In this document: one piece after another, positions 1-64,000 of the stretch
How the letters are laid out: the number at the start of each line of letters is the position of its first letter
Position numbering within the stretch: position 1 is the first letter of the stretch
Virus record (IMG/VR): IMGVR_UViG_3300008448_000040
Location: 14,725-78,724 of that record
Direction: 5' to 3' (one strand)
DNA length: 64,000 nucleotides
From: a virus
The notes under the pieces: generated by a model
Told to the model about the DNA's origin: nothing
Database searches by the model: none
What the model saw: only the letters and a program-made list of their open reading frames with translations
Position numbers and translations under genes: made by a program

Positions 1-3000
1 AGCTCTTGATTTGACTTTTGCCACATCATAATCAACCGTCATCTCTCTCAATTCCTGTCCAGTAACTGTGCTGGAAATAATACTGTCAAGAGTGAGCTGA
101 GTATTGTTAGCTATACTGTCAACTCTTCTTATGTGAGTGTTTGCAATAACGACCCACTGACCTTCTGTAAGTTCTGTTGAGAATAATGTTCCGGAGCCTG
201 TTACGGTAGCCGAACCAGAAGAAACAGAAACTGTACCAGTTGTTGTAGTTGTTGTGTGGGCATATACAATGAACGCATAATCATCTGGATTAATACCAGA
301 AGTAAAGTTTGTGCCAACACCAGTGATTGTGAAGCAATTATTTGTATTAAGTGTTGTTGATGTTGTAATAGTTCCAGCTAGATATGTGTTTGATATCTGA
401 GCGATTCTTTCTCCAACATTAAAATCACCCTGCTGGTTAGTAATTTTCAAGAACTCTAAATCACCATTATTGAATCTTGCTGTTCCACCAGATGCAGTAA
501 ATGTAGCAACAAATACTTTCATGGTTAAGTCTTCGTTTTGAATTGGTGTCCAAGCAGTACCGTTTGTTGAATAGAACAATGAACCACTACCCCAGTCATT
601 AATTACAACTTGTCTGTATGGTTCACCAGATACTTGTGGTCTCAGATTTTCCTGGCCAGCAACTGCTGTCCAAACCAAATACTCAGGTGAGAACCCTTCA
701 GGATGAAGCACGATAGCATATTCAAATCCTGTTGCAAGATATACCGGTTCTTTGAATTCAATCTCAGTAAATTCAAACTGGCCATCTTCATCAGCTATAT
801 TAACTTGTGATGGTCTTAAGTTAGTAGTAGCTAGAACTGTTCTTCCAGGTACTCCATTCTCAGTTTCTCTGATTTGTACGTTGACACCAAATCTATTATC
901 TTTACGTTTGAAGTATACGTGTACCTTAGTCAGGAATACACCCGATGTTGCCTGATCTTCACTTAGGTCAACTCTAAAGGTCTGTGCAACTGGAACACAT
1001 CCTCTAGCAGTATTGAACTGGTGATATGTTGATCTTGTAAACTGACCTCTGTTCTCTGTAAGACCTTCAAATTGGTATCTATCATTTTTCATGGTTATCA
1101 GAGACTTAGAACCTTCAAAGCTGTAAGCTCTGAACTTAGCAGTAGCCTCTGATGTAGTTGCATCAGCACTGTTAATATTATCAACATCAACAATTCTTAT
1201 TTGAATTTCACCACAGAAAAATTGATTACCAGAATCTGTTCCTATTTCAATTTCACCAATCAAGACTCCATTTGTATCATCTTCTACATTTTGTGAAGAG
1301 ATGGCCACTGGAACCAATGGGTCACCTTTCACACCAATAGCAGTTAGGTTAGTGGCTTCGCCACTACTATCCAAGATAACTCTATCACCTTGAGATGTAT
1401 CATTGATCTTCATTGGTCTAGTGTAACTAGTCATGTCCTTCTCGTCAATGAAGACGAAGTGTCTAGCACCAGGACGAAGACCAACTGCTTGAAAATAAAT
1501 TTTCTGTGGTCTTATGAAAGGTCTTAATGTCAGGTCATTAAGTACATTACCAAGAATTTGAGTATCAGTAGTTCTCGTTCCTTTTATTTGAGGGTAAGTA
1601 GAGGTAACATTGAGATCAGTTTGTACTTGCCATGTATTTGTTCTGCGTGATTGAGCAATAAGAACTGGAGCATGAACTTTAGCAACCGATTCTGACACAC
1701 TAAAATCACCAACTTTCAATCCAGCTGTAACATTAAACAATCTGTTCTTACCGTCTGCACTGCTACCTTGGAAACCAGCAACAAGTAGTTTGTTGTAGCT
1801 CCTTGCGATCGCATCAATAGCCTTACCATCACCCACATCAAACTGAACAAAGTTCTGTTCAATGTCGTAATAATTGTCAAATTCAGGTGTAAGATACAAC
1901 TGCCCTCTGTAATGATACGTATCTTGAGCAAGGTTAACAAACTTTGTTGCCTGTGGTTGCTCGATGAATACAGGGTCAGAGTGAGTGTATCCTAGAATGA
2001 TACTATCCCCCTTCTGAGTAACATTTGTTGAAGTATCGCTATTAAATTTCAGAGGAATTCTAGTTTCTAAAACATATGGTCTGGCTTTGGAAGCTGTGAA
2101 ATCAATGAGAATATTCAATTCAGGATCCAATGGATCACATAAATTATAATCATCAAATCCATCTGCAAAGAAACCATTTTTGAATCGGTTTAGGTTTGGA
2201 TCTAAATCACTCTTAACTAAAACTTCAGATGATTTCTTTTCCAACAAGTTCAAAATTGAAATGTATTCCAGTCTTTCTATTCTTCTTTCAATATCTTTGA
2301 TATCCTGCATTGTATATCTTCTAGTCTGAAAGTCTTCGACAAGAGTAGCATACTGACCAGCTGCTGTATCGTATGCTTCTTTTGCAGGTAGTGAAGGAAA
2401 TTCAGCTACATGGATATTAAATAATCTAGTTGAAGTATCAGGAACTAAGGGTGGTGATGGGTTGTTAGAAGGCTCACCTTCAACAACCTCAAAGACTCCT
2501 AGAGCATCAACACAGATAGCATCAATTCTTTTCAAGTAAGATTCAATATCAGCTTCGAATAATGTATTAGGAACAGGAAAGAATTTATTACCAGAGAATA
2601 CTTCTGTTTTGCTTATTTCTGAAACTGTATTAGCATTTCCAATAGATGTAGCCAGGACTGCGGTATTTGCAGCATAAGGTCTGAAATCAATGCTATCTCT
2701 GAGACTCATATATCTACCGTCTTTTCTCTTGAAAACTTTGATATTTTGAGTTCTTATTTTGTTACTAGGGAGAGATGGCGTAGTATCATCAATCGGATAC
2801 GATTCTGTGGTAACATACTTTCCTGGAGTTGATATTGTAAGTACATCAGCTACAACTGTAAGATTATCAGTTCCAGTGAGAGTGATAGGATTTTGAGGGT
2901 TGATGCTCAAATATCCAAGTCCATAATACGCATCACGTTGTCCATCATCAAGTTGGAAATTTGTTGATATATTTGTACCTGTGGTGTTGTACGATGTGCC

Positions 3001-5781
3001 TGTTCCTCTGTACACCGCTTTAATTTTTTGAATGTCAGGAATACCTAGGCACCATGGTCCTTTTGGATTTGCTGATATTGCTGCACCATCAACTTTAATT
3101 AATACATTAGCGGTCAGAGATTTTGCAGTGAGAGTTGGCGCAGTAGTTTTTATATTACAAATAACATTAGCAGCTACAGATGTATTCAAACCAACACCCA
3201 GACTAACATTAGCCTGATATTGATTTGTTGCGTCTATTTCAATGTTAGCACCCGTTCTATTTTGAAGAGTGAATGGAACATTTTTGGGGAATGCCAGGGC
3301 AATATTAGCATCAATAATTGCAGGGCTATTTGTTCCACTTAGATAAAGTACGGAATCAGAGTCGATTCTTGTAATTCTTCTGAACTCTGCATTTGCTTGA
3401 ATAGTGTTAGAAAAACGAATATAATCACCAACATATAAACTGGATAAGAACGACGTACCTGTTCCTGTAACAACATTACCACTGTACGAAGAAACTGAAC
3501 CAGCTATATTTGCTGATGAGTATGAGTTTGCAGCTGGAATGACTATTAAATCAGTCTCTTGAAGACTATTAAGCACTGTCCCTACACCATAAGGGAATGT
3601 ATGCCCTGCACCATATTGAGTAACAGCATCAATTGCTCCTACACCACTCACTGAGAATGTAGTTGGTATGGTTCCTCTGAATTGATAAGAAGCACTTGAT
3701 ACATTTGAAACCGCATAGGTTCCTGATGAATAGATCAGTGCATCAAATGCTGGGTCCTTGAGCACAGCTTCTTTTGGACCCTTTGATGCTGATAGAAAGT
3801 GTCCTGTCTCACTTACTCCAGCAGTTAGGTTAACTGGAGTTGATCCTGTTGGAGAGGTTCTTAGAGAGATCGAGGTACTATTTACAGAGTTAATATAATA
3901 TCCAGTGCCGTTTTCCAAAGCACTCACCGCTGTGTTTCCAGCAGCTACTGTATACACAACATAGTCACCTTCTGTGAAATATGCCTTTGCATCTGAAATT
4001 GAAATTGTCTCACTCGTATCGTTTACATCACTTGAAGCATTGAAATTGACTGTGAATGATGTTATTCCTCTTGCCGGCTCTAAAACCAAATCAGCTGAAC
4101 CAGTCCCTGATTTAAATATTGATCTTACTTGAGAGAAAGAAAATCCTGCCTGCATTTTAACATCAAACAGGTATGCTCTGTATTGACATTCTGGCGTTCC
4201 AATTGCACCACCATCATAAACAATAGATCTAAGTCTTGCGGTTCCAATCAAGGACCCAGTATTGTTAGGTGTTTGACCATATCTGGCAGTAATACCATCA
4301 GAAGCTTTATTATACAAGTCAACGGTTACCGCTTCTTCGAAATTAAAATTACCAAGATACTCATTTACAATTACATACGATCCAAAATTAATAGACACAT
4401 CTTGATCAATATCAATTTTTGTTTCTGTTGATTTTCTAATTGGTAATCTGATTGTATCTGTAACTTCAACTCTATGTCCTCTGATATAACCAAGGCCTGA
4501 TGTTACAGCAGCAGTGATATGAGATGTAGAATTTACAGAGTTAGTTCCAACACCAATAAAATCATCAGTATAGACTCTGAAAGGAATGACGGAGAAGTTA
4601 CCCATCATATCATCAGTTCTTCTAGCCATTTCTGTCTCAACAGAATTGAATTCTGTACGAGTTCTCTGTCTAGTCACTCTTCCGTTTTCAAATTCTACCA
4701 GAGAGAAGAATCCTTCTTCAGATTTAGCATCAGCAATAGTTTTTACTACAAGATTAGCTGTTAGCTTAAGTCTATGCGCACCAGGAGCTGTATAATTACT
4801 ATATCCTTGAGCTCCATCTAGTAGAGAAGGATCTACGTTATTATTGACAATAGATTCGTTTGTTGTAAATCCAAGAGCAAGACCATTTGGTAGAGGGGAA
4901 TATTTTTCCACAATAATTTCTTGTGGATCAACTCTGACAAAATGTCCTTTTTGGAAAATAACACCTTCTGTGACTTTAGCAGCATATCCCCTACCAATAT
5001 TAGTAGCCCCACCTGTTTCAAACTGGCTGTTAGCTACAGTTAATTTAGCATAATAGTTTTTAGCAATAAATGCTGCGCCTGAACCAATGCCAGAAGTACC
5101 ACCAGAGGTGTTTGTGATTGCAACTGTAGGAGCAGTTACGTAACCTGATCCTTGTGAGGTTAGTACAATAGATCTAATCGTACCATTCGAATATGTGACT
5201 ACGTTTGCAACAGCACCAGTACCATCTCCACCAGTAATACTTACTAGATGTGAGTTATCATAACCAGTACCTCCTGATGTAACCGCAATAGATACCAACT
5301 TGTAATTTATATCGTATGACGTTAGAACATCATTCAATGCAAATGTTTTCTTTTCGGACCCACTTGAATCACCAGTGTTCAAATACTTAACGTAAAGTGT
5401 GTTAAGATCTGGGGACTGTGATTGTAAGCCAGTGACGGAATTGACGCAGATCGACTGCAGTCCAGAGGCATCGTGAACAATGTATGTATTAACATAAGCA
5501 GCAACATCTGCAGGGCTACCAACAGGATCTGCTAAAAGATCTAGAACTTTTACATAAAAATATTTGTCGTCATATGTGAAAGAGCACCCTCTGATAACAC
5601 TACCTTCTCTAAAAATATTCTGTCCAAATCTTTCTACTTGATTTTGAAGAATATCCTGAAGCTGAGTTAACTCTCTTGCCTGTACAGGAACAGCAGGTCT
5701 GAATAATACCCTATGAAAATTCTTATCTTCATTGTAATCATCGTAATAAGGATCGATGTTTAAATCTGTCTCAAGAGCCAT
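1..5781 (-). CDS. Large virion structural/baseplate protein, DUF4815/VrlC-like (3' end runs off the window)
   Basis: Not in ORF track because it is open to the edge. ATG at 5781 after GAGGA RBS; begins MALETDLNIDPYYDDYNEDKNFHRVLFRPAVPVQARELTQLQDILQNQVERFG, typical of this family; follows gp8. Confidence 0.85.
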   Translation of the reverse strand, partial: MALETDLNIDPYYDDYNEDKNFHRVLFRPAVPVQARELTQLQDILQNQVERFGQNIFREGSVIRGCSFTYDDKYFYVKVLDLLADPVGSPADVAAYVNTYIVHDASGLQSICVNSVTGLQSQSPDLNTLYVKYLNTGDSSGSEKKTFALNDVLTSYDINYKLVSIAVTSGGTGYDNSHLVSITGGDGTGAVANVVTYSNGTIRSIVLTSQGSGYVTAPTVAITNTSGGTSGIGSGAAFIAKNYYAKLTVANSQFETGGATNIGRGYAAKVTEGVIFQKGHFVRVDPQEIIVEKYSPLPNGLALGFTTNESIVNNNVDPSLLDGAQGYSNYTAPGAHRLKLTANLVVKTIADAKSEEGFFSLVEFENGRVTRQRTRTEFNSVETEMARRTDDMMGNFSVIPFRVYTDDFIGVGTNSVNSTSHITAAVTSGLGYIRGHRVEVTDTIRLPIRKSTETKIDIDQDVSINFGSYVIVNEYLGNFNFEEAVTVDLYNKASDGITARYGQTPNNTGSLIGTARLRSIVYDGGAIGTPECQYRAYLFDVKMQAGFSFSQVRSIFKSGTGSADLVLEPARGITSFTVNFNASSDVNDTSETISISDAKAYFTEGDYVVYTVAAGNTAVSALENGTGYYINSVNSTSISLRTSPTGSTPVNLTAGVSETGHFLSASKGPKEAVLKDPAFDALIYSSGTYAVSNVSSASYQFRGTIPTTFSVSGVGAIDAVTQYGAGHTFPYGVGTVLNSLQETDLIVIPAANSYSSANIAGSVSSYSGNVVTGTGTSFLSSLYVGDYIRFSNTIQANAEFRRITRIDSDSVLYLSGTNSPAIIDANIALAFPKNVPFTLQNRTGANIEIDATNQYQANVSLGVGLNTSVAANVICNIKTTAPTLTAKSLTANVLIKVDGAAISANPKGPWCLGIPDIQKIKAVYRGTGTSYNTTGTNISTNFQLDDGQRDAYYGLGYLSINPQNPITLTGTDNLTVVADVLTISTPGKYVTTESYPIDDTTPSLPSNKIRTQNIKVFKRKDGRYMSLRDSIDFRPYAANTAVLATSIGNANTVSEISKTEVFSGNKFFPVPNTLFEADIESYLKRIDAICVDALGVFEVVEGEPSNNPSPPLVPDTSTRLFNIHVAEFPSLPAKEAYDTAAGQYATLVEDFQTRRYTMQDIKDIERRIERLEYISILNLLEKKSSEVLVKSDLDPNLNRFKNGFFADGFDDYNLCDPLDPELNILIDFTASKARPYVLETRIPLKFNSDTSTNVTQKGDSIILGYTHSDPVFIEQPQATKFVNLAQDTYHYRGQLYLTPEFDNYYDIEQNFVQFDVGDGKAIDAIARSYNKLLVAGFQGSSADGKNRLFNVTAGLKVGDFSVSESVAKVHAPVLIAQSRRTNTWQVQTDLNVTSTYPQIKGTRTTDTQILGNVLNDLTLRPFIRPQKIYFQAVGLRPGARHFVFIDEKDMTSYTRPMKINDTSQGDRVILDSSGEATNLTAIGVKGDPLVPVAISSQNVEDDTNGVLIGEIEIGTDSGNQFFCGEIQIRIVDVDNINSADATTSEATAKFRAYSFEGSKSLITMKNDRYQFEGLTENRGQFTRSTYHQFNTARGCVPVAQTFRVDLSEDQATSGVFLTKVHVYFKRKDNRFGVNVQIRETENGVPGRTVLATTNLRPSQVNIADEDGQFEFTEIEFKEPVYLATGFEYAIVLHPEGFSPEYLVWTAVAGQENLRPQVSGEPYRQVVINDWGSGSLFYSTNGTAWTPIQNEDLTMKVFVATFTASGGTARFNNGDLEFLKITNQQGDFNVGERIAQISNTYLAGTITTSTTLNTNNCFTITGVGTNFTSGINPDDYAFIVYAHTTTTTTGTVSVSSGSATVTGSGTLFSTELTEGQWVVIANTHIRRVDSIANNTQLTLDSIISSTVTGQELREMTVDYDVAKVKSRA

Positions 5782-5793
5782 TTGTTCCTCTAA

Positions 5794-8070
5794 TTAAAAA
5801 TCTAAAATAAGTTTGAAAGTTTCTTTCTGGCCAACTGTCTTTGATATTGGTGTAAAATTTTCCACATATATCACGTCCCCGGTTCCCTTCACAAGATCAC
5901 CTTCTATTGTTCCTGTGATCTCTGCCTGTACTCCAGATGTTATACCATCAACATAATATGTAGTTCCCCCAACCTCGCTTTTATTAAACACACCCTTCTT
6001 ATTCACAATTCTCATAGTTGAAGAGTTTGCAGAATAAACATAACCGTTTGCATTTGTAGATTGCACGACCAACTCATCTTCCTGAAATGGTGGTGATGGT
6101 TGAGTTGCAACAATCTTGAAGGTTTGATCAAAGTAAGATGATGGCTGGGTTACATTCGAAACAGGAGATGTTGCTCCAGATGACTGGCCAATAATCAGAC
6201 TTCCAGTTGTAAAAAATCCGTAAGCGTTTGTAAGCCTGATGTAATTTGTATCTACTACTGTTATCACTCCACATGCAGTTACGATACTATCTAAATCTAG
6301 CACTGCAGTTGCTGTTGCTGTTTGACCAGTCAAAGTATGACCTGTTTCACTGACAGCACCTGGTGAAAGATTAATTGGTGATCCTTCTCTTGTAGTGGCT
6401 AATTTGACACCGCTAGAGTTTGATGAAACAACCCAGTACGACGTATTGTTTGCAAGGTTTGTCAGGGATGTATTTCCAGAAGCTACTAGGTACTTAACAT
6501 AATCATTATCTTGAAATTTGTGTCCGGATATTGTAATGAAATCTGAAGACCCATCAACAGCTGATTGAGCATTGAAGCTGAGTGCCAGAGGTGCAGCAAT
6601 AGTAACTGAAGGAACTGATTCATAGCCAGATCCATTGTTGGCAATATTTATAGAAGATATTTTTCCTAATGAATTGCTTGACGCATTAGCCGAAACTGGA
6701 GTGATGTTCGTACCCGTCACTGTAACTGTTGTGTTAGAAGTATATCCAGACCCAGGACTTGTAATAACAATTCCTGCTACCTCAAAACCAGATGTTTGAG
6801 TAACTACTTCTCCATCAGCAAAAGTTCCGCTTCTATCACCTACTGCTGACCCAATCTGAACATTTGAAAATACTGGGTCTTTAATGATTCCAATTGATCT
6901 GAAATCGTTTTCATCAACTACTTTGTTACCAGATACAGTACTGTCAAACTCAACACTAATACCTACATTATGACTTCCAAGCTCGGCAGCTGCATTACTA
7001 CCATGTCCACCCTTTGGACTTATGATAACCTTTGCTGTAGCAGTGTTTTCTGGAGTTGGTGAAGCAGTTCCAGTGTTACCAGACACAATAACATCCGCAT
7101 AAGAATAGTTTGCACCCCTATTGACAACTTCAATTCTATAGATTGTATTACTGACAGAATTTACAATTGCCCTCGCTGATGCATCTGTGCCGTCACCATT
7201 GATTGTAACGAATGGAGTTATTTCATATGAAGAAGCTGTTGTTGGAGGCGGATCAAATTCTAAATCAACAGTTATAGTTCTTGTAGCGCCAACTACGTTG
7301 TATGATGTAATTTTACGAAGTTGACCACTACCAACACCACTAGTGATCTTGATAGCACATCCCGTGTAGAAATTAGCGTTACTAGAAGCTGTTGAAGGAT
7401 CAATCTTGAAAGTTATCTCACTACCACCAACTTGTACTTCCTGAAATGATCCACTTGTATATGATGCATAACCAACTCCCCCAAAGGTGATCTGAATATT
7501 ATCAATGGAACCACCAACGGAATTACTTACTACGTTCTGATTAACGAACACAGGAATATAATCTGATGTTCCAAATTTTGACAACTGAGATGGAGTTATC
7601 GAATACATATACTTCCACTGATATCCATCACTGGTAAAGTAAAAATCATCATCAGCAGAGGTTTCAGTTAGTAAAGGAGCATCTGTAGAATTTGCGCCAC
7701 CATTATTATCAAGGCATTTGAAAATTGAATAGCTTGTTGTCTCATCTACCATAACAAAAAAATCTTCATTGAAGAGGTTGTTGTTATCGTGAGTGTATTT
7801 TTGATAGGCGGTGCCGTTAGTCCAATCGACTCTTCTAACAAGCTTCACCACATCATTGGCTGATATTCTTTTACCATAAATCATATTTTCATATGCTTTT
7901 ATGACAGTAGTATCAATATTATCGTACAGCTGTGGTGGAGTATTGTCGTTTGTGAAAGGCAATGGATTACCAACAAACATATAGTAGATGTTGAATCCAG
8001 GTTCCGTAAAGGATTCAACAAAGTTATCGCTTGAAAATAATCTTAAATTATTAGTGATTAATGTACTCAT
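5794..8070 (-). CDS. gp8: Baseplate wedge subunit gp8 with insertions
   Basis: FKCLDNNGG, DGYQWKYMY, SPKGGHG, GDVIYVENFTPI...ETFKLILDF motifs; synteny. Confidence 0.85.
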   Translation of the reverse strand: MSTLITNNLRLFSSDNFVESFTEPGFNIYYMFVGNPLPFTNDNTPPQLYDNIDTTVIKAYENMIYGKRISANDVVKLVRRVDWTNGTAYQKYTHDNNNLFNEDFFVMVDETTSYSIFKCLDNNGGANSTDAPLLTETSADDDFYFTSDGYQWKYMYSITPSQLSKFGTSDYIPVFVNQNVVSNSVGGSIDNIQITFGGVGYASYTSGSFQEVQVGGSEITFKIDPSTASSNANFYTGCAIKITSGVGSGQLRKITSYNVVGATRTITVDLEFDPPPTTASSYEITPFVTINGDGTDASARAIVNSVSNTIYRIEVVNRGANYSYADVIVSGNTGTASPTPENTATAKVIISPKGGHGSNAAAELGSHNVGISVEFDSTVSGNKVVDENDFRSIGIIKDPVFSNVQIGSAVGDRSGTFADGEVVTQTSGFEVAGIVITSPGSGYTSNTTVTVTGTNITPVSANASSNSLGKISSINIANNGSGYESVPSVTIAAPLALSFNAQSAVDGSSDFITISGHKFQDNDYVKYLVASGNTSLTNLANNTSYWVVSSNSSGVKLATTREGSPINLSPGAVSETGHTLTGQTATATAVLDLDSIVTACGVITVVDTNYIRLTNAYGFFTTGSLIIGQSSGATSPVSNVTQPSSYFDQTFKIVATQPSPPFQEDELVVQSTNANGYVYSANSSTMRIVNKKGVFNKSEVGGTTYYVDGITSGVQAEITGTIEGDLVKGTGDVIYVENFTPISKTVGQKETFKLILDF

Positions 8071-11000
8071 TAGCTTAAAGTTGTAATAACCCCATCAGTT
8101 GTAATTTGAGTGTTTGCTATAGATACTCTGACAACTCTTCCGAATAGTTTTGTTCCAGCAACATGTAGGAGTTTTTTGAGTGTATCCGAATAAACTTCTA
8201 ATCCTAGAGAAGACTGTACCTCGTAAGAAAATGCCTGATAGTAATCACCATCATGAATATATTTATCACTGTTTAGAAAACCTCTTGTTGATAAAAATCT
8301 TCCTTCACCAGTTCCTTCTTGTAGTAATTTTGATAGACCTGTTGCAACATACTGATTACCTTCAGTAGAGAGAGTGATTATTTCATCTTCTTCGTATGCA
8401 TAACCTGAATTGAACACTGAAACAGATTCAATAGATCCATTAACAGTTCCTGCTAGAGATGTAACATTAGCATTATAACCCATGCGGGATGAGTCAGCAA
8501 TTTGAGTGACAGATATCACATTTGCAGTAGCACCAGAGGTTGTTCCTGTTATTGTAACATTAGGAGTAAATGATTGATTGAATGATCTTCTCTTAACATT
8601 AACGAATCCTGCACTTGCACTTGAAGATAAAACTCTTCCTCTTGACAGTGAAAGTATTGTATCTGTAGTGGCCACATTAACAAAGAATATCTTGCCAGAT
8701 GTCATACCAACAGCTAATTCTGTTACTCTTTGTAATGTGTTTCCTGCACCAATACTCGCACAGTTTGTTGTAAGAGTTAAGATAGTATTGTTTGTTACAG
8801 TATCAACTTGGAAAATTAAATTATTTCCACTAAATTTGATGTAATCACCTTGAGTAAACTCGGATGTAAATAAAGTGCCCGTACCATTCACCTGTGCACT
8901 GTTTATATTTCCTTCAACAGTTCCAGTAGCTACAGTCTGTAACGTAGAATTAACAAATGTATTTGTTGTTGATAATTTTACGTTTGTAAGATTAGCAGTT
9001 ACAACTGATCCGTATGAGTTACTAGCTCCGATATCCTGAGTAACTGTTTCTGTTAGAGTAAATGCATTATTCGATCCACTTATTGACATTGAAACAGAAG
9101 GAGCACTGAAATTCTGTACTATTTCTTCTCCATTAACAAATACGCCAGACTGATTCGAAACAATTAAGTGGAGATCTCTCTTGTTGAATGCTGCGATACC
9201 ACCATCTCTCACTCTCAAGAAAGGAGATACGTTATAATCAGAACCAGGATTGATGTTTGTTAGTGAGGCGATTGTACCTATCTGGAACACATCTAAATCT
9301 AAAGTTAAATTTAGTATAGATGAAAGATTGGCCTGAGGTAATTTTGGAAATCCATATCTGAATGAATCTAAGAAAATACTCGTGTATGTACCATTACTAC
9401 GACTCAATACATTAGCTGAAGAAGCAGGACCATTAGTAGTTAAAAATAATACAGTGTTATTTGTTACATTATTAACTTGGAAGATGGTATTATTACCAGA
9501 GAACTTTACATAATCACCTCTATAAATTTCCGTAGTAAATGAAGTACTTGTTCCATTAACTTGAGCGCTTGTTATATTTGAGGAAACCGTACCTGAGAGT
9601 GCTGTAAGAATTATTGAGTTGTTTGATCCAATTAAGTCTGTGTTGAGGTAGACAGCTTCTTCATCTGTAAGACTACCAACTTCAAATCCAGCAGAGGCAC
9701 CTGTACCAATAATATCAACATTAGCGTATACGTTTGATACTGCTCCGTAAATGTAATTATAATTATTTGGTGTAAAAGTATTAACTACATCTATCAATCC
9801 AATAGCAGTACTATTCACTCCCATGACAGTACCGTATGCAGTTGAATTAGCAGTTCCTGTAATTAATGCTGTAGTATTCTTGATTCTATCAGCGTCTGTA
9901 AATGAACCAGTTATTGGTACCATTCTTAATGTTCCATTAGCAGGAACAACAGTGTTTGCTGTTACATCAGGACCATTTGTAGTTAAGAAGAGATGTGTTG
10001 CATTAGTTATACCATTGGAAGCTCTCACCTGGAAAATGGTATTATTTGATTGAAACCTGATATAGTCACCACTTTGAAGTGCTGTAGTGAAATTAGTGTT
10101 TATTCCGATCACAACATTTGATGTGGAAGTAGCAGTAACTGTACCGGTAATAGCTATTTGGGATTTACCGACAACTCTACCAGTACTTACATCTGCCATA
10201 GAATTAGATCCTGTAACTAAATCTCCAACGTTGAATACTGTGTTAGATGTAGTGAATGCAATATTAATTAAAGGTTGATAAACTATTTCATCTTCAATGA
10301 AATTAGGTACATAAGAATTAGATGATACAATATTTTCAAGTAACAACATTCTTGAAGCTACTTCAGGAACCGTTGTAAGTCTGTATCCAGATCCACCGTC
10401 AACTAAGTTAAACGTCACCTTTCCTGTAGATCTTCCAACTTCATCAACCCTTGCTTTTCCTAATTTTCCTCGTCTATTAGACACAACATCAACAACATCA
10501 CCTACTTGAAATTCTCTTCCTGAGTCTATGATAGTTATGGATGTGAGAGAACCAACTACCTTTGGGCAACCATCAAGAAATCCATCTTGAGTAATGATTT
10601 CACCAAAATCAAAAGATCCACTGATATTAGAAAGATAAAGTACATCAATATATTTTCCATTGATAACTTTTCTACTTACTCCCTCAACGAAAGCTGTTGC
10701 TCCTGAAGCAGATCCTGTAATTAATCTTCCTAGGAATGTTGATGTTTTTTCTGCAATATCGACTTCTAAGTATTTTGGAATATACCACTGACCATCAGAT
10801 GCTCTAAGAACATCCTTGCCAGGAAAGTATACCTCTGCTGATGGATCACCAAATACTCTATTGAAAAATAGTTTTGTTCCCTGCTCTGATCCTTTAGCTC
10901 GGTAGATATCAATGATGTGTTTAATATCAAATCTAGATCTTTGAAAACTTACTGGAGCACCCTTCAAATACTTTTCTTCAAAATGATAAAGAAAGTCGTC

Positions 11001-11183
11001 GACGGTTTTATCAATGTCTCTATAATCTAATAATTTTCTTGAATGATACAGGTGATTGTTAGTCTGCAGCGCCCAATTATAATACTCTTTTACAAAAGCA
11101 ATGAAGTTGTCACCACTTTCTTTATAGAATTCTGGAAAGTGGTTTTGAATCAATAAACTAATGTTATCTTCTATTTCTTTCAT
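8070..11183 (-). CDS. gp7: Baseplate wedge initiator gp7-like
   Basis: FIAFVKEYY, YRAKGSE N-terminus; IHDGDYYQAFSY and LLHVAGTKLFG C-terminus; between gp6 and gp8. Confidence 0.75.
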   Translation of the reverse strand: MKEIEDNISLLIQNHFPEFYKESGDNFIAFVKEYYNWALQTNNHLYHSRKLLDYRDIDKTVDDFLYHFEEKYLKGAPVSFQRSRFDIKHIIDIYRAKGSEQGTKLFFNRVFGDPSAEVYFPGKDVLRASDGQWYIPKYLEVDIAEKTSTFLGRLITGSASGATAFVEGVSRKVINGKYIDVLYLSNISGSFDFGEIITQDGFLDGCPKVVGSLTSITIIDSGREFQVGDVVDVVSNRRGKLGKARVDEVGRSTGKVTFNLVDGGSGYRLTTVPEVASRMLLLENIVSSNSYVPNFIEDEIVYQPLINIAFTTSNTVFNVGDLVTGSNSMADVSTGRVVGKSQIAITGTVTATSTSNVVIGINTNFTTALQSGDYIRFQSNNTIFQVRASNGITNATHLFLTTNGPDVTANTVVPANGTLRMVPITGSFTDADRIKNTTALITGTANSTAYGTVMGVNSTAIGLIDVVNTFTPNNYNYIYGAVSNVYANVDIIGTGASAGFEVGSLTDEEAVYLNTDLIGSNNSIILTALSGTVSSNITSAQVNGTSTSFTTEIYRGDYVKFSGNNTIFQVNNVTNNTVLFLTTNGPASSANVLSRSNGTYTSIFLDSFRYGFPKLPQANLSSILNLTLDLDVFQIGTIASLTNINPGSDYNVSPFLRVRDGGIAAFNKRDLHLIVSNQSGVFVNGEEIVQNFSAPSVSMSISGSNNAFTLTETVTQDIGASNSYGSVVTANLTNVKLSTTNTFVNSTLQTVATGTVEGNINSAQVNGTGTLFTSEFTQGDYIKFSGNNLIFQVDTVTNNTILTLTTNCASIGAGNTLQRVTELAVGMTSGKIFFVNVATTDTILSLSRGRVLSSSASAGFVNVKRRSFNQSFTPNVTITGTTSGATANVISVTQIADSSRMGYNANVTSLAGTVNGSIESVSVFNSGYAYEEDEIITLSTEGNQYVATGLSKLLQEGTGEGRFLSTRGFLNSDKYIHDGDYYQAFSYEVQSSLGLEVYSDTLKKLLHVAGTKLFGRVVRVSIANTQITTDGVITTLS

Positions 11184-12970
11184 GACCTGATCGGAACCAT
11201 TGTTACGTTGATATCTGAAGGATTAATTGTAAGTATGTTTCTGAGAGAAACTGTATAATCAAAACTCACAGGCTTCACATATAGTTTAATTCCAGATCCT
11301 GCATAAGAAGAAACATTTAAACCAGTAATAATAATTTTTCCTGAATTATAGTCTACTGTACCTACGTTGGTAATTTTTGTATGAGTTCCATCAGTATTAA
11401 TTTTCATGATTCGTATGTTACCAATACCATCGTCTTCCAACTGGCAAGTGAACCCTTGATAAACAAAGTTAGTTGAATATACTCCTCGCTCAGCTGATGC
11501 TGGGTGTGTGTCAGTTGTTGGTGTTGTAATAAGAATCTCAGTATTAAAGTTGAGCGAGAAGCTTGATGGAGTAAATGTTATAGGTGTCAGTCTTATAAAT
11601 GGGGTAACTATTGTATCATTGTTAAGTATGGAATTATCTGATTCATCTATAGCTGCAACAAATTTACTATATCTAAATGTCGTATTGAAGTCGTTTAGAT
11701 TGTTAATGTTGAAAGAACTGATTGCATTCAATACTCTAGTTTTTATTTGATTATCCGATAACGTAGTTATATTATAATTGTATTTGACAATTGAATCAAC
11801 ATCAAGGAAAACAAACGAAGGTGATACTATTTCTGTAGTGAATCCTAATGGAACTTTATCCTCCAAGTATGCATTGTACACTTGTTTTTTACTATCTGAG
11901 ATTCCATCAGCTCCTTCAATATCAATTGCGAGATATACCTTACCGTACTGAGGTGGATCCTCCTTCTCACCTCCGTACACAGATATAGCTTGTATTTCCG
12001 GGAACTCTCTTTGTAGAAGAAACTTATAATCGTTTTCTGTGATTGCTCTTTCCTGTGTTTGGAAACTCCTTGGAGCATTGAATTTGATTGAGTCAATAGA
12101 TTCTGAAATTGAACCACTTGTTGCTGCAGAGTTCAAGATAACAGCGACATTTGAGTGACCATCAATAGAAGAGTTGTTTACAAAAGTATCTGCACCGTTA
12201 GGTAGCTCTCCGTTGCACACCCTGTAAGTTACTTCAATTATAGCTGAACTTTTTGGAGGTCTTCCAGTGAAACCATCTCCGAACATTACCTCATAAGTGT
12301 CGTCCTGAGCTCCCTGAACAAAAAACACGTAAGAATTCGTTGAAAGGCCGTACAATGAAAATGCTTGAGTATATACTAAGTTTGAAGAACCACTGTCCTC
12401 AGAAACCAATATTTCTATGCTTGTAGTGTCTATGTTTGGGTTTGTAAGAACAAATCTCTGGTTAGAATCAACCCCATTCTTCACAAACGTATCAGTAACA
12501 TATGAACCTTCATATAAATCTACATTGGTTGCTGTATATGTACCATTGTTAGAAGCAGTCAATGCAATAGCTTCTGACGTAACAAAATTATAGTTATTTG
12601 CACCTAACCTTGATGTGAACGAAGTCTTAGCAGGAATCACCACGGAGGTTACTGACGTTGATGGGGTGATAGAAATGTTTACGTTGGCAACTGCAGATCT
12701 AAATGATCTTGGAAGATAGTTGAGCTCTTTAGCATGTGATACAACACTGTCACGTAACTGAGCACTATCTAAAAACATTTCGCTTGAGATCATGTTAAGA
12801 TAGAAAGAGTTCAAGTATGAGTTGTAAGCAAGCACGTCCAAAAGAACGCTCATATTTGATCCCTCAAAATCATAATCTTGAAATCTTGATTGTGATCTTA
12901 GATGGCTTTTTAATGATGCTTTGATAGAGTCAAAATCAAGATTGACTAGATTTACAGATGAGTTTGCCAT
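11180..12970 (-). CDS. gp6: Baseplate wedge subunit gp6
   Basis: LDFDSIK, DYDFEGSNMSVLLDVLAYN, FLDSAQLRDSVVSHAKELNY, GGEKEDPPQYGKV. Confidence 0.95.
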   Translation of the reverse strand: MANSSVNLVNLDFDSIKASLKSHLRSQSRFQDYDFEGSNMSVLLDVLAYNSYLNSFYLNMISSEMFLDSAQLRDSVVSHAKELNYLPRSFRSAVANVNISITPSTSVTSVVIPAKTSFTSRLGANNYNFVTSEAIALTASNNGTYTATNVDLYEGSYVTDTFVKNGVDSNQRFVLTNPNIDTTSIEILVSEDSGSSNLVYTQAFSLYGLSTNSYVFFVQGAQDDTYEVMFGDGFTGRPPKSSAIIEVTYRVCNGELPNGADTFVNNSSIDGHSNVAVILNSAATSGSISESIDSIKFNAPRSFQTQERAITENDYKFLLQREFPEIQAISVYGGEKEDPPQYGKVYLAIDIEGADGISDSKKQVYNAYLEDKVPLGFTTEIVSPSFVFLDVDSIVKYNYNITTLSDNQIKTRVLNAISSFNINNLNDFNTTFRYSKFVAAIDESDNSILNNDTIVTPFIRLTPITFTPSSFSLNFNTEILITTPTTDTHPASAERGVYSTNFVYQGFTCQLEDDGIGNIRIMKINTDGTHTKITNVGTVDYNSGKIIITGLNVSSYAGSGIKLYVKPVSFDYTVSLRNILTINPSDINVTMVPIRS

Positions 12971-13390
12971 TTATCTTATTCTTCTTAGGAGAAAGTTTAC
13001 TGACGCAGTTTCAGTATTATTTATTGTGGTGAAATACAGATATAATCTGAATCCATTATTATTAGAATCATCTCTAACCGTTACATTGAGTGTTGTGATT
13101 CTTGGTTCAAAATTCTGTATTGCAGTCTGAATTTCAGATTTAATTGTATCAGCCAAAAACTGACTAAAGTTTTCAAATAGTAGCCCTCTGATGTTACATC
13201 CAAATTCAGGAAAAAATGGGCGCTCGCCCTTGTTAGTGAATATAATATTCTTGAGAGAATTTACAATTGAGTCCTCATTGGTTTTTCTAGCAAGATCACC
13301 AGATCCAAAATTTTTATCGAAGTTGTTATAGAAGTCACTATATCTTTCTGTTTTAAGAGATGTGACTGTAAATTTATCTGCGTATGCCAT
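12971..13390 (-). CDS. gp25: Baseplate wedge subunit gp25
   Basis: GERPFFPEFGCNI...LFEN...FEPRI. Confidence 0.95.
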   Translation of the reverse strand: MAYADKFTVTSLKTERYSDFYNNFDKNFGSGDLARKTNEDSIVNSLKNIIFTNKGERPFFPEFGCNIRGLLFENFSQFLADTIKSEIQTAIQNFEPRITTLNVTVRDDSNNNGFRLYLYFTTINNTETASVNFLLRRIR

Positions 13391-13391
13391 T

Positions 13392-14141
13392 TTATGTTGA
13401 AGAGTAGATTTCCGTTAATCTTACAAAGCTGACTGTATTTTCGAAATTGAGTGCGCCAATATTACCAAAAGCTCTGTTTAATTTAAATGTGTATTGACTA
13501 GCATTGATGGAATTTACAAATACAGGCTGATAGCTAATTTCAGATGTAGTATTTGGTTTATCATAATAAAATAATCTTATATGATTAAGAGTAGAATTAC
13601 TATCTGCATCATATGGACCTGCAGCAAGACCAGAGAACTGTACGTTACCTGCTGTGTTGTTATAAGATTCATATCCTGCGGTGGTATTTTTTGAGTTGTT
13701 TTTATAAACTCTCCAAACACTCTGAGCACCACCAGCATCATTGGCCTCTCCATGTATCCAAAATTCACAAGTTATGATACTCGTTGCGAACTTGGGAGTA
13801 ATATTAGCTGATAAGTCAGTAATAATTGCTTGGTGAAAGCCATCAACTGTACCTGTGAGATAATCGGTTCTCGCATCTGTTCTTTTTAGGATCGTTTGAA
13901 CCACCATACCGTCAAAAAAAGGAAAGCCAGTAACTACACCAATATTCAAATCTGTGTTGATTGTAGCAGTGTTACAATTGAATCCATTGGCAAAGATAGT
14001 ATTAGAGGTTTGAGAATCGTATGAAAAATTACCAGCAACAATTACACTATTTGAAAAGGTAACTGACCCATTGGTGTGAAGGGTCATATTATTAGGTGTC
14101 GCATCTGCATTTTTGATAGCATTTAATTTTAATAAACTCAT
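13392..14141 (-). CDS. Putative virion structural/fibre-associated protein
   Basis: Position in tail module; C-terminal VVQT...DLSANITPKFATS beta-rich domain. Confidence 0.5.
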   Translation of the reverse strand: MSLLKLNAIKNADATPNNMTLHTNGSVTFSNSVIVAGNFSYDSQTSNTIFANGFNCNTATINTDLNIGVVTGFPFFDGMVVQTILKRTDARTDYLTGTVDGFHQAIITDLSANITPKFATSIITCEFWIHGEANDAGGAQSVWRVYKNNSKNTTAGYESYNNTAGNVQFSGLAAGPYDADSNSTLNHIRLFYYDKPNTTSEISYQPVFVNSINASQYTFKLNRAFGNIGALNFENTVSFVRLTEIYSST

Positions 14142-14148
14142 TTATTCC

Positions 14149-14532
14149 TCATGTGATGGTTAAGGTTGCACCGTTCTCGATTGTCATAACGAACCCTTGG
14201 TCAATGGTAATGGGTCCTCCAGCAGTAGAGTTTCTACCAGAACTAAATGTTGTATTCTGAGATACGTTTGAAGAGTACTCAACAAAGACGGTTCGAACGA
14301 TACCGGAATTGATAGCTGCTACAGTCAAACTTGGACTTTGATTTATAACTGTTATATTATTGGCAATAATGTTAGCAGCTACAATATCCTTTACTGTAAT
14401 GTTATTATCTGTCACGTTACCATTTTCAGTAACCCTGTCCAGTGTCGTGTCAAATCTTAGATCTCTGAAATTTTCATCCATCTCTTCATATGTAAGAGAC
14501 GATCCTTTAATTATTCTTCTTGTTATTGTCAT
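14149..14532 (-). CDS. Putative virion structural protein
   Basis: KGSSLTYEEMDENF N-terminus resembles fibre-protein attachment motifs. Confidence 0.5.
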   Translation of the reverse strand: MTITRRIIKGSSLTYEEMDENFRDLRFDTTLDRVTENGNVTDNNITVKDIVAANIIANNITVINQSPSLTVAAINSGIVRTVFVEYSSNVSQNTTFSSGRNSTAGGPITIDQGFVMTIENGATLTIT

Positions 14533-14786
14533 GGTTGCGTTGTACTATAATAAACACCAACATAAGATCTCAATTTTGTTTTACCGTCTGCAGGATATGG
14601 ATTCTCATCGGGTATTTTTTGCACTGGAGTTTCAAGATAACCAGTAGCAACATACTCGAATAAATCTATTTCTTCTGCAGTTAGTGGTTCAGTAAACTTG
14701 AGCTCATTTTTGATGGCTGCTTTATCTTCAGGTGTTGTTGCCTGACCATACCTCTGTAATATATCTCTGTAATCTGGTTTAGCCAT
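14529..14786 (-). CDS. Hypothetical protein
   Basis: Translationally coupled to neighbours. Confidence 0.6.
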   Translation of the reverse strand: MAKPDYRDILQRYGQATTPEDKAAIKNELKFTEPLTAEEIDLFEYVATGYLETPVQKIPDENPYPADGKTKLRSYVGVYYSTTQP

Positions 14787-15075
14787 TTACAAACACATTC
14801 ATTGAACCAGTAGCAGCTGCATTTGGTAACCAAGAAGCATGTCCACCAGTAGCATCACCTTGTCTGTGTACGCCTCTCCCATTTACAAAAACATTGAAAG
14901 AAGCACCCACAGCAGGATCCCCGCATCCTGTTTTATCATTCAGTCTGACAACTGGCATGCCATTTACAAAAACATCATCTGAACCCTCCACGTAAGGAGT
15001 CTTGTGGAAGGGGTTCGGAGTCAGTGACGCATGGCCTATATGACTGTCTAAAAAAGCTCTTACAACTCCTGGCAT
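14779..15075 (-). CDS. gp5.4: PAAR spike-tip protein (gp5.4-like)
   Basis: GSDDVFVNGMPVVRLND, VFVNGRGVHRQGD repeats; follows gp5. Confidence 0.9.
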   Translation of the reverse strand: MPGVVRAFLDSHIGHASLTPNPFHKTPYVEGSDDVFVNGMPVVRLNDKTGCGDPAVGASFNVFVNGRGVHRQGDATGGHASWLPNAAATGSMNVFVNG

Positions 15076-15084
15076 TGTTTTTCC

Positions 15085-15912
15085 TTAAGTGGGGTTAATA
15101 TCTACTCTTGGAGCTTTGAATATCATATTACCCAGCGACTCAAGAATATATGTTCCATTTACTTTAGTTAACACGTTACCATCTACATACATCGTTACAT
15201 TACCGTCAATTTTTACATTAGCATTACCACCAATGTATACATTGTTATCCTCTACGGTGATATCAAATCTATCTTTCATAGATTTTATGACGGTTGTACC
15301 CTCTCTGTCAATTTCAACATAAGATCCGTTCTTGTGCATCACATGAATGCGCTCTTCACCAGGAGTATCATCAAGTTCAACAAGATGACCTGATTCTGTT
15401 CTTAAACTCTTGTTATAAGGATATTTAGCATTATATGGAGAATCTGGTTCACCAGGAAACGGCATTGAAATGTTAGTTTTTAAATTATTTTTAAAGTTTC
15501 CTACACTATTTTGCTCATAAGAAGTTTTTGGTAATTCATTTTCCTCTTCATCACCAACCAACCCAGCAATAGTACCAAAGATCAACGGTATCTGACATTC
15601 ATTACCATCTGCAAAGAATCCAAATACAGTCGATCCAACCAATAGACCTGTTGTACTTAATCCTATACCATCTTTTTTGAAGTCACCACCAAAGTTTTTG
15701 ATGATTCCCGCACTCAGTATAGAATTGATAGGCATAGCCCATGGAAGATGATCCTTAGGGACCTTTACCGTATCGGGCTCACCACTAGATGTGAAAGGGT
15801 GAACATTGTATATTCTTACCCTGACTCTTCCCAATTGTTTGGGATCATCTCTATCTTCAACTTTACCTATAAACCACCTGAAACCCTCTTCACCAATAGC
15901 TGCTGTCGTCAT
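15085..15912 (-). CDS. gp5: Baseplate hub/spike gp5 without lysozyme domain
   Basis: WFIGKVEDRDDPKQLGRVRVR OB-fold, YPYN..TESGH..ELDDTPGEERI, beta-helix repeats. Confidence 0.9.
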   Translation of the reverse strand: MTTAAIGEEGFRWFIGKVEDRDDPKQLGRVRVRIYNVHPFTSSGEPDTVKVPKDHLPWAMPINSILSAGIIKNFGGDFKKDGIGLSTTGLLVGSTVFGFFADGNECQIPLIFGTIAGLVGDEEENELPKTSYEQNSVGNFKNNLKTNISMPFPGEPDSPYNAKYPYNKSLRTESGHLVELDDTPGEERIHVMHKNGSYVEIDREGTTVIKSMKDRFDITVEDNNVYIGGNANVKIDGNVTMYVDGNVLTKVNGTYILESLGNMIFKAPRVDINPT

Positions 15913-17204
15913 CTTGAGGGAGCTCCTCTATCAAATCTTTTAAGCTGTAAATGTGTCGTATATTTTGAATCTGTGTAAATATTAAGAGAATGTCTAACTG
16001 CTGTAACAAGGTATTTACCACTTGCTACTTTATTGAGATCTTCACCACCAACAGAATCATAGTTGGGTACTTTCAGTTCTACCACCGAACCAGCATATAC
16101 CTTAGTATTACCAGGCACATCAATAAATGTAGTTTCCTGATTGAATAAATTTGAATATGCAATTCTCTCTGGAAGTGAGTCATATAGAAAGTTCAATGTG
16201 TTGTTGTCTACGTCCCTATATGTTGCAAAAGGTACAAGCAATGGTAGTATCTCTGTAGTGGAAAAGTCACTTTTTATTTGATCAGTTAATAAAGGATTCT
16301 GACCGCTAGGGCTGTGAGTGAATTCTCTACTTTCGTATTTCTTTTTAGTGAAATCATACTCTGCTATCTTTGTTTTATACCCACCAGCACGTAACAAGTG
16401 AGATAAATCTGATAAAGTTTTTACCGTGTAGTTTGCAAATAATAGATGAGCGTCTTTGTCACTTATTTGAGAACTGGGTCCTTTAATATTAGATGAAACA
16501 TCTTGCTTTTGAAAGAATTGTAGTGTCTTGGTGCCAAAATCGGAGTTTTCTGATTTTAAAAGATTTTCAACTGTTTTAAAGAAATATCCTTTTTGGTTTT
16601 CAAAGAAAACAAAATTATGAGATTTGTTCTCTGAGGAAACTACCCTTCTTCTTATCATATCTATTGCTGAGAAAGGATTCAGAAAAGGTATAACTATTTT
16701 AGGTTGAAACTTATTACCTTCTATTTTCAAAGGTTTTTCTGATGATAGAAAGTTTGATAAAATATCATTTAAAATCTCATCTGCTCCACTTTCGTAACTT
16801 TTAGATACTATTTTAGAACTTGCTTCGAGATACTCTTTACTCGCCAACCTCAACCCAATCAACTTTGATCTGAGATTTTCATTGGGTTTAAGATAATTAA
16901 CTTCGGTAACGTACAATGTGTAAGATGTTGAAGAATCATCACCAAAACCTTTAAAATCTATCTTGAACTCTTCTCCACCAGAGAAGTTAAAATCTTCGAA
17001 CAAGGAGGATCCATCAAGCAACATTAAATCTGCAAGGAGATAAGGTCTTTCAATACTTTCAAAAATATCTATAGAGTGTACATAATCAACAAAGTTTTTA
17101 AACTTGTCGGTGCCTTCTTTTATGGAAAGAGTTTTTGATTTTCTGTTGTCTGTTATAGAAATAGATTCTATATCACATTGACCAGGACGAACTGAACTAG
17201 ACAT
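15909..17204 (-). CDS. Putative baseplate hub protein (gp27-like position)
   Basis: Between gp53 and gp5; IFESI, FVFFEN and SGKYLVTAVRH motifs. Confidence 0.55.
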   Translation of the reverse strand: MSSSVRPGQCDIESISITDNRKSKTLSIKEGTDKFKNFVDYVHSIDIFESIERPYLLADLMLLDGSSLFEDFNFSGGEEFKIDFKGFGDDSSTSYTLYVTEVNYLKPNENLRSKLIGLRLASKEYLEASSKIVSKSYESGADEILNDILSNFLSSEKPLKIEGNKFQPKIVIPFLNPFSAIDMIRRRVVSSENKSHNFVFFENQKGYFFKTVENLLKSENSDFGTKTLQFFQKQDVSSNIKGPSSQISDKDAHLLFANYTVKTLSDLSHLLRAGGYKTKIAEYDFTKKKYESREFTHSPSGQNPLLTDQIKSDFSTTEILPLLVPFATYRDVDNNTLNFLYDSLPERIAYSNLFNQETTFIDVPGNTKVYAGSVVELKVPNYDSVGGEDLNKVASGKYLVTAVRHSLNIYTDSKYTTHLQLKRFDRGAPSR

Positions 17205-18060
17205 TATTCAACTCTTTGAACAAATCAAGAACGGTAGGTACATAAGAAGTATCAAGAAGTTTAATATTCTTTTTCTTTTCATTCAATTCATTTTCATAGT
17301 CATAAAAAGATACTGGTTCATAGTATAGAAGTTCGTCTGATGGAATGGTTGTTGATAAATTTATAATTGATGATATTGTGGCGTTAGCATTACTAGTACT
17401 TCCCTTCACAGTTAATGTATTGGCAAATGTACCCTGAATACTATCAATAATCAAAGTACTAGAATTTGCATACTTTATATTCCCAATAGCAGTAGTAGTT
17501 CCACCAGATAGTTGATAAGAGTTTTCACTGTTTGAGAATTGAGTGCTTCCCTGCAAAGTAATATTCAACTGTTTAACCATGTTGGTTGAGTGAATGATTT
17601 CTTCTCTCTTTCGTTCGTATGCTGAAATAGCTCCTGAAGCAGTTAGAATCGGATTCCAGTATTTCTTTTTATTTTCAGAAAGATTATTAAAGGTTATTGG
17701 AGATAATACAGAGAAATCTGTTAAATAATTAGACCTGTAAAACTTAATTTTTGACTGAGCATTTGAAACAGATCCATATTTGTCATTAATGAACTGTTTG
17801 AATGTGTTAGTATCCATATACCAGTCATAATAAGGATCAACAATATTATTACTGAATAATACTATCCAATCAAGCATTGGATCACCATAATATAAAAATG
17901 CTATAGTATCAGGTCTATCACCTTCTCTTATAGTATACGGATGAAATACGTAGAATCTTTCATCTAGCTTTTCCTGAAATCCTATTTTTGTTAGTATGTT
18001 TGTTGAAACGGTATTACTATAAACATCTAGCGGAAAATTTTTAAAATATTTACCAGCCAT
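17197..18060 (-). CDS. gp53: Baseplate wedge gp53
   Basis: YFKNFP, GDRPDTIA..YYGD..WIVL..NNIVDPYYDW, YDYENELNE. Confidence 0.9.
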   Translation of the reverse strand: MAGKYFKNFPLDVYSNTVSTNILTKIGFQEKLDERFYVFHPYTIREGDRPDTIAFLYYGDPMLDWIVLFSNNIVDPYYDWYMDTNTFKQFINDKYGSVSNAQSKIKFYRSNYLTDFSVLSPITFNNLSENKKKYWNPILTASGAISAYERKREEIIHSTNMVKQLNITLQGSTQFSNSENSYQLSGGTTTAIGNIKYANSSTLIIDSIQGTFANTLTVKGSTSNANATISSIINLSTTIPSDELLYYEPVSFYDYENELNEKKKNIKLLDTSYVPTVLDLFKELNNV

Positions 18061-18063
18061 TAA

Positions 18064-19245
18064 TTAACTCCCTATATTAGTTGGAGTTGAGAAGATGCCT
18101 CTATTTTCAGGCCTCCTGGCTTCTCTTTCTTCTTCCACTTGATCATCAAGTGAGGCTGCGACTCTAGATTCAAAAACAATCTGATTAGCTTTGACGGTAT
18201 CAATGTAATCAAATCCTTGACTCTCGTTGGTACTAAAATCATTTGCAAGCCAGAGTTCAATTTCTTGGAAGTTGACTCTTATAGAAACACCGGCTGGAAC
18301 TCTCTGTGGATCTGAATTTAAATCTCTTGAGTAAATAAAAGCAGCTCCGTTTGGAGTGTAGTTTACTTCCAATCCAGTAATCACGCATCTCTTGAATTTT
18401 TTTGTATGAGAGTCAGGCTTTAAAGTAATCTCCCAAATTGCTGGAGTTTTAAGTATAGAAGGATTATTTTTATCTTGTTCTGGTAGCATTTCCCTTCTAA
18501 AATAACCGACTATTTTTTTGATCGTCTCCGTCTCTGATGCATCTTCAGGATATAAAGTCCACTCAAAAGAAAAACTCTTGAATCCTGTTCCCGAATAAAT
18601 CATAACAGGATAAGGATTAGTTGTTACCTGGAAAGATGTTTTAGCAGCGGCTCCAAGTATACCCATATTTGGATTAGATAAAGCAGCAACACCAAAAGCT
18701 GCCGCCGCCTGCCTTACACCTTGATCAGAACTCAAAGAACTGATGTAGTCAGAAATTCTAGAAGCAGCTCTATTCATACCGCCTTGTGAGAACATATTAT
18801 TGAAACTTGTTGTTCCTTCTGAAGTAGAGACATTTGTTATATCATTCCTGATAGCATTGCCTACAAAGTATAAATTTTCTGCTGTATAAGATGCACCAAA
18901 TGAATCGGTGATTGACTGAGGCAAAGGAAGATAAATTGATTTTTCAAAAGAAAACTCTCGTTTAGCTTCTTCAAATCTATTTTGTGAGAATTTATATGCA
19001 TTGAAAGATATATAGAAATCACCAGACAAATCACCAGGAAAAACTATTGGTGAAGAATCTCCATTGAAACTACTGGATCTTCTATCTTCAATAGTTTCAC
19101 TGGGACGTCCGTCGTATTTGTATTGCTGGGATTCAGGCACATAATAGCTATCCCCACTGTTTTGATTAACGTGTTTGGATATAATATCTTTTTTACTAGC
19201 TTCCTGCGCTTGTGTGCTAGAGAAGTCGTTTTGAACTAAGGCCAT
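18064..19245 (-). CDS. gp48: Baseplate tail-tube cap gp48
   Basis: IYLPLP, NPY..MIY.G..FKSFSFEW, CVITGLEVNYTP, FQEIE. Confidence 0.8.
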   Translation of the reverse strand: MALVQNDFSSTQAQEASKKDIISKHVNQNSGDSYYVPESQQYKYDGRPSETIEDRRSSSFNGDSSPIVFPGDLSGDFYISFNAYKFSQNRFEEAKREFSFEKSIYLPLPQSITDSFGASYTAENLYFVGNAIRNDITNVSTSEGTTSFNNMFSQGGMNRAASRISDYISSLSSDQGVRQAAAAFGVAALSNPNMGILGAAAKTSFQVTTNPYPVMIYSGTGFKSFSFEWTLYPEDASETETIKKIVGYFRREMLPEQDKNNPSILKTPAIWEITLKPDSHTKKFKRCVITGLEVNYTPNGAAFIYSRDLNSDPQRVPAGVSIRVNFQEIELWLANDFSTNESQGFDYIDTVKANQIVFESRVAASLDDQVEEEREARRPENRGIFSTPTNIGS

Positions 19246-19256
19246 TTAATTTCCTA

Positions 19257-19709
19257 ATGAGTTACAAAGGGATCTTCAAACCCAAAAACCCCAATAAGTA
19301 TAAGGGTGATCATACAAATATTATTTATCGCTCTAGTTGGGAGTGTAAATTCATGGATCACCTTGATAGACACCCAGATGTTATTCAGTGGGCCAGTGAA
19401 GAGTTCTCGATACCTTATTTATCGCCATTAGATAATAGAATACACAGATACTTTCCAGATTTCTGGGTCAAAATGAAAAACAAAAATGGTATCATAGAAA
19501 CGGTGGTTATAGAGATTAAACCCAAATCCCAAACAGTCCCACCTACACCAAAAACTAGAGTCACAAAAAGATACCTCAATGAAGTTAAAACCTGGGGAAT
19601 AAATAGTAGTAAATGGAAATATGCGGAAAGATTCTGCGCAGATAGGAAGTGGAAATTTCAAATACTAACAGAAACGGAACTAGGCATCAAATATGGCAAT
19701 AACCTATAG
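19257..19709 (+). CDS. gp4: Head completion nuclease gp4
   Basis: YKGD..NIIYRSSWE, WASEE, HRYFPDF, IEIKP. Confidence 0.95.
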   Translation: MSYKGIFKPKNPNKYKGDHTNIIYRSSWECKFMDHLDRHPDVIQWASEEFSIPYLSPLDNRIHRYFPDFWVKMKNKNGIIETVVIEIKPKSQTVPPTPKTRVTKRYLNEVKTWGINSSKWKYAERFCADRKWKFQILTETELGIKYGNNL

Positions 19710-20229
19710 TCAAATGCTCGACCAGGCCAGATCACGTGGTCAGATTGCAGATGCTACAAAATGGTTCCAACAAACATTTAGTGATCTCAGTCCACCAACT
19801 AGTTCTATAATTAACAAGAGCGATAGATATTTAACACGTGACTTACAGATAGGTAAAATGTACCTATTTCACTACGATCCTAAACATAAAGAAAAATTAC
19901 CGCTGTATGATAAATTTCCTATCATCTTTCCTTTTGACCATGCTCCAAACGGATTCATGGGAATAAACTTTCATTATATTCCGTACATACAAAGAGCAAG
20001 ACTTTTAGATAGTCTAATGTCAGCATCCAGTAGCAAGTCCATGACAGAAGCAATGAGATTAAATCTTAGTTATGATGTATTGAAGTCGGTTGCCAATTCA
20101 AAATATTTTAAGCCTTGTATAAAACGCTACCTAAATAATCACGTTAGATCCAGGTTTCTTTTGATACCACCTTCCCAGTGGTCAAAGGCATTATTCTTAC
20201 CTCTAGAACAATTTGTATATAAAAAGTAA
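19693..20229 (+). CDS. gp2: DNA end protector gp2
   Basis: GKMYLFHYDPKHKEKLPLYDKFP, GINFHY, PCIKRYL. Confidence 0.9.
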   Translation: MAITYSQMLDQARSRGQIADATKWFQQTFSDLSPPTSSIINKSDRYLTRDLQIGKMYLFHYDPKHKEKLPLYDKFPIIFPFDHAPNGFMGINFHYIPYIQRARLLDSLMSASSSKSMTEAMRLNLSYDVLKSVANSKYFKPCIKRYLNNHVRSRFLLIPPSQWSKALFLPLEQFVYKK

Positions 20230-20945
20230 TGTTAAATTTAAGAAATTTTCAATCTAAGATTAGCGAATATGATGTTCAGCGCCCCAATTTATTTGAAGTG
20301 AAGTTCAATATACCTCGGAATCTAAAGTTTGGAGGGAATGATCGTAATGTGAGTTCATTAGTTAGAGAAGCTACAGATAATGGTTTATTGCTAACTGCTT
20401 TTTGTAGATCAGCAACACTCCCAGGTGCTGCTTTAGGTTTAGCTGAAGCAAGAAGATATGGAATTGGTCCAACAGTTAGAACACCTGTCTTTTCTTCATC
20501 AAGTCCTGATGTATCTTTGACATTCATTTCTGATTCTTATCATTTAATAAGATCTGTATTCACCGGTTGGATGAGATGTATCTACGAGTGGACTCCTGAG
20601 GGAGAGGTTGGCAAGGGTAAAAATTATCAGCTTGGATACAAAAATGATTACTCGTCTACATTAGAGGTGATAGTTTATCATGGTGAACCAGGAAAATATG
20701 AAGGAAATGGTATTCTCCAATCATTGACAACTGCTGCTTTTTCTGCAGCAGGGGTACCGTTTCTAGCATCTAACCTTTTGAGTAATGTGCCATCTTTTCC
20801 TTTGACACCTATAAAAACAGTAAGTTTGTATAAAGCATTCCCAATTAGTGTAAGTGAAATGTCATTATCACATGATTCTACAAATACAGTATCCGAATTC
20901 ACTGTTAATTTTTCTTACTATGATTGGTCCACCGAGTCATTTTGA
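20229..20945 (+). CDS. Tail-tube-like protein (gp54/gp19 fold)
   Basis: RPNLFEV, ATLPG, AFPISV, FTVNFSY. Confidence 0.7.
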   Translation: MLNLRNFQSKISEYDVQRPNLFEVKFNIPRNLKFGGNDRNVSSLVREATDNGLLLTAFCRSATLPGAALGLAEARRYGIGPTVRTPVFSSSSPDVSLTFISDSYHLIRSVFTGWMRCIYEWTPEGEVGKGKNYQLGYKNDYSSTLEVIVYHGEPGKYEGNGILQSLTTAAFSAAGVPFLASNLLSNVPSFPLTPIKTVSLYKAFPISVSEMSLSHDSTNTVSEFTVNFSYYDWSTESF

Positions 20946-20960
20946 TTATAAGGAGTTATT

Positions 20961-21671
20961 ATGGCTTTACCAAAATTGATGTACCCTACTTTTGATTTGA
21001 TTATTCCTTCAACAAAAGAAACTGTAAAATTCAGACCTTTTTTAGTCAAAGAAGAAAAACTTCTTCTGATGGCTAAGCAAGGAGAGGAAAAGAATGATAT
21101 TATTAATGTTTTAAAACAAGTAATATCAAATTGCGATGTTGATAGCAAGTTGAATGCAAACAGCTTGGCATCTTTTGATCTCGAGTACATTTTTTTGAAG
21201 TTAAGAGGTAAATCAATCAATAATGTGATTGAGCTTAGCTACACTGATCTTGAAGATGACAAACAATACAATTTTAAAATAGATGTTGATGAAATACAAA
21301 TTATACAGAATGAGGAACATAGTAATGTAATAGAATTATCTGACACATCCGGAATAGTAATGAAGTACCCAGATGCAGCGCTGATGTCGGATGTTGTTAA
21401 CAAAATTGACATGGCAGATATTTTGTTTGTTATGATTAGAGGTTGTATGGAAAAGTATTATGATGGTGACTCAATTACGTATTTCAAAGACTGTTCAGTA
21501 AAAGAAGTTGATGATTTTATTGAGAACTTGCCCACAGATGTATTAAGAAAGTTTGAAAAGTTCTTTGATACAATGCCTAGACTGTATCACAAGTTAGAAT
21601 ATGTTAACTCAAATGGAACTGAGAGAACTATTGAATTAAGAACCCTAGAAGATTTTTTTACGTTGGGCTGA
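20961..21671 (+). CDS. gp26: Baseplate hub assembly protein gp26
   Basis: MALPK, FRPFLVKEEKLLLMA, FDLEYIFLKLRGKS, FFDTMP. Confidence 0.9.
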   Translation: MALPKLMYPTFDLIIPSTKETVKFRPFLVKEEKLLLMAKQGEEKNDIINVLKQVISNCDVDSKLNANSLASFDLEYIFLKLRGKSINNVIELSYTDLEDDKQYNFKIDVDEIQIIQNEEHSNVIELSDTSGIVMKYPDAALMSDVVNKIDMADILFVMIRGCMEKYYDGDSITYFKDCSVKEVDDFIENLPTDVLRKFEKFFDTMPRLYHKLEYVNSNGTERTIELRTLEDFFTLG

Positions 21672-21841
21672 GTCATAATTCATTAGAAAATTACTATCAA
21701 ATAATTTTTATATTGGCTCAGCATCATCATTATCAAATATCTGAAATAGAGAACTTGATACCATTTGAACGAGATCTATATTTGGAGTTTTTACGAGATT
21801 TTATTAAAAGACAAGAGGAAGTAGTCAAGAATGGCAACTGA
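21659..21841 (+). CDS. gp51: gp51-like baseplate hub assembly catalyst with no ATG/GTG start; probably reached by -1 frameshift from gp26
   Basis: -1 frame reads YVGLSHNSLENYYQIIFILAQHHHYQISEIENLIPFERDLYLEFL, the gp51 motif pattern; absent from ORF track. Confidence 0.8.
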   Translation, partial: YVGLSHNSLENYYQIIFILAQHHHYQISEIENLIPFERDLYLEFLRDFIKRQEEVVKNGN

Positions 21842-24392
21842 TAATAAACAAAATGTTTATTTTATGGAATCATTGAGAGAAATGCGTGCTCAGCGTCAGC
21901 AACAGCTACGCCAGGCTGGCCAGCAGCAAAATTCACTGTCTCAGTTGAATAGAACCATGTCGTCACTAGTTGCTGTTACTAATTCTAACAGCCGCATCCT
22001 TTCACAAAATCTCAAAGAACAACAAAATGTAGTTAGAACCAATAGAGATCTATCTCGAGATATCAAAGGATTAGCATCAAGTATAACCAAGTCAATTTCA
22101 AGTCTTACAGCTAGTCTGGGACGTGGACTATCCACAAGTGCTTCTGCTGCAGCCAGAGGAATTGCTTCTACAGCAACAGGCGCTGCAGGAATAACTAGCT
22201 CCCTGGTTGATGGAATAGCAAAAGCTCTACCAGTTGCAGTGATAGGTATCATGGCAAAAGCTTTTGTGTGGGATAAACTTAATAATGATGTGAAAGATAA
22301 ACTTACTGGTTCTCTGGGTAACTTATTTTCATTCCTTTTCAGAAGTATACAACCAATTTTTGAACAATTAATAGAATCTCTGAAGGGATTGTTGAAAATG
22401 GCAGCTGTTGAAATAACAGCAGCTATGAAAGCAACAAAAGATATTATAGCACTTGCCTTCAAGGATATAACAAAACAATTTAGTGGATTTGTAGAACCAC
22501 TCAAGCACAACTATAAAGTGTTTGAAAGATTTCTAGAAAGAATGGGTGAGTTTATAAACAACTACGGCCCTGCTCTAGGAATAGCTACTGCAGGTGCTGG
22601 TGCATATGCATTATCTAGATCAACAGTTTCTGGAGCAACATCTGCAGCGACAGCAGCTACAATACGTACACCCTCATTGAATGCAGGCGCTGCAGCTGCT
22701 GAAGTACAAAGTGGTATAGCTAGTGCTGGAAGAAACAAACAAGCAATCGATTTCATGAAACAAAATGGATTCAAAGGACCTGTTGGAAGAGCTGAATTAG
22801 TTGCGGGTAGAATTTTCCTTCGCATGTTTGAAAAGGTTCCAGAAGCCACAAAAAACATAGTGATAAACTCGATGAAATTGAGAGGATTTACTGTGGCCGG
22901 TGCATTGACTGTAGCAATGGAATTCTTATGGGTTGACTGGGCAAAAAGTGAAATTGATGTTTTAGAAAAAGAAGCGTTACTTACTACTGAAGAAGCAGAT
23001 GAGCTGAGGAAGCAAATAGGAATCAAGGCAGTTGGTTCTGTTACCGGAACACTTGTTGGTGGTGCTCTCACGTACGCTGGGTCTAGTGTTATAATTGAAG
23101 CATTGAAAAAAGTTCCTAAGGTAGGTCGTGTAGTACAGTTTGGAGCGGGCGCACTTAAATTTGGAGCTACACTGTATGGTGCTTCAAAAGGAGGAGAACT
23201 TGGTGCAGAAGGTGCTGAACAACTTTATAAAGGCCTTTCTGGGATGAATCTTGTTAATTCTTCTGCTGTGGTAGATTATGATGAATTGGTTGGAAGGTTC
23301 AATGAAGGCCTTGAAAAAGGTATGTCACGTGAAGAGGCAATGAGATATGCAAAAGGTGAGATGCCGCAAGGTGCTGTCATTCCTTCAACAAATATGTCAG
23401 TAACTTCACCAGTGGGTCAGGGTAGTCTTGCAGAGGTTATATCAAAATACGAAAGTGCAACTGGTAGAAGAGGATATGATCAGCTATTCCTTGGACCTGG
23501 TGGTAAACCTTTTGTCCAAACATCTAAACCATTGACCCAAATGACTGTTGCTGAAATAAGGCAGGTGCAGAAAGAACAAGTCGCTAAGACAAGAGAAGCT
23601 GGTATTGGTAGAAGCGATAAAACTGGGAAAATCATTGGAACTGGTGCAATAGGCAAATATCAATTCACTCAAACAACTTTAGCAGAACTTTTGAAGAAAC
23701 TTGGCATTAAGGAAGATGCCATCTTTGATGAAGCTCTTCAAGATAGGCTGTTTAAAGCGATGATTCAGGAAGATTACGATGCTTTCATCAAAGGCGAATT
23801 GACGACACAAGAATTCAGTTTGTTGATTTCTAAGAGATGGGAAGCATTCAGAGGTCCAAAAGCTAAGAAAGAGTTAGATGCATATCTAGCTAAAACTAAA
23901 CTAGGAACGAGTGCAGATAGTTTACTTGCCAAAGAAGAAGTTATAAAAAATGAACCAAGTGGAGATGTTGATTATGGATCCGAGTGGATGAAAAGATTCA
24001 CATCTTACAGAGAACAAGGATACTCTGAATTGGATGCTGCCAAGAAGACAGAAGAGCGCATGGCTAAAGAAGGAGAGTCAAAAGCACAAGGATTTGTTTC
24101 ACCACTAGCTGGTTTAGTATCACCTGGTCAAATTAAAACCTTTATGGGTGGATTTGATATTGAGTCAATCAAAAAGAACTTACAAGAGGATGCAGCTCTT
24201 CTGGCGAACATGGTGAAGATTAAAGAATCTTCTACTGAAGGTGGTAGTAATGTAGTTAATAACTTCAACATTCAAGGTGGGGGTAGTAGCGGCTATAGTC
24301 CTACAACAACTAGCCCACAGCCTGGAATGGTTCGCAGCCATGATGCGTATTTCAGCTTCCACGCAGCTACCAATAGATTCAACATGCAATAA
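21831..24392 (+). CDS. Tape-measure-like protein with lysozyme-like domain
   Basis: Ala/Gly-rich helical protein after gp26/gp51; SKYES..GYD, LTQMTVAEI, GAIGKYQF..TL, FDEALQDRL. Confidence 0.7.
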   Translation: MATDNKQNVYFMESLREMRAQRQQQLRQAGQQQNSLSQLNRTMSSLVAVTNSNSRILSQNLKEQQNVVRTNRDLSRDIKGLASSITKSISSLTASLGRGLSTSASAAARGIASTATGAAGITSSLVDGIAKALPVAVIGIMAKAFVWDKLNNDVKDKLTGSLGNLFSFLFRSIQPIFEQLIESLKGLLKMAAVEITAAMKATKDIIALAFKDITKQFSGFVEPLKHNYKVFERFLERMGEFINNYGPALGIATAGAGAYALSRSTVSGATSAATAATIRTPSLNAGAAAAEVQSGIASAGRNKQAIDFMKQNGFKGPVGRAELVAGRIFLRMFEKVPEATKNIVINSMKLRGFTVAGALTVAMEFLWVDWAKSEIDVLEKEALLTTEEADELRKQIGIKAVGSVTGTLVGGALTYAGSSVIIEALKKVPKVGRVVQFGAGALKFGATLYGASKGGELGAEGAEQLYKGLSGMNLVNSSAVVDYDELVGRFNEGLEKGMSREEAMRYAKGEMPQGAVIPSTNMSVTSPVGQGSLAEVISKYESATGRRGYDQLFLGPGGKPFVQTSKPLTQMTVAEIRQVQKEQVAKTREAGIGRSDKTGKIIGTGAIGKYQFTQTTLAELLKKLGIKEDAIFDEALQDRLFKAMIQEDYDAFIKGELTTQEFSLLISKRWEAFRGPKAKKELDAYLAKTKLGTSADSLLAKEEVIKNEPSGDVDYGSEWMKRFTSYREQGYSELDAAKKTEERMAKEGESKAQGFVSPLAGLVSPGQIKTFMGGFDIESIKKNLQEDAALLANMVKIKESSTEGGSNVVNNFNIQGGGSSGYSPTTTSPQPGMVRSHDAYFSFHAATNRFNMQ

Positions 24393-24414
24393 AAAAGGGC
24401 CTTTCGGCCCTTTC
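24391..24414. terminator. Intrinsic terminator between convergent genes, possibly bidirectional
   Basis: AAAGGGCC-TTTC-GGCCCTTT; GAAA loop and U-run on minus strand. Confidence 0.85.
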
Positions 24415-25344
24415 TCAATCGTCCTCTAACATTTCCTTGAATCTTGCAAAATCATCATCTTCCTTTTCATCCCATGGAGCAGATTCCTGCTTCTTAGATG
24501 CTGGCTTCGCTGTCTTCTGAGGTTTTGGTGTTTCAAACTCTTCTTCATCCTCACCGAGATCTAGTGATGCTGCTGATTTAGCAGGTGATGGGCTACTACC
24601 ATCCAAAGCTAAGACACGATATAACTTTTGCTTTAGATCCTCATAGCTCTTGAAGTGCTTTTCATCAATAATCTCTTGTAGAGAGAACTCTGACTTCCAG
24701 ATTCTTTCTAGTTCGCCATCATCGTCGAGTAGAACTGATGGAGAATCAAAACGAGACTCATCATAGTTACGATACTTCTCAACTGTACGAATCTTTAGTT
24801 TGAAGTTAGCACCCTTCCAGAAATCGAAAGGATTGATTGCTTCTTCATCTTCAAACTCAGGATTCATAGCAGCATTCAACTTATCAAAGATCTTCTTACC
24901 AAACTTGAATAAGAACACTTTGCCTTCATTTTCAGGATGTGCTTTATCGCTAACCACATAGATGTTAGCAATGAAAGTTAGTTTACGTTTTTGTTTACGA
25001 ACTTGATCTTGATTTGCTTTGATACCAGTAGCCCAAAGCTGGCTGTTGTATTCTGATACTGGGTCAGCTCTACCAAGTGTGGTCAAAGATCTTTCAATAT
25101 ACCACTGACCACTTGGACCTTGGAAGCCGTGCTCGAAGATACGAACAAACGGAACATCCTCACCATCTGGTGCTGGTAAGAAACGAATAACAGCAAAACC
25201 GTTGCCAGATTTATCTACGCCAGGTGTCCAGAAGCGATTATCAGCTTCACGTGGGGTACCTTCAGGGTTTGCTAGTTTTGAAACTTGTTGGGTGATTTTG
25301 TCCAGGCTGGACTTGGAAGACTTCTTGAGATTTGCGAAAGACAT
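24415..25344 (-). CDS. gp32: ssDNA-binding protein gp32
   Basis: DKSGNGFAVIRFLPAP, HGFQGP, FGKKIFDK, NPFDFWKGANFKLKIR; acidic tail. Confidence 0.97.
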   Translation of the reverse strand: MSFANLKKSSKSSLDKITQQVSKLANPEGTPREADNRFWTPGVDKSGNGFAVIRFLPAPDGEDVPFVRIFEHGFQGPSGQWYIERSLTTLGRADPVSEYNSQLWATGIKANQDQVRKQKRKLTFIANIYVVSDKAHPENEGKVFLFKFGKKIFDKLNAAMNPEFEDEEAINPFDFWKGANFKLKIRTVEKYRNYDESRFDSPSVLLDDDGELERIWKSEFSLQEIIDEKHFKSYEDLKQKLYRVLALDGSSPSPAKSAASLDLGEDEEEFETPKPQKTAKPASKKQESAPWDEKEDDDFARFKEMLEDD

Positions 25345-25400
25345 CGTATGCTCCTTGTATAAACGTATGAAATTATATTATCGTATCCACTTAACCATAA

Positions 25401-25991
25401 TTAATGTGTAACGGACTTGGATAATTCCTGATCCATTATACTCTTATATTTATCTAAGTCAACGGTGATAAAAGGTGAAAGTTTGATTAATTTATTGTAT
25501 TCAGTTTGCCATACTGGATCAGCCAATGTATCGTTCCAGTACTTGAACAGGTTACCACCATTCAACATATCAATTATAATCAGGGTCTCGGAATTGATTT
25601 GTTTACCTAGATATCTCTGAAATAACTTTGGATGTTGACCACCTCTCACTTTATACTCATCAACAATATTATCAATACCTTCAATATCTTGTTTGAAGTA
25701 GTATGTGAGAGATTGTTTTCTTTTCTGCCACTCTCTGTAGTTTGATTCTGCTGCAGATTCGTTGACAAGCTCACCGATCCACATATCACCAGACTGATAA
25801 AGGTTAGCTGCTAAGAATCCAATTGGATCTTTATGTTTTGCTAGCTTAGCAAAGAAGTACTTGTCATTACGCTTTTCGAAAGCAGCGTACGATACTTTCA
25901 GCTTACCGTTATACTTAAAGAAGTCGTACGCTTTTGATTGAAAGTGCCGTTTCAAAGCACAATACAATTTATAGGCGTCATAGTCTGTCAT
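25401..25991 (-). CDS. gp59: Helicase loader gp59
   Basis: YCALKRHF...YDFFKYNGK, RNDKYFFAKL; synteny. Confidence 0.9.
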   Translation of the reverse strand: MTDYDAYKLYCALKRHFQSKAYDFFKYNGKLKVSYAAFEKRNDKYFFAKLAKHKDPIGFLAANLYQSGDMWIGELVNESAAESNYREWQKRKQSLTYYFKQDIEGIDNIVDEYKVRGGQHPKLFQRYLGKQINSETLIIIDMLNGGNLFKYWNDTLADPVWQTEYNKLIKLSPFITVDLDKYKSIMDQELSKSVTH

Positions 25992-26224
25992 ATAGGCAGT
26001 TGTTTAGTCTTCGGTAAGTAATTGAGATTTTCAGCTTCTGTCTGAATAGATGCTTTAAGTTTGGAGTTACTTTTGATGAGTGATGCAGCTGTCTCTATGT
26101 CAATACTATTCTTTTCACAAAAATAGACAACTGCATCAATATACTCCATTTTCTTGTCTGAGACAAGTTTTTCTATCTCTTTGGAAAATTCAACAATACT
26201 TAAAAAGTTGATATCTTGAATCAT
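25988..26224 (-). CDS. gp33: Late transcription coactivator gp33
   Basis: FSKEIE, YIDAVVYFCE, EAENLNYL. Confidence 0.9.
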   Translation of the reverse strand: MIQDINFLSIVEFSKEIEKLVSDKKMEYIDAVVYFCEKNSIDIETAASLIKSNSKLKASIQTEAENLNYLPKTKQLPI

Positions 26225-26736
26225 TAGTGCCTCGAGTAGAATACATGCATACCAATTCTAACCTTGCGCTTGAGATTCCAGTTAGGTTGAACATATGTTG
26301 CATGGAAAAACAGTGAACCTTTAGATGGGTCTTTGTCCCTGATGTTCTTGTGATTCTCAGCAATAATCCTTGCCATATTTTTTATTTGACGATACCTTTG
26401 TGGATCGCTGATATGTGGATTCTTACCGAGAATACAGACCCATGAAAACTGGCATACTTCACCTAGTTTTTGATGGACTACTCCACAAATGGTGGATGGG
26501 AAAGTACCATCAGCAACTCTATTCATTGTTACAAAACCAACTGCACTGACGCCTTTATCAGATTCTGATTTGGCTTCAAAATACATATTTCTTGCAAGGC
26601 ACTCAATCTGTTTCTCGGAGTACTTTGTTATGAATGGCTGTTCTTGGACTATGTCGTGATCTGCTTCTGAGAACTCATTAGCTGCAAATACTAGTGAACA
26701 TAGACCAAGCAGTGTTATAAGCACTAGCTTTTTCAT
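26224..26736 (-). CDS. SleB-like cell wall hydrolase (Hydrolase_2) with signal peptide
   Basis: CLARNMYFEA, NRV..FP.TICGVV.Q..CQFSW, FFHATYV.P.W, IG.HVFY. Confidence 0.9.
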   Translation of the reverse strand: MKKLVLITLLGLCSLVFAANEFSEADHDIVQEQPFITKYSEKQIECLARNMYFEAKSESDKGVSAVGFVTMNRVADGTFPSTICGVVHQKLGEVCQFSWVCILGKNPHISDPQRYRQIKNMARIIAENHKNIRDKDPSKGSLFFHATYVQPNWNLKRKVRIGMHVFYSRH

Positions 26737-26867
26737 GTTAACTTCCTCTTTGATTAATGAAATGAAGGATAGAGGTGAAACTTTCAGTTATCCGAATTAA
26801 GAGTCAAAACGCAATAATTATCAATAAAACATAATATTTCGAGCCGTGGGCTCTATTGTAGATAGAG

Positions 26868-26875
26868 TTATTTAT
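26868..26875 (-). promoter_or_regulatory. T4-type late promoter TATAAATA
   Basis: Exact consensus upstream of the SleB-like gene. Confidence 0.65.
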
Positions 26876-26886
26876 AAAAAATATTT

Positions 26887-27552
26887 TTAAGAATCATAAA
26901 CATACTTTTTTCTTTGCTCCAAAACTTCTTTTCCTACTGTTTCGTGTAACTCTCTTAGTTTCTTATCGGAAGGAATGTCAGGCTTGATTGCTAGTTGATC
27001 TCTGCAGTCATACTTGAATTCTTTGAATGGTCCATCAGCATCGACATAATGTAAGAATATTTGAGTCATTTCGTTTCCGAGATAATTACCAGGTCTCCAA
27101 TGAGGAACTTCACATCCTTTGTAAATAGCTAAATCACCTGGTTCTAACAATACCCTTTCTTCTGATCCATCATCTTGATCGAAACACATCTCCCAGGGAA
27201 TAGGATCATAGTAAGTATTGAGAGTGACTGAATATTCACAGCTAGGCCTATCAATATGTTTAGGTAAGATAGAGTCTTTATAGTAAATCCTAAAATAGCT
27301 GTAAGTGGGATATAGTTTTTTACCAGAAACCTCTTCTACCATTGGCTTCAAGTACTCTAATAATGTTTCAGTACAACTCCAGCCATATGCTTTAAAGCAT
27401 TGCTTAGTCATTTTATCTGAAAAATAAGTCAAATCGGATTTGTCTACTCCGAGATTGTAGTAGTAAGTGTCTCTGAAGATCTTAACTTGCTGATTTATGA
27501 ATGAAGTCAGCTCTGGAGAGATAGCATTTCTAATAATGTGATATTTATTCAT
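26887..27552 (-). CDS. 2OG-Fe(II) oxygenase-like protein
   Basis: PTYSYFRIY, HIDRPSCEYSVT, HWR, QIFLHYVD; start moved to MNKYH so it does not overlap the tmRNA. Confidence 0.75.
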   Translation of the reverse strand: MNKYHIIRNAISPELTSFINQQVKIFRDTYYYNLGVDKSDLTYFSDKMTKQCFKAYGWSCTETLLEYLKPMVEEVSGKKLYPTYSYFRIYYKDSILPKHIDRPSCEYSVTLNTYYDPIPWEMCFDQDDGSEERVLLEPGDLAIYKGCEVPHWRPGNYLGNEMTQIFLHYVDADGPFKEFKYDCRDQLAIKPDIPSDKKLRELHETVGKEVLEQRKKYVYDS

Positions 27553-27568
27553 AGAGTCAAAAATTAAT

Positions 27569-27885
27569 GCCGGCTGATTGGGTAATAAGGACAGCCGGCT
27601 AAACCCCATCTAGCAATTTAAGCTGCTAGAGCGTAACGCTCGTCATTTGCGTTTACTATTTTGCTTCATTTACGTCGATCGCCTGACGTGTTGTCCACTC
27701 TCCTACTCCTTGCCCTGTCGAAACCATGTCTGGCCCATCAGAAGTGTCCTGCTGTTCACAGGTCGGGAATTCCAATCCTCAGAGCTTTGTTAAACCCTTA
27801 CATATCACCCTAAACAACACTTCTGGTGGACCAGGCGGGAGTCGAACCCGCGTCCAGAACACCTTTTGGTTTGCTTCATACAACA
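27569..27885 (-). ncRNA. ssrA: Circularly permuted (two-piece) tmRNA, tag ANDERYALAA
   Basis: 3' piece GCGGGTTCGACTCCCGCCTGGTCCACCA ends at 27824 and lies upstream of 5' piece GGGCCAGACATGGTTTCGAC starting at 27736; G3:U70 pair; tag ORF 27650-27618. Confidence 0.92.
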
Positions 27886-27897
27886 ATATCTAACACA

Positions 27898-28110
27898 CTA
27901 TGTAGGATCCACCCCTACGTAACCGACCAGCGGTATCTTAGTCTTGTCGTCGCCTTTGCCACTTCTAGATGAATAGTGTGTTCTTTTTTGCTGTTCACAA
28001 TATTCTACACAGTGTCCACAGCAAATGTCAACATCTTTGAGTCTGTTCAACAGTTCATCTGATGTATCGTAGTCTGATTCTTTGATGTTTCTGCAAACAC
28101 AAACAATCAT
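27898..28110 (-). CDS. Bfd-like [2Fe-2S] ferredoxin
   Basis: MIVCVC...CGHC. Confidence 0.75.
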   Translation of the reverse strand: MIVCVCRNIKESDYDTSDELLNRLKDVDICCGHCVEYCEQQKRTHYSSRSGKGDDKTKIPLVGYVGVDPT

Positions 28111-28122
28111 GAAAACTCCTAG

Positions 28123-28263
28123 TTATCTTATGTAATTTCCTGTCACGACCACATAGATGAACAAGACCCAGCCAAACCTAAGAGCAATATCAAACCAACG
28201 CTCAAAGTGATCTAACCAAGTCTTGTTCGTTCCAGAGTTTTTAGATTCTGGTGAGAGACTCAT
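28123..28263 (-). CDS. Small membrane protein (46 aa)
   Basis: MSLSPESK...RFGWVLFIYVVVTGNYIR; start overlaps rubrerythrin stop. Confidence 0.55.
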   Translation of the reverse strand: MSLSPESKNSGTNKTWLDHFERWFDIALRFGWVLFIYVVVTGNYIR

Positions 28264-28694
28264 TGTACTCCTGCGTTGTAAGCGTCGAGAGTTTTCTTGA
28301 ACTTACCAGCGTGGCTACGCTCTGCCTTAGCAAGAGTTTCAAACCAGTCAGCAATTTCATCAAACCCTTCATCACGAGCAGTCTTAGCCATACCAGGGTA
28401 CATATCAGTATATTCGTGTGTTTCACCCTCGATAGCTGACTCTAGTGCCTGTGCAACATTCTTAACTTCCATACCGGTTGCAGGATCACCAGCAGCACCG
28501 TTCAAAAGGTATTCCATGTGACCATGAGCATGGCCAGTCTCACCTTCAGCTGTATGACGGAACACAGCAGCAACTTCAGGAGATCCTTCAATGTCAGCCA
28601 TGTTTGCGAAATATAGATAACGACGGTTTGCTTGTGATTCACCAGCAAAAGCCTCTTTGAGGTTCAACTCAGTTTTTGTGCCTTTTAAATTCAT
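28260..28694 (-). CDS. Rubrerythrin (short form, no rubredoxin domain)
   Basis: [45 protein letters not shown]. Confidence 0.95.
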
Positions 28695-28703
28695 AATATC
28701 TCC

Positions 28704-28730
28704 AAAAAAATGAGCCCCGTGAGGGGCTCA
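28704..28730 (-). terminator. Intrinsic terminator after pqqA
   Basis: TGAGCCCC-TCAC-GGGGCTCA followed by T7. Confidence 0.85.
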
Positions 28731-28756
28731 ACTATCTAGTGTTGATTGATAGTTGA

Positions 28757-28831
28757 TTAACGATTTGCGATATACATTGTGATTTCAAAACCAAAACGCA
28801 TGTCATTTGCAGTTGGTGTAGTCCACTCCAT
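28757..28831 (-). CDS. pqqA: Coenzyme PQQ precursor peptide PqqA (24 aa)
   Basis: MEWTTPTANDMRFGFEITMYIANR: W-x-x-P and R-x-GFEITMY with ExxxY; AGGAG RBS; absent from ORF track. Confidence 0.92.
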   Translation of the reverse strand: MEWTTPTANDMRFGFEITMYIANR

Positions 28832-28911
28832 TTTTATCTCCTATTGTAAAAGCCACAATTGGCTAGACAGTATCTAGTAAGTTATGACTAAAATACAACT
28901 GGGTAAAAACA

Positions 28912-29034
28912 TTATTTATTGCTAATCCATTCACCTGCTTTTGACAGATCTTTACCTGCACCAGATACAGCACCACCAAGGGTGCCGCATCCAGTCATCA
29001 AAAGCATCAGAACTACTGATGCTAATTTCTTCAT
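28912..29034 (-). CDS. Entericidin A/B-like lipoprotein (40 aa)
   Basis: MKKLASVVLMLLMTGCGTLGGAVSGAGKDLSKAGEWISNK: lipobox plus GAGKD...GE motif; ATGA overlap with upstream gene. Confidence 0.7.
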   Translation of the reverse strand: MKKLASVVLMLLMTGCGTLGGAVSGAGKDLSKAGEWISNK

Positions 29035-29990
29035 GCTACCTCCGCCATCTCGACAGCGGTCTCAAGTGCCTTCACCTTCAAAGCCTTGTTAGGACCATAC
29101 CAAGCCGATGTCAGACGACCTTCTTGTGTACGACCAACAATGTGGTCAGTCAAGAACGTGACAGCATTGAATGCTTGCCACCAAGATCCCTCAGCAAACT
29201 TGGCACCTGGTTGCTCATAGAGAGCTTCCAAAGCCAGCTCTGCAGACTTGGATAGTTCTTTCTTAACTTTGGTCTCTTCATTCTTAGAACGACCATAGGC
29301 ATTGACAGGGAAGATACGGCTGAAGTATTCCTTCACAGTCTCTTCCTTGTACTTCTTGCTGCCCAAGAACTTAGCCATCTCTTTGTACTTAGCGAGCTTG
29401 TCAGAAGCGATACCCAACGTCTGCTTCACTTGGTCACCATCAAATACACGGCGATGGGATACTTTCACCATATTATCTGATTTAGTATTGAGTGACAGCG
29501 TAAGAGTATTGTTGCAGACCACGCGTATCGGAGTGAAACGAACGTCAATAGACTGACCAAACTTGTGAGGTAGAGTGAAAAGTAGATATGACTCCACAGT
29601 GTCACCATTGAATACATCAAAGCTCTCCTTGATCTTAGCCAGTGCCCACACGATCTGACCATTTTTCAATGAACCAGCTGTGTGCATTTCCATGTCACCA
29701 GAGCATACGAAGTCGTTAAAGAACTCAAATGCTTCGTGATTCTGCATAGGATTCCAATCTTGCGACACAACATCAAGGATTTTACCATCAGTTGAGCGTA
29801 CTAGAGCGTCCTTGCCAGTGTAAACTTGCTTGTCAAACACTTTAGCAAACGTAGGAATCTTCTGAACTTGCCAGTCAAGACCAGCTGCCTCGAGCATTTG
29901 ATGTGGTGAAAGGTCAGAAGGAACAGGCTTACCAAGACCATGCCATGGAGTTGCGCCTGCGTATGCCATTGTTTCGACTAGATGAGCCAT
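29031..29990 (-). CDS. DUF932/DUF945 phage-plasmid protein
   Basis: MAYAGATPWHGLG, TAGSLKNG, TPIRVVCNNTL, WQAFNAVT. Confidence 0.85.
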   Translation of the reverse strand: MAHLVETMAYAGATPWHGLGKPVPSDLSPHQMLEAAGLDWQVQKIPTFAKVFDKQVYTGKDALVRSTDGKILDVVSQDWNPMQNHEAFEFFNDFVCSGDMEMHTAGSLKNGQIVWALAKIKESFDVFNGDTVESYLLFTLPHKFGQSIDVRFTPIRVVCNNTLTLSLNTKSDNMVKVSHRRVFDGDQVKQTLGIASDKLAKYKEMAKFLGSKKYKEETVKEYFSRIFPVNAYGRSKNEETKVKKELSKSAELALEALYEQPGAKFAEGSWWQAFNAVTFLTDHIVGRTQEGRLTSAWYGPNKALKVKALETAVEMAEVA

Positions 29991-30034
29991 TTGTTTCTCC
30001 TTAAAAGTGTTTAAAGTTGATTACTACAATGGTG

Positions 30035-30064
30035 ATTCTCAACATTAAATGATTTTAAGTCAAC
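30035..30064 (-). promoter_or_regulatory. Early sigma70-type promoter inside a long inverted repeat
   Basis: TTGACT-17-GAGAAT. Confidence 0.7.
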
Positions 30065-30576
30065 AGTCTTGGAGAAGAATCATCGATTGCTGAAAGAATA
30101 TTGCGAATTGTGTGGTCAAAATCACCGGTATGGTGAACAGCTACCCCTTTTTTGGCGACCCATTGTTCAACATTTTCCGGTTTATCGTCAATTAGGATGT
30201 CGCCTGGCTTGCACCAATTCTGTTTATCACGTGAAAATGGGCCAAAATTGATTGGAAGACCAGGAAAGTACTTGTTCAACCACCTAGTTTTGTCGTCTCT
30301 TGACGTTGGCATCGTTTGTTCACGTGGAATGGCGGTCAAAAAACTGACGTTAAAGCGAGTTGAGAATGATTTGCAAAGGGCAACAAGTGTAGTTGACTCG
30401 GGAATCAATTCTAGTTGGTAGTAAAAATTATCAATTTCTGATATTTTCTGCCATTCTTCAGCTGTAAGGTCGTAAACTCCCCATCCAATCTTGCGGCCAA
30501 GTAGGTTTGACACGAATTTATCGAAGTCTGCTACGACTCCGTCCATATCAATGTAGATTGATCTTTCGCTATTCAT
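30055..30576 (-). CDS. HAD-family 5'(3')-deoxyribonucleotidase
   Basis: IDMDGVVADF, ILIDD. Confidence 0.85.
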   Translation of the reverse strand: MNSERSIYIDMDGVVADFDKFVSNLLGRKIGWGVYDLTAEEWQKISEIDNFYYQLELIPESTTLVALCKSFSTRFNVSFLTAIPREQTMPTSRDDKTRWLNKYFPGLPINFGPFSRDKQNWCKPGDILIDDKPENVEQWVAKKGVAVHHTGDFDHTIRNILSAIDDSSPRLLT

Positions 30577-30583
30577 AGTATCC

Positions 30584-30976
30584 TCAAAAGTTATCGTCGT
30601 ATGGTCGTAGGCTTGCTTGATACTCGTTATATTTCTGTTGGATTAATTTAATTAGTTTTGGATCTCTATACTCGTAGATGTCTTCGATATGAAGAGTTAT
30701 GATTGGTTTATTGAATGCAAATTCAATCATCTTTTGTCTCACGACAATTTCATGCTCAGATTCCATACAGATAATTTCATCTGCCCATTGAATTAGATCT
30801 TCGGTTAGAGGAATGAGCGCATAGGGAGCCGTCCCAACATTTCTAGTATTGAAATCGTATGGATATTGGCAAAGGACGTGAGCAGCAGTTGCAGAACGTA
30901 GTATGCCGGCAGAGCAAACACAAAGAACACGTTTATAATCTCCCTGGTAGCTATTAGAACGAACCCCATATGTCAT
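30584..30976 (-). CDS. Low-molecular-weight protein tyrosine phosphatase-like protein
   Basis: VLCVCSAGILRS (CX5R), WADEIICME. Confidence 0.75.
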   Translation of the reverse strand: MTYGVRSNSYQGDYKRVLCVCSAGILRSATAAHVLCQYPYDFNTRNVGTAPYALIPLTEDLIQWADEIICMESEHEIVVRQKMIEFAFNKPIITLHIEDIYEYRDPKLIKLIQQKYNEYQASLRPYDDNF

Positions 30977-31143
30977 AGTATACTTCCAATCAATAGTCCT
31001 AATAGAAAAGTAATAAAAGGGCTAGTCATCATCATAACAAACCAGTGCTTACCATGGCGTTTACGATATTCCAGGTAGGCTCTTTCTTCGCAGTCTTTTC
31101 CTCCGTGGCATATTCCACCGCAGCACTGTCTTATTAGTCTCAT
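30973..31143 (-). CDS. Small Cys-rich membrane-anchored protein
   Basis: MRLIRQCCGGICHGGKDC...FITFLLGLLIGSIL; ATGA overlap. Confidence 0.5.
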   Translation of the reverse strand: MRLIRQCCGGICHGGKDCEERAYLEYRKRHGKHWFVMMMTSPFITFLLGLLIGSIL

Positions 31144-31173
31144 TTTACCTTCCCGGAAAAAATTTAAAAAATT

Positions 31174-31473
31174 TTAGTCTATAGTACCATCGCCATAATC
31201 ATAATCATCAGAGATACTATTATGGAGAGCCATGAAGCCGCAGTTCATACCTCTTGCGTACATATCAGGCTGAAACCCAAAGACTTCGTAGAGGGCGTAC
31301 CTATATGATCCTTTATCTATCAATTCTGCTTTCACGATTCTGGATACGACAGCGTGGAAAGCGTTACATTTATCCTCATAGGAGAGATTCTGCCAGAACT
31401 TCGCAGCATCGTCGTTATCAGCTATTCTTTGTTTCTCGAATAGTTCTGAGATCTTATTCAGCTCGTCATCCAT
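31174..31473 (-). CDS. Hypothetical protein
   Basis: ORF in co-directional array. Confidence 0.65.
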   Translation of the reverse strand: MDDELNKISELFEKQRIADNDDAAKFWQNLSYEDKCNAFHAVVSRIVKAELIDKGSYRYALYEVFGFQPDMYARGMNCGFMALHNSISDDYDYGDGTID

Positions 31474-31474
31474 T

Positions 31475-31750
31475 TTACTGTATCCTATTCGTATTCAGTT
31501 CACGATTGTATTGTGATTCGATACTATTGCTAGGATCTGGTCCTCTGTACTTGATATTCGATTCTTCTGGTATGCCAAATGCATTTCGAATGTTTTTGCG
31601 ATCTGCTTGGCTCATACAAATAGATGCACAGTGGTTTGCAATCATCTGAGCAAATTTTTCTAGAGTTGATTCCCATTTCTCTCGATCCGTACCAAGTCCG
31701 TACACGTCGATATGGGATGTTCTTTCGAACTCTCTGATAAGGTTGTTCAT
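31475..31750 (-). CDS. Hypothetical protein, KFAxxIxxxCA family
   Basis: EKFAQMIANHCASIC. Confidence 0.65.
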   Translation of the reverse strand: MNNLIREFERTSHIDVYGLGTDREKWESTLEKFAQMIANHCASICMSQADRKNIRNAFGIPEESNIKYRGPDPSNSIESQYNRELNTNRIQ

Positions 31751-31959
31751 TCTTCAACTCCGAAATGTTTCATTATTGTCTTATCAATTCTACGCTGGTA
31801 TTGTTCATCTGTGAACGTCAATGGAAACAATGAGGCACATTCTTGTACGATTAACTTTGCAAATTTTTTTGAATCGAAATGTAGCTGTCCGTCTACCAGG
31901 GTACCATCAACTCGATGACTCCAGCATTGCTTTTCTATCTCTTGGATTATGTCGTTCAT
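31747..31959 (-). CDS. Hypothetical protein, KFAxxIxxxCA family
   Basis: KKFAKLIVQECA...HFGVEE. Confidence 0.65.
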   Translation of the reverse strand: MNDIIQEIEKQCWSHRVDGTLVDGQLHFDSKKFAKLIVQECASLFPLTFTDEQYQRRIDKTIMKHFGVEE

Positions 31960-32210
31960 TCTATCAGAGTCCTATTTTGAATGTCCCAATATCTTTCGAC
32001 TGCCTTCTTGGCATACTCTTGTTCAAGATAGTGGCCAAGAGGCTTCTCGTCATCCAATTTGAAAGCATACTCAAAGTTACCAGTATTGACAACAGCTGCC
32101 CAGATATCTTGTAGGGCCACCTTAAATGATGACCCTACAATCATTCCGGTTTCAGTATCAAAGTAATGCCACTTTGAGTTTCTTTCACGCCATTCGAATT
32201 TCCTGGCCAT
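31956..32210 (-). CDS. Hypothetical protein
   Basis: Coupled ORF. Confidence 0.6.
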   Translation of the reverse strand: MARKFEWRERNSKWHYFDTETGMIVGSSFKVALQDIWAAVVNTGNFEYAFKLDDEKPLGHYLEQEYAKKAVERYWDIQNRTLIE

Positions 32211-32380
32211 TATAGATTCTTCGTTTCATAACATAGGAATACACCTAAGCCAAGTACTCCCAACCCTACGATCAAATCACCACTAAGTAGAGTCAATACT
32301 CCATTAAGAATATTCAACAATCCCAGCGTAAGCATAATAGCAACACGCTTGTTCCAGAAAAATTCACTAATTCTTTTCAT
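32210..32380 (-). CDS. Small two-TM membrane protein
   Basis: Two hydrophobic segments; start moved to MKRIS after AAGGA. Confidence 0.55.
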   Translation of the reverse strand: MKRISEFFWNKRVAIMLTLGLLNILNGVLTLLSGDLIVGLGVLGLGVFLCYETKNL

Positions 32381-32488
32381 CTCTATTTCCTTTCGAAAGT
32401 TTATGTAATACCAACCCAATCACAATACCAATACCCAAATACAATAGATCCATCAGCATATAACCCCTATCTCAAATACAGCAAAGCG

Positions 32489-32518
32489 ATTATACCAGAA
32501 TTGTAGTAAGAGCACAAC
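32489..32518 (-). promoter_or_regulatory. sigma70-type promoter
   Basis: TTGTGC-17-TATAAT with extended TG. Confidence 0.55.
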
Positions 32519-32599
32519 GGTTAATAAAATAGTAACTGCCCATATTTATTGTTTTTTGGCGTGGAAAAATTTTCATACCAGCCAGTTTTTGAAACTCCA

Positions 32600-32772
32600 G
32601 TCTATTTTTGCCCCCGCCAGATGGGTACCAGAGGGGATTCGAATACCGGCCCGTAGTTGACTAGAGCACTACCGCTGCGGAATCTGCCCCCGCCGCGCAG
32701 GGTTCCGCGGCAGCGGTTCCCCTGCCGGCAGCTGCGCTACGCCAGCTGCGGTGTGCTGCAGCCAGCAGCCTT
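32600..32772. other. GC-rich non-coding multi-hairpin element
   Basis: ACCGCTG..CGGAA..TGC / GCA..TTCCG..CAGCGGT stem; GCAGCTG/CAGCTGC stem; TGCCCCCGCC twice. Confidence 0.6.
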
Positions 32773-32965
32773 CTTTAGGTAAAAAGCAATGTAGCGAAGA
32801 AGAAGCCCGCAGCGAACATGCATGCCCACACTACGTAGTCATCGATGTCCATGCTAGTCCCCGCAGAGGCGAGTTGCAACTAAGTCATACAGCTGCTCCT
32901 CGAGTCGTTGTTCAGCCAGCACAGCGGTATCCGTCATCAGCTGCAGTATAGTCCATTCGATTACC

Positions 32966-33238
32966 TTATTCATTCCAGCCCTCTCCTTTGAAATATGATA
33001 CCTGAACCTCGGTGCGTGGCCCGCCGGCATTGTAGTTTCGGTTTACTTTGTAGCCCCGTGCAGCCAGGAACCCATCGATGTTCTTGCGCTCGTCTGCCGC
33101 GCCGCAGTTGACATAGATGCAGGACTTCCTGCCGTACGTCTCGTTAGAGATGCCCTTTGCCTTCAGCCCCTTCTCAGCGAACTCATTGGTACCGAAGTAG
33201 AGCGAGAGGTCGTTGAATAATTGCTTCTTCGATTTCAT
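32966..33238 (-). CDS. Hypothetical protein
   Basis: Early-region ORF. Confidence 0.65.
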   Translation of the reverse strand: MKSKKQLFNDLSLYFGTNEFAEKGLKAKGISNETYGRKSCIYVNCGAADERKNIDGFLAARGYKVNRNYNAGGPRTEVQVSYFKGEGWNE

Positions 33239-33471
33239 AGGGTCACCTTGTAGGAGTCGATTACTACATCGTCGGAGTTGACTAGATCATACTCTACTTC
33301 TACAGGGGCAAACATCTTCGCGCCCTGCCGCATAAACTCCTTCAGCTCGCGACGTACCTCACTCGGAAACTCTTCCTCATACTCGTTGATGAACATGATG
33401 GCTTCCAGGATACCGTAGTTACGTGCTGCGCGAATATAATCAACTTCTGCCATTAGATTTGCAAACATCAT
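33235..33471 (-). CDS. Hypothetical protein
   Basis: GGAGG RBS before MMFAN. Confidence 0.6.
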   Translation of the reverse strand: MMFANLMAEVDYIRAARNYGILEAIMFINEYEEEFPSEVRRELKEFMRQGAKMFAPVEVEYDLVNSDDVVIDSYKVTL

Positions 33472-33625
33472 TCCACCTCCATCGGAACAACACACACATC
33501 GTTCTCGCCGCGCGACTCACCCAGCACCTCATCCATATAGATCAGTGCAGGGGCTTCCTTCGCGAAGATCTTACGGATCTCATCGAATCCGTCCACGTTC
33601 TCAATCACCACAAAAACCTTCTTCA

Positions 33626-33826
33626 TTACGCTGCCTCCTTGAAGATTGCTGCGTAGACACGCTCGCGAACCTCTGTGTCCCCTGCTTCGGCCAGATCAGG
33701 CACCTCTGAGATCTGCCGTAGGACACCACACACCTCAGCTGCCGTCCAGCCAATCTGCTTCGCAGCGATCACAACACCATCCACGACCCTGTTGCCGTAC
33801 TCTGAAAACATTCCGTAGTTCATCAT
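33626..33826 (-). CDS. Hypothetical protein
   Basis: AAGGAGG RBS. Confidence 0.65.
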   Translation of the reverse strand: MMNYGMFSEYGNRVVDGVVIAAKQIGWTAAEVCGVLRQISEVPDLAEAGDTEVRERVYAAIFKEAA

Positions 33827-34167
33827 ACTGCCTCCTTACCGTAGCCTGCTGGGATATCCTTGAGTGAATCCACCTTCGCGCGGTACCGTGCTTGCACATC
33901 TTCCTCTGCCTCACGGCGATCCATCATCTCGAACACGATGAACTTCGCGATGTTCAACTGCTTGCGGACACTCTCTGCTGCACGTGCACTCACGATCTTA
34001 CTGCCGCCTTCGATACCCGAGCCCATCGCTAGCAGCTCCTGGCAGTCACTCAAGATTCCTGCTACGACCATCTCCAAGCCAGACAACCGTGCGGTCAGTG
34101 ACTCGAGGTACTCCTCGCGGATGTCTTCCGCGCTCATGCCGTACATGCGCTTTTCTGCTTCATTCAT
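33823..34167 (-). CDS. Hypothetical protein
   Basis: AAGGAG RBS downstream of early promoter. Confidence 0.65.
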   Translation of the reverse strand: MNEAEKRMYGMSAEDIREEYLESLTARLSGLEMVVAGILSDCQELLAMGSGIEGGSKIVSARAAESVRKQLNIAKFIVFEMMDRREAEEDVQARYRAKVDSLKDIPAGYGKEAV

Positions 34168-34198
34168 TTTTGTCTCCTTTCGTTTGTTCATGTAGCCC

Positions 34199-34228
34199 AC
34201 TATCAACTTCAAACGAAATTAGATCAAC
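34199..34228 (-). promoter_or_regulatory. Early promoter
   Basis: TTGATC-17-GATAGT; shares TAATTTC spacer with other copies. Confidence 0.65.
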
Positions 34229-34273
34229 ATGCAAAACACCGCAGAAAACCAGGCTGGTTGCAATTATTTTCTG

Positions 34274-34630
34274 TTACAAGTATAGTAACTGGTTTCTCGC
34301 TAACTCGAGGTGCCGGCAGTCGCTGCGGAACTGAAACCCCTGGCAGGTACACGTAGCAGAGTCGTCCTGCAGGATAACAGTATACTCAGCTCCCCTGCTA
34401 CCCTCTACCTGCACGGAGACAATGTGCTTTACATTCTCCTTAGTCTCCCCTGCATAGTGCGAGACAAACTGGAATGTTCTGCCGCGTGTAGAGAAGCGTA
34501 TAGGCTGCTTGAACATCTGCAGCGGCTCTTCTCCGAGTATAGAGTATCCATGCATATATTGCTTCGATTCATCCAGCAAATACACATGGTTCGGAGTAGT
34601 CCAATCAGTTGTCTCTCTATAAAGATTCAT
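34274..34630 (-). CDS. SWIM zinc-finger protein
   Basis: GSRG..Y.V...CTCQGF...CRH. Confidence 0.75.
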   Translation of the reverse strand: MNLYRETTDWTTPNHVYLLDESKQYMHGYSILGEEPLQMFKQPIRFSTRGRTFQFVSHYAGETKENVKHIVSVQVEGSRGAEYTVILQDDSATCTCQGFQFRSDCRHLELARNQLLYL

Positions 34631-34701
34631 GTTTTCCCGCTGTATCTAATAGGTGCGATTCTACGAAATATTATATCGTGTGATACTAGTTTAAGGATAT
34701 A

Positions 34702-34896
34702 TTATAGCGTGATAGAGTATTTCTCTGACTCTAATTCCAGCTCTTCTATTGCTTGGTCTAGAGTCTCAAATCCTGTCACTGTATACCGCTCACCAAACTC
34801 CGGAGTCATTTTAAAATAATACTCTCCGTCTCCGTAGGCAGGATCTGTATCTCTACCTGCTTCTCCGTAAGCATTGTAGTATAAACAAATTTCCAT
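34702..34896 (-). CDS. Hypothetical protein
   Basis: Early-region ORF. Confidence 0.55.
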   Translation of the reverse strand: MEICLYYNAYGEAGRDTDPAYGDGEYYFKMTPEFGERYTVTGFETLDQAIEELELESEKYSITL

Positions 34897-35222
34897 TAAT
34901 TTGTATTCTCCAATCGTGCTTGCTCGACAAGGGTCAGAATATCGGCTATCTGTACTTCTGTTATGTGATTAGAGTATGAATCTAGCTGCCCTCTGATCTC
35001 ACACAAGTAGATAAACTTGTTCATTAGCTTGTCAATGTACTCTTGATTGTTATTCATTCTCTAGCTCCTCTTCTTTGGACAGTAGGAAGTCGTTGTATAG
35101 TACATCGAAGAATATTGGATCTACTTCGCGCAGGACTCTTCCCGCAGCGAATTCAACTCCTAGTATTTTGTAGGGAGGATACGTCTCATCCATCATATCT
35201 TGGAAGTCATCTTTGGTGAACA

Positions 35223-35411
35223 TTACTCTGCTCCTAGTAGGATTAATTCGATCTTTTTCATCTGATCAGCATTGATACGAAGGAAGTTGGTCTTCTTGCC
35301 CAGCGTTAGAATTTGAATGTCAAATCCGTACGGAAAGTTCTCATCTGTCAGCGGAATCGGAGCAACCTGAAATAATTGCTGCTCAATGTAATTCTGTTCA
35401 GCTAGCGTCAT
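35223..35411 (-). CDS. Hypothetical protein
   Basis: GAGGA RBS. Confidence 0.6.
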   Translation of the reverse strand: MTLAEQNYIEQQLFQVAPIPLTDENFPYGFDIQILTLGKKTNFLRINADQMKKIELILLGAE

Positions 35412-35578
35412 AGTATCCTCTTAGTAAGCAATAGTGTGAACTGGCTCGAGCTTGCTGATATAGAAGATCTTGCCGTTTGAAAGCATGCGTGCAGTACGCG
35501 ATGAGTTCTTCATGTAATCATTGCCGTTTAGATGAAACAAGCGGCCGATTCGAATGTACGAGAATTCTACTGCTGGAT

Positions 35579-35758
35579 TCATACACGCTCCATGTCAATC
35601 ACAAAATCAACCAGCTCGGCGAACAAATCATATGCCTCGCCAAACGAAAGACCCTCATCAACCATCCTATCAAGAATGATTTCCATGTACTCAAACCCCA
35701 TGTCCTTGGGCATCGACAAGTACGTGCGAACTGGCTCGTAGTAAGTGCTTATTACCAT
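35579..35758 (-). CDS. Hypothetical protein
   Basis: GGAG RBS downstream of early promoter. Confidence 0.6.
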   Translation of the reverse strand: MVISTYYEPVRTYLSMPKDMGFEYMEIILDRMVDEGLSFGEAYDLFAELVDFVIDMERV

Positions 35759-35791
35759 TTTTGTATCTCCATTCATCGTTTCAGTACCCCC

Positions 35792-35821
35792 ACTATCGCG
35801 AAACGATGAAATTAGGTCAAC
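35792..35821 (-). promoter_or_regulatory. Early promoter
   Basis: TTGACC-17-GATAGT. Confidence 0.7.
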
Positions 35822-35904
35822 AACGAAAAGCCCGCAGAAATGCAGGCTGTTGAATTAATTAATTTGAAATAGTAAAATGCTAACTTTTTTACTGCTGCGG
35901 GACG

Positions 35905-36144
35905 TTAATGCAGCTGCAAATCATCAGTTGCTTGAAAGATAGGAATTGAGTCTCTCGTCTTGTGAATATGATCAGTGATTTTGATGAAATCTTCATCTGG
36001 CAAGACTGTCTTGTAAATCATCATTCCAAGCTGAATAGCACTTGCTGCCACAATAAGAGGATCTTTAGTCTCCTCTACCAACTCAGTAGATAGATTGGTA
36101 AACCTAGTAAATGTTTTTAGCATTGCTTCATCAGCTTTAGACAT
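35905..36144 (-). CDS. Hypothetical protein
   Basis: AAGGA RBS. Confidence 0.55.
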   Translation of the reverse strand: MSKADEAMLKTFTRFTNLSTELVEETKDPLIVAASAIQLGMMIYKTVLPDEDFIKITDHIHKTRDSIPIFQATDDLQLH

Positions 36145-36373
36145 TTGTTTCATCCTTGTAATTAACGAGCGTAGCAAAACACTCAAAGTCACCCCACGTC
36201 ATAGAGAACGATTGCCTAGTACCATTCTTCTCAATAATGCAATCAAACCCCTCAGTGTTAGACCATTCCGTCACTTCCATAAAACAATCTTCACCAGAGA
36301 AAAAACAATATGGCTTGATCCGCTGAGACTTGGCCAACCTTCTATACTTTTCAATCACAACTCTCTCCTTCAC
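36137..36373 (-). CDS. Hypothetical protein
   Basis: EVTEWSNTEGFD; coupled ORF. Confidence 0.6.
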   Translation of the reverse strand: MKERVVIEKYRRLAKSQRIKPYCFFSGEDCFMEVTEWSNTEGFDCIIEKNGTRQSFSMTWGDFECFATLVNYKDETNV

Positions 36374-36581
36374 TTGGATTCAATACATCTGGAGGCACAC
36401 TAATGTTAAAATGCCTAAAGATCGCTGCCTTGTCATGCTTCGATCTACAAAAAGAAGCACACTCTAAACAAACAAGATATAAGAACTTCTCGTTGTACAC
36501 TTCTATCCACTTGTCAGTCGATACCCCATGCGGCACTAACCTCTTCGCCTCAAGCGATATCCTCTTTGCTATCGTTTCCAT
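36351..36581 (-). CDS. Hypothetical protein, KFAxxIxxxCA family
   Basis: EKFLYLVCLECASFC...HF. Confidence 0.55.
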   Translation of the reverse strand: METIAKRISLEAKRLVPHGVSTDKWIEVYNEKFLYLVCLECASFCRSKHDKAAIFRHFNISVPPDVLNPSEGESCD

Positions 36582-36810
36582 GTATAAAGTACCCCTCTAT
36601 CCTCCTAGCAGCTCCAGCACTAGTCATCTGCGTATTGGTTCCCTCATTACATATCTGCACACACTTCGCAATAATCAACCACGCAAATAGTTCCAACTCA
36701 TAATCATAATTACACGACCAATCAACACCACCCCCAGAAGGTCCCCAAGGCTCATCCATCCACAAATTGAACCCAGCCTCCTCCACAAAAGATAATATCC
36801 GCTCGTTCAT
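36550..36810 (-). CDS. Hypothetical protein, KFAxxIxxxCA family
   Basis: MNERI...ELFAWLIIAKCVQIC. Confidence 0.6.
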   Translation of the reverse strand: MNERILSFVEEAGFNLWMDEPWGPSGGGVDWSCNYDYELELFAWLIIAKCVQICNEGTNTQMTSAGAARRIEGYFIHGNDSKEDIA

Positions 36811-36897
36811 CGTGCAATCGCAATCAAACAAAATACAAAGAACCCAACATACAAACAGAACTTACTCAAGAACGGAAAGAACTTGACTGGCGGATGA

Positions 36898-37122
36898 TTA
36901 ACGATCTTCGTTTCCATATCTGACTCCTGTATATTTGTAAAATTTACGCAATGCCTTACCATACTCAAGGTCTAATTCTAAGACAACATCCCCGACAAAA
37001 CTCTCACCACTTTCGAGTACATTGATCTCATAAATTGAATACTTCCTCGTTCTACAATCATATCCGAGCGTTGGTGATAACCACATATCTGCCTCTTCCT
37101 CCATAATGACATCAGAACTCAC
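36898..37122 (-). CDS. Hypothetical protein
   Basis: Early-region ORF. Confidence 0.55.
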   Translation of the reverse strand: MSSDVIMEEEADMWLSPTLGYDCRTRKYSIYEINVLESGESFVGDVVLELDLEYGKALRKFYKYTGVRYGNEDR

Positions 37123-37330
37123 CTAACTTTCCTGCTAGCATCTTGACAGCACGACTAGCAGATTCGTTTGCACTAGCATGAGCATAATCATTCGACAGCG
37201 AATTAAACCCATCAAAAAATACCCACTCACCAGATTCATTCTTCGTCTCAACAACGATATCATACTGCTTGTCAAAAGGACTCCCATCATGAACAATCCT
37301 CACATTACCAAAATCTTGAGCAACATACAT
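37112..37330 (-). CDS. Hypothetical protein
   Basis: GGAGG RBS. Confidence 0.6.
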   Translation of the reverse strand: MYVAQDFGNVRIVHDGSPFDKQYDIVVETKNESGEWVFFDGFNSLSNDYAHASANESASRAVKMLAGKLGEF

Positions 37331-37515
37331 TATTTGATCCTCCTACGCGATGGCATTGCGAACATACTATCCTCTGGAATACCACGCTTAGCAATCGCAC
37401 CAAGCAACGCATACGATCCACCAAACGCTTGATAAGGATTACGCTTCACCTTCTTCTCTGGATATACTGTAACAGTAATACCCTCTGCATTGACATAAGA
37501 ACCAATCGGCTTCAT
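37330..37515 (-). CDS. Hypothetical protein
   Basis: Coupled ORF. Confidence 0.55.
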   Translation of the reverse strand: MKPIGSYVNAEGITVTVYPEKKVKRNPYQAFGGSYALLGAIAKRGIPEDSMFAMPSRRRIK

Positions 37516-37865
37516 ACGTACCCCATCTTCTTTAGATAACCAAACGGAAGACCATTAACGAACTCGAAACTCTCGATTTCATTTTCAAAATTTTCTGCTC
37601 GCAAGAACCAACCTACAATAGCCTTACGATTAGAACAATCATGCATCAGATTGTCAATGCGATCTTCAAATTCTTCTGCAGCCATCTTGAAACCTTCTTC
37701 TTCATCCTCAATAGCACGATTAAGATCAGCTAGCATGCTATCCCACAACGCTTGCTTCTGCTCAGGATTGAATGCTGCAAATGTAGCCCAGAAACCACTG
37801 TCCGGACGAAACCCATACGCGTCCTTGTGCAAATCGCTAATGACGTTCTCATCGAATGTGTACAT
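37512..37865 (-). CDS. Conserved hypothetical phage protein
   Basis: SDLHKDAYGFRP motif; GAGGAG RBS. Confidence 0.7.
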   Translation of the reverse strand: MYTFDENVISDLHKDAYGFRPDSGFWATFAAFNPEQKQALWDSMLADLNRAIEDEEEGFKMAAEEFEDRIDNLMHDCSNRKAIVGWFLRAENFENEIESFEFVNGLPFGYLKKMGYV

Positions 37866-37893
37866 ATCAACTCCTCATCAATTCAGTAAGGCA

Positions 37894-37923
37894 AGTATGA
37901 GGGTATTTCGAAATTAGGTCAAC
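37894..37923 (-). promoter_or_regulatory. Early promoter
   Basis: TTGACC-17-CATACT. Confidence 0.7.
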
Positions 37924-37926
37924 ATG

Positions 37927-38319
37927 CTAAACATCGCATTCTACGCGGTATTCCAGTTCTTTTTCAAATAATTCTGCTAACCAATCAGTAAGATCTTGTG
38001 TTTCTAAAATAGCAAATATATGATCGGTCGTGAGCTCACAGAGCGGAACCCACGTAAGTGGCTTCTTACCATCCTTGCCTCGGGTGCCCCACGCAAATCC
38101 TTGCCGTATATCTTCGAAGGGATCATCTACAGTGAGCGAGAACTCAGTGTACGGAGCATCATCATGAATTATACGTCTTGTATAGTCGAGACCACCATCA
38201 ACCATGTACTCTCTACCATTCTTATCAGTGTATACTTTATAGTCATGTCTATGATAAGATTGCAGAACAGTACCATCTGGAGTGATGATTCTGTTACAAA
38301 CGAGTTGTGGATTAGCCAT
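37927..38319 (-). CDS. Conserved hypothetical phage protein
   Basis: TPDGTVLQSYHRHDY, YMVDGGLDY, WGTRGKDG. Confidence 0.7.
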   Translation of the reverse strand: MANPQLVCNRIITPDGTVLQSYHRHDYKVYTDKNGREYMVDGGLDYTRRIIHDDAPYTEFSLTVDDPFEDIRQGFAWGTRGKDGKKPLTWVPLCELTTDHIFAILETQDLTDWLAELFEKELEYRVECDV

Positions 38320-38494
38320 AGTATTTTACTCTCACATTGGTTATATCTTCACAAGTTAGATAGTAGGCAACAGTCTGTTCTGTTGTCTTTTTATCCAAAG
38401 TTCTAAGATAGTCTTCGTATTTTACTTTACCGCCATACAACAAACGAGTAAAGTAAATACAAAACTTATACCCTCCGTTCTTCATACAAACTCC

Positions 38495-39373
38495 TTAGTT
38501 GACCAACATATACTTAGCAAGTTGCTCCCAGTCCTTATCACCAGCCTGACGAATCTTAGCTACATTGATAAGAGTACGCAGGTTGATCTCACGAGCCTCG
38601 TTACGATTAGTCTTCAGAAACTCAAACGCCTCGAACTTCATTACAGAAGGAACATTAGGCAAGAAGTTATCACGATTGACAATAAACTCCATACGATCGA
38701 TCTTCTGATCAACAGTCATCGATAAGTCTACACACATCGAACGACTACGAATAGCCTGATTGATCTTATCCTGAGTCAAGTTAGATACAAAGATCACACC
38801 ACCAGTAAACTGGAACATAGACGGAATGTTATCGTCCGAGAAGCTAGTGTTCCAAGTAATATAACGCTTGTCGTACGAGTCAAGAGCACCCTTCAGAAGG
38901 TTCAACGCATCTGGATCCTTCAGAATAGAATCACAATCGTCAAACACAACAGTAGCATTCCTGTGCTCATACAACAACTTGAACAAACCCTTAGGTGTAG
39001 AGTATCCCTTGATCACAACGAACATAGTCTCGTCAGTCTCAACAGAACCGATATCTACATCCGCAATAAGATCCGTCACATTACGAAGACCAGCGCGCTC
39101 CAAAGAATCAATAACAGTGTGAGTCTTACCTAGACCACCTTCACCAGTAATCACAACCGATGGAGTAATACGCTTAGCGATCATGTCGACGATCTTACCG
39201 ACGAACTCAAAACGTTGATTGATAGGAAACTCAACAGCCTTGTTGTCAACCGCAGGCTCGTCAACATATCCATCGATCTTCTGCTTCAAGTAATACTTAG
39301 ACTTGGAACGAGCAACCTCGATACCAGCAGAGTTATAAGCAACAAATACACCACCTAAGTTCTTGATTTCCAT
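38495..39373 (-). CDS. AAA-family ATPase
   Basis: Walker A GEGGLGKT, Walker B VVFDDCD, AIRSR. Confidence 0.85.
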   Translation of the reverse strand: MEIKNLGGVFVAYNSAGIEVARSKSKYYLKQKIDGYVDEPAVDNKAVEFPINQRFEFVGKIVDMIAKRITPSVVITGEGGLGKTHTVIDSLERAGLRNVTDLIADVDIGSVETDETMFVVIKGYSTPKGLFKLLYEHRNATVVFDDCDSILKDPDALNLLKGALDSYDKRYITWNTSFSDDNIPSMFQFTGGVIFVSNLTQDKINQAIRSRSMCVDLSMTVDQKIDRMEFIVNRDNFLPNVPSVMKFEAFEFLKTNRNEAREINLRTLINVAKIRQAGDKDWEQLAKYMLVN

Positions 39374-39562
39374 GTTATTGCATCCCATAGTAAGTAGCAT
39401 CCATATCGTACGAGTAAGATGCATATCGCATCATCTCTTCGTTAGCACACAATGCATCAACATACTCATTATACACAATCTCAGCCTGCTCGTCAATAGC
39501 AAGCTGAGCTAGGTCTCTTAACAAAGTATTAACATCCATGATTCCTCCCAAACAATAAGGAG

Positions 39563-39592
39563 ATTATATTGGAGCGTGGAAATTAGGTCAAC
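39563..39592 (-). promoter_or_regulatory. Early promoter
   Basis: TTGACC-17-TATAAT. Confidence 0.8.
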
Positions 39593-39620
39593 AAAAAAGT
39601 TCTTCTGTAAAATCAAGGAG

Positions 39621-39971
39621 TTAGTCGCAATCGAACCAAATATCTCTGCCTGATCTCTTAGATCTCAGGTCTTCCTCATAGTAATCTGGAGCGATTGGTT
39701 CACCCATATCTTCCTCTGTGGGCATTTCGATTGTGGAGTCGTTCTTGATTAGCCTAGCGGCATTGGCGATGTGGGATAGTTTCCACTTGTGAGTCTCTGC
39801 TGCTTCAGTCTTGTAGTACGCAGCAACAGAGATTGATTTGTTTATCTTGTCAAGATCAGAGTGCTCTCTGACGTTCGCACAGCTCCTACTACAAAACAAT
39901 CCTGGTTTTGTATGCTGTGCATTGCAGCGAGGACACTGCTTGCTAGAAATAATCTTCTTCGGGCGGCCCAT
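39621..39971 (-). CDS. Hypothetical Zn-binding protein
   Basis: CPRC...FCSRSCAN. Confidence 0.6.
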   Translation of the reverse strand: MGRPKKIISSKQCPRCNAQHTKPGLFCSRSCANVREHSDLDKINKSISVAAYYKTEAAETHKWKLSHIANAARLIKNDSTIEMPTEEDMGEPIAPDYYEEDLRSKRSGRDIWFDCD

Positions 39972-40176
39972 TGAAATACTTCTTAGCTTTATCTACAGCT
40001 TCTTCTAGAGTAACGGCAAGAACTTTAACATAAGCTACTCCATTGTTGATGTACATATCAAAAGGAACTTCACCCTGAAACGAGAATCCTTCTGGAACCT
40101 TCACAACAACTTCCCACTCTTTAAGATTCTTTATTCTGGTTATAACTTTGTCGATGTCTTGCCTATTCATGATCAC
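39943..40176 (-). CDS. Hypothetical protein
   Basis: Coupled ORF. Confidence 0.6.
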   Translation of the reverse strand: MIMNRQDIDKVITRIKNLKEWEVVVKVPEGFSFQGEVPFDMYINNGVAYVKVLAVTLEEAVDKAKKYFNGPPEEDYF

Positions 40177-40730
40177 TCCATTTGGTCAAAGTTTCTTGTA
40201 AACCACATTGCGAGAGTAAATCTTGTACCACTCATGATCTCCTTGACACCATGCTTCATGTCCGAAGGAAATACTGCGAGAGATCCTACCTCTGGTTTTA
40301 CTTCATAACCAGACTCAAAAAAAGTCTCTCCACCAAAGTAATTGGTATTAAGATAAAGTACGCAGCTGAAGTGTCTGTTTTTTAAGTAACTATCTCTGGG
40401 ATCATTTTTACCCATACCATTATCAACATGGAGATCCATCCTCCTACCTTCAACCCACATCACAAGATCTGTGTAGTGGGGATAGACTGGCTCATTAGCA
40501 TATAAACAAACCCTTTGACCTATTGCATATCTGACTTTGTCTAACTGCTTTTTGATGTGAGCATCGACGTCTTGATATCCAACCGAATCATTTTCATGCC
40601 AAGGAAAATTGTTTAAGTTTCTGTCCTTAGGTGTAGAAACTTTGTCTAAAATGTAGTTCATTAACGAATCACATTGTATGTCGTCAAGTACATTATGGTA
40701 AGTTTTCATTTCGTTATAGTTCCTATACAT
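40173..40730 (-). CDS. 2OG-Fe(II) oxygenase (prolyl-hydroxylase-like)
   Basis: HVD, LYLN..GGE, HGV..GTR. Confidence 0.85.
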   Translation of the reverse strand: MYRNYNEMKTYHNVLDDIQCDSLMNYILDKVSTPKDRNLNNFPWHENDSVGYQDVDAHIKKQLDKVRYAIGQRVCLYANEPVYPHYTDLVMWVEGRRMDLHVDNGMGKNDPRDSYLKNRHFSCVLYLNTNYFGGETFFESGYEVKPEVGSLAVFPSDMKHGVKEIMSGTRFTLAMWFTRNFDQME

Positions 40731-40732
40731 AA

Positions 40733-41389
40733 TTAAAGTTCATCAGCCTGCATTCTTTTCATAACAGCATGAGCTGATTTTCTAATAATATCAAGCTCAG
40801 TTTTATCTTCAGTATGAAAATGAAACCAGCTAGTAACAATAGTTTTGTATTGTGTGTTGGAAATGTTTCCTCTATGAGTGAACATCCATTCAGCAGGAGC
40901 AATCAGAGTCAATCCTCTTTCTGGCTTAATTTTTATTTTTTGATACATGAACTCTGTTTCACCACAGTCATCAATATCATTCAAATAGGTTATCCAAAAA
41001 AAAGCTCTTAGCAAATTAGGTAATGTGATAGTAGAACGCTCACAGTGCCAAGCAGGATAACCTCCTCCAGGAGGGTACCGCTGAATGTTAACACTTTCCA
41101 TGTGAGCTATACCACAAATATTCTCTAAACACCTTGTCTCTTTTATGTAAGTATCCATACATGGAGTTACAATATTCTGCATGTAGTTGTTGAATACATC
41201 TGGATCAAGTAACGGTAAATCAAAGCTGTGTTTTACATCTTTATTGACAATAAAATGAGAAGTTTTTCCTTCCTCTGCCATATGAGTGTGTTCGTTATAA
41301 TAAAGAGTAATATCTTCAATTATATCTAATCTCTCAGTGTAATATGCTTTAATAAAATCTTGCGATTCATTTATTTCATGTGGCCTCAT
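40733..41389 (-). CDS. 2OG-Fe(II) oxygenase
   Basis: WHCE, YLND..GETEF, THRG. Confidence 0.85.
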   Translation of the reverse strand: MRPHEINESQDFIKAYYTERLDIIEDITLYYNEHTHMAEEGKTSHFIVNKDVKHSFDLPLLDPDVFNNYMQNIVTPCMDTYIKETRCLENICGIAHMESVNIQRYPPGGGYPAWHCERSTITLPNLLRAFFWITYLNDIDDCGETEFMYQKIKIKPERGLTLIAPAEWMFTHRGNISNTQYKTIVTSWFHFHTEDKTELDIIRKSAHAVMKRMQADEL

Positions 41390-41401
41390 GTTTCTCCCAA
41401 T

Positions 41402-41434
41402 AAAAAAACCCTGCCACTGTATTTAGTGGCAGGG
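41402..41434 (-). terminator. Intrinsic terminator with CTAAATA at its loop
   Basis: CCCTGCCACT-AAATAC-AGTGGCAGGG followed by T7. Confidence 0.85.
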
Positions 41435-41449
41435 AACAAGCTCTATGTG

Positions 41450-41974
41450 TTAGCGCTTGAAGACTCGTGAAACATAGTAATATGCATTTGCATATGTAAT
41501 GTTAAGATCAGAAGCAATCATCTGAGCGATCTCTCCATTGGTCTTGTCCTTGTTTGCATCAAAGATAGCCTTAGCACGATCCTTTTTGTCATTAGACTTA
41601 GTAGACTTGATAGCCTTAACTCTGGTCGTGGATGTAGATGATGCTACCTCATCTGGATTGAACACATAAGGCATAGTCTTCTTGATCTTCTCGAGCTTAG
41701 AGTCAGCGACTGCAATAGCTTCAGGACGATCGTAATCAGGTTGAATTATTGCTTGCTCAACAAGCGCTTTGGCAATAATACGAGCAGAAGCGAGATCATA
41801 CTGATCACTACCGCCAAGATCAGAGATGATAGAGTTAGCATAAGATAACGGATCTGAGGATAGTCCAATATCTTCACCAACTTGTTGAATAGCTTTGACA
41901 ACTGAATCAGTCTTGATACCATATTGTTTGAGTACTTGCTTACCATTGATCACAGCAGACATATATTTCTCCAT
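41450..41974 (-). CDS. Hypothetical protein, possible C-terminal DNA-binding domain
   Basis: ITYANAYYY C-terminus; own promoter and terminator. Confidence 0.6.
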   Translation of the reverse strand: MEKYMSAVINGKQVLKQYGIKTDSVVKAIQQVGEDIGLSSDPLSYANSIISDLGGSDQYDLASARIIAKALVEQAIIQPDYDRPEAIAVADSKLEKIKKTMPYVFNPDEVASSTSTTRVKAIKSTKSNDKKDRAKAIFDANKDKTNGEIAQMIASDLNITYANAYYYVSRVFKR

Positions 41975-42004
41975 AATAAAATATTAACTAAGTACAACAA
42001 TGTT

Positions 42005-42034
42005 ATAGTAAGTTATTTGGAAAAATAAGTCAAC
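42005..42034 (-). promoter_or_regulatory. Early promoter
   Basis: TTGACT-17-TACTAT. Confidence 0.6.
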
Positions 42035-42050
42035 ACCCTGGTTTCATGCG

Positions 42051-42437
42051 CTATTTGATGAACATCATCATCAGTCCTGGAACAACTTTGCCAAAGTTTT
42101 CTGATGTTTTTTTGAAGAAATCACGATCTGCATCATAATTATCATTGGAACGTACTGCATCAAAACGAGGAATACCACCTTGCACGGACTGACTCATGTG
42201 AACAGAGTTATCGACTTTCGCGCCAGGAGAATTGACAATCATTGTACCAATCGTAATGTTATCACCACTGACGATTGGACCACCTCGAGGTCTAGGAGTA
42301 TTTGATGTTGATCTAACTATCTTATGCTCAACAATAACATCTTCCATGTAAACAGAACCTTGTTCTTGTTTAGTGGATGCACAACCAACAACACTAGTTA
42401 TTGTCAAAAATGTTAATGCAGCTCTCAATGTATTCAC
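42051..42437 (-). CDS. Putative lipoprotein
   Basis: Signal peptide with VVGC lipobox. Confidence 0.55.
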   Translation of the reverse strand: MNTLRAALTFLTITSVVGCASTKQEQGSVYMEDVIVEHKIVRSTSNTPRPRGGPIVSGDNITIGTMIVNSPGAKVDNSVHMSQSVQGGIPRFDAVRSNDNYDADRDFFKKTSENFGKVVPGLMMMFIK

Positions 42438-43050
42438 TTGGATCTTTCACATACACCTGAGGACTATCGTTGTCCACGGCGATCATAATAACAATCTGTT
42501 CAACATCTAGATCATATCTCTCTTTCACCATCAAAGCATAGGCAGTAGATTGTATGAAATAGTTCTGGATCCATTCTTCTCTTTTAGGTTTGTTTGCAGT
42601 CTTGTAATCTAGAACTGTAACTTTACCATTGTACTTACAGATAAGATCGGAAGTACCTGCTGCACGTAGTCTATCTGAGTAGAGTGGATATTCGATACCA
42701 TACACCTCATCAACATATTTGTCAACAAAAGGTTGAAGATCTAGAAACAAAGAGGTTGTTGTTGGCATTTTGTTCAACGCAAAGTCTTCTGAGTTACCAA
42801 TGTAGTCTTCCATCATTGTATGTAACTTAGTTCCTCTGTTCGATGCTTTGCTAGCAATTCGATTGGCTTCTTGTTCACCGACCTTACTTCTCCACTTTGC
42901 TATGCCATCTGCAGATAGTTTTGAAAGTATGGTAGTGACAGAACGATATCTGTCACCATTTGGAGTTACATAGTATCTTTTACCATCAACCTCTACTCTC
43001 GGTATTTCAAGTCTAGGAAGTAATTTATGCTCGAAGTATTTTGTTCTCAC
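42394..43050 (-). CDS. PD-(D/E)xK exonuclease (RecB/Cas4-like)
   Basis: SVTTIL, RGTKLH, AGTSD, LDYKT, Q.TAYA. Confidence 0.85.
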   Translation of the reverse strand: MRTKYFEHKLLPRLEIPRVEVDGKRYYVTPNGDRYRSVTTILSKLSADGIAKWRSKVGEQEANRIASKASNRGTKLHTMMEDYIGNSEDFALNKMPTTTSLFLDLQPFVDKYVDEVYGIEYPLYSDRLRAAGTSDLICKYNGKVTVLDYKTANKPKREEWIQNYFIQSTAYALMVKERYDLDVEQIVIMIAVDNDSPQVYVKDPSEYIESCINIFDNN

Positions 43051-43349
43051 TAACCTAACCCATGTTTCTTTTTAACTTGATCAGTTTTCACTTGAGCAGC
43101 TGTCCTTGTAACAGTTTTATTTGCCAATTGACTACTGGGATGCGCTTCTGCAACTTTAGAAATAACTTCTTTGAAACCAGAATCGGTTTTGATGCCTCCC
43201 ACACCACCAATTATGTTAAGTGTATCAGAGGGATCAAAGTATCTTTGGAGATGAGGATTGTCTTTGATGAACGAATCATAGTCAGATATACGGACTATAT
43301 GTTCCTCAACATTATTCGAAAGTGTATTTAGGAAAGTATACTTTGCCAT
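43050..43349 (-). CDS. Conserved hypothetical T4-like protein
   Basis: GFKEVISKVAEAHP motif. Confidence 0.65.
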   Translation of the reverse strand: MAKYTFLNTLSNNVEEHIVRISDYDSFIKDNPHLQRYFDPSDTLNIIGGVGGIKTDSGFKEVISKVAEAHPSSQLANKTVTRTAAQVKTDQVKKKHGLG

Positions 43350-44847
43350 ATTGTTCAGTATAAATTTTGTTACCTATCACAAGATAGTCTAGATGTGTAT
43401 TGTAATAAAGTTGTTCAGCGTTATGGGTATAGCCAGCAATAGGCTTTCCACCGAGATTCAAACTTGTATTGAGAAGAACAGGACATCCTGTCAACTCATG
43501 AAACTTCTCTAATAACTTTCTGAAGTGGCCACTATCAGGTTCTACAGTCTGTACCCTGCACGTACCATCAACATGAGTAATAGCATCTAGTTTATCAGTC
43601 TTGGCTTTACCAACATAAAGCATGTATGGGTTATCAAACTCTAGATCAAAATACTCTTCACGATATTCTGAAAGAATAGAAGCACCAAATGGTCTGTACT
43701 GCTCTCTCTTTTTGATCTTGTTGATAATCTCTCTTCCGTTTTGTATTCTTGGATCCATTAGAATAGATCTATTACCAAGAGCTCTGGGACCAATCTCCCC
43801 ACTACCTTGATACCAAGCTACTGTTTTGCCATGTGATAGAACTTTTGCTACAAAGTCTATCACATCGTCTGTGGGCTCATCGCTAGGAGCTTCATCTGTC
43901 TGACTGAATGGAAAATTGGTAAGTTCAATTCTAGGTTGATCATATTTTCTTCTAAGCCACTCCACTGCACCTATGCTGATGCCATCATCTGCTGAGTGGG
44001 GTAAGATAACTAAGTTCTTGAAATGTTTCTTGAGAACAGTGTTCCATATTACATTCTGAGCAACTCCACCAGAATAAAAAATGACGTCATCTGGCTTACA
44101 GTGTTTTTGGAAAAACGATAGAATAACTTCGCCAGCTTTAACATGAACTGTATTGATCCAGTCAAGCATGCGTTGTTTACCCAGCAAAGGATCTCCAATA
44201 TAGTCATTCCATCTATTAAAGTTGAACAACATCTTGGCGTTGTAGATGTCGGCAAAACTTAGTGTGTCAAAATACTTTTTATCAAACTTACCATATGACT
44301 GGAGTCCCATGACTTTACCAGCAATATCTACTTCATGTCCGTAGCTAATGCCGGCAAACTTTCCAAACTCATTCATTAACAACCCAATCGACCCATGTGC
44401 CCATACATCACCCGCTTCGACAAGATTACCTTTCTTGAATACTGACCAAGGAACTTCATTGTCACCAATACCATCAATGATAATTGAGACGTCAGGTTCC
44501 ATATATGGAACATAACTTAAGGCGTGAGCATAGTGATGGTCTATCTGATAGACATCACATGGAACAGGAAACCCCGTGCATTTTTTGACTAGATCAGATG
44601 AAGCACCTTGAGCGTCAGAAATAAACTCGTTGATTGTAGTCTCTTCCATAGAGATACATATTTTATCTATCTCATCAACAGAGACTCCGAACGCTCGTTT
44701 AACATCACCCCTCCAATCAAATAGACCCATTGAAGCGTGATGCTTTTCTTGTTTACTTCTTTCAGTTTTGTGGTACCTTAACTTTTCACCATCATATAAA
44801 GTAAAGTTACTATCATGAGCGTTGATTCTCAATCCCAATAATTTCAT
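43312..44847 (-). CDS. NodU/CmcH-family carbamoyltransferase
   Basis: HDS, HHYAHA, DGIG, GKVMGL, GPRALGNRSIL, HVDGTCRVQTV, LLNTSLN. Confidence 0.92.
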   Translation of the reverse strand: MKLLGLRINAHDSNFTLYDGEKLRYHKTERSKQEKHHASMGLFDWRGDVKRAFGVSVDEIDKICISMEETTINEFISDAQGASSDLVKKCTGFPVPCDVYQIDHHYAHALSYVPYMEPDVSIIIDGIGDNEVPWSVFKKGNLVEAGDVWAHGSIGLLMNEFGKFAGISYGHEVDIAGKVMGLQSYGKFDKKYFDTLSFADIYNAKMLFNFNRWNDYIGDPLLGKQRMLDWINTVHVKAGEVILSFFQKHCKPDDVIFYSGGVAQNVIWNTVLKKHFKNLVILPHSADDGISIGAVEWLRRKYDQPRIELTNFPFSQTDEAPSDEPTDDVIDFVAKVLSHGKTVAWYQGSGEIGPRALGNRSILMDPRIQNGREIINKIKKREQYRPFGASILSEYREEYFDLEFDNPYMLYVGKAKTDKLDAITHVDGTCRVQTVEPDSGHFRKLLEKFHELTGCPVLLNTSLNLGGKPIAGYTHNAEQLYYNTHLDYLVIGNKIYTEQYGKVYFPKYTFE

Positions 44848-44848
44848 A

Positions 44849-45097
44849 TTATTCTTTCACTGACCACTCATCCTTTTTCTGAGTCTTAGTATTTTTTCTA
44901 GGAGTTCTTTTTTTAGGCGTGTTCTCTTTCGGAATTTCATCTAGTGTAGGCGCTATGCGCGGTTTAGGGGTTGGTGGATGTCTTTTCTTCCAGACCCAGT
45001 TGGAAAGGGAAATGAGTCCGCTTTCAACCCAGTCCATTACTTTATTGTGCCAAAACCAATCTTTATCGTTCATCCCAGTGCTCCTCTTCTCTAGCAA
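44849..45097 (-). CDS. Hypothetical protein
   Basis: Co-directional ORF; start uncertain. Confidence 0.5.
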   Translation of the reverse strand: MLEKRSTGMNDKDWFWHNKVMDWVESGLISLSNWVWKKRHPPTPKPRIAPTLDEIPKENTPKKRTPRKNTKTQKKDEWSVKE

Positions 45098-45251
45098 AAT
45101 CTAGTTCGTCGTAAAAAACCTCATATCGTTTATTTTTTAAAGCTCTATCTATGTATTTAACCGATTTATCACTAGCTTCTTTTTTTATTGCTTTTGAAAC
45201 ATGGTGTTGTTTCTCGTCAATAGAACGAAACTGTTTATTAGTCTTTCCCAT
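45063..45251 (-). CDS. Hypothetical protein
   Basis: Co-directional ORF. Confidence 0.55.
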   Translation of the reverse strand: MGKTNKQFRSIDEKQHHVSKAIKKEASDKSVKYIDRALKNKRYEVFYDELDFAREEEHWDER

Positions 45252-45252
45252 C

Positions 45253-45669
45253 TCAATTCTCTAGTAGTCCTGGATATATCTCTTGAACAAATTTCTTAGT
45301 TATATTCTTGTAAGGTATCTTTTTATCTTTGACACCTAACAACAGCTTAGCATCGTTTTGATCAACAGTTTCAAGAAGCTGAACAAACAAATACTCTCTT
45401 CTAGAAGGTTTGAGGTTTGGATTACCACCTTCTATGAACAAATAAAGTCTTCGAAGCTCACTATACAAAATTCCTTCTTGATCAGGAAGTGTATTTGGTT
45501 TGTATGGAGGCTCGCCTTCTGGAAGAAGGAATTTGACCTTTTCATCGTATGTATATTTAAGCAATGCTCTCAAAGCTGGAGAGTCATTTCTTCTTAAATA
45601 CTCTATACGTTCTTGTTTAGTTTCAAGCTCCGAAGCAGTCTTCAGGATTTCAGACAAACTATATTTCAT
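45253..45669 (-). CDS. Conserved T4-like protein downstream of rnh
   Basis: LPEGEPPY, RREYLFVQLLE. Confidence 0.7.
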   Translation of the reverse strand: MKYSLSEILKTASELETKQERIEYLRRNDSPALRALLKYTYDEKVKFLLPEGEPPYKPNTLPDQEGILYSELRRLYLFIEGGNPNLKPSRREYLFVQLLETVDQNDAKLLLGVKDKKIPYKNITKKFVQEIYPGLLEN

Positions 45670-46514
45670 TAAAAATCTCCAGCGTGTTCCATTAATATTT
45701 TCAACTTATGTTCCTGAAGGTAACCAATAATATTTACCTTTTTAGGTGTCGCAAGCTGAGCTTTGTATTCGTCAAGAATCTTTTTGACTATTGTTTCAGG
45801 TATGTGAGCAAGGCTAATTAGTTTTAGATTTCTTTCAATACCAATTTTAAGTTCTGGTACATTCATAACATCTGCCCAAGGCATATCAAGCCACATATTG
45901 AGCTTTTGTTTATTGACTGGCCTTTGTCGTATGCCATCCACAAAACAATTATCACTAGACAGAGCATTAGGAATCCCATCACCACTATCACCTTTGATCA
46001 CTAACTCTTTCAAGTAGCGTTTAGGATCTTCGACTTGTACATTTCGTTTGCGAATAGGATCAAACTGAATCACTCGTTCATTGTGAAGTTGAATGAAGTC
46101 TTTGTCAGCAGAGAGAATCAATACATCCTCTTCACTGTTCATACAGAGAGCTGCAATAATGTCATCAGCCTCACAGTTATCTATTTGAATAACAGTGTAT
46201 GGTAGATATTGTTTAACTTCATCTCTAATCTTGTTTAGAGTCTCAAAGAGAGATGGCCAGTCAATATCACTTTCCTCTCTAGCTTTCTTTCTACCTGCTT
46301 TGTAGTAAGGAAATATTTCTTTACGCCAATAGTTCTTATCATCACAAGCAATAACCATTTGACCATATATCTTGCCAAATTTCTGATTGTATAGACGAAG
46401 TGAGTTGAGGATCATGTGGCGAACAAGACCCTCCTCAACAGCAAGGTTAGTATGGTTACCAATCTGCATCATCAAGTTAGAGATGCAGACTTGGTTAAAG
46501 TCAATGATAATCAT
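45669..46514 (-). CDS. rnh: T4-type RNase H (5'-3' exonuclease)
   Basis: WRKEIFPYYKAGR, EADDII, SADKDFIQL, GDSGDGIPN. Confidence 0.95.
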   Translation of the reverse strand: MIIIDFNQVCISNLMMQIGNHTNLAVEEGLVRHMILNSLRLYNQKFGKIYGQMVIACDDKNYWRKEIFPYYKAGRKKAREESDIDWPSLFETLNKIRDEVKQYLPYTVIQIDNCEADDIIAALCMNSEEDVLILSADKDFIQLHNERVIQFDPIRKRNVQVEDPKRYLKELVIKGDSGDGIPNALSSDNCFVDGIRQRPVNKQKLNMWLDMPWADVMNVPELKIGIERNLKLISLAHIPETIVKKILDEYKAQLATPKKVNIIGYLQEHKLKILMEHAGDF

Positions 46515-47461
46515 TTTGGAATATAGTCTATCCGTTTGAGATCTTTGAGCATGGATGACAACAGATTAGTCCATTGATGTTTTCTGTTATGCCAACCATA
46601 GAAAGCATCTATGTAGGCCTTTTGAGCACCTAGAGTTGTTGCAACGTCATTACTATTGTACATCCGAATCGCTTCACGAGTCAACTCATAAAATACTTTA
46701 GCATGATCACGTTGATTCTCATGCCACTGATACATCCACGTCCAGTTAGAAGCAGTCTCATACAATGCAGCATAGTTAGGATGAATACAGAACACTCCTG
46801 CAGACATAGCTTCGATCAAACTAATACAAGATGTCTCCATCCAAATGTTTGGATAAGCATAGATGTGAGCTTGTTGAAGTGCTTCTCTGATCTGTTCATT
46901 AGGAACAGAACCATGATAGTTGATCTTAGGATGTGATTTACAAACATCGAAGAGAGGTTTGTATGGTTCATCTCTTTGTTCCCATCCATAGATCTTGAAG
47001 CTCGAGTAAACATCTAGTTCAATGTTATCGAACTCTTCTGCTAACTTCTCAAACACAGGAACAAGAATCTCCAAACCTCGATGAGGTGTCGTGTGATAGA
47101 TCAACTTGATCTTGTCTTTAGGTTTCTCTACTTGTGGAATTGGTTCGATAGCATTGTGTAGAACAATACATTTGTGCCATGGCATACCATAATGTTTTTG
47201 ATACGCTTGCATCTGCCAATTAGAGACAAACACAAGTTTGTCAAATCGATTCCATCCACCATTTTTGAGATGCTCGGATTCAGGATCGCCTGGTAAATCA
47301 TGGAGCCAATATATTTTAATCTTTGAGTCATCTACCTCTCTGACTCTTGAAGGAATGATTTGAAAATATTGAAGAAGATCTTCTGAGACGTTACGATGCA
47401 ATGCCTCGAGCATGAGTTCAGTACCACCCTTAGCATTTTTTGAGAGTTCATTAACTTCCAT
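46511..47461 (-). CDS. Glycosyltransferase (GT-B, GT4-like)
   Basis: GGTE, TPHRGL, ETSCISLIEAMSAG. Confidence 0.85.
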   Translation of the reverse strand: MEVNELSKNAKGGTELMLEALHRNVSEDLLQYFQIIPSRVREVDDSKIKIYWLHDLPGDPESEHLKNGGWNRFDKLVFVSNWQMQAYQKHYGMPWHKCIVLHNAIEPIPQVEKPKDKIKLIYHTTPHRGLEILVPVFEKLAEEFDNIELDVYSSFKIYGWEQRDEPYKPLFDVCKSHPKINYHGSVPNEQIREALQQAHIYAYPNIWMETSCISLIEAMSAGVFCIHPNYAALYETASNWTWMYQWHENQRDHAKVFYELTREAIRMYNSNDVATTLGAQKAYIDAFYGWHNRKHQWTNLLSSMLKDLKRIDYIPK

Positions 47462-47637
47462 TATTCTTCACCAGAGTCAACTCGTTTCATTTTAAAGGCT
47501 TCACGCTTAGCTTTTTCATATGCTAGCTGAGCACCGACCATTGTTCGAAGGTACTCTCCACGCTCATGTCGATCAATGAAGGTAGCGAGTACGCGTTTTG
47601 TTTCTTTATTAATTTTAAAGTTACTTGAAGCTTTCAT
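47461..47637 (-). CDS. Hypothetical protein (58 aa)
   Basis: MKASSNFKINKETKR...; TAATG overlaps at both ends. Confidence 0.6.
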   Translation of the reverse strand: MKASSNFKINKETKRVLATFIDRHERGEYLRTMVGAQLAYEKAKREAFKMKRVDSGEE

Positions 47638-48374
47638 TACTTTTTCTCCATCTTCTGTAAATAATCAAATGTATCTTTCCACGACTTCACTTTCACTGTG
47701 GTGGCCTTACTTTGCCCCATCTGTATATATGCTTCTTTCAAAGATACAGCAAGCGGATAATCATTACCGCCTTCATCCATCTGGTCACCAAAAAAATACA
47801 CGTGAACGAATGGTTCAATGAAGTACTGAGCAATCTGACCCTTGTCTTTTCCTGGTTCCATAATATCAATACCAGTCTCTCCAGCAACCTGGGCTATGGC
47901 TTGACCACCAAACTTATCGTTGAACAGTTTAGCTATTTTTTTACGTTCACCATTCTTTTTATCATACTCCACATACTTAGCGCGCTGTTCTTTATCTGCA
48001 GCTCTACCAACAATGCTGAAATTGACTAGACCAATACGGTTTTCTATATGACGTTCTGTTTTACCTGTGAAAAGACTTTTGAAAAGCTGCTCATTGAGCC
48101 ACTGTACAGCTGGCTCTTTCAAAGTCCATTTACTCTGGTACATCAGCTTTCCTTTGTGATAAATAGCATTCCCAGCACAGCAGAACACAGCTTGTGCAAT
48201 GTCTAGAACATCATTACCGAGTTGTTCTTGAGTTTTAGCATAATCACTACCAGTAGCAAAATACACCTGTTTGTTGCGCATCCAGTTTTTCAACCACTTG
48301 CGGAATACAGGATCTATAGCATCCCTACTGGGTGTTACAGTACCATCTACATCAAAAATAAATACTTGTTTCAT
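47637..48374 (-). CDS. HAD-IIB phosphomannomutase-like protein
   Basis: FDVDGTVTPSR, TGSD, NFSIVGR, FFGD...GGNDY. Confidence 0.8.
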   Translation of the reverse strand: MKQVFIFDVDGTVTPSRDAIDPVFRKWLKNWMRNKQVYFATGSDYAKTQEQLGNDVLDIAQAVFCCAGNAIYHKGKLMYQSKWTLKEPAVQWLNEQLFKSLFTGKTERHIENRIGLVNFSIVGRAADKEQRAKYVEYDKKNGERKKIAKLFNDKFGGQAIAQVAGETGIDIMEPGKDKGQIAQYFIEPFVHVYFFGDQMDEGGNDYPLAVSLKEAYIQMGQSKATTVKVKSWKDTFDYLQKMEKK

Positions 48375-48400
48375 TAAAATCTCCGATCACAGATTTAGGG

Positions 48401-48430
48401 ATCTTAGTGTAAACTTTTAAATAAGTCAAC
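48401..48430 (-). promoter_or_regulatory. Early promoter
   Basis: TTGACT-17-TAAGAT. Confidence 0.65.
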
Positions 48431-48482
48431 ATAAATACCACTAGTAGTGCAGTTTTTATTATTTTTAACATATGGAGTTTTT

Positions 48483-48683
48483 ATGACCAAAATCAAACTT
48501 GAATTGACCCTTGAAGAAATTAACTTTATGATGAAGCCATTTCTAAGAATGCCATTTCAGGACGTGGCAAATTTCATAAATTACATTCAGGACCAAATTG
48601 ATCCTCAGCTCGAAGAACTAAACCTTCTTGATTCTGCTGATCCTTCCATTGGACCTGGAGAAACACCAGAAAAAGAGGAATAA
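48483..48683 (+). CDS. Hypothetical protein
   Basis: GGAG RBS; ATAAATA upstream. Confidence 0.6.
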   Translation: MTKIKLELTLEEINFMMKPFLRMPFQDVANFINYIQDQIDPQLEELNLLDSADPSIGPGETPEKEE

Positions 48684-48914
48684 ATGTTATATGGTTTTCA
48701 AATCCCAACTTTCAATATTGAGACTGTAGTGGATAAAAATGCAACTTTCTATTGTGAGTTCGTTGATTTGAAGAGGAATGGGTATCACCATTTCACTAAA
48801 GCTATTAATAATCTTACATATGATTTTTGGAGACCGTGGTTAGATATTACTGATAAAAATGTGACCCTCTATGCAGACTCATTGAAGAAAGTAATAAAAT
48901 ACAAAATAACCTAA
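48684..48914 (+). CDS. Hypothetical protein
   Basis: Coupled ORF. Confidence 0.6.
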   Translation: MLYGFQIPTFNIETVVDKNATFYCEFVDLKRNGYHHFTKAINNLTYDFWRPWLDITDKNVTLYADSLKKVIKYKIT

Positions 48915-48925
48915 AGGATTCAAAA

Positions 48926-49351
48926 ATGTTTCAATATAGATGCAGGATTAACAAAGTATTAGATGGTGATACCGTTGATATTGATCTTGACTTGGGTTTC
49001 AATATCATTCTTGCCAATCAAAGAGTCAGAATGGCAGGAATCGACACACCGGAATCTAGAACCTCTAACGAAGAGGAAAAACCTAGAGGACTCCTTTCAA
49101 AAAAGAAACTAGCAGAAAAGTTACCACTAGGATCTTGGCAAACAATTAGAACTTTGAAGTCGACAGATGTCGATGACAAGTTTGGAAGAATACTTGGTGT
49201 ATTTGTAATGGAAGATGGTAAAAGTCTTAATGAATGGTTGTGTCAAAACAACTATGCTGTGGCGTACCAAGGAGAGAATAAAGAATTGGTTCAAGAAATG
49301 CATCAGAAGAATAAACAAGTACTGATTGCAAGAGGAGAACTTAAACCTTAA
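48926..49351 (+). CDS. Thermonuclease (SNase-like)
   Basis: VLDGDT, RVRMAGIDTPE, KFGRILG. Confidence 0.88.
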   Translation: MFQYRCRINKVLDGDTVDIDLDLGFNIILANQRVRMAGIDTPESRTSNEEEKPRGLLSKKKLAEKLPLGSWQTIRTLKSTDVDDKFGRILGVFVMEDGKSLNEWLCQNNYAVAYQGENKELVQEMHQKNKQVLIARGELKP

Positions 49352-50143
49352 ATGGATCCACTGACACTTTTCGCATTAGCGAATGGTGCCGTTCAAGCAG
49401 TAAAGAAAGGTTGTGAGTTATATAAAGAAATAGCCGGAGCAGCGGGTGATGTGAAGGGAGTGTTAAAAGATCTTGAAGAGCAGTTTAACTTTCGTCATAA
49501 AGATATTCCTCCTACTACTGCTGAGCGCAACCAATACATTCAAGAAAAGAATCGTGTTTTAGAATTAAGCAAGCAGCAGCCAAATGATATCTATACTCAG
49601 ATTGGTGAAGAGCTAGGTGTATATTTTGAAAATTACGCTAAGTGCTCTGCAATATTTGAGGAAGAAGAGAAGCATGATAATGAAGTATATACTGGTGAAG
49701 TAAGTCTTGGTAAAAGAGCTTTGCAAAGAGTTTTAATGCAAAGCCGTCTCACTGCTATGCAAGCAGAACTACGTGAATTGATGGTATACAACTGTCCTCC
49801 AGAGTTAGGCGATCTTTACACACGTGTAGAGAAAATGATGGAGAGAATGAAAAAGCAGCAAGCTGCTGCTTGGGTAAAAAAAAGAAAAGCTGATAAAATA
49901 GCAGCAGAAAAAAAACGTCGCAGACTAGAAATCATCAAGTGCAACGCTTGGAAATATGGAATAGGGGTTGTAGTTTCAATATATCTTGCTTGGTTGGTAT
50001 GGGCAGTAGTTCAAGTAAGGATAGATGTATACCCAGAATTAGGACGATGCTTAATTCCAAAAGGTAACTGGCTTTACAACAAATACAATAACCTCAAATG
50101 GGTTGATTGTGAAGTACCTACGAGAGAAGACCCTCAGCCTTAA
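49352..50143 (+). CDS. Hypothetical coiled-coil membrane protein
   Basis: C-terminal TM segment. Confidence 0.65.
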   Translation: MDPLTLFALANGAVQAVKKGCELYKEIAGAAGDVKGVLKDLEEQFNFRHKDIPPTTAERNQYIQEKNRVLELSKQQPNDIYTQIGEELGVYFENYAKCSAIFEEEEKHDNEVYTGEVSLGKRALQRVLMQSRLTAMQAELRELMVYNCPPELGDLYTRVEKMMERMKKQQAAAWVKKRKADKIAAEKKRRRLEIIKCNAWKYGIGVVVSIYLAWLVWAVVQVRIDVYPELGRCLIPKGNWLYNKYNNLKWVDCEVPTREDPQP

Positions 50144-50990
50144 GATACGTAGTAATATTTTCACCTTCCTCAACTCTTTTCAATCCTGTAGGCTGTTCAT
50201 TGTCTTTATGAATACAAATGATATTAGCTTCATATCGTTTGTCAAGTGTAGACTCATCAATGACAAAGTTATCTAGCTCCCAAATATTCTGCGTTTGACG
50301 ATTAAAGTTATCAGGATTAAACTTTGTATATACATGCCAATATGGAACATAATCAAGTTGAATAATCTTTTCGTAAAGATCAGGAGCTCCTTGCTTGGCA
50401 TTGAATTCAAGATATAAATGCGACTTAAACTTGCTTAATGTCTGCTTGGCACCATTCAACACATCTACTTCAAGTCCTTCTACGTCAATCTTAATAAGGT
50501 CAAGTCTTTCGAATTGTCTTGATAGGTAATCAATTGGGTAGCATTCGACATAGGCACCCTTATCTTCGTCTTTGAGTTTGAATTCACCATAATTTAATTT
50601 AGGAGAAGGAGAAAGAGGATCAATATTAATTACCTTGATTGATTTTCTTTCACTAGAAGCACCTGCCATAACAGGGATGGTGTTAAGACATGCATTGAAG
50701 AGAAGATTAGTTGATAGTAGTTGATGTATATACAACTGAGGTTCAACAGCAACTACAAGCCCCTCATGACATTTCTTGCTGAAATATACAGCATGAGTGC
50801 CTATATTGGCACCTATGTCTAGTACACATGAGTTTTTAGTTAGGAATTTATCGAATAAGGAAAATTCTTGTTGAGCCCATTCACCATAAAAGTGAAGACA
50901 AGCTCCGATAGGATCATCATTAGGAAAGAAAAAGAATCTTCCGTACCTTGTATGTGCTTGAGCTATAGCAAACTTTACATCATCTCTCAT
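50118..50990 (-). CDS. FkbM-family methyltransferase
   Basis: LDIGANIGTH, EPQ, IKIDVEG.E. Confidence 0.88.
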   Translation of the reverse strand: MRDDVKFAIAQAHTRYGRFFFFPNDDPIGACLHFYGEWAQQEFSLFDKFLTKNSCVLDIGANIGTHAVYFSKKCHEGLVVAVEPQLYIHQLLSTNLLFNACLNTIPVMAGASSERKSIKVINIDPLSPSPKLNYGEFKLKDEDKGAYVECYPIDYLSRQFERLDLIKIDVEGLEVDVLNGAKQTLSKFKSHLYLEFNAKQGAPDLYEKIIQLDYVPYWHVYTKFNPDNFNRQTQNIWELDNFVIDESTLDKRYEANIICIHKDNEQPTGLKRVEEGENITTYLKAEGLLS

Positions 50991-51002
50991 AATATCTCAT
51001 GT

Positions 51003-51077
51003 TGGTTGCGGGGGAAGGAATCGAACCTCCGACCTGTGGATTATGAGTCCACCGCTCTACCGCTGCGCTACCCCGCG
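51003..51077 (-). tRNA. tRNA-Met (CAT) with initiator-like acceptor stem and encoded CCA
   Basis: CGCGGGG...GTGGA-CTCATAA-TCCAC...GGTTCGATTCC...CCCCGCAACCA; C1xA72. Confidence 0.93.
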
Positions 51078-51505
51078 ATTGATTGTATATGCTTTCTGTG
51101 TACCTTACACATTATCCAAGTATTATAATACTTTTCAGGATATAAGAGAACATCTAATTCAAATTGACACTTGGACTCAAAGTAAGTGCACTCACCTTTT
51201 GATTTGCATAGGTAGAGTATATATCTCTCAAAATTATCTTTACCCAAAGAATTGACATCCTTTAATAGTTCTTCATTAGAACCATAGTAATCTTTCCAGT
51301 CTGATTCTACTTTGTACTTTTTCTTCTTGCCTTTAACTTGTCTAGTTTTTTGAGAGTAAAAGAACTTTTTTCCTATGTACTCTCTTCCACTAACTAAATT
51401 TACTATCTTGTAAACGAATCCGTACTTACCTTCTGGGATTTCAATAATAGCTCGGCCTTGAAGTTTCCAATCATTCAATGTTGTCGTCATCGTAGTACTC
51501 CTCAT
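51068..51505 (-). CDS. GIY-YIG endonuclease-like protein
   Basis: GFVY..N...YIGKK, YYGS, E..YYN. Confidence 0.75.
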   Translation of the reverse strand: MRSTTMTTTLNDWKLQGRAIIEIPEGKYGFVYKIVNLVSGREYIGKKFFYSQKTRQVKGKKKKYKVESDWKDYYGSNEELLKDVNSLGKDNFERYILYLCKSKGECTYFESKCQFELDVLLYPEKYYNTWIMCKVHRKHIQSIAG

Positions 51506-51635
51506 CTAGATCTGAGTCGAATACGTGACCGCAATATGGACAGAATGAAATATCTTCATCAATATTATAACCTTCAACCACAAATTCTGAATCACAAGTT
51601 CTACAAATTTTTATATCTTTTTCGTCACCAATCAT
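51471..51635 (-). CDS. Small Zn-ribbon protein (54 aa)
   Basis: CRTC...FCPYCG; acidic tail. Confidence 0.65.
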   Translation of the reverse strand: MIGDEKDIKICRTCDSEFVVEGYNIDEDISFCPYCGHVFDSDLDEEYYDDDNIE

Positions 51636-52117
51636 ACCTTATCTCCACACAGTGAAATGTAAACCAGATGTCTTGTTGTGTTTGGATCATTCATATCAGA
51701 GGCATATTCACCATATTCATATACTTGACTATACACAACTACACCATCCTTTGTTGTATACCATTGATTAGTAATATACAGTACTCTATCTTTACAAATT
51801 AGATGTCCAAATGTATATATCTTTTTGATTTCAAATGGTAAACCATCAAATTTTTGCTCTTCACCATCTTTGTAAATGGTAACACCATGAAGATCGTACT
51901 CTTGTTTGACTTGATCAAACATATACTTGTCAATATATAGATCAAATATTGCTGCTGATCCAACAAACTTCCAATCTCTCTCATCATCCAAAATCATAGT
52001 TTGACCATCTTTATTTTTTATAAAAGATAAACTATACTGAGTAGAGGTTTGAGCAGATGATGTTAATGCTGTGATCAACGCCATTAAAAGAACAAAGAAC
52101 GCGACTATGATTTTCAT
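51632..52117 (-). CDS. Hypothetical secreted protein
   Basis: Signal peptide; AGGAG RBS. Confidence 0.65.
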   Translation of the reverse strand: MKIIVAFFVLLMALITALTSSAQTSTQYSLSFIKNKDGQTMILDDERDWKFVGSAAIFDLYIDKYMFDQVKQEYDLHGVTIYKDGEEQKFDGLPFEIKKIYTFGHLICKDRVLYITNQWYTTKDGVVVYSQVYEYGEYASDMNDPNTTRHLVYISLCGDKV

Positions 52118-52155
52118 GTTACACTCCTAGGTGCGGAGTGAATATTTATCATTAT

Positions 52156-52179
52156 AAAAAAAGGCGCCTAAGCGCCTTT
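52156..52179 (-). terminator. Intrinsic terminator after porin
   Basis: AAGGCG-CTTAGG-CGCCTT followed by T-run. Confidence 0.8.
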
Positions 52180-52182
52180 AAT

Positions 52183-53589
52183 TTAGAAGTTGAACTGACT
52201 TCGGAACATTACTGCCCTATCTCCAGTCACTCTACCGCCAGAAGACCCTACCAAGTGATCAAACTTGGTATCTACATAATTAACCATAAATCTGAGGTTA
52301 TCTGTAGCGAACCAAGTTATACCGTAGGTAGTAGAGACCGCTCTGTTGGATTTGCCAGCAACAACAGTTATAGGAGATGCATCAAACTCGCTCAGACGAA
52401 CTCCGACTTGCCATGCACCTTTACCACCTTTGTCAACTGGGTTGGATGGTTTGATTGAACTAAACACACCGTCCTTGTAATTATGACTCTCTCCAGTTAG
52501 GTTGTACGTTGCAAGAATATAATGACCAATTATTTTTTGATCATTTCCAGTAGTTGGATCATAGTTGAATTCAAACTGCTCTCCTTGAACTTTTAATCCT
52601 TGGTAGGCAATTGCAGCTTCTAGACCTTGACGAGTTCTTGATGTTTCTCCAACTAATGCTGGACCAGTAAACCAAGCATTTTGTCCTCTTGATTCTGTTC
52701 TACCACTAGCAGGAGTAACTCCACCTTTGATATCACCTACACTATAGGCAGCTCCTAGATGTGCTGTGTAAGCCTTGCTACCAGTTAGTTCGGCAATGTT
52801 AGTAGTAACACGACCAATATAATCAAGACTATCTGTTACAGCATCTTTGTTACCTCTACCGCGACTTACAGCCATTGCGTAAGTAAGACCTGGTTTAGGA
52901 ATACCATGTAGCATGAAACCTGTTTCTTTAGCAGGAATGAACTCACCCTCGACCTGACCAATCAGGCTTCGTTCCATAAAATCAAGGTTATTGGAGCTAG
53001 TTAGCTGCTCAAGACTGAATGGCATCTTAAAAAGACCAAACTGAAACTGAGCTTCTGGATTAGCTGCATAGTTGACCCAAGCAACATCCATTGTTGTTGA
53101 TGAGCTGGCAGCTCCAACATCATTACCTAGATTACCTACAATTTCATATTTAAAGTCTTTTTGGAATTGACCACGTACTCCAAACCTTGTACGGCGAACT
53201 TCAGCTACGTTCTGATACGTATCCGTGGTTTGACCTGTACCGAAGGACGGGGTGTACTGACGATAGTCCATATGTAATCGACCTGTAAGTTGGATGGTAT
53301 TGTTTCCATCTTTACTTTTAAGTCCGATTCCGTTTTCTGTGACTGAACCATCATTTGCTCTGGCCTGTCTCCACTTATTGTTTTCGCTAACATCTTTGTC
53401 GATTCTGAATTCCGAGAACTTTCGGTTTTCAGCTTTTTCTTCATGTTCCTGGATTTTGACATCATATTCCTTTTGTGTCAATACACCCTTGTCTTTAAGG
53501 ATTCGAAGTGTATTTACATAGTCATCTGCATAAGCAGGTACAGAGAATACCAATGCCACTGATAGTGCTAGTTTTGTAAATGATTTCAT
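52183..53589 (-). CDS. Phosphate-selective porin OprO/OprP family
   Basis: Signal peptide; GRLHMD, VRRTRFG, GLFKMPFSLEQLTSSN..DFMERS; C-terminal F; adjacent to pstS. Confidence 0.85.
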   Translation of the reverse strand: MKSFTKLALSVALVFSVPAYADDYVNTLRILKDKGVLTQKEYDVKIQEHEEKAENRKFSEFRIDKDVSENNKWRQARANDGSVTENGIGLKSKDGNNTIQLTGRLHMDYRQYTPSFGTGQTTDTYQNVAEVRRTRFGVRGQFQKDFKYEIVGNLGNDVGAASSSTTMDVAWVNYAANPEAQFQFGLFKMPFSLEQLTSSNNLDFMERSLIGQVEGEFIPAKETGFMLHGIPKPGLTYAMAVSRGRGNKDAVTDSLDYIGRVTTNIAELTGSKAYTAHLGAAYSVGDIKGGVTPASGRTESRGQNAWFTGPALVGETSRTRQGLEAAIAYQGLKVQGEQFEFNYDPTTGNDQKIIGHYILATYNLTGESHNYKDGVFSSIKPSNPVDKGGKGAWQVGVRLSEFDASPITVVAGKSNRAVSTTYGITWFATDNLRFMVNYVDTKFDHLVGSSGGRVTGDRAVMFRSQFNF

Positions 53590-53598
53590 TGCTGTTCC

Positions 53599-54621
53599 TT
53601 ATTTCCAAATTGGATTGCCGTCTGGACCACGGAAGTCTTTCTTCCAGTTTTCCTGTACGAGTTTAATTACGTCTTGTGGCATATGAACATACTCTAACTC
53701 TGTTGACATTTGACCACCGTTCTTGTAACTCCAATCAAAGAATTTAAGAACTGCACGACCTGTCAATGCATCTGCCTGTTGCTTGTGCATTAGAATAAAA
53801 CTTGCACCTGTTGCTGGCCATGCATCCTTGCCTGTCTGCCATGTTAATAGTAAGTACATTCCTGGAGCATTATTCCAATCTGCATTAGCAGCTGCTGCTT
53901 TGAATGTAGTATCGTCAGGTAATACAAAGTTGCCGTCACGATTCTTCAATGCTGCATAAGGAATCTTATTACGCTTAGCATATGCATACTCCACGTAACC
54001 AAAGGCACCTTTCAGTCTCTGTACTTGTGCTGCAACACCTTCGTTACCTTTACCACCTACCCCTACTGGCCATTTAACTGCTGTGCCTTCACCTACAGAT
54101 TTTGCAAACTCTGCGTTAGCTTTGCCCAAGAAGTTTGTCCAGATAAATGTAGTACCTGAACCATCAGCGCGGTGCACAACTGTAATGTTCATAGCAGGTA
54201 AATTTACTCCAGGATTGATTTCTGCAATCGCTTTATCATTCCATTTAGTAATTTTACCAAGATGAATGTTTGCAATGATGTCTGGAGTTAATTTTAACTT
54301 ACCAGCATCAATGCCGTCTAGATTAAACACTGGTACAACTCCACCAATGATGGCTGGAAACTGTACTAGACCTTCTTTATCAAGCTCATCTTTCTTTAAT
54401 GGCATATCGCTTGCACCAAAGTCAACTGTCTTGGCTTTGATCTGACGAATACCGCCACCTGAACCGATAGATTGATAATTCAATCCAATACCAGTCTGTG
54501 CTTTGTATGCTTCTGCCCACTTAGCATAGATTGGAAATGGGAATGTTGCTCCTGCCCCAGTAAATTCAGCAGCATTTACAACACCAGATAATAATAGTAA
54601 GGATAGTAATAGCTTTTTCAT
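53599..54621 (-). CDS. pstS: Phosphate ABC transporter substrate-binding protein
   Basis: GAGATFPFPIY, YQSIGSGGG, DFGASD, RADGSGTT, GKGNEGV. Confidence 0.97.
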   Translation of the reverse strand: MKKLLLSLLLLSGVVNAAEFTGAGATFPFPIYAKWAEAYKAQTGIGLNYQSIGSGGGIRQIKAKTVDFGASDMPLKKDELDKEGLVQFPAIIGGVVPVFNLDGIDAGKLKLTPDIIANIHLGKITKWNDKAIAEINPGVNLPAMNITVVHRADGSGTTFIWTNFLGKANAEFAKSVGEGTAVKWPVGVGGKGNEGVAAQVQRLKGAFGYVEYAYAKRNKIPYAALKNRDGNFVLPDDTTFKAAAANADWNNAPGMYLLLTWQTGKDAWPATGASFILMHKQQADALTGRAVLKFFDWSYKNGGQMSTELEYVHMPQDVIKLVQENWKKDFRGPDGNPIWK

Positions 54622-54682
54622 GCTTTCTCCTGTTTGTGGATAGTATATAATTTCATATATTGGTAATATTTGATCCTCATAA

Positions 54683-54720
54683 CAAAAGAGCCCGCCGTAG
54701 CACGAAGCTACGACAGGCTC
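54683..54720 (-). terminator. Terminator-like hairpin downstream of nrdB
   Basis: GAGCCTGTCGTAGC-TTCGT-GCTACGGCGGGCTC-TTTT. Confidence 0.7.
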
Positions 54721-54754
54721 TGACTTTGACCCTAGTGGTCTTCTTTATTTATGT

Positions 54755-55741
54755 TTAAGCAGCTTTCGCCCAAACATCTTCCCAGTTACCCGAGAGTGCT
54801 CCTTTCGCATAGTCTGTTGCTCTGTTTTCAAAGAAGTTAGTATGAGTAGGTGCATTAATCATCTCCTCGACCCATAGCAATGGATTCTTCTTCACTTTGA
54901 AAATCCCTTTAAGACCAAGAGAAATAAGCCTGCGGTCAGCAATATAGCGAATATAACGCTTAACATCTTCTGCATTGAGATCCTCCATTGGTCCTAATGA
55001 GAAGGCAAGATCAATAAACTTGTCTTCAAGTTCGACCATCTTCTCTGCAATTGTATATATTCTGCCTTTCAAATCATCATTCCAGATATCTCTGTTCTCT
55101 TCGACATATGTTCTGAATAGTTTGATCATTGACTCAGCATGCATTGTCTCATCGACAATCGACCAAGTAACAATCTGACCCATACCTTTCATTTTGCCAT
55201 GGCGGGGGAAGTTAAGAAGCATGATAAAGGAACTGAATAGTTGCATCCCTTCGGTGAAAGCAGAGAATACTGCAATATGAGTAGCAGTAGTAGCAGCATC
55301 ACCACTCTGTGAGCTAAGATTAAGAACGTAATCATGCTTGTCTTTCATCTCCTGGTACTGAAGGAATTCATTATAAGTTGACTCTGGCATACCAAGAGTC
55401 TCAATCAAATGTGAATATGCAGCAATGTGTAATGCTTCTCTAGCAGCAAACCCAGCTAACATCATTCTTACTTCTGGTTGTGGAAAGTAAGGAAGATAGT
55501 TCTTTACATATCCACCTGCAACATCAACATCTCCTTGCGTGAAGAATCTAAAGATGTGAGTCAAGAACTGCTTCTCTTGATCAGTTAGTTTGTTTTTCCA
55601 ATCCTTGACATCCTCAAGCATTGGAACTTCAGTGTGCATCCAGTGGCTTTGTTCATGCTTCAACCACGAATCATATGCCCATGGATAATGGAATGGTTTA
55701 AAGTTGTTTCTTTCGTCTGTTAATTTTAATTTTGTTTTCAT
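54755..55741 (-). CDS. nrdB: Ribonucleotide reductase class Ia beta subunit
   Basis: FFTQGD, EALH..AY, EGMQLFSSF, DETMH, NFFE. Confidence 0.97.
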   Translation of the reverse strand: MKTKLKLTDERNNFKPFHYPWAYDSWLKHEQSHWMHTEVPMLEDVKDWKNKLTDQEKQFLTHIFRFFTQGDVDVAGGYVKNYLPYFPQPEVRMMLAGFAAREALHIAAYSHLIETLGMPESTYNEFLQYQEMKDKHDYVLNLSSQSGDAATTATHIAVFSAFTEGMQLFSSFIMLLNFPRHGKMKGMGQIVTWSIVDETMHAESMIKLFRTYVEENRDIWNDDLKGRIYTIAEKMVELEDKFIDLAFSLGPMEDLNAEDVKRYIRYIADRRLISLGLKGIFKVKKNPLLWVEEMINAPTHTNFFENRATDYAKGALSGNWEDVWAKAA

Positions 55742-56257
55742 TTATCTTACCGGCCAATGTTTGTTATATCTTTCGAAATAGAAAGTTAGATCTTCCTTTT
55801 CGTCGTCGTAATACTCACCGACATAATCTGATTTCACAATACTATGAATATTCTCACACAGTGTTACCAAAGTTATTTTATCTCTTCCAAACCCTAGCTC
55901 TCTAAATTCTTCTAGGATCCATTTCCAATTGCCACCACGAATTATTCCTGCTTCAACTACTACAAACTTCTTGTAATTCTTATGGCTAAGATGCCAGTGC
56001 ATGTCATAGTGAAACTTTTCTACGACATACTCGTATGGTTCTCCTGGATACGTTACTTCAATTGGTATGATCGGAATGATCTCTCCTTTGACAGACCACG
56101 CATGTGCAAAATGCATTGCAGCTGTGCCAGCAAAGTCTACTGATGCTTGAATGATAGCCGTGGTGTTGGGATCAAAGTCTTCATTATCGACTACCGTTAT
56201 CAGTTTATCAATCAGTTCTTTTTCTTTTTCACGAGAGATATAGTGTAGAGGTCTCAT
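55742..56257 (-). CDS. Phosphoribosyltransferase-fold protein (tentative)
   Basis: FVVVEAGIIRGGN resembles a PRPP-binding loop. Confidence 0.4.
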   Translation of the reverse strand: MRPLHYISREKEKELIDKLITVVDNEDFDPNTTAIIQASVDFAGTAAMHFAHAWSVKGEIIPIIPIEVTYPGEPYEYVVEKFHYDMHWHLSHKNYKKFVVVEAGIIRGGNWKWILEEFRELGFGRDKITLVTLCENIHSIVKSDYVGEYYDDEKEDLTFYFERYNKHWPVR

Positions 56258-56460
56258 ACTTTATTCTTTTTACTTACTGCATCTTTCAACATGGATTTAA
56301 TAATTAACATAACTCTTCCCTTTTCTCTTTCTGTCAGATGCTGGACTAGCATCAACTTATCTTCATAGCTCTTAGCGTTGTCTAAAAACTCTTCAGGGAC
56401 TGTGAGTTTCTTTTTCTTTGGCTTATATTTTTTAAGGTCGTTTTTAATATCGTCTGACAT
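56254..56460 (-). CDS. Hypothetical protein
   Basis: Coupled ORF. Confidence 0.55.
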   Translation of the reverse strand: MSDDIKNDLKKYKPKKKKLTVPEEFLDNAKSYEDKLMLVQHLTEREKGRVMLIIKSMLKDAVSKKNKV

Positions 56461-56709
56461 TTAATCCTTCTGTGGTGTGTTCTCTATACAAATCTCACCA
56501 TTAAAAATATAGACATCAGAGAGAATGCTTTTCTGTTCAAAAAGCTGGTTGTTATAACATTTATAGGGGTCTTTGTAGTTCATAAAGAACATATACACTC
56601 CGTAGCCAATGCCACCAAGGACCATGAGGATAGGAATGTATTTGATATACTTGACAACCTCAGGTAACGCTTGTAGTACCTGAGGTAAAAACTTAAGTAG
56701 GTCTTTCAT
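56461..56709 (-). CDS. Hypothetical membrane protein
   Basis: One TM segment. Confidence 0.6.
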   Translation of the reverse strand: MKDLLKFLPQVLQALPEVVKYIKYIPILMVLGGIGYGVYMFFMNYKDPYKCYNNQLFEQKSILSDVYIFNGEICIENTPQKD

Positions 56710-56721
56710 TATTTATTTTGA

Positions 56722-56910
56722 TTATTTTTTTCTACCTTTTTCTAACAGTGCAAGCACTTCTTTGTGGTAATTGATCTCTTTCACAACGTGCTCCATTTGA
56801 GCATACAGACCAAGTAACTTGATTCTATGTTCCTCAATCAGAACATCATCCTGAACTTTTGCTTTACTGTTCTTGCTTTTATTGTTTGGGAACTTTAGTA
56901 TCTCTGCCAT
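56722..56910 (-). CDS. Hypothetical protein
   Basis: GAGGA RBS. Confidence 0.6.
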   Translation of the reverse strand: MAEILKFPNNKSKNSKAKVQDDVLIEEHRIKLLGLYAQMEHVVKEINYHKEVLALLEKGRKK

Positions 56911-56955
56911 CTCTGTCCTCTACTTGCTATCATATATGGTATTTCACCCACCATA

Positions 56956-57594
56956 TCAATTCTCCATTAATTTGTTCACGAAGTCAAGTAGTAAATTGTG
57001 TTTGTTGCCTGTCCAGCGTTTCTTCATCCATGAGTAACTATTGTACCAGTGTTGCTCAGCTTCAGGATGACATCCAATCAATCCTACTCTATTTTGTATG
57101 ATCGCCATAGCATCGCCATTTGGATAGCGTGATACCACACTGTACTTAGTTTCATCACCTACGATCGCACACCCATCATAAAAAAAGAGTTCTTCTGGTT
57201 GACCGTTCCAGGTAACCTTCATTTGCTTTGCATGTGGTCTTCTAGTATCTGTATTGGGACGAGTTATATATTGACTTACTTGAACGCCATCAAGTATGTT
57301 AAAGTAGTCAGGTCCCGTCCAATACGCTCCCATGCATATACCCAAGTAATGCCCACCACCAGCAACGAAGCTACGGATGCGGTCAACATGAGATTTAAAT
57401 AAACGATTCCAACTATCGGAATCGCCAGTGCCACCAGGAAAGCACACCATGTCAACATCATCAAAAAAGTCATCTTCAAGTTCATGTTTAGTAAAAACCT
57501 TAAATCTATAATGAGGAGTCAGTGATTTGATTATTCCATTACCTGACTGCACCGAACACCTTGGTTGGTGAACAAAAATAGCAATCGTTTTCAT
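56956..57594 (-). CDS. Class I glutamine-amidotransferase-like (BPL_N-type) protein
   Basis: FPGG, YLGICMGAY nucleophile elbow, HPE. Confidence 0.75.
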   Translation of the reverse strand: MKTIAIFVHQPRCSVQSGNGIIKSLTPHYRFKVFTKHELEDDFFDDVDMVCFPGGTGDSDSWNRLFKSHVDRIRSFVAGGGHYLGICMGAYWTGPDYFNILDGVQVSQYITRPNTDTRRPHAKQMKVTWNGQPEELFFYDGCAIVGDETKYSVVSRYPNGDAMAIIQNRVGLIGCHPEAEQHWYNSYSWMKKRWTGNKHNLLLDFVNKLMEN

Positions 57595-57918
57595 TTAGAC
57601 TGTAAACGATGACCCACACCCACAAGTTGCCTTCACGTTGGGATTCTTGATTTTGAACTCAGCACCCATCAAAGAAGTTTCATAATCAATCTCAGCTTCA
57701 TTAAGATATTGCATACTCATTGAATCTACTACAATCTGAATACCATCTTTCTCAAATGTGAAGTCATCCTCTGCTGGAGGATTATCTTCCATAGTAAATC
57801 CATACTGAAAACCAGAACAACCTCCACCCTGAACAAAGATTCTGAGTTTAAGAGAGGGATCTTCTTCTTCGATTATTGATCTAATCTTACTTGCAGCTGC
57901 GGTTGTTATATTAATCAT
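57595..57918 (-). CDS. erpA: A-type Fe-S carrier ErpA/IscA
   Basis: [28 protein letters not shown]. Confidence 0.9.
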
Positions 57919-58094
57919 TACTTACCTTTAAAGCTACTACACGTTAATTCAAACTCTTGTTGCTTGGACATAATCTGACCGTATGATGCTTTTGGATTTC
58001 TTTGTCTGTAGTCTTCCTTCTCTCTTTCTATACAAAGATCATATTGAGAACTACATCCAGCTAATAAAAATATAAAAAGTAAACTCTTCTTCAT
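57918..58094 (-). CDS. Small lipoprotein (58 aa)
   Basis: [14 protein letters not shown] lipobox; overlaps both neighbours. Confidence 0.6.
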
Positions 58095-58795
58095 TTGCTT
58101 ACCTCGACTAATCTAAACCATTTGAGAATATTAATGTACATCCATCCAATATCAAACTCGAACCATTTCAAACTAAGCTTTGGATTACTAGGATCAAGAT
58201 GATGATTATTATGAAGTAACTCACCACCAACCAGAACATCAATCGGAACAACATTTCGAGATTCTTCTCTCGTATCGCCGTTTCTATATCCCCAGCTATG
58301 TCCCACGCCGTTGACCACACCAGCTGCCCAAAACGGTATCCAAGCGACTTGACATATCCAAAGTCCAATCCCAATAACGCCAAACAAAATAATATTAATA
58401 CAAAGCAAAACAAGTACACCAACAAAAGAATACTTACTGTAGACATTTCTTTCTAACCAATCATCCGGAGTTCCTCTACCGTATGTATCAACCATTACTC
58501 TATCCCTGGCTGCTTTATTGTATAGAAAAGCTCCTTTAAACAACACATTTAACAATCCGTAATGAACTGGTGAGTGAGGATCTTTCTCTTCATCACAGTA
58601 TCTATGATGTAATCTGTGAACTGCAACCCATTCCTTAGTCACCATTCCTGTCGTCATCCATAGCCAGAATCTCATGAAGTGAGATAGGATTGGATTGAAC
58701 ACTAATGATTTATGAGCCTGACCTCTATGTAAGAATAATGTAACACATATAATAGTAATGTGTGTACATACAAGTAAGTAAATTAATTCATACAT
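58091..58795 (-). CDS. Membrane fatty-acid (delta-9-type) desaturase
   Basis: His boxes HRGQAH, HRLHH, HNNHH; DPHSP; FEFDIGW. Confidence 0.92.
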   Translation of the reverse strand: MYELIYLLVCTHITIICVTLFLHRGQAHKSLVFNPILSHFMRFWLWMTTGMVTKEWVAVHRLHHRYCDEEKDPHSPVHYGLLNVLFKGAFLYNKAARDRVMVDTYGRGTPDDWLERNVYSKYSFVGVLVLLCINIILFGVIGIGLWICQVAWIPFWAAGVVNGVGHSWGYRNGDTREESRNVVPIDVLVGGELLHNNHHLDPSNPKLSLKWFEFDIGWMYINILKWFRLVEVSK

Positions 58796-59859
58796 TATTT
58801 TTTTGTCCAATCTGAGAAGATAAACCTGTCATAATACTCATAGAAATATTTTAAACCAATTTCCATGGGATCATGAACAGGACCGTAGTCATCAAATCTC
58901 ATATTGTTCAAATGATTTCTACCTCTGTCCATTCTTTCTGCAATCTCATCATCCTCAAAGCATGTTTCCATATAAGCTGCTTGATGAGCTTTAACAAACT
59001 CTTGTTCAAAGTGAGCGATGTCTTCAGGATAGTAAAAGTCTACTATATTTCTTGTCTTCTGTGGCGTCACTGGCCACACAGATGATATGACAAGTACTTC
59101 TGGATACCATTCTACCATCACATTAGGATATATTGTGAGCCATATAGCTCCAAACTCTGGTACAACTCCTTTTCTATAATCAAGTAGCACTTTGTGCCAT
59201 TGTTTATAAACTGGAGTACCAGCCAACTTTAATTGATTATTGACACCAACTGATTGAACAGAATACCTATCACCAAATTGCCAATCAAGTTTACCACAAT
59301 CAACAAAGTTACCTAGTCCAGGATGAAATGGATCCACGTGATAGTCATCCAAATATACTTCAATGAATGTTTTCCAGTTATAGTTACATTCGTGCTCTTT
59401 TCTAGAGTGAAAGACGTACCCATCAAAATTAAAATGGTTAGCGAGTCTCATTTGTTTGAGATCGCTAACTATATCAAATGCATCTTTTTGAAACACCAAT
59501 CCGTTCCACTCTTGAGTCTGAAACTTTCTTAGTGATGCATTGGGACACGGATCAAAATGAGGAGCACCAACTAGCTTACCTGATGTATCGTAAGTCCATC
59601 CATGTAGAGGACAGACAATACTAGACGTAGAGCCAGATCCTTTTAGAATTGTTGCTTGTCTATGTCTACAAACATTAGATACACATTCAATACCATTAGA
59701 TGTATTAAGTAGAAACAATCCATCATCGCTCTGAGGAACAACAGAGTAGTTACCTAGTTCAGGTACAAGATGTTTATGACCAACATAATTAGCATGACGA
59801 AATAAAATATGTTCTCTTTCAAGAATAGAATCATCAAAGTAAAAATGTGATGGTTTCAT
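58795..59859 (-). CDS. Rieske non-heme iron oxygenase alpha subunit
   Basis: CRH...CPLHGW Rieske motif; NWKTFIEVYLDDYHVDPFH iron site. Confidence 0.92.
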   Translation of the reverse strand: MKPSHFYFDDSILEREHILFRHANYVGHKHLVPELGNYSVVPQSDDGLFLLNTSNGIECVSNVCRHRQATILKGSGSTSSIVCPLHGWTYDTSGKLVGAPHFDPCPNASLRKFQTQEWNGLVFQKDAFDIVSDLKQMRLANHFNFDGYVFHSRKEHECNYNWKTFIEVYLDDYHVDPFHPGLGNFVDCGKLDWQFGDRYSVQSVGVNNQLKLAGTPVYKQWHKVLLDYRKGVVPEFGAIWLTIYPNVMVEWYPEVLVISSVWPVTPQKTRNIVDFYYPEDIAHFEQEFVKAHQAAYMETCFEDDEIAERMDRGRNHLNNMRFDDYGPVHDPMEIGLKYFYEYYDRFIFSDWTKK

Positions 59860-59865
59860 CTTAAA

Positions 59866-61689
59866 CTATCCTTCACATGCAAGACACTCGTTTCCTTCTG
59901 CAAGAGCTTTCATATCGATCTCTTCAATCACTTGACGCTCAATACGCTTTGAGACTTTATCTGCCTTTGCTAACTTCTCGCTTCTGCAATAGTATAAGCT
60001 CTTTAGTCCCTGCTTCCATGCTTGGAAGTGTACAGCATGGAGATACTTGATGTTAACATCAGGTCTGAAGAAGAGGTTTAAGGATTGTGCTTGATCAATG
60101 TACTCTTGACGATCTGCTGCATGCTGTACGAGCCAACGCTGGTCAATTTCCATCGATGTTTTGAATACATCCTTTGTCCAGTCATCCATCCACTCTAGAT
60201 GTTGAACTGAACCATCGTTAGCAATGATTGATGACCATACTTCATCATAGTCTAAATCTTTGTTAAGATCACAAGATCTACGTATAATTGCATCTAGCCA
60301 TTTGTTTTTGTTGAGATGTGCTCCTGAGAGCGTATCTTGTCTATATGCATTTGCTCTATATGGCTCAATACTAGGGGATGTATTGCCCATGATGATAGAA
60401 GAGCTAGCATTGGGAGCAATAGCCATGAGATGGCTGAAGCGCATACCAGTGCCTGCAGCATCCGGAGCTTCACCACGTTCTTTTCCAAGTTCCAGATTCG
60501 CTACATCTAGTTTACTCCTGATGTGCTTGAAGATCTGTTTGTTTCTGCCAACCGCCATCGACGATTCCCATGGGATGTTATTTTTCTGCAGATAAGCATG
60601 ATAACCAAGAGCCCCCACACCAATGCTGCGCTCCTGGCTGGCAGAGTATACCGCTCGAGCAATAGCGCTAGGAGCATTGTCAATAAAGTACTGAAGTACG
60701 TTATCCAACATCTCAGCGATGTCCCGAAGAAAAAGATCATTACCCTTCCAATCATCATAATACTCCAAATTAACAGATGATAAACAGCAAACTGCTGTCC
60801 TGTCTTTATCAGTAGGAAGAACAATCTCAGAACATAAATTAGATTGTCTTACTTTAAGACCTTTATCTTTCAAATGCTTTGGTAGATGTCTGTTGCTGGT
60901 GTCTACAAAGTGAAGATATGGTTCCCCTGTATGCATTCTGAGCTCAAGGATTTGCTGCCACAGATGCTTTGCAGATACTGTTTCACGTACCTGGCCATCA
61001 TGTGGGTCTACAAGTTTCCAGCTATCATCTGCTTCAGGATCCAACATACAATTCTCAACCAGCTGCATAAACTCATCTGTAATGTTGATGCCGTGATGCA
61101 AGTTTGGTGCTCTCATGTTAGGATCACCTGTTGGCTTTCTCATATCTAAGAACAAAGCAATATCTGGATGATCAATGTCTAAGTAAGCTGCATACGAACC
61201 ACGACGAGTTCTTCCTTGTCTGTATGCAAGAGAGGAAGCATCGTAAATTCTAAGATGTGGCATGACACCAGTAGACTTTTCATCAGCTGAACGAATACCA
61301 AATCCAATACCAACACCACCTCCTAACATTGATAACCAATTTGTTTCTGATAAGTTATCTACTAGACCAGCAGAGCTGTCATGCATGAAGTTCAAGAAGC
61401 ATGAAATAGGTAATCCTTTTTGTGTTCTTCCAAAAGACAATATTGGCGTCGAATATGATAACCAATGCTTTGAAGAGTAATCATACAATCTCTGTGCATG
61501 TTCTTGATTAGATGCAAATGCCTTCGATACGTATGCAAATCTATCTTGTGGTGAAAGCTCTGTGTCGAGCATATACGATTCTCTCAATCGTTTCAACCCA
61601 TGCTCATCGAATAATTTATCTCTCTCTAAATTTATTTCAATGTTATATTCTGGTAATTGTCTTTGTTTAGGAACAACTGAAAGATGCAT
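59866..61689 (-). CDS. nrdA: Ribonucleotide reductase class Ia alpha subunit
   Basis: PISCF, SNLCSEI, AIAPNASSS, SLYY, C-terminal CLAC; start after GAGG RBS. Confidence 0.97.
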   Translation of the reverse strand: MHLSVVPKQRQLPEYNIEINLERDKLFDEHGLKRLRESYMLDTELSPQDRFAYVSKAFASNQEHAQRLYDYSSKHWLSYSTPILSFGRTQKGLPISCFLNFMHDSSAGLVDNLSETNWLSMLGGGVGIGFGIRSADEKSTGVMPHLRIYDASSLAYRQGRTRRGSYAAYLDIDHPDIALFLDMRKPTGDPNMRAPNLHHGINITDEFMQLVENCMLDPEADDSWKLVDPHDGQVRETVSAKHLWQQILELRMHTGEPYLHFVDTSNRHLPKHLKDKGLKVRQSNLCSEIVLPTDKDRTAVCCLSSVNLEYYDDWKGNDLFLRDIAEMLDNVLQYFIDNAPSAIARAVYSASQERSIGVGALGYHAYLQKNNIPWESSMAVGRNKQIFKHIRSKLDVANLELGKERGEAPDAAGTGMRFSHLMAIAPNASSSIIMGNTSPSIEPYRANAYRQDTLSGAHLNKNKWLDAIIRRSCDLNKDLDYDEVWSSIIANDGSVQHLEWMDDWTKDVFKTSMEIDQRWLVQHAADRQEYIDQAQSLNLFFRPDVNIKYLHAVHFQAWKQGLKSLYYCRSEKLAKADKVSKRIERQVIEEIDMKALAEGNECLACEG

Positions 61690-61705
61690 CTCTACCTCAT
61701 TATTG

Positions 61706-62374
61706 TTATTGTTGGACATATTCTGCAATGATAGGAAATATTTTAGTAAGTTCAACTGCACATGCTTTGGCTACATCAGCATGCTCCTTTTGTGTACCGT
61801 TACCAGTACGTAGTTCGATGTAATGAATCCAGGATCTGATTGTACCTTGCATATAGAGCCTAGATACTGTTAACCCTTCTGGAAGCACTACTCTTGCCTG
61901 CTCTTTGGCGATACCGTTGTCAATCGCCCATTTGTAGGCTTGCTTGACTCTTAAAAGAACGCTAGCTTGTTCTTCTTCCCAACGCTCTTTCAAATAATCA
62001 TTATCAACTTCAATACTATTCTGTCTATTCGTTGTATCTTGTAGCCTTGCTTCTCTAAAAGTGAAATCTAGCTCCTGAGTAGGGTCCGCATAACGCTGAC
62101 TAAACTCCTGGAAACTAAAACTTCTGTGTCTAAGTATTTGCCTTGCGATGTCTCTTGTTGTTTCTATTTCGAGACAAGCCGATACCATTTCGAATGGAGA
62201 CCAATGTTTATGTTTTATTAAATATTGTATTAACCTCTCAGTTGTATCTGTATTAGACTGATTGGATGGATTTGAAACTCTTGCACAATACCCTATTAGA
62301 TCCTGTACACCATCTATATTTGCTGGTAATGTTCCATTAGGTTCCGAATAACTTATTAACTTCACTTTCATCAT
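61706..62374 (-). CDS. thyX: Flavin-dependent thymidylate synthase
   Basis: HWSPFE, RHRSFSFQEFSQRY, TQKEH. Confidence 0.97.
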   Translation of the reverse strand: MMKVKLISYSEPNGTLPANIDGVQDLIGYCARVSNPSNQSNTDTTERLIQYLIKHKHWSPFEMVSACLEIETTRDIARQILRHRSFSFQEFSQRYADPTQELDFTFREARLQDTTNRQNSIEVDNDYLKERWEEEQASVLLRVKQAYKWAIDNGIAKEQARVVLPEGLTVSRLYMQGTIRSWIHYIELRTGNGTQKEHADVAKACAVELTKIFPIIAEYVQQ

Positions 62375-62654
62375 CTATCCATTTCTCAGTCTGTTCAAAT
62401 TTTAATTCTTGTATTGTTTTCTGCTCAAAAGCCTTTCTTGGGTTACCACAGAGTAGACATCCTGACTGTCCACAATCCATAGCATTGTGTTTAGCAAGGC
62501 GGTGAGCTTCTCTCTCGTATAGCTTTATAACACCCCTTTGCTTTGCTATCTTAAGTTGTTTCTTTATATGATTTTGTTTCTGAAGTAATCGTCTTGAGTG
62601 TTTATGTTTGGAAGGTTTTGTTTCATCGTTCATCTCCATCGTTGATTGAAGCAT
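62337..62654 (-). CDS. Hypothetical basic protein
   Basis: CGQSGCLLCGNPR. Confidence 0.6.
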   Translation of the reverse strand: MLQSTMEMNDETKPSKHKHSRRLLQKQNHIKKQLKIAKQRGVIKLYEREAHRLAKHNAMDCGQSGCLLCGNPRKAFEQKTIQELKFEQTEKWIDDESEVNKLFGT

Positions 62655-62856
62655 TTACTCTTACCTCCATGATGTGATTTATTAACTTTTGTGAAGCCCT
62701 AGGACCGATCTGATTTTGAAGAATGGTTATGGCAGAAGTCATCATTGCACATGCTAGCATTCGTACCTCTTCATCATTATCACAAGACATGACTAATTTA
62801 TCCATCGACTTAAGATATGATTTAGCTTTTCGTTCTATTTCTAGCATTTTCTCCAC
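62623..62856 (-). CDS. Hypothetical protein
   Basis: Overlapping co-directional ORF. Confidence 0.55.
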   Translation of the reverse strand: MEKMLEIERKAKSYLKSMDKLVMSCDNDEEVRMLACAMMTSAITILQNQIGPRASQKLINHIMEVRVNASINDGDER

Positions 62857-63878
62857 TGCAATAGTTTTAGTTTTGCTTGTAGTCCTTTGAACGTATTACA
62901 GTCGATAGTAAGTTTAACGTCCTCTGGTTTCATACCACTCAATACCATTTCATTTATATCTTTTTGTTCAATATGGCTTGGCCATATACAAACATTGTAT
63001 CCTATATCAATTGCTTTTTCAACGATTGAACAAATTTCTTTATTCTTTGGTTCATTATCATGAACAATTACTACTTTCGATACATCAGCGATCTCTTTGA
63101 TGCCACCCAAGTTATTTGATGATCCCATCGCCAGTGCATTTGGAAGGAACAATGAATCAATAGGTCCTTCTGTGACATAAATCTTCTCTAACTTGTTTAT
63201 TGCGTCTAAACCATATACCATCGGTTTATTAGTATCAACAGCGATTGTTATGTATCTAAGTTTGCTATTCTTATCAAACGATCTTCCTGAAAACCCAATA
63301 AGAGAACCATCCATGTCAATATAAGGAATAACAAGTCTTGGCTCATCCTTTGCAAGCGACTCTGCATTAAATTTATCGGGAACAATACCATTGACCCATT
63401 CCTTAAATTTTAATGCGAGAAACAGTTTGTGATGGTGCTTTGTTGGAATCTTGCGCCTATCAACATACTGCTTGGCAGGGTGATCATAACGAAGTGAAGA
63501 TATCTTTTGCAGACTCTTGAAGGCCTGTTCACGAAGGTATTTAGGAAAAACCACCTTGGTGATGTCACGCTCCTTTGCGGTTATTCCGACCTGTTTCGAA
63601 GAATATTTTTCAGCCAGCCTTTCTTTTAAATACTCGTCATGCAAAATGGGATCAACTGTCTTTATGAGATTAGCGAGACTTAGTGAAGCATTGCAGTTAT
63701 GGCAATAGTATGTGACGCGCTCTCCTTCAGCTAGGATGAAAGCACGTTTCTTTCTTTTATTGGTTTTGGAGTCACCGCAGATAACACATCTGCAATTGTA
63801 GGTACCATCTCTTTTTCTTGTAAAGAGTGGTAGGTGTGATGAAATAAGACCTATGTATTTGTAATCAATTGGCTGCAT
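62841..63878 (-). CDS. gp61: DNA primase gp61
   Basis: CVICGDS..CHNC Zn finger, EGPIDSLF, DNEP, KDINEM. Confidence 0.95.
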   Translation of the reverse strand: MQPIDYKYIGLISSHLPLFTRKRDGTYNCRCVICGDSKTNKRKKRAFILAEGERVTYYCHNCNASLSLANLIKTVDPILHDEYLKERLAEKYSSKQVGITAKERDITKVVFPKYLREQAFKSLQKISSLRYDHPAKQYVDRRKIPTKHHHKLFLALKFKEWVNGIVPDKFNAESLAKDEPRLVIPYIDMDGSLIGFSGRSFDKNSKLRYITIAVDTNKPMVYGLDAINKLEKIYVTEGPIDSLFLPNALAMGSSNNLGGIKEIADVSKVVIVHDNEPKNKEICSIVEKAIDIGYNVCIWPSHIEQKDINEMVLSGMKPEDVKLTIDCNTFKGLQAKLKLLQWRKC

Positions 63879-63901
63879 ATATCCCCTCAAATAGCAAGGA
63901 G

Positions 63902-63931
63902 ATTATATATGCAACCTATTGATAAGTCAAC
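63902..63931 (-). promoter_or_regulatory. Early promoter for primase
   Basis: TTGACT-17-TATAAT. Confidence 0.75.
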
Positions 63932-64000
63932 TCAGAACTTTTGCAAGCTGAACGAGCTGGGCTACTAGGTAGCCAACAACTAAAGAACCACCAATCAACA
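63928..64000 (-). CDS. 3' end of a membrane-anchored protein (partial)
   Basis: LIGGSLVVGYLVAQLVQLAKVLS*. Confidence 0.5.

What the first reader, a model, noticed from the sequence alone, without database searches (positions are those of the whole stretch)
21635..21841. Probable -1 frameshift joining gp26 to a start-less gp51, upstream of the tape measure (G/GT-like arrangement in a T4-like phage)
Seen: gp26 ends GAT TTT TTT ACG TTG GGC TGA, which places a T-TTT-TTT heptamer (21653-21659) in the correct X XXY YYZ phase. The -1 frame is open from 21635 to 21841 and encodes a gp51 homologue (HNSLENYY...QHH...EIENLIPFERDLY). That frame has no ATG or GTG, and its first TTG lies inside the conserved region. 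A -1 slip gives a 293-aa gp26-gp51 fusion beside the 236-aa gp26. Known: long-tailed phages make tail chaperones G and GT by frameshifting just upstream of the tape measure, whereas T4 gp26 and gp51 are treated as separate genes. Inference: gp26/gp51 are the T4-superfamily counterpart of G/GT. Alternatives: CTG reinitiation at 21668 (CTGA overlap) or transcriptional slippage.
Basis: partly seen in the sequence, partly recalled or inferred. Interest (0 to 1): 0.85.

Follow-up and report, generated by a model that had tools for sequence, protein, structure and literature searches.

The report
Frameshifted tail chaperone in T4-like phage
This uncultured freshwater T4-like phage most likely makes a short and a long form of its tail-assembly chaperone from one gene by a programmed -1 ribosomal slip on a run of seven T's, which is real and deeply conserved but was already described for T4-like phages in 2022.

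Summary
The gp26-like ORF (20961-21671, 236 aa, PF12322) carries an in-phase T TTT TTT heptamer at 21653-21659. The -1 frame is open from there to 21841 and encodes a gp51-like domain with no ATG or GTG; its first TTG lies inside the conserved core.

- **Conservation:** in 111 related loci the gp51 domain sits in the -1 frame in 110, and an in-phase T TTT TTN heptamer is present in 108.
- **Codon signature:** the codon before the heptamer always ends in T although its amino acid varies. The first Phe codon is always TTT; the second is free.
- **No start codon:** half the loci have no start codon before the conserved core.
- **T4 control:** T4 gp51 is a one-ORF protein colinear with the predicted 293-aa fusion. 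T4 gp26, which needs no shift, codes the same Phe-Phe as G TTC TTT.
- **Copy number:** T4 has two PF12322 genes; nine other complete genomes have one.
- **Fold:** the gp26 N-domain has the tail-assembly-chaperone fold.
- **Not an error:** contigs from three independent studies show no indel.

However, Vladimirov, Gautam & Davidson (Virology 2022) already identified gp26/gp51 as the T4-like chaperones. This is a new member of a known kind, still without experimental proof. The scan had also noted this same stretch in another window.

The parts
20229..20945 (+). Tail-tube-like protein (238 aa) immediately upstream of the chaperone gene
   Evidence: PHROG 45 'tail tube', E 6.6e-31. Positional counterpart of the genes annotated 'tail tube' in HTVC008M, S-CREM1 and phiN3.
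20961..21671 (+). Chaperone short form (TAC-N), the gp26-like ORF: 236 aa, with AAGGAG at 20950-20955 upstream of the ATG
   Evidence: PF12322 T4_baseplate, E 6.2e-51. PHROG 150, E 4.6e-56. AlphaFold2 model has mean pLDDT 86.5. Residues 1-95 match the tail-assembly-chaperone fold: 3fgx Z 8.1, 2ob9 (HK97 chaperone) Z 7.2, 3klu Z 6.8.
21653..21659 (+). Slippery heptamer T TTT TTT in X XXY YYZ phase, three codons before the 0-frame stop
   Evidence: Sequence. An in-phase T TTT TTN is conserved in 108 of 111 related loci, with a nucleotide-level signature.
21659..21841 (+). Chaperone C-terminal extension (gp51-like), 60 codons in the -1 frame plus TGA, reached only by a -1 shift. The fusion product is 293 aa.
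   Evidence: PHROG 634, E 6.6e-20, and the C-terminal end of PHROG 150. No ATG or GTG; first TTG at 21713. Colinear with T4 gp51 residues about 200-249.
21667..21722 (+). Candidate stimulatory stem-loop. A 9-bp stem pairs 21667-21675 (GCTGAGTCA) with 21714-21722 (TGGCTCAGC). It starts 7 nt after the heptamer.
   Evidence: RNAalifold and pair counts on 35 clade members. 93% of cells are paired against 21-35% when the partner is slid. Covariation is weak: 3 pairs with changes on both sides. The 70-nt folding energy is at median percentile 0.053 in the clade and 0.09-0.12 in the window. Both arms are coding, so this is suggestive only.
21831..24392 (+). Presumed tape measure / gp29 counterpart (853 aa) with a lysozyme-like region near residues 520-700. 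Its ATG overlaps the end of the -1 ORF by 11 nt.
   Evidence: Assigned by position and size only; no tape-measure profile hit. The positional counterpart in HTVC008M hits tape-measure PHROGs at E 8e-12. The ESM Atlas neighbours include tail-tip lysozyme and SLT clusters.

Best explanation
The gp26-like gene and the start-less gp51-like ORF are one tail-assembly-chaperone gene decoded in two ways.

- Most ribosomes terminate at TGA 21669-21671 and make the 236-aa short form (TAC-N).
- A minority slip back one base on T TTT TTT (21653-21659), with the two tRNA-Phe re-pairing. They continue in the -1 frame to 21841 and make a 293-aa long form (TAC-NC).
- The long form has the same domain layout as T4 gp51.

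By analogy with lambda G/GT, the common N-part would coat the tape measure encoded just downstream, and the extension on the minor long form would recruit tail-tube subunits.

Shown here: the sequence layout, its conservation, the nucleotide-level signature of a slippery site, the homology to T4 gp26/gp51, and the chaperone fold. Inferred: that slippage is ribosomal, its efficiency, the role of the downstream stem, and the protein partners.
For: 1. Layout. In-phase heptamer, open -1 frame, gp51 homology, and no start codon.

2. Survey of 111 loci: 93 IMG/VR contigs and 18 named phages, with gp26 identity down to about 20%.
- The gp51 domain is in the -1 frame in 110.
- T TTT TTN is in phase in 108.
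- The 0-frame stop falls 0-3 codons after the heptamer in all 108.

3. Nucleotide-level signature.
- The preceding codon is GAT, AGT, TCT, AAT, ACT or GCT. It always ends in T although the residue is D, S, N, T or A.
- The first Phe codon is TTT in all 108 loci with the heptamer.
- The second codon is free. In the 105 loci where the script found it: TTT 58, TTC 46, TTG 1.
- Background in the same genes: TTT is 66% of Phe codons, and T-ending codons are 36-75% by residue.
- Probability from codon usage alone is 10^-17.5 over 46 clusters at 60% identity, and 10^-5.9 over 17 clusters at 50%.

4. Start codons. 51 of 111 loci (26 of 51 clusters) have no ATG, GTG or TTG between the heptamer and the conserved core. 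Yet the -1 peptide right after Phe-Phe is conserved: an aromatic or basic residue, a hydrophobic residue, then ...L-S-H..L..YY.

5. T4 comparison.
- T4 gp51 (249 aa) is PF12322 plus the same C-terminal extension in one ORF. It aligns colinearly across the junction.
- T4 gp26 ends with the same Phe-Phe motif, coded by the non-slippery G TTC TTT.

6. Copy number. T4 has two PF12322 genes. HTVC008M, P-SSM2, LPCS28, Aeromonas 65.2, 1.081.O, phiN3, Cr30, Cygsa01 and VAP7 each have one.

7. The three loci with a degenerate heptamer (Cygsa01, VAP7, D510) all have an ATG overlapping the gp26 stop.

8. A natural in-frame fusion of 287 aa exists.

9. Chaperone fold of the N-domain.

10. No indel in assemblies from three independent studies.

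11. Citing papers report that poly-T slippery sequences are known in the TAC-N genes of T4-like phages.
Against: - No protein, ribosome-profiling or reporter data exist for any member that I could find.
- The one RNA contig laid (21672-21812) does not cover the heptamer.
- Phe-Phe is also a conserved protein motif; T4 gp26 keeps it. Part of the conservation is therefore at the amino-acid level.
- 41 of 111 loci do have an ATG near the stop, so independent translation of the small ORF cannot be excluded there.
- A downstream stimulatory structure is not general. The 50-nt folding energy is at median percentile 0.34 family-wide. LPCS28, Aeromonas 65.2, syn9 and HTVC008M show none.
- The stem in the window's clade lies in coding sequence and shows little covariation.
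- S-SCSM1 has the gp51 domain in the +1 frame with its own ATG.
[quoted passage not shown] I could not read the paper to see how far that claim extends.
Confidence: 0.75

Rival explanations
1. Transcriptional slippage. RNA polymerase stutters on the T7 template run and adds one U to a fraction of transcripts. Normal translation of those mRNAs then yields the same 293-aa fusion.
For: The site is a homopolymer run: 7 T here and 8 T in HTVC008M and L036. The same fusion and the same conservation of the run would result. The 2022 paper's title mentions a non-translational mechanism, though citing text attributes that to separate genes.
Against: About half the lineages have only six T's (T TTT TTC), which is short for efficient polymerase slippage by established knowledge of bacterial RNAP slippage. 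The Z base varies T/C/G, and selection has not lengthened the run. The run is always in X XXY YYZ phase. The 0-frame stop is kept within 0-3 codons. The window's clade has a stem 7 nt downstream. Three DNA assemblies show a clean T7.
Confidence: 0.1
2. There is no fusion. The gp51-like peptide is made on its own by termination-reinitiation or non-canonical initiation, at CTG 21668 overlapping the TGA or at TTG 21713, and acts as a separate small subunit.
For: 41 of 111 relatives have an ATG at +2 or +5 from the gp26 stop, in TAATG/TGATG-type overlaps typical of translational coupling. 15 more have GTG or TTG. Three lineages lack a full heptamer and do have such an ATG. Databases annotate gp51 as a separate ORF.
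Against: - In the window the only candidates are a CTG with no Shine-Dalgarno sequence, or a TTG that would remove 18 conserved residues.
- The equivalent codon in relatives is CTG, TTG, ATG, CTA or CTC, so it is a Leu/Met position and not a start.
- Annotated starts in HTVC008M, syn9 and S-RIM8 cut off conserved sequence.
- Residues between the heptamer and that codon are conserved in the -1 frame.
- This model does not explain why the heptamer is fixed at synonymous sites.
- T4 gp51 and P0002 show that the extension functions when fused.
Confidence: 0.1
3. Artefact or decay. A one-base assembly error in a homopolymer, or a recently broken gp51-type gene.
For: Homopolymers are error-prone. 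One database protein (P0002) is an uninterrupted fusion.
Against: Contigs from three independent studies agree on T7 with no indel. The 0-frame stop and the -1 phase are conserved in 110 of 111 loci across families that share only 20-45% gp26 identity.
Confidence: 0.01

Closest known systems
Tail assembly chaperones of T4-like phages (gp26/gp51), Vladimirov, Gautam & Davidson, Virology 566:9-15, 2022
   Same: Same protein family (PF12322). Same idea: gp26 is the short form (TAC-N) and gp51 is the long form (TAC-NC). Citing papers report poly-T slippery sequences in TAC-N genes of T4-like phages, and that some T4-like phages encode the short and long forms as two genes. My T4 analysis reproduces this.
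   Different: The window is an uncultured freshwater phage not in that work as far as I can tell. I could not read the paper. I therefore cannot say whether the codon-level statistics, the start-less fraction, the heptamer-less lineages with ATG, or the clade-specific stem are new.
Lambda gpG/gpGT and the conserved -1 frameshift of long-tailed phage tail assembly genes (Xu, Hendrix & Duda 2004; cited from my own knowledge)
   Same: Two overlapping ORFs just upstream of the tape measure. The second is in the -1 frame without a start. The slippery heptamer lies a few codons before the first stop. The N-domain has the same chaperone fold as HK97 2ob9.
   Different: The heptamer is T TTT TTY, not G GGA AAG. 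The N-terminal protein is about 100 residues longer, with an extra domain at residues 96-236. The C-extension is only about 60 aa. There is no detectable sequence similarity to G or T.
T4 gp51 (baseplate hub assembly catalyst) and T4 gp26
   Same: gp51 has the architecture of the predicted fusion: PF12322 plus the C-extension, matching PHROG 150 positions 13-280 of 282. gp26 corresponds to the unshifted product and ends with the same GL..FF motif.
   Different: In T4 these are two paralogous genes on opposite strands, only about 20% identical, with no frameshift. gp27 and gp28 lie between gene 51 and the tape measure gene 29. Full-length gp51 of this type is found in 1,375 phage records, mostly phages of Enterobacteriaceae, Acinetobacter and Aeromonas.
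T7/T3 gene 10A/10B, and the GTTTTT site of Vandenendeviridae/Andersonviridae chaperone genes (PMC12846349)
   Same: A -1 slip on U-rich Phe codons in phage structural genes.
   Different: Different genes and families. Those sites are not full X XXY YYZ T-runs.

Membership tests
PF12322 T4_baseplate (gp26/gp51 family) | Profile match above the curated cut-off | tested here: met
   E 6.2e-51, 173.6 bits against a 24.5-bit cut-off, residues 10-233. PHROG 150, E 4.6e-56.
T4 gp51-type long form (TAC-NC) | PF12322 domain followed by the conserved C-terminal extension of about 50-60 aa (PHROG 634 / end of PHROG 150) | tested here: met
   Met only through the -1 join. The extension peptide hits PHROG 634 at E 6.6e-20 and PHROG 150 positions 237-276. 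It is colinear with T4 gp51.
Frameshifted tail assembly chaperone (G/GT type) | Second ORF in the -1 frame, overlapping the end of the first and lacking its own start | tested here: met
   Conserved in 110 of 111 loci; 51 loci have no start codon.
Frameshifted tail assembly chaperone (G/GT type) | In-phase slippery heptamer X XXY YYZ near the end of the first ORF, conserved beyond coding needs | tested here: met
   T TTT TTT at 21653-21659. Present in 108 of 111 loci. Synonymous-site constraint gives 10^-17.5. T4 gp26 serves as a negative control.
Frameshifted tail assembly chaperone (G/GT type) | Gene lies immediately upstream of the tape measure gene | tested here: inconclusive
   The downstream 853-aa ORF overlaps the -1 ORF by 11 nt but has no tape-measure profile hit. 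Its positional counterpart in HTVC008M hits tape-measure PHROGs at E 8e-12, and Cr30's is annotated as tape measure.
Frameshifted tail assembly chaperone (G/GT type) | N-terminal domain with the chaperone 'spiral' fold | tested here: met
   In the VIA-align wide search the top three of 48,161 chains are 3fgx (Z 8.1, rmsd 3.9, 86 aligned), 2ob9 HK97 tail assembly chaperone (Z 7.2, rmsd 3.3, 81 aligned) and 3klu YqbN (Z 6.8). All align to model residues 1-95. The next hit has Z 5.0. Foldseek alone gave nothing significant, so the strength is moderate.
Frameshifted tail assembly chaperone (G/GT type) | Two proteins made in a fixed ratio, both needed for tail assembly and absent from virions; binding to the tape measure and tail tube | not testable with these tools
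   Needs proteomics, genetics and binding assays.
Stimulated -1 frameshift with a downstream RNA structure | Conserved stem-loop or pseudoknot 5-9 nt after the heptamer, supported by covariation | tested here: inconclusive
   In the window's clade a 9-bp stem lies 7 nt downstream, with 93% of cells paired but weak covariation. No common structure was found in cyanophages or family-wide.

The most novel reading that the evidence does not exclude
The T4 superfamily may hold three interconvertible solutions to making a short and a long tail chaperone.

1. A -1 slip on T TTT TTY from a single gene. This is seen in most lineages, including this phage, where a clade-specific long-range stem 7 nt downstream may act as the stimulator.
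2. Gene duplication into separate gp26 and gp51 genes, as in T4 and its close relatives.
3. In lineages with a degenerate heptamer and an ATG overlapping the stop (Cygsa01, VAP7, D510), a free-standing C-terminal peptide that is never fused.

The third case would contradict the view that the extension must be covalently tethered to the chaperone body.
Probability: 0.25. Interest if true: 0.5.

Novelty: new member of a known kind. Interest (0 to 1): 0.3.

Why it matters
- **Annotation.** In cyanophage, pelagiphage and many other T4-like genomes, 'gp51' is filed as an independent mini-gene, often with a start that cuts off conserved residues, or it is not annotated at all. Treating it as the -1 extension of gp26 corrects a core structural gene in hundreds of environmental phage genomes.
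- **A natural experiment.** The family shows three states: a single frameshifted gene, duplicated short and long genes, and possibly split genes. This could show why tail chaperones need a minor long form.
- **T4 biology.** It links the long-puzzling 'catalytic' T4 gp51 to tape-measure and tube assembly.

None of this is conceptually new after the 2022 paper. The value here is confirmation, quantification and a new freshwater member.

Tried and rejected
- **Literature.** Searches on gp26, gp51 and frameshift terms found nothing direct. Prior art surfaced only through the PRFect paper. The Vladimirov 2022 paper is not held.
I could not inspect the DNA behind the in-frame fusion P0002.
- **Alignment too diverse.** A 7-sequence alignment worked.
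- **Tape measure.** BLASTP of the 853-aa ORF against the HTVC008M tape measure was not significant. No tape-measure profile hit was found.
- **Solved relatives.** A profile search of the PDB by sequence found nothing. Foldseek against the PDB found nothing significant.
- **RNA structure.** No consensus structure was found in 37 cyanophage-type junctions, although individual hairpins exist, for example in P-SSM2. The 50-nt folding-energy test was not enriched family-wide.
- **RNA run.** Run X20 covers only 21672-21812, so it says nothing about U insertion or expression of the junction.
- **Fusion protein not submitted.** The 293-aa fusion could not be given to the fold or search tools, because a -1 join cannot be expressed as an unchanged translation.
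- **Upstream stimulator rejected.** A Shine-Dalgarno-like GAGG about 10 nt upstream, from the Glu-Gly codons, is seen in cyanophages but is absent in the window's clade.

Full report
**What is there**

The window comes from an uncultured T4-like myovirus.
- The region carries homologues of gp53, gp48, gp4, gp2, a tail-tube-like protein, gp26, a large presumed tape measure, gp32 and gp59.
- Its nearest named relatives are Pelagibacter phage HTVC008M and the cyanomyoviruses (Kyanoviridae).
- Near-identical DNA occurs in freshwater and aquaculture metagenomes from about ten studies.

The gp26-like ORF runs 20961-21671 (236 aa; PF12322, E 6.2e-51).
- It ends GAT TTT TTT ACG TTG GGC TGA, so T TTT TTT (21653-21659) sits in X XXY YYZ phase.
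- The -1 frame is open 21635-21841.
- From 21659 the -1 frame encodes 60 residues that match the gp51 PHROG (634, E 6.6e-20). They also match the last 40 positions of the gp26/gp51 PHROG 150.
- That frame has no ATG or GTG. Its first TTG (21713) is inside the conserved core.
- A -1 slip would give 233 + 60 = 293 aa.

**Chance and artefact**

- Among all ATG-ORFs of 100 aa or more in the window, an in-phase T TTT TTN occurs 9 times in 15,698 codons. Only this one lies in the last ten codons of an ORF, and only it opens a long (56-codon) -1 extension.
- Contigs from three independent studies bridge the T-run with no inserted or deleted letters.

**Comparative survey**

I collected 93 IMG/VR loci and 18 named phages. 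They span Kyanoviridae, a pelagiphage, rhizobiophages, Cr30, Stenotrophomonas, Pseudomonas, Vibrio and Aeromonas phages, Ackermannviridae and non-Tevenvirinae Straboviridae.

- An HMM built from the -1 peptides finds the gp51-like domain downstream of gp26 in 111 of 112 loci. The exception is a truncated contig. The domain is in the -1 frame in 110 loci.
- An in-phase T TTT TTN heptamer is present in 108 of 111 loci. The 0-frame stop follows it within 0-3 codons in all 108.
- The constraint is on nucleotides and not only on residues.
  - The codon before the heptamer is GAT, AGT, TCT, AAT, ACT or GCT. Five different amino acids and both serine codon families occur, but the codon always ends in T.
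  - The first Phe codon is TTT in all 108 loci with the heptamer.
  - The second codon is free. In the 105 loci where the script found it: TTT 58, TTC 46, TTG 1.
  - In the rest of the same genes TTT is 66% of Phe codons, and T-ending codons are 36-75% depending on the residue.
  - Codon usage alone gives 10^-17.5 over 46 clusters at 60% identity, or 10^-5.9 over 17 very conservative clusters at 50%.
- In 51 loci (26 of 51 clusters) no ATG, GTG or TTG lies between the heptamer and the conserved core.
- The -1 peptide is conserved from the residue right after Phe-Phe.
- Annotated gp51 starts in HTVC008M, syn9 and S-RIM8 cut off conserved residues. In Syn30, LPCS28 and Aeromonas 65.2 the ORF is not annotated at all.

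**T4 as the key control**

- In T4, gene 26 and gene 51 are divergently transcribed.
- Both proteins are PF12322. gp51 (249 aa) additionally carries the C-terminal extension in frame: it matches PHROG 150 positions 13-280 of 282, and PHROG 634. gp26 (208 aa) stops where the marine and freshwater gp26 stops.
- In the alignment, T4 gp51 continues colinearly through the point where the window needs the -1 shift.
- T4 gp26 keeps the Phe-Phe motif but codes it as G TTC TTT, which is not slippery.
- T4 has two PF12322 genes. Nine other complete genomes have only one: HTVC008M, P-SSM2, LPCS28, Aeromonas 65.2, 1.081.O, phiN3, Cr30, Cygsa01 and VAP7.
- Full-length T4-type gp51 occurs in 1,375 phage records, mostly phages of Enterobacteriaceae, Acinetobacter and Aeromonas.
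- The simplest picture is therefore one gene with two products by recoding in most of the superfamily, and two genes in T4 and its close relatives.

**Exceptions**

- Cygsa01, VAP7 and D510 have only a partial T-run (NTT TTY). All three have an ATG overlapping the gp26 stop.
- S-SCSM1 has the domain in the +1 frame with its own ATG.
- One metagenomic protein (P0002, 287 aa, a single contig) is an uninterrupted fusion that lacks the slip region.

**Mechanism**

Ribosomal -1 slippage is favoured over polymerase stuttering for four reasons.
- Half the lineages have only six T's.
- The Z base is not driven to T.
- The phase is invariant.
- The 0-frame stop is always adjacent.

In the window's clade a 9-bp stem pairs 21667-21675 with 21714-21722.
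- It starts 7 nt after the heptamer.
- 93% of cells pair across 35 sequences, against 21-35% for slid controls.
- Only three pairs show changes on both sides, and both arms are coding.
- The 70 nt after the site fold more stably than most of each locus: median percentile 0.053 in the clade and 0.09-0.12 for the window.
- No common structure exists in cyanophages or across the family, and several members have none.
- I treat the stem as a candidate stimulator and not as a finding.

Reinitiation at CTG 21668 is unlikely. There is no Shine-Dalgarno sequence, and that codon varies among CTG, TTG, ATG, CTA and CTC in relatives.

**What it works like**

- An AlphaFold2 model of gp26 has mean pLDDT 86.5.
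- In the wide structural search, the best three of 48,161 chains are two prophage proteins of the chaperone fold and the HK97 tail assembly chaperone. The scores are 3fgx Z 8.1, 2ob9 Z 7.2 and 3klu Z 6.8. All align to residues 1-95, clear of the next hit at Z 5.0.
- Foldseek alone was not significant.
- The gene sits between a tail-tube-like gene and an 853-aa ORF that overlaps the -1 ORF by 11 nt. That ORF is the positional counterpart of tape measures in HTVC008M and Cr30. It has no tape-measure profile hit itself, only a lysozyme-like region.
- The lambda V-G/GT-H logic fits, but the protein partners are inferred.

**Novelty**

- The PRFect paper (PMC10885494) states that some T4-like phages carry one short and one long fusion gene instead of frameshifting.
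- PMC12846349 states that poly-T slippery sequences are known in TAC-N genes of T4-like phages.
- Both cite Vladimirov, Gautam & Davidson, Virology 566:9-15 (2022). I could not read that paper.
- A GenBank annotation already calls the Acinetobacter homologue a 'tape measure protein assembly chaperone'.

This locus is a new, uncultured freshwater member. What may add to the literature is the quantification, the T4 codon control, the copy-number correlation, the heptamer-less lineages with ATG, and the clade-specific stem. I know of no experimental demonstration of the fusion in any T4-like phage.

Noticed in passing
L019:1905-2104 (Synechococcus phage S-SCSM1, NC_070962): This is the only locus of 111 in which the gp51-like domain lies in the +1 frame with its own ATG, although the T TTT TTC heptamer is retained. 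It may be a true escape from recoding or a one-base error in that record.
   Followed up: partly
P0002 (ENA metagenome protein, 287 aa): A natural uninterrupted gp26-gp51 fusion that lacks about 8 residues around the slip site.
   Followed up: partly
L022, L027, L028 (Pseudomonas phage Cygsa01, Vibrio phages VAP7 and D510): The heptamer is degenerate (C ATT TTC, C GTT TTT, A CTT TTC), and an ATG overlaps the gp26 stop (TAATG). These may be split chaperones or weak tetranucleotide slippage. The GTTTTT in VAP7 matches the motif reported for Vandenendeviridae and Andersonviridae chaperone genes.
   Followed up: partly
window 21831-24392: The presumed tape measure (853 aa) has no tape-measure family hit but has a lysozyme/SLT-like region near residues 520-700. 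Cyanophage counterparts are annotated as endolysin or M15 peptidase. Its ATG overlaps the end of the -1 ORF by 11 nt, with GAGGA about 10 nt upstream.
   Followed up: partly
L002:4218-4250 (P-SSM2) and related cyanophage loci: An 11-bp hairpin starts 5-6 nt after the heptamer and encloses the annotated gp51 ATG. L075 shows a compensatory T-A to G-C change. Other subclades have different hairpins centred on a CATATG palindrome at the same place.
   Followed up: partly
L016:7803-8090 (T4 gene 26'): T4 annotates an internal-start product 26' (95 aa) within gene 26. gene 25 starts on the last base of the gene 26 stop, in the -1 frame. So T4 gp26 also gives two products, by a different route.
   Followed up: no
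L004, L005, L007 near position 3202: Some clade members have a second in-phase heptamer, T TTG GGC or T TTG GGT, two codons after the T-run and just before the stop.
   Followed up: no
window as a whole: The phage's gene content looks like that of marine cyanophages and pelagiphages, yet near-identical DNA is found in freshwater, lake and aquaculture metagenomes from about ten studies. The host is unknown.
   Followed up: no

Follow-up and report, generated by a model that had tools for sequence, protein, structure and literature searches.

An uncultured freshwater T4-like phage carries a two-piece tmRNA gene whose internal spacer is a separately conserved, folded RNA module, and the same module also lies beside phage tRNA genes. 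This spacer is what is new here. The stretch of DNA analysed (hereafter the window) comprises 64,000 nucleotides, positions 14,725 to 78,724 of the virus record IMGVR_UViG_3300008448_000040. We consider it likely that the gene is a working beta-type two-piece tmRNA with a pseudoknotted module in its gap, and that this module is conserved separately from the tmRNA and mobile among the borders of tRNA-like genes. As a tmRNA, the gene adds little, being a further case of a large aquatic phage that brings a ribosome-rescue RNA of its own, in this instance of the beta two-piece kind.

Read on the minus strand, the gene has the order of a two-piece tmRNA, with the acceptor piece followed by an 87-nt spacer and then by the coding piece. 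ARAGORN reports a permuted tmRNA, at 27527-27916, whose tag is ANDERYALAA. An initial annotation, made from the letters alone, had described most of these features. Its positions for the CCA (27824) and G1 (27736), its 87-nt spacer, the G3:U70 pair and A73 are all right on the minus-strand read, and its tag was recovered by both ARAGORN and sequence reading. The closing stem of the spacer (CAGAAGUGU/ACACUUCUG), the helix-2 pairings CAGGGC/GUUCUG and ACAAC/GUUGU, and the terminal hairpin at 27599-27569 are present as described. Given the ARAGORN and Rfam matches, such a set of features is far too unlikely to have arisen by chance. The features are as follows.

27887-27937, minus strand: leader, which aligns with the unpaired 5' segment of the Rfam model; overlaps the end of an upstream 70-aa ORF (stop at 27898)
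27824-27886, minus strand: acceptor piece, with the helix-2 5' strands, T-arm, acceptor 3' strand, A73 and CCA (ARAGORN, Rfam, sequence read)
27880-27885, minus strand: 5' strand UGUUGU of the distal inter-piece helix, at the start of the acceptor piece; its partner is ACAACA at 27694-27689, and both Rfam alignments have it paired
27851-27835, minus strand: T-arm (sequence read)
27834-27828, minus strand: acceptor 3' strand CUGGUCC (sequence read)
27827, minus strand: discriminator A, A73 (sequence read)
27826-27824, minus strand: encoded CCA (sequence read)
27823-27737, minus strand: spacer, 87 nt (sequence read)
27737-27825, minus strand: intervening RNA module, that is, the spacer plus the CA of CCA (covariance model R1, 112.6 bits)
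27565-27736, minus strand: coding piece, 3' end approximate (ARAGORN, Rfam, sequence read, folding)
27736-27730, minus strand: G1 and acceptor 5' strand GGGCCAG; 7 bp with CUGGUCC, with G3 opposite U70
27717-27711 and 27694-27689, minus strand: helix-2 3' strands of the coding piece (sequence read, Rfam)
27688-27673, minus strand: hairpin CGUC/GACG in the coding piece
27650-27618, minus strand: tag frame GCA AAU GAC GAG CGU UAC GCU CUA GCA GCU UAA, encoding ANDERYALAA and a stop
27609-27630, minus strand: hairpin with the stop codon in its loop CUUAAA; 8-bp stem, -9.0 kcal/mol (folding)
27599-27592 and 27576-27569, minus strand: terminal 3' hairpin of 8 bp, GCCGGCUG/CAGCCGGC (sequence read, folding)
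27559-27599, minus strand: 3' hairpin, AUUAA and a run of five U (27563-27559) (Rfam, folding)

The helix-2 pairings between the pieces are UGUUCUG/CAGGGCA, which includes GUUCUG/CAGGGC, and UGUUGU/ACAACA. Of the inter-piece helices in the Rfam model, the middle one pairs poorly in the window copy, where it bears non-canonical marks. The loop of the 3' hairpin is 15 nt long (UCCUUAUUACCCAAU) and agrees with the conserved loop of the beta family. Candidate pseudoknots with this loop, found by eye, were dropped as inconsistent among relatives.

The 3' hairpin and its U-run are probably the 3' end of the gene or a terminator, and in relatives a U-run likewise follows the corresponding hairpin. 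A scan for consensus terminators around the tmRNA gene found no canonical terminator; it missed the 3' hairpin because the loop is longer than 8 nt. No convincing sigma-70-like promoter was seen directly upstream of the gene or within the spacer. The nearest promoter-like sequence, TTGACA-18-TAGAAT, is a strong one (11 of 12 matches) and lies on the minus strand at 28031-28002, inside the 70-aa ORF (28110-27898) and about 110 nt upstream of the tmRNA, and this site could drive the precursor. On the other side, the listed start (27609) of a minus-strand ORF at 26887-27609 falls within the tmRNA. The PHROG match of this ORF covers it from residue 20 onwards, and the U-run is followed by an ATG at 27552-27550; therefore, its start is probably 27552, without overlap of the tmRNA.

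The Rfam family beta_tmRNA (RF01850) matches the gene with 140.0 bits against a gathering score of 84 (E 1e-42), over model positions 1-331 of 331, and tmRNA_permuted with 144.9 bits, where the gathering score is 47. The alpha_tmRNA model (RF01849) reaches 46.2 bits, under its gathering score of 50, with a partial match, and cyano_tmRNA (RF01851) reaches 38.9 bits against 70, on the tRNA-like domain only. The gene has the features expected of beta_tmRNA: permuted order, a tRNA-Ala-like domain, inter-piece helices, and a tag that resumes on Ala and has a hydrophobic end in AA. By sequence and predicted structure, the window tmRNA is thus a member of the known beta-type two-piece family and is not new as a tmRNA. 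A close match to beta_tmRNA, which the initial annotation had named as removing its novelty, is what a full-length hit above the cut-off represents, with alpha and cyano models failing. Its circular permutation and Ala identity stand, with the permuted ARAGORN call, G3:U70, A73 and a proteolysis-type tag. Its description as minimised does not fit a gene of 393 nt set against a 331-position model, with extra length that comes from an insertion of 67 nt in the spacer relative to the family consensus. Furthermore, the little room for pseudoknots that it had noted is no novelty of the phage but a trait of the beta family, in which pseudoknots are few. From family membership we infer that the RNA is transcribed, cleaved into two pieces, charged with alanine and used for tagging. 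Our statements on the beta lineage rest on Rfam, PMC11915505 and PMC9004378.

The betaproteobacterial beta_tmRNA genes of cellular genomes (RF01850; for example, Dechloromonas, Azonexus, Thauera, Gallionellaceae) share with the window copy the permuted order, G3:U70, A73, the inter-piece helices, a hairpin before the tag, a tag of the ANDExxAxAA type, the stop-codon loop hairpin and the conserved 3' hairpin loop. In contrast to these genes, the window copy is phage-borne and encodes CCA, whereas the sampled Rhodocyclaceae genes end in CCC or CCT. Its spacer is 87 nt long, conserved and structured, whereas cellular spacers are about 30 nt and fast-evolving. The window copy also lacks the second 3' hairpin of the beta_tmRNA model. 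In the best match from a cellular genome, only the conserved cores align, with ~78% identity over 109 nt.

That the gene is encoded by a phage, as initially annotated, is borne out by the IMG/VR virus record (78.7 kb; CheckV completeness 45%) and by T4-type genes in the window for baseplate wedge proteins, tail proteins, gp32, the gp59 helicase loader and gp33. Further genes encode ribonucleotide reductase (RNR), thymidylate synthase, primase, a PstS-like protein and a carbamoyltransferase. DNA of the window was found again in metagenomes of freshwater and lakes, from 10 studies, and no RNA run was among the public runs that contain it. Isolated relatives are distant (best gp6 identity 39.6%). 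The contig is that of an uncultured freshwater T4-like myovirus. No psbA was found on the contig or in four relatives at least 98% complete, so this is probably not a cyanophage lineage, although its auxiliary genes resemble those of cyanophages. The only tRNA gene of the window is a tRNA-Met(CAU) at 51003-51077 (minus strand, 62.3 bits), and, unlike many relatives, the window has no tRNA array beside the tmRNA.

Related tmRNAs occur on more than 110 contigs of IMG/VR, where a generic pattern returned permuted tmRNAs in 110 of the 120 matches listed. Among 80 gp32-related loci, 18 have a permuted tmRNA on the same strand and upstream of gp32, as in the window. The window tmRNA is therefore part of a large viral lineage in which the gene sits a few kb upstream of gp32; its relatives, uncultured and more than a hundred in number, would all depend on the SmpB of their hosts. 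In a tree built on the mature tmRNA parts only, with the spacer cut out, the window falls in all-viral clades of 9, 14 and 51 rows (SH-aLRT 98, 96 and 99), and the main Rhodocyclaceae cellular clade lies far from them.

We compared 148 viral and cellular genes. Of these, 143 have a fully paired acceptor stem, 146 have G3:U70 and 147 have A73. Close relatives of the window show compensatory changes in the acceptor stem (CCAG/CUGG, CUAG/CUAG, CCUG/CAGG) and in the T-stem (GCGGG/CCCGC, GUGGG/CCCAC, GGCGG/CCGCC). The tag ANDERYALAA is also encoded in L056, L078 and L082, with 4 synonymous differences. From this conservation, the compensatory stem changes and the synonymous changes in the tag, we infer that the tmRNA is functional.

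Comparisons between viral and cellular genes depend on how the genes were found. The pattern used for cellular genomes was too loose (79 of the 120 matches listed were not tmRNAs). Spacer length was fixed at different values in the viral and cellular patterns, and the last A of CCA was a requirement of the viral pattern alone; therefore, comparisons of spacer length and CCA drawn from them are biased. Ours rest instead on the set derived from gp32 loci and on the Rfam consensus. In the gp32-derived set, which is free of this bias, 10 of 10 typed genes encode CCA and spacers range from 67 to 119 nt. Every typed viral gene encodes CCA, and the chromosomal genes sampled from Rhodocyclaceae have CCC or CCT in its place. 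The encoded CCA may mark mobile tmRNA copies, and it also contributes the first pairs of the closing stem of the spacer.

In the model that we favor, one precursor would run from the acceptor piece (~27886-27824) through the intervening RNA (27823-27737) to the coding piece (27736 to ~27565). Host RNase P would cut 5' of G1 and the other end would be trimmed to the encoded CCA, as expected from the maturation of two-piece tmRNAs, and both pieces would be held together by the acceptor stem of 7 bp and by the helix-2 pairings. Host AlaRS would charge the tmRNA through G3:U70 and A73, and host SmpB and EF-Tu would deliver it to ribosomes that have stalled on broken mRNAs, which should abound while a T4-like phage degrades the mRNA of its host. 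The nascent chain would gain ANDERYALAA and pass to host proteases. No SmpB gene was found on the contig or in the four relatives at least 98% complete, so the tmRNA would need the SmpB of the host. The model assumes that AlaRS, SmpB and the proteases of the host fit the tag and the tRNA-like domain. The two cuts that free the tmRNA would also release the module as an RNA of ~87 nt.

Other accounts of the tmRNA fit the data less well. The initial annotation had proposed an independent circular permutation of a one-piece tmRNA inside a phage lineage. The separation of the viral clades from the main cellular (Rhodocyclaceae) clade, the encoded CCA and the long spacer of the viral copies would agree with this, but the gene matches the beta model end to end and shares with it the break point, the inter-piece helices and the conserved loop of the 3' hairpin. 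Neither the alpha nor the cyano model reaches its cut-off, and the starred branches of the tree are compatible with one origin of viral and cellular copies. We regard a separate permutation as extremely improbable. It is scarcely more credible that the gene is a decaying, non-functional passenger, a fragment of host ssrA gained by imprecise excision or recombination. While tmRNA genes are common sites of prophage integration and fragments are known in phage genomes (PMC9004378), the window gene is complete, its genomic position is conserved in many diverged T4-like contigs of lytic type, and its relatives show the compensatory and synonymous changes given above. Subversion in place of rescue, either by competition with the host tmRNA for SmpB or by re-tagging that redirects proteolysis, is improbable, though less so than these two. 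A tag-less tmRNA-like RNA of phage DS6A has been reported to inhibit host tmRNA (PMC11915505), the authors who described phage Melnitz propose selective tagging for amino-acid recycling (PMC9004378), and the phage has no SmpB of its own. However, the tag retains an ordinary ALAA end and is close to cellular beta-type tags such as ANDERFALAA, and therefore fits ordinary rescue and degradation.

The spacer departs from the pattern of cellular genes. Among 630 pairs of cellular beta-type genes, the spacer is more conserved than the mature RNA in none, and in most it is far less conserved. The viral comparison set consisted of 102 distinct genes selected blind to spacer sequence. Viral spacer identities in this set are bimodal, either near-identical or unrelated, and most pairs are unrelated (~53%). 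In 62 viral pairs the mature parts are less than 80% identical and yet the spacers are at least 85% identical; in 12 pairs the mature parts are at least 90% identical and yet the spacers are unrelated. The spacer type of the window has 11 members among the 102 genes, with an average identity of 95% in the spacers and 77% in the mature parts. In a larger set, chosen by spacer motif, the flanking DNA is ~53% identical. At least five other spacer types (in IMG/VR loci L012/L019/L044/L057, L025/L030/L033/L106, L035/L089/L116, L034/L058/L104 and L021/L105/L197) likewise outdo their tmRNAs in conservation, with, for example, 94% against 71% and 98% against 78%.

Spacer type does not follow the tmRNA tree. 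The tmRNAs closest to that of the window (L050 and L013) carry other spacers, and L014, with a spacer 97% identical to that of the window, is far off on the tree. The window spacer type requires 6 changes on the tree and its carriers are not one clade; constraining them to one clade costs 101 log-likelihood units (AU test, p = 0.03, a marginal value).

The module folds into a closing stem P1, a P2 hairpin, a helix P3 and a P4 hairpin, on which RNAalifold and manual reading agree. Its minimum free energy is -26.8 kcal/mol, with a z-score of -2.7. A pseudoknot between a UUGUU strand and AACAA in the P2 loop lies outside the fitted model and pairs in every sequence, with one compensatory change to G-C (L330). 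Covariance model R1 aligned 63 copies, of which 24 are distinct, a low diversity. Bases pair in 99.3% of cells, compared to 38-50% when the partners are slid, and both sides have changed in 14 of 29 pairs, compared to 0-5 with slid partners; as the alignment was fitted to the nested structure, these values lean towards that structure. All five pairs of P2 co-vary, and in L350 the entire P2 stem is swapped while the loop is kept. About half of the positions of the module are invariant.

The module has no counterpart in the collections that we searched. The spacer matched none of the 4227 models of Rfam 15, which include self-cleaving ribozymes and riboswitches, at E<=10, and a search of 27690-27870 gave tmRNA models only and otherwise noise below 16 bits. 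No riboswitch or other Rfam family was detected at the window tmRNA. BLAST with the module found no match in 50,697 isolate phage genomes, model R1 found no diverged homologues among the other spacer types, and a second anchor pattern for the module added one locus only.

The contexts of the module were read from 64 copies with readable flanks in IMG/VR and metagenome contigs; these contigs are partly of common origin, so the copies are not all independent. The contexts are as follows.

Gap between CCA and G1 of a tmRNA: 52 copies, in tmRNAs with many differing acceptor stems and tags
Immediately 5' of tRNA-Ala(UGC) in a phage tRNA array: 8 copies, with the module ending 1-3 nt before the tRNA
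Immediately 3' of a tmRNA coding piece: 3 copies, in which the tmRNA has a different spacer of its own
Just 5' of a tmRNA acceptor piece: 1 copy (L330)

At the tRNA-Ala loci, the upstream neighbor of the module is tRNA-Leu, tRNA-Arg or an 83-nt gap. A second spacer type (L077) is found in tRNA arrays upstream of tRNA-Ser (L329, L338); therefore, the link to Ala is specific to the module of the window. More generally, phage tmRNA spacers are drawn from a pool of structured modules that lie between tRNA-like genes. The idea that every tRNA-Ala leader shares a tmRNA spacer failed, as the remaining 9 of the 14 have no match among tmRNA spacers.

Conservation of the spacer could also act on the DNA, either as a selfish or recombining cassette with P1 as its terminal inverted repeats or through co-conversion by homing endonucleases in clusters of RNA genes. 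The conflict between spacer distribution and the tmRNA tree, the bimodal identities and the occurrence of one identical variant in 24 loci are as this account would have it, and an HNH endonuclease adjoins the tmRNA and tRNA cluster of phage Marzo. However, a DNA-only element would not keep compensatory changes, and the double changes in 14 of 29 pairs, which include the P2 stem swapped under a kept loop, together with a pseudoknot pair altered on both sides, therefore disfavor a purely DNA-level reading, which we consider unlikely. Mobility and RNA function of the module are compatible with each other.

Our best guess is that the module is a stable small RNA or an element that assists maturation, and that it depends on processing of the tRNA type. 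It is quite possible, though we would not yet call it probable, that the module is an undescribed autonomous structured RNA that colonizes, in freshwater T4-like phages, the borders of tRNA-like genes and is freed by the RNase P and 3'-end cuts that also make the tmRNA pieces, to act as a stable small RNA, as an aid to maturation or as a ribozyme of a new kind. Small stable RNAs that are co-processed with tRNAs include the species 1/2 RNAs of the T4 tRNA cluster, and a 3' external spacer of an E. coli tRNA acts as an sRNA sponge. These RNAs lie within tRNA-type transcripts and are freed by tRNA-processing enzymes, and the role proposed here for the spacer module would be analogous; unlike them, the window module sits inside the gap of a permuted gene.

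The short, fast-evolving spacer of cellular two-piece genes is what would be expected of a discarded linker, whereas the phage spacer is a discrete module, better conserved than the functional RNA around it, supported by covariation, mobile among genes and shared with tRNA arrays. If the module is a functional RNA, it would represent a new class of phage RNA and a model of extra RNAs that exploit tRNA processing, and the annotation of spacers in permuted RNA genes and in phage tRNA arrays would change. If it is autonomous, the gap of a permuted gene would be a slot for a second gene.

Two-piece tmRNAs have been described in other aquatic phages. The OM43 phage Melnitz, a T4-like aquatic myophage, has a complete permuted two-piece ssrA, related marine myophages also carry a two-piece tmRNA, and ARAGORN found 53 permuted two-piece tmRNAs in isolate phages, mostly aquatic, with Stenotrophomonas, Synechococcus and Caulobacter phages in Table S1 (PMC9004378). 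The Melnitz tmRNA is alpha-type with a reported glutamine riboswitch, whereas that of the window is beta-type. In a 2025 tmRNA database (PMC11915505), beta-type permuted genes are mainly from Pseudomonadota and are scattered in MAGs of many other phyla, a pattern that binned phage DNA would give.

The tmRNAs of the Stenotrophomonas phages Marzo, Mendera, Moby and IME-SM1 (Menderavirus) are annotated in GenBank and given as permuted in Table S1 of Buchholz et al. 2022. The Marzo tmRNA lies among tRNA genes and is beta-type like that of the window (94.6 bits, above the beta_tmRNA cut-off). Compared to the window, these phages belong to other phage groups and hosts, DNA similarity is confined to the T-arm and acceptor (~81% over 68 nt), and BLAST found no copy of the spacer module in them. 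It should also be noted that the annotated Marzo tmRNA (MZ326868, 70,936-71,422; L351) overlaps tRNA-Thr and tRNA-Leu features at its two ends, so its boundaries in the record are probably too wide.

Some viral two-piece tmRNAs encode long tags of 27-31 residues (for example, ANADTFDFSAMSFTGNTVSGKSKVALAA). These form a recurrent class in IMG/VR (L018, L019, L025, L030, L033, L057 and others), and some hold an internal ANDxxFALAA-like unit. Permuted tmRNAs, mostly with encoded CCA, were also seen in genomes of Oxalobacteraceae, Herminiimonas, Noviherbaspirillum, Stenotrophomonas, Cupriavidus and Pelistega (L207, L222, L250, L293, L309, L300, L307, L310, L297, L252/L253), several with odd long tags. 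These lineages normally have a one-piece tmRNA, and the permuted genes may be second copies borne by prophages.

The sole isolate phage with a tmRNA that aligns over most of the window gene (77.5%) is the freshwater T4-like Synechococcus phage BUCT-ZZ01 (ON615601). Its tmRNA is a beta-type permuted RNA (94.5 bits) with the tag ANDETFSMALAA; it differs from that of the window in having a different and longer spacer and in its reported host, a cyanobacterium. Deposited phage genomes can miss such tmRNAs or overlay them with hypothetical CDSs. The BUCT-ZZ01 record is an example: it has no tmRNA feature, and the hypothetical CDS UTS52133.1 spans the gene (L004, ~116,860-117,290). In the same genome, ARAGORN also calls a nearby tRNA with a CUA anticodon, which would read amber codons.

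Follow-up and report, generated by a model that had tools for sequence, protein, structure and literature searches.

The pqqA locus and its neighbours

An open reading frame of 24 codons and a TAA stop, with the translation MEWTTPTANDMRFGFEITMYIANR, lies on the minus strand at positions 28757-28831 of the window, among the genes of a T4-like phage. The window is the whole stretch of DNA that we analysed, and takes up 64 kb of an IMG/VR virus record that is 78.7 kb long, with an estimated completeness of 45%. The features of the locus are as follows.

27545-27937, minus strand: two-piece (permuted) tmRNA with the tag ANDERYALAA (Rfam beta_tmRNA 140 bits, tmRNA_permuted 144.9 bits)
28260-28694, minus strand: rubrerythrin gene, 144 aa, downstream of pqqA (PF02915, 96.1 bits)
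28704-28730, minus strand: intrinsic terminator (8-bp stem with 6 G-C at 28730-28711, 4-nt loop, T7 tail)
28728-28756, minus strand: first 3' hairpin, directly after the pqqA stop (9-nt inverted repeat, 11-nt loop)
28757-28831, minus strand: pqqA coding sequence (open reading frame, PF08042 and TIGR02107 profiles)
28832-28911, minus strand: 80-nt 5' intergenic region with a predicted hairpin; no promoter assignable
28838-28842, minus strand: Shine-Dalgarno sequence AGGAG, 6 nt before the pqqA ATG, read from the sequence
28912-29034, minus strand: entericidin-like lipoprotein gene, 40 aa, upstream of pqqA (PF08085, 24.4 bits; cut-off 23.3)

The original prediction had named the 24-aa product as a PqqA peptide, and profile searches agreed: it scored 37.9 bits against the Pfam profile PF08042 (cut-off 21.1, E 1.7e-9) and 39.3 bits against the NCBIfam equivalog TIGR02107 (cut-off 20, E 3.9e-10), with both models aligned end to end with the peptide. 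The open reading frame is a genuine pqqA, and it was the only match when the whole 78.7-kb record was searched with PqqA profiles. Its 24 residues place it among the short ribosomal peptides (about 20-40 aa) with a conserved leader that make up the PqqA family. The E-x-x-x-Y pair is E16-I-T-M-Y20, i.e. Glu16 and Tyr20, and the leader contains Trp3 and Pro6. In the established biochemistry of PQQ, PqqE cross-links the Glu and the Tyr of PqqA, and PqqD is the peptide chaperone; the W and P of the leader probably play a role in PqqD binding. The window gene is not linked to pqqBCDE, which does not exclude it from the family, as such linkage is typical of pqqA rather than obligatory and orphan copies occur in bacteria too.

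Both flanks of pqqA are viral: one has the gp32, gp59 and baseplate genes, the other those of DUF932, NT5C, RNase H and ribonucleotide reductase. A host-type gene is therefore bounded on both sides by viral genes, as is expected of a viral auxiliary metabolic gene. The phage is T4-like: we identified genes for gp32, the gp59 loader, RNase H, a SegE-like endonuclease and proteins of the baseplate and tail, as well as ThyX and the two subunits of ribonucleotide reductase. Among cultured phages, its gp32 comes nearest to that of cyanomyophages (about 54% identity). DNA of the phage was found only in freshwater and lake metagenomes and in one aquaculture metagenome, from about 10 studies.

Within this region, pqqA belongs to a co-oriented run of small genes in the order DUF932, entericidin-like lipoprotein, pqqA, rubrerythrin, small open reading frames, two-piece tmRNA and a 240-aa open reading frame, the last of which had no family match above threshold. 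We identified beta-type two-piece tmRNAs at the pqqA loci of three relatives, L074 (2793-3114), L068 (4022-4393) and L035 (13913-14302). In L074, which is syntenic with the window phage and has a DUF932 protein 80% identical to its counterpart, the tmRNA lies immediately upstream of pqqA.

Expression signals and RNA structure

The original prediction had credited the gene with a strong ribosome-binding site, a terminator of its own and a candidate late promoter. The first two were recovered, as an AGGAG located 6 nt 5' of the ATG and as an 8-bp stem with 6 G-C pairs followed by a T7 tail, placed between pqqA and the rubrerythrin gene. The stem of this terminator overlaps the first 3' hairpin by 3 nt. 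The late promoter did not hold up. The only late-promoter-like word upstream of pqqA is AATAAATA at 28913-28920, which the window contains 7 times where 6.6 are expected, i.e. at chance level; the T4 late consensus TATAAATA, with two occurrences for 5.0 expected, is if anything depleted. With neither word enriched, we rejected a late promoter for pqqA as unsupported.

No sigma-70-like site was found at 28832-28912. An alignment of the upstream regions of eight class-2 loci revealed TATAAT-like words in some relatives, none of them conserved in the window. The gene may be transcribed by read-through from DUF932 and the lipoprotein gene that precede it.

The predicted fold of the transcript region (28700-28912) was better than those of all 200 shuffled sequences (z = -3.81). 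Hairpins 5' and 3' of pqqA were identified in relatives as well, with sequences that differ from one relative to another.

The pqqA gene stands alone

Models for PqqB, PqqC, PqqE and the methanol/ethanol PQQ dehydrogenase gave no match anywhere in the 78.7-kb record, and as a positive control the PqqC and PqqE models scored above cut-off in five bacterial genomes. Similarly, tblastn searches that used the PqqB, C, D and E of the bacterial L008 operon detected no pqqB-E in the window or in the 1.02 Mb of sequence surrounding 120 further viral copies of pqqA. With these queries, pqqB-E were identified beside 40 of 129 bacterial copies. For the remaining 89, no pqqB-E lay within 4 kb; many of these 89 copies were close to the end of the stretch examined. 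The window thus lacks pqqB, C and E by profile searches and pqqB-E by tblastn, as had been supposed from its open reading frames. These genes could lie on the missing part of the incomplete record; no complete methylophage genome has them.

Across 50,697 GenBank phage records, PqqB, C and E were found only in two contigs labelled 'Acinetobacter phage MD-2021a' (CAKLQF020000010.1, which is the L008 locus, and CAKLQH020000055.1). We rejected these as phage sequences, since they carry fur, ppk, entB and pqqABCDE and are mislabelled bacterial chromosome.

Distribution and selection of viral pqqA

Searching GenBank phages with the peptide by tblastn returned phages of Methylophilales, one metagenomic phage from spring water, and the mislabelled Acinetobacter contigs only. 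Six cultured types of Methylophilales phage were represented, comprising four Melnitz myoviruses, the siphoviruses P19250A, Venkman and MEP301, and MEP401 and MEP402, the latter classified in Zobellviridae; pqqA is present in three unrelated morphotypes of cultured methylophages. To our knowledge, pqqA is among the smallest auxiliary metabolic genes known, and because of this very small size it is missed by gene callers and in GenBank records. It was unannotated in all the phage records that we inspected (MZ577097, 76100-76205; MW202481, 2067-2195; KX815270; MT375522; MW452941; OP830907), and in Melnitz and the spring-water phage (Manatee Spring) a hypothetical open reading frame is annotated over it on the opposite strand. 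The paper describing Melnitz does not mention pqqA, and PQQ figures there solely as a supplement to the medium.

In IMG/VR, a degenerate DNA pattern for MRFGFE[VI]TMY matched at least 120 contigs, and all 120 of the contigs listed contained an intact PqqA open reading frame of 23-25 codons. The 110 viral frames of 23 codons comprised 99 unique nucleotide sequences encoding 40 peptides. In the 12 codons that the search pattern left free, these 99 sequences gave a pN/pS of 0.29 at a pS of 0.50. The leader Trp and Pro, both of which lie outside the search pattern, were invariant among them; the E-x-x-x-Y pair was present in all the viral copies compared, partly by construction of the pattern. Judged from these sequence comparisons, viral pqqA is under purifying selection, and the selective maintenance expected of a viral auxiliary metabolic gene is seen both in the pN/pS value and in the intact frames. 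Within the window phage itself, contigs from four freshwater runs differed at four sites in pqqA, three of them synonymous third positions and the fourth altering the non-conserved Asn9.

The base composition of the window gene is that of the phage, at 37% G+C (GC3 32%) against 38% for the phage and 49-64% for bacterial loci of the same peptide type, which points to a long residence in phages rather than a recent capture.

A probable role in supplying the substrate of PQQ synthesis

We consider it likely that pqqA is a stand-alone auxiliary metabolic gene of this freshwater T4-like phage, whose peptide would be fed to the PQQ pathway of the host. The comparative evidence supports this reading well: pqqA is alone in all the viral loci examined, it appears to be under purifying selection, and pqqC and pqqE are present in the bacterial lineages with the most similar peptides. 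The gene additionally has translation and termination signals of its own, and stands by itself in a lytic-type phage genome. One PqqA peptide is destroyed for each PQQ made, and the peptide is thus consumed stoichiometrically. During infection, the phage transcript would be translated into PqqA, in which the PqqD and PqqE of the host would cross-link Glu16 to Tyr20, with PqqB, PqqC and a protease of the host then completing PQQ. The small pqqA mRNA of the host would be lost after host shut-off, and the phage copy could keep the PQQ-dependent periplasmic dehydrogenases, and hence respiratory energy, going. PQQ is a reusable cofactor, and this scheme assumes that fresh synthesis is needed within one infection cycle. 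Many pqqA copies in Methylophilaceae have no pqqB-E within 4 kb, which suggests that the supply of the precursor limits the pathway. In OM43, the PQQ enzyme XoxF was always the most abundant transcript (PMC5120137).

The conserved W and P of the leader would equally well suit a peptide that binds PqqD or PqqE of the host without becoming PQQ, or that titrates the pathway, so that PQQ synthesis stops or radical-SAM and iron resources go to the phage. We regard such a decoy or inhibitor as improbable, since it would be free to lose the Glu, the Tyr and the rest of the core, all of which are identical to those of functional bacterial PqqA from pqqABCDE operons. The relatives from Lake Baikal, in which methanol dehydrogenase accompanies pqqA (PMC7678222), likewise fit a boosting of the pathway and not its blocking. 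A role other than in making PQQ, such as that of a small regulatory peptide or of a structured RNA element, might be read from the folding of the transcript region beyond its shuffles and from the 5' and 3' hairpins of the relatives. However, conservation is at the level of the amino acids, with third positions free, and the hairpin sequences are not conserved among relatives; we hold such a role to be very unlikely.

It is more doubtful still that pqqA is a neutral passenger, a chance scrap of host DNA in a hyperplastic region that brings the phage no benefit. The gene does lie in a variable region of small genes beside tmRNA and tRNA genes, and its neighbours vary among relatives. Against this, the frame is intact in every one of the listed viral contigs, with a low pN/pS at a synonymous divergence of about 0.5, and the base composition has been fully adjusted to the phage. 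The ribosome-binding site and terminator of its own, and the presence of pqqA in three unrelated morphotypes of cultured methylophages, similarly argue against a passenger.

Peptide type and the probable host

The viral and bacterial PqqA peptides resolve into two loose types. Most of the viral copies listed, along with the cultured siphovirus and podovirus isolates, end in ...EMRFGFEVTMYVMNK or a near variant, the commonest form in Methylophilaceae; Melnitz PqqA has the same core with another C-terminus. The window peptide ends in ...DMRFGFEITMYIANR (its C-terminal 15 residues) and matches the Methylophilaceae form at only 14-15 of 24 positions. Agreement was highest, at 21 of 24 residues, with four viral loci (L011, L050, L058 and L100) and an Albidiferax MAG, and slightly lower with MAGs of Rhodoferax, Limnobacter and Tepidimonas (20/24) and Polaromonas (19/24). 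With PqqA of these Comamonadaceae (Albidiferax, Rhodoferax, Polaromonas), Limnobacter and Tepidimonas, the window peptide shares an identical C-terminal DMRFGFEITMYIANR and 19-21 residues of 24 overall. Unlike the Comamonadaceae-type operons, where pqqA adjoins pqqBCDE at 49-64% G+C, the phage gene is alone and of 37% G+C. In nine of ten bacterial loci with the DMRFGFEITMYIANR C-terminus, pqqBCDE adjoins pqqA. Relatives of the window phage, including L074 and L058, have the same peptide type, and intermediate viral forms are present (e.g. ...EITMYVMNR and ...EVTMYIANR).

Of 101 genomes sampled from the Rhodoferax MAG's family, 10 contained the pattern GFEITMYIANR, as against none of 101 sampled from the family of Ca. 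Methylopumilus (Methylophilaceae; Fisher p = 0.0015), and an order-level pattern search gave 3 matches in 401 genomes. Both PqqC and PqqE scored above cut-off in all five genomes checked, those of Rhodoferax, Albidiferax, Limnobacter, Methylopumilus and Methylobacillus, and a PQQ alcohol dehydrogenase did so in three of them.

The phage encodes an OprO/P-like porin, which a protein atlas placed only to the phylum Pseudomonadota; an outer-membrane porin points to a Gram-negative host. The host is probably a freshwater member of the Burkholderiales. From the peptide type, we put a Comamonadaceae-like rather than a Methylophilaceae host at about even odds and no higher, because the peptide is short, intermediate viral forms exist, the G+C content of the phage (38%) is far lower than that of Comamonadaceae loci, and no match above cut-off to the beta-type tmRNA model (RF01850) was obtained in any of the five genomes tested as candidate hosts, among them Rhodoferax, Albidiferax and Limnobacter.

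We more tentatively propose, while leaning somewhat against it, that viral pqqA extends beyond the phages of Methylophilaceae, and that a second viral lineage (...DMRFGFEITMYIANR) came from the pqqABCDE operons of freshwater Burkholderiales resembling Comamonadaceae and travels in T4-like and tRNA-rich large phages with a two-piece tmRNA and with iron and redox helper genes, namely rubrerythrin, a Bfd-like open reading frame and an IscA-like gene. In that case, providing PQQ precursor would be a strategy of phages of quinoprotein-dependent hosts in general.

Relation to known systems

In bacteria that are abundant in fresh and marine waters, the oxidation of methanol and alcohols is driven by PQQ-dependent dehydrogenases, and a phage gene sustaining the supply of PQQ would link infection to one-carbon and alcohol turnover. 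In cyanophages with psbA, the phage brings the consumed component and the host machinery does the rest. The phage pqqA may be compared with psbA as a functional analogue only, in that the phage would encode just the rapidly consumed part of a host energy system. The protein and the pathway are unrelated: D1 is a subunit prone to turnover, and PqqA a substrate sacrificed in biosynthesis.

Viral pqqA had been suspected to be known already from freshwater metagenomes, and this is the case. It was reported in 2020 from T4-like phages of Lake Baikal that were assigned to Methylophilaceae, where it was found with a viral methanol dehydrogenase and read as an auxiliary metabolic gene (Coutinho et al., Microbiome 8:163, PMC7678222), and it is listed again in a reservoir study of 2026 (PMC13188868). 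The window phage resembles VP_266 of Lake Baikal (PMC7678222) as a freshwater T4-like phage with a PQQ precursor gene, seen as supporting PQQ-dependent metabolism. In contrast to the Methylophilaceae-assigned Lake Baikal phages with their methanol dehydrogenase, the window record has no such dehydrogenase and a different peptide type.

The cultured Methylophilales phages (Melnitz, Venkman, P19250A, MEP301, MEP401 and MEP402) similarly have a stand-alone pqqA of 23-24 codons and no pqqB-E in complete genomes, and a hairpin follows the gene in the copies read out, as in the window. Their hosts are known, however (OM43 and LD28), and their PqqA peptides are identical to that of the window at 16 of 24 positions at most. 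The concept of a viral pqqA is thus already known, and what is new here is the Rhodoferax/Comamonadaceae peptide type in place of the usual methylotroph type. The window adds a further example of viral pqqA, and a hint of hosts beyond Methylophilaceae.

Additional observations on the phage genomes

Besides the window, rubrerythrin accompanies pqqA in three further viral loci, L058 (93-512, 79% identity, directly beside pqqA), L100 (3686-4051, 45%) and L107 (2526-2867, 42%), with a different gene order. This neighbourhood may reflect an oxidative-stress or iron theme tied to PQQ synthesis. A 70-aa open reading frame at 27898-28110 on the minus strand of the window, whose 3' end overlaps the tmRNA call, has the cysteine pattern CxC...CCGHC; it had no Pfam or NCBIfam match at E <= 1.

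In several large phages (L011, L050 and L035), pqqA sits within or next to an array of tRNA genes (some 20 or more of them in L011, and likewise in L035), and in Melnitz (L002, 3512-5170) it is located between tRNA-Arg and tRNA-Leu. Clusters of small-RNA genes seem to be a preferred site of the pqqA mini-gene.

Finally, we identified a set of host-like genes elsewhere on the minus strand of the window (52183-54621, 57595-59859 and 43312-44847), comprising the OprO/P-type phosphate porin beside PstS, an IscA-like Fe-S carrier, a fatty-acid desaturase, the alpha subunit of a Rieske ring-hydroxylating oxygenase and a carbamoyltransferase. The SegE-like endonuclease, a GIY-YIG homing endonuclease at 51003-51505 on the minus strand, directly adjoins the single tRNA-Met gene.
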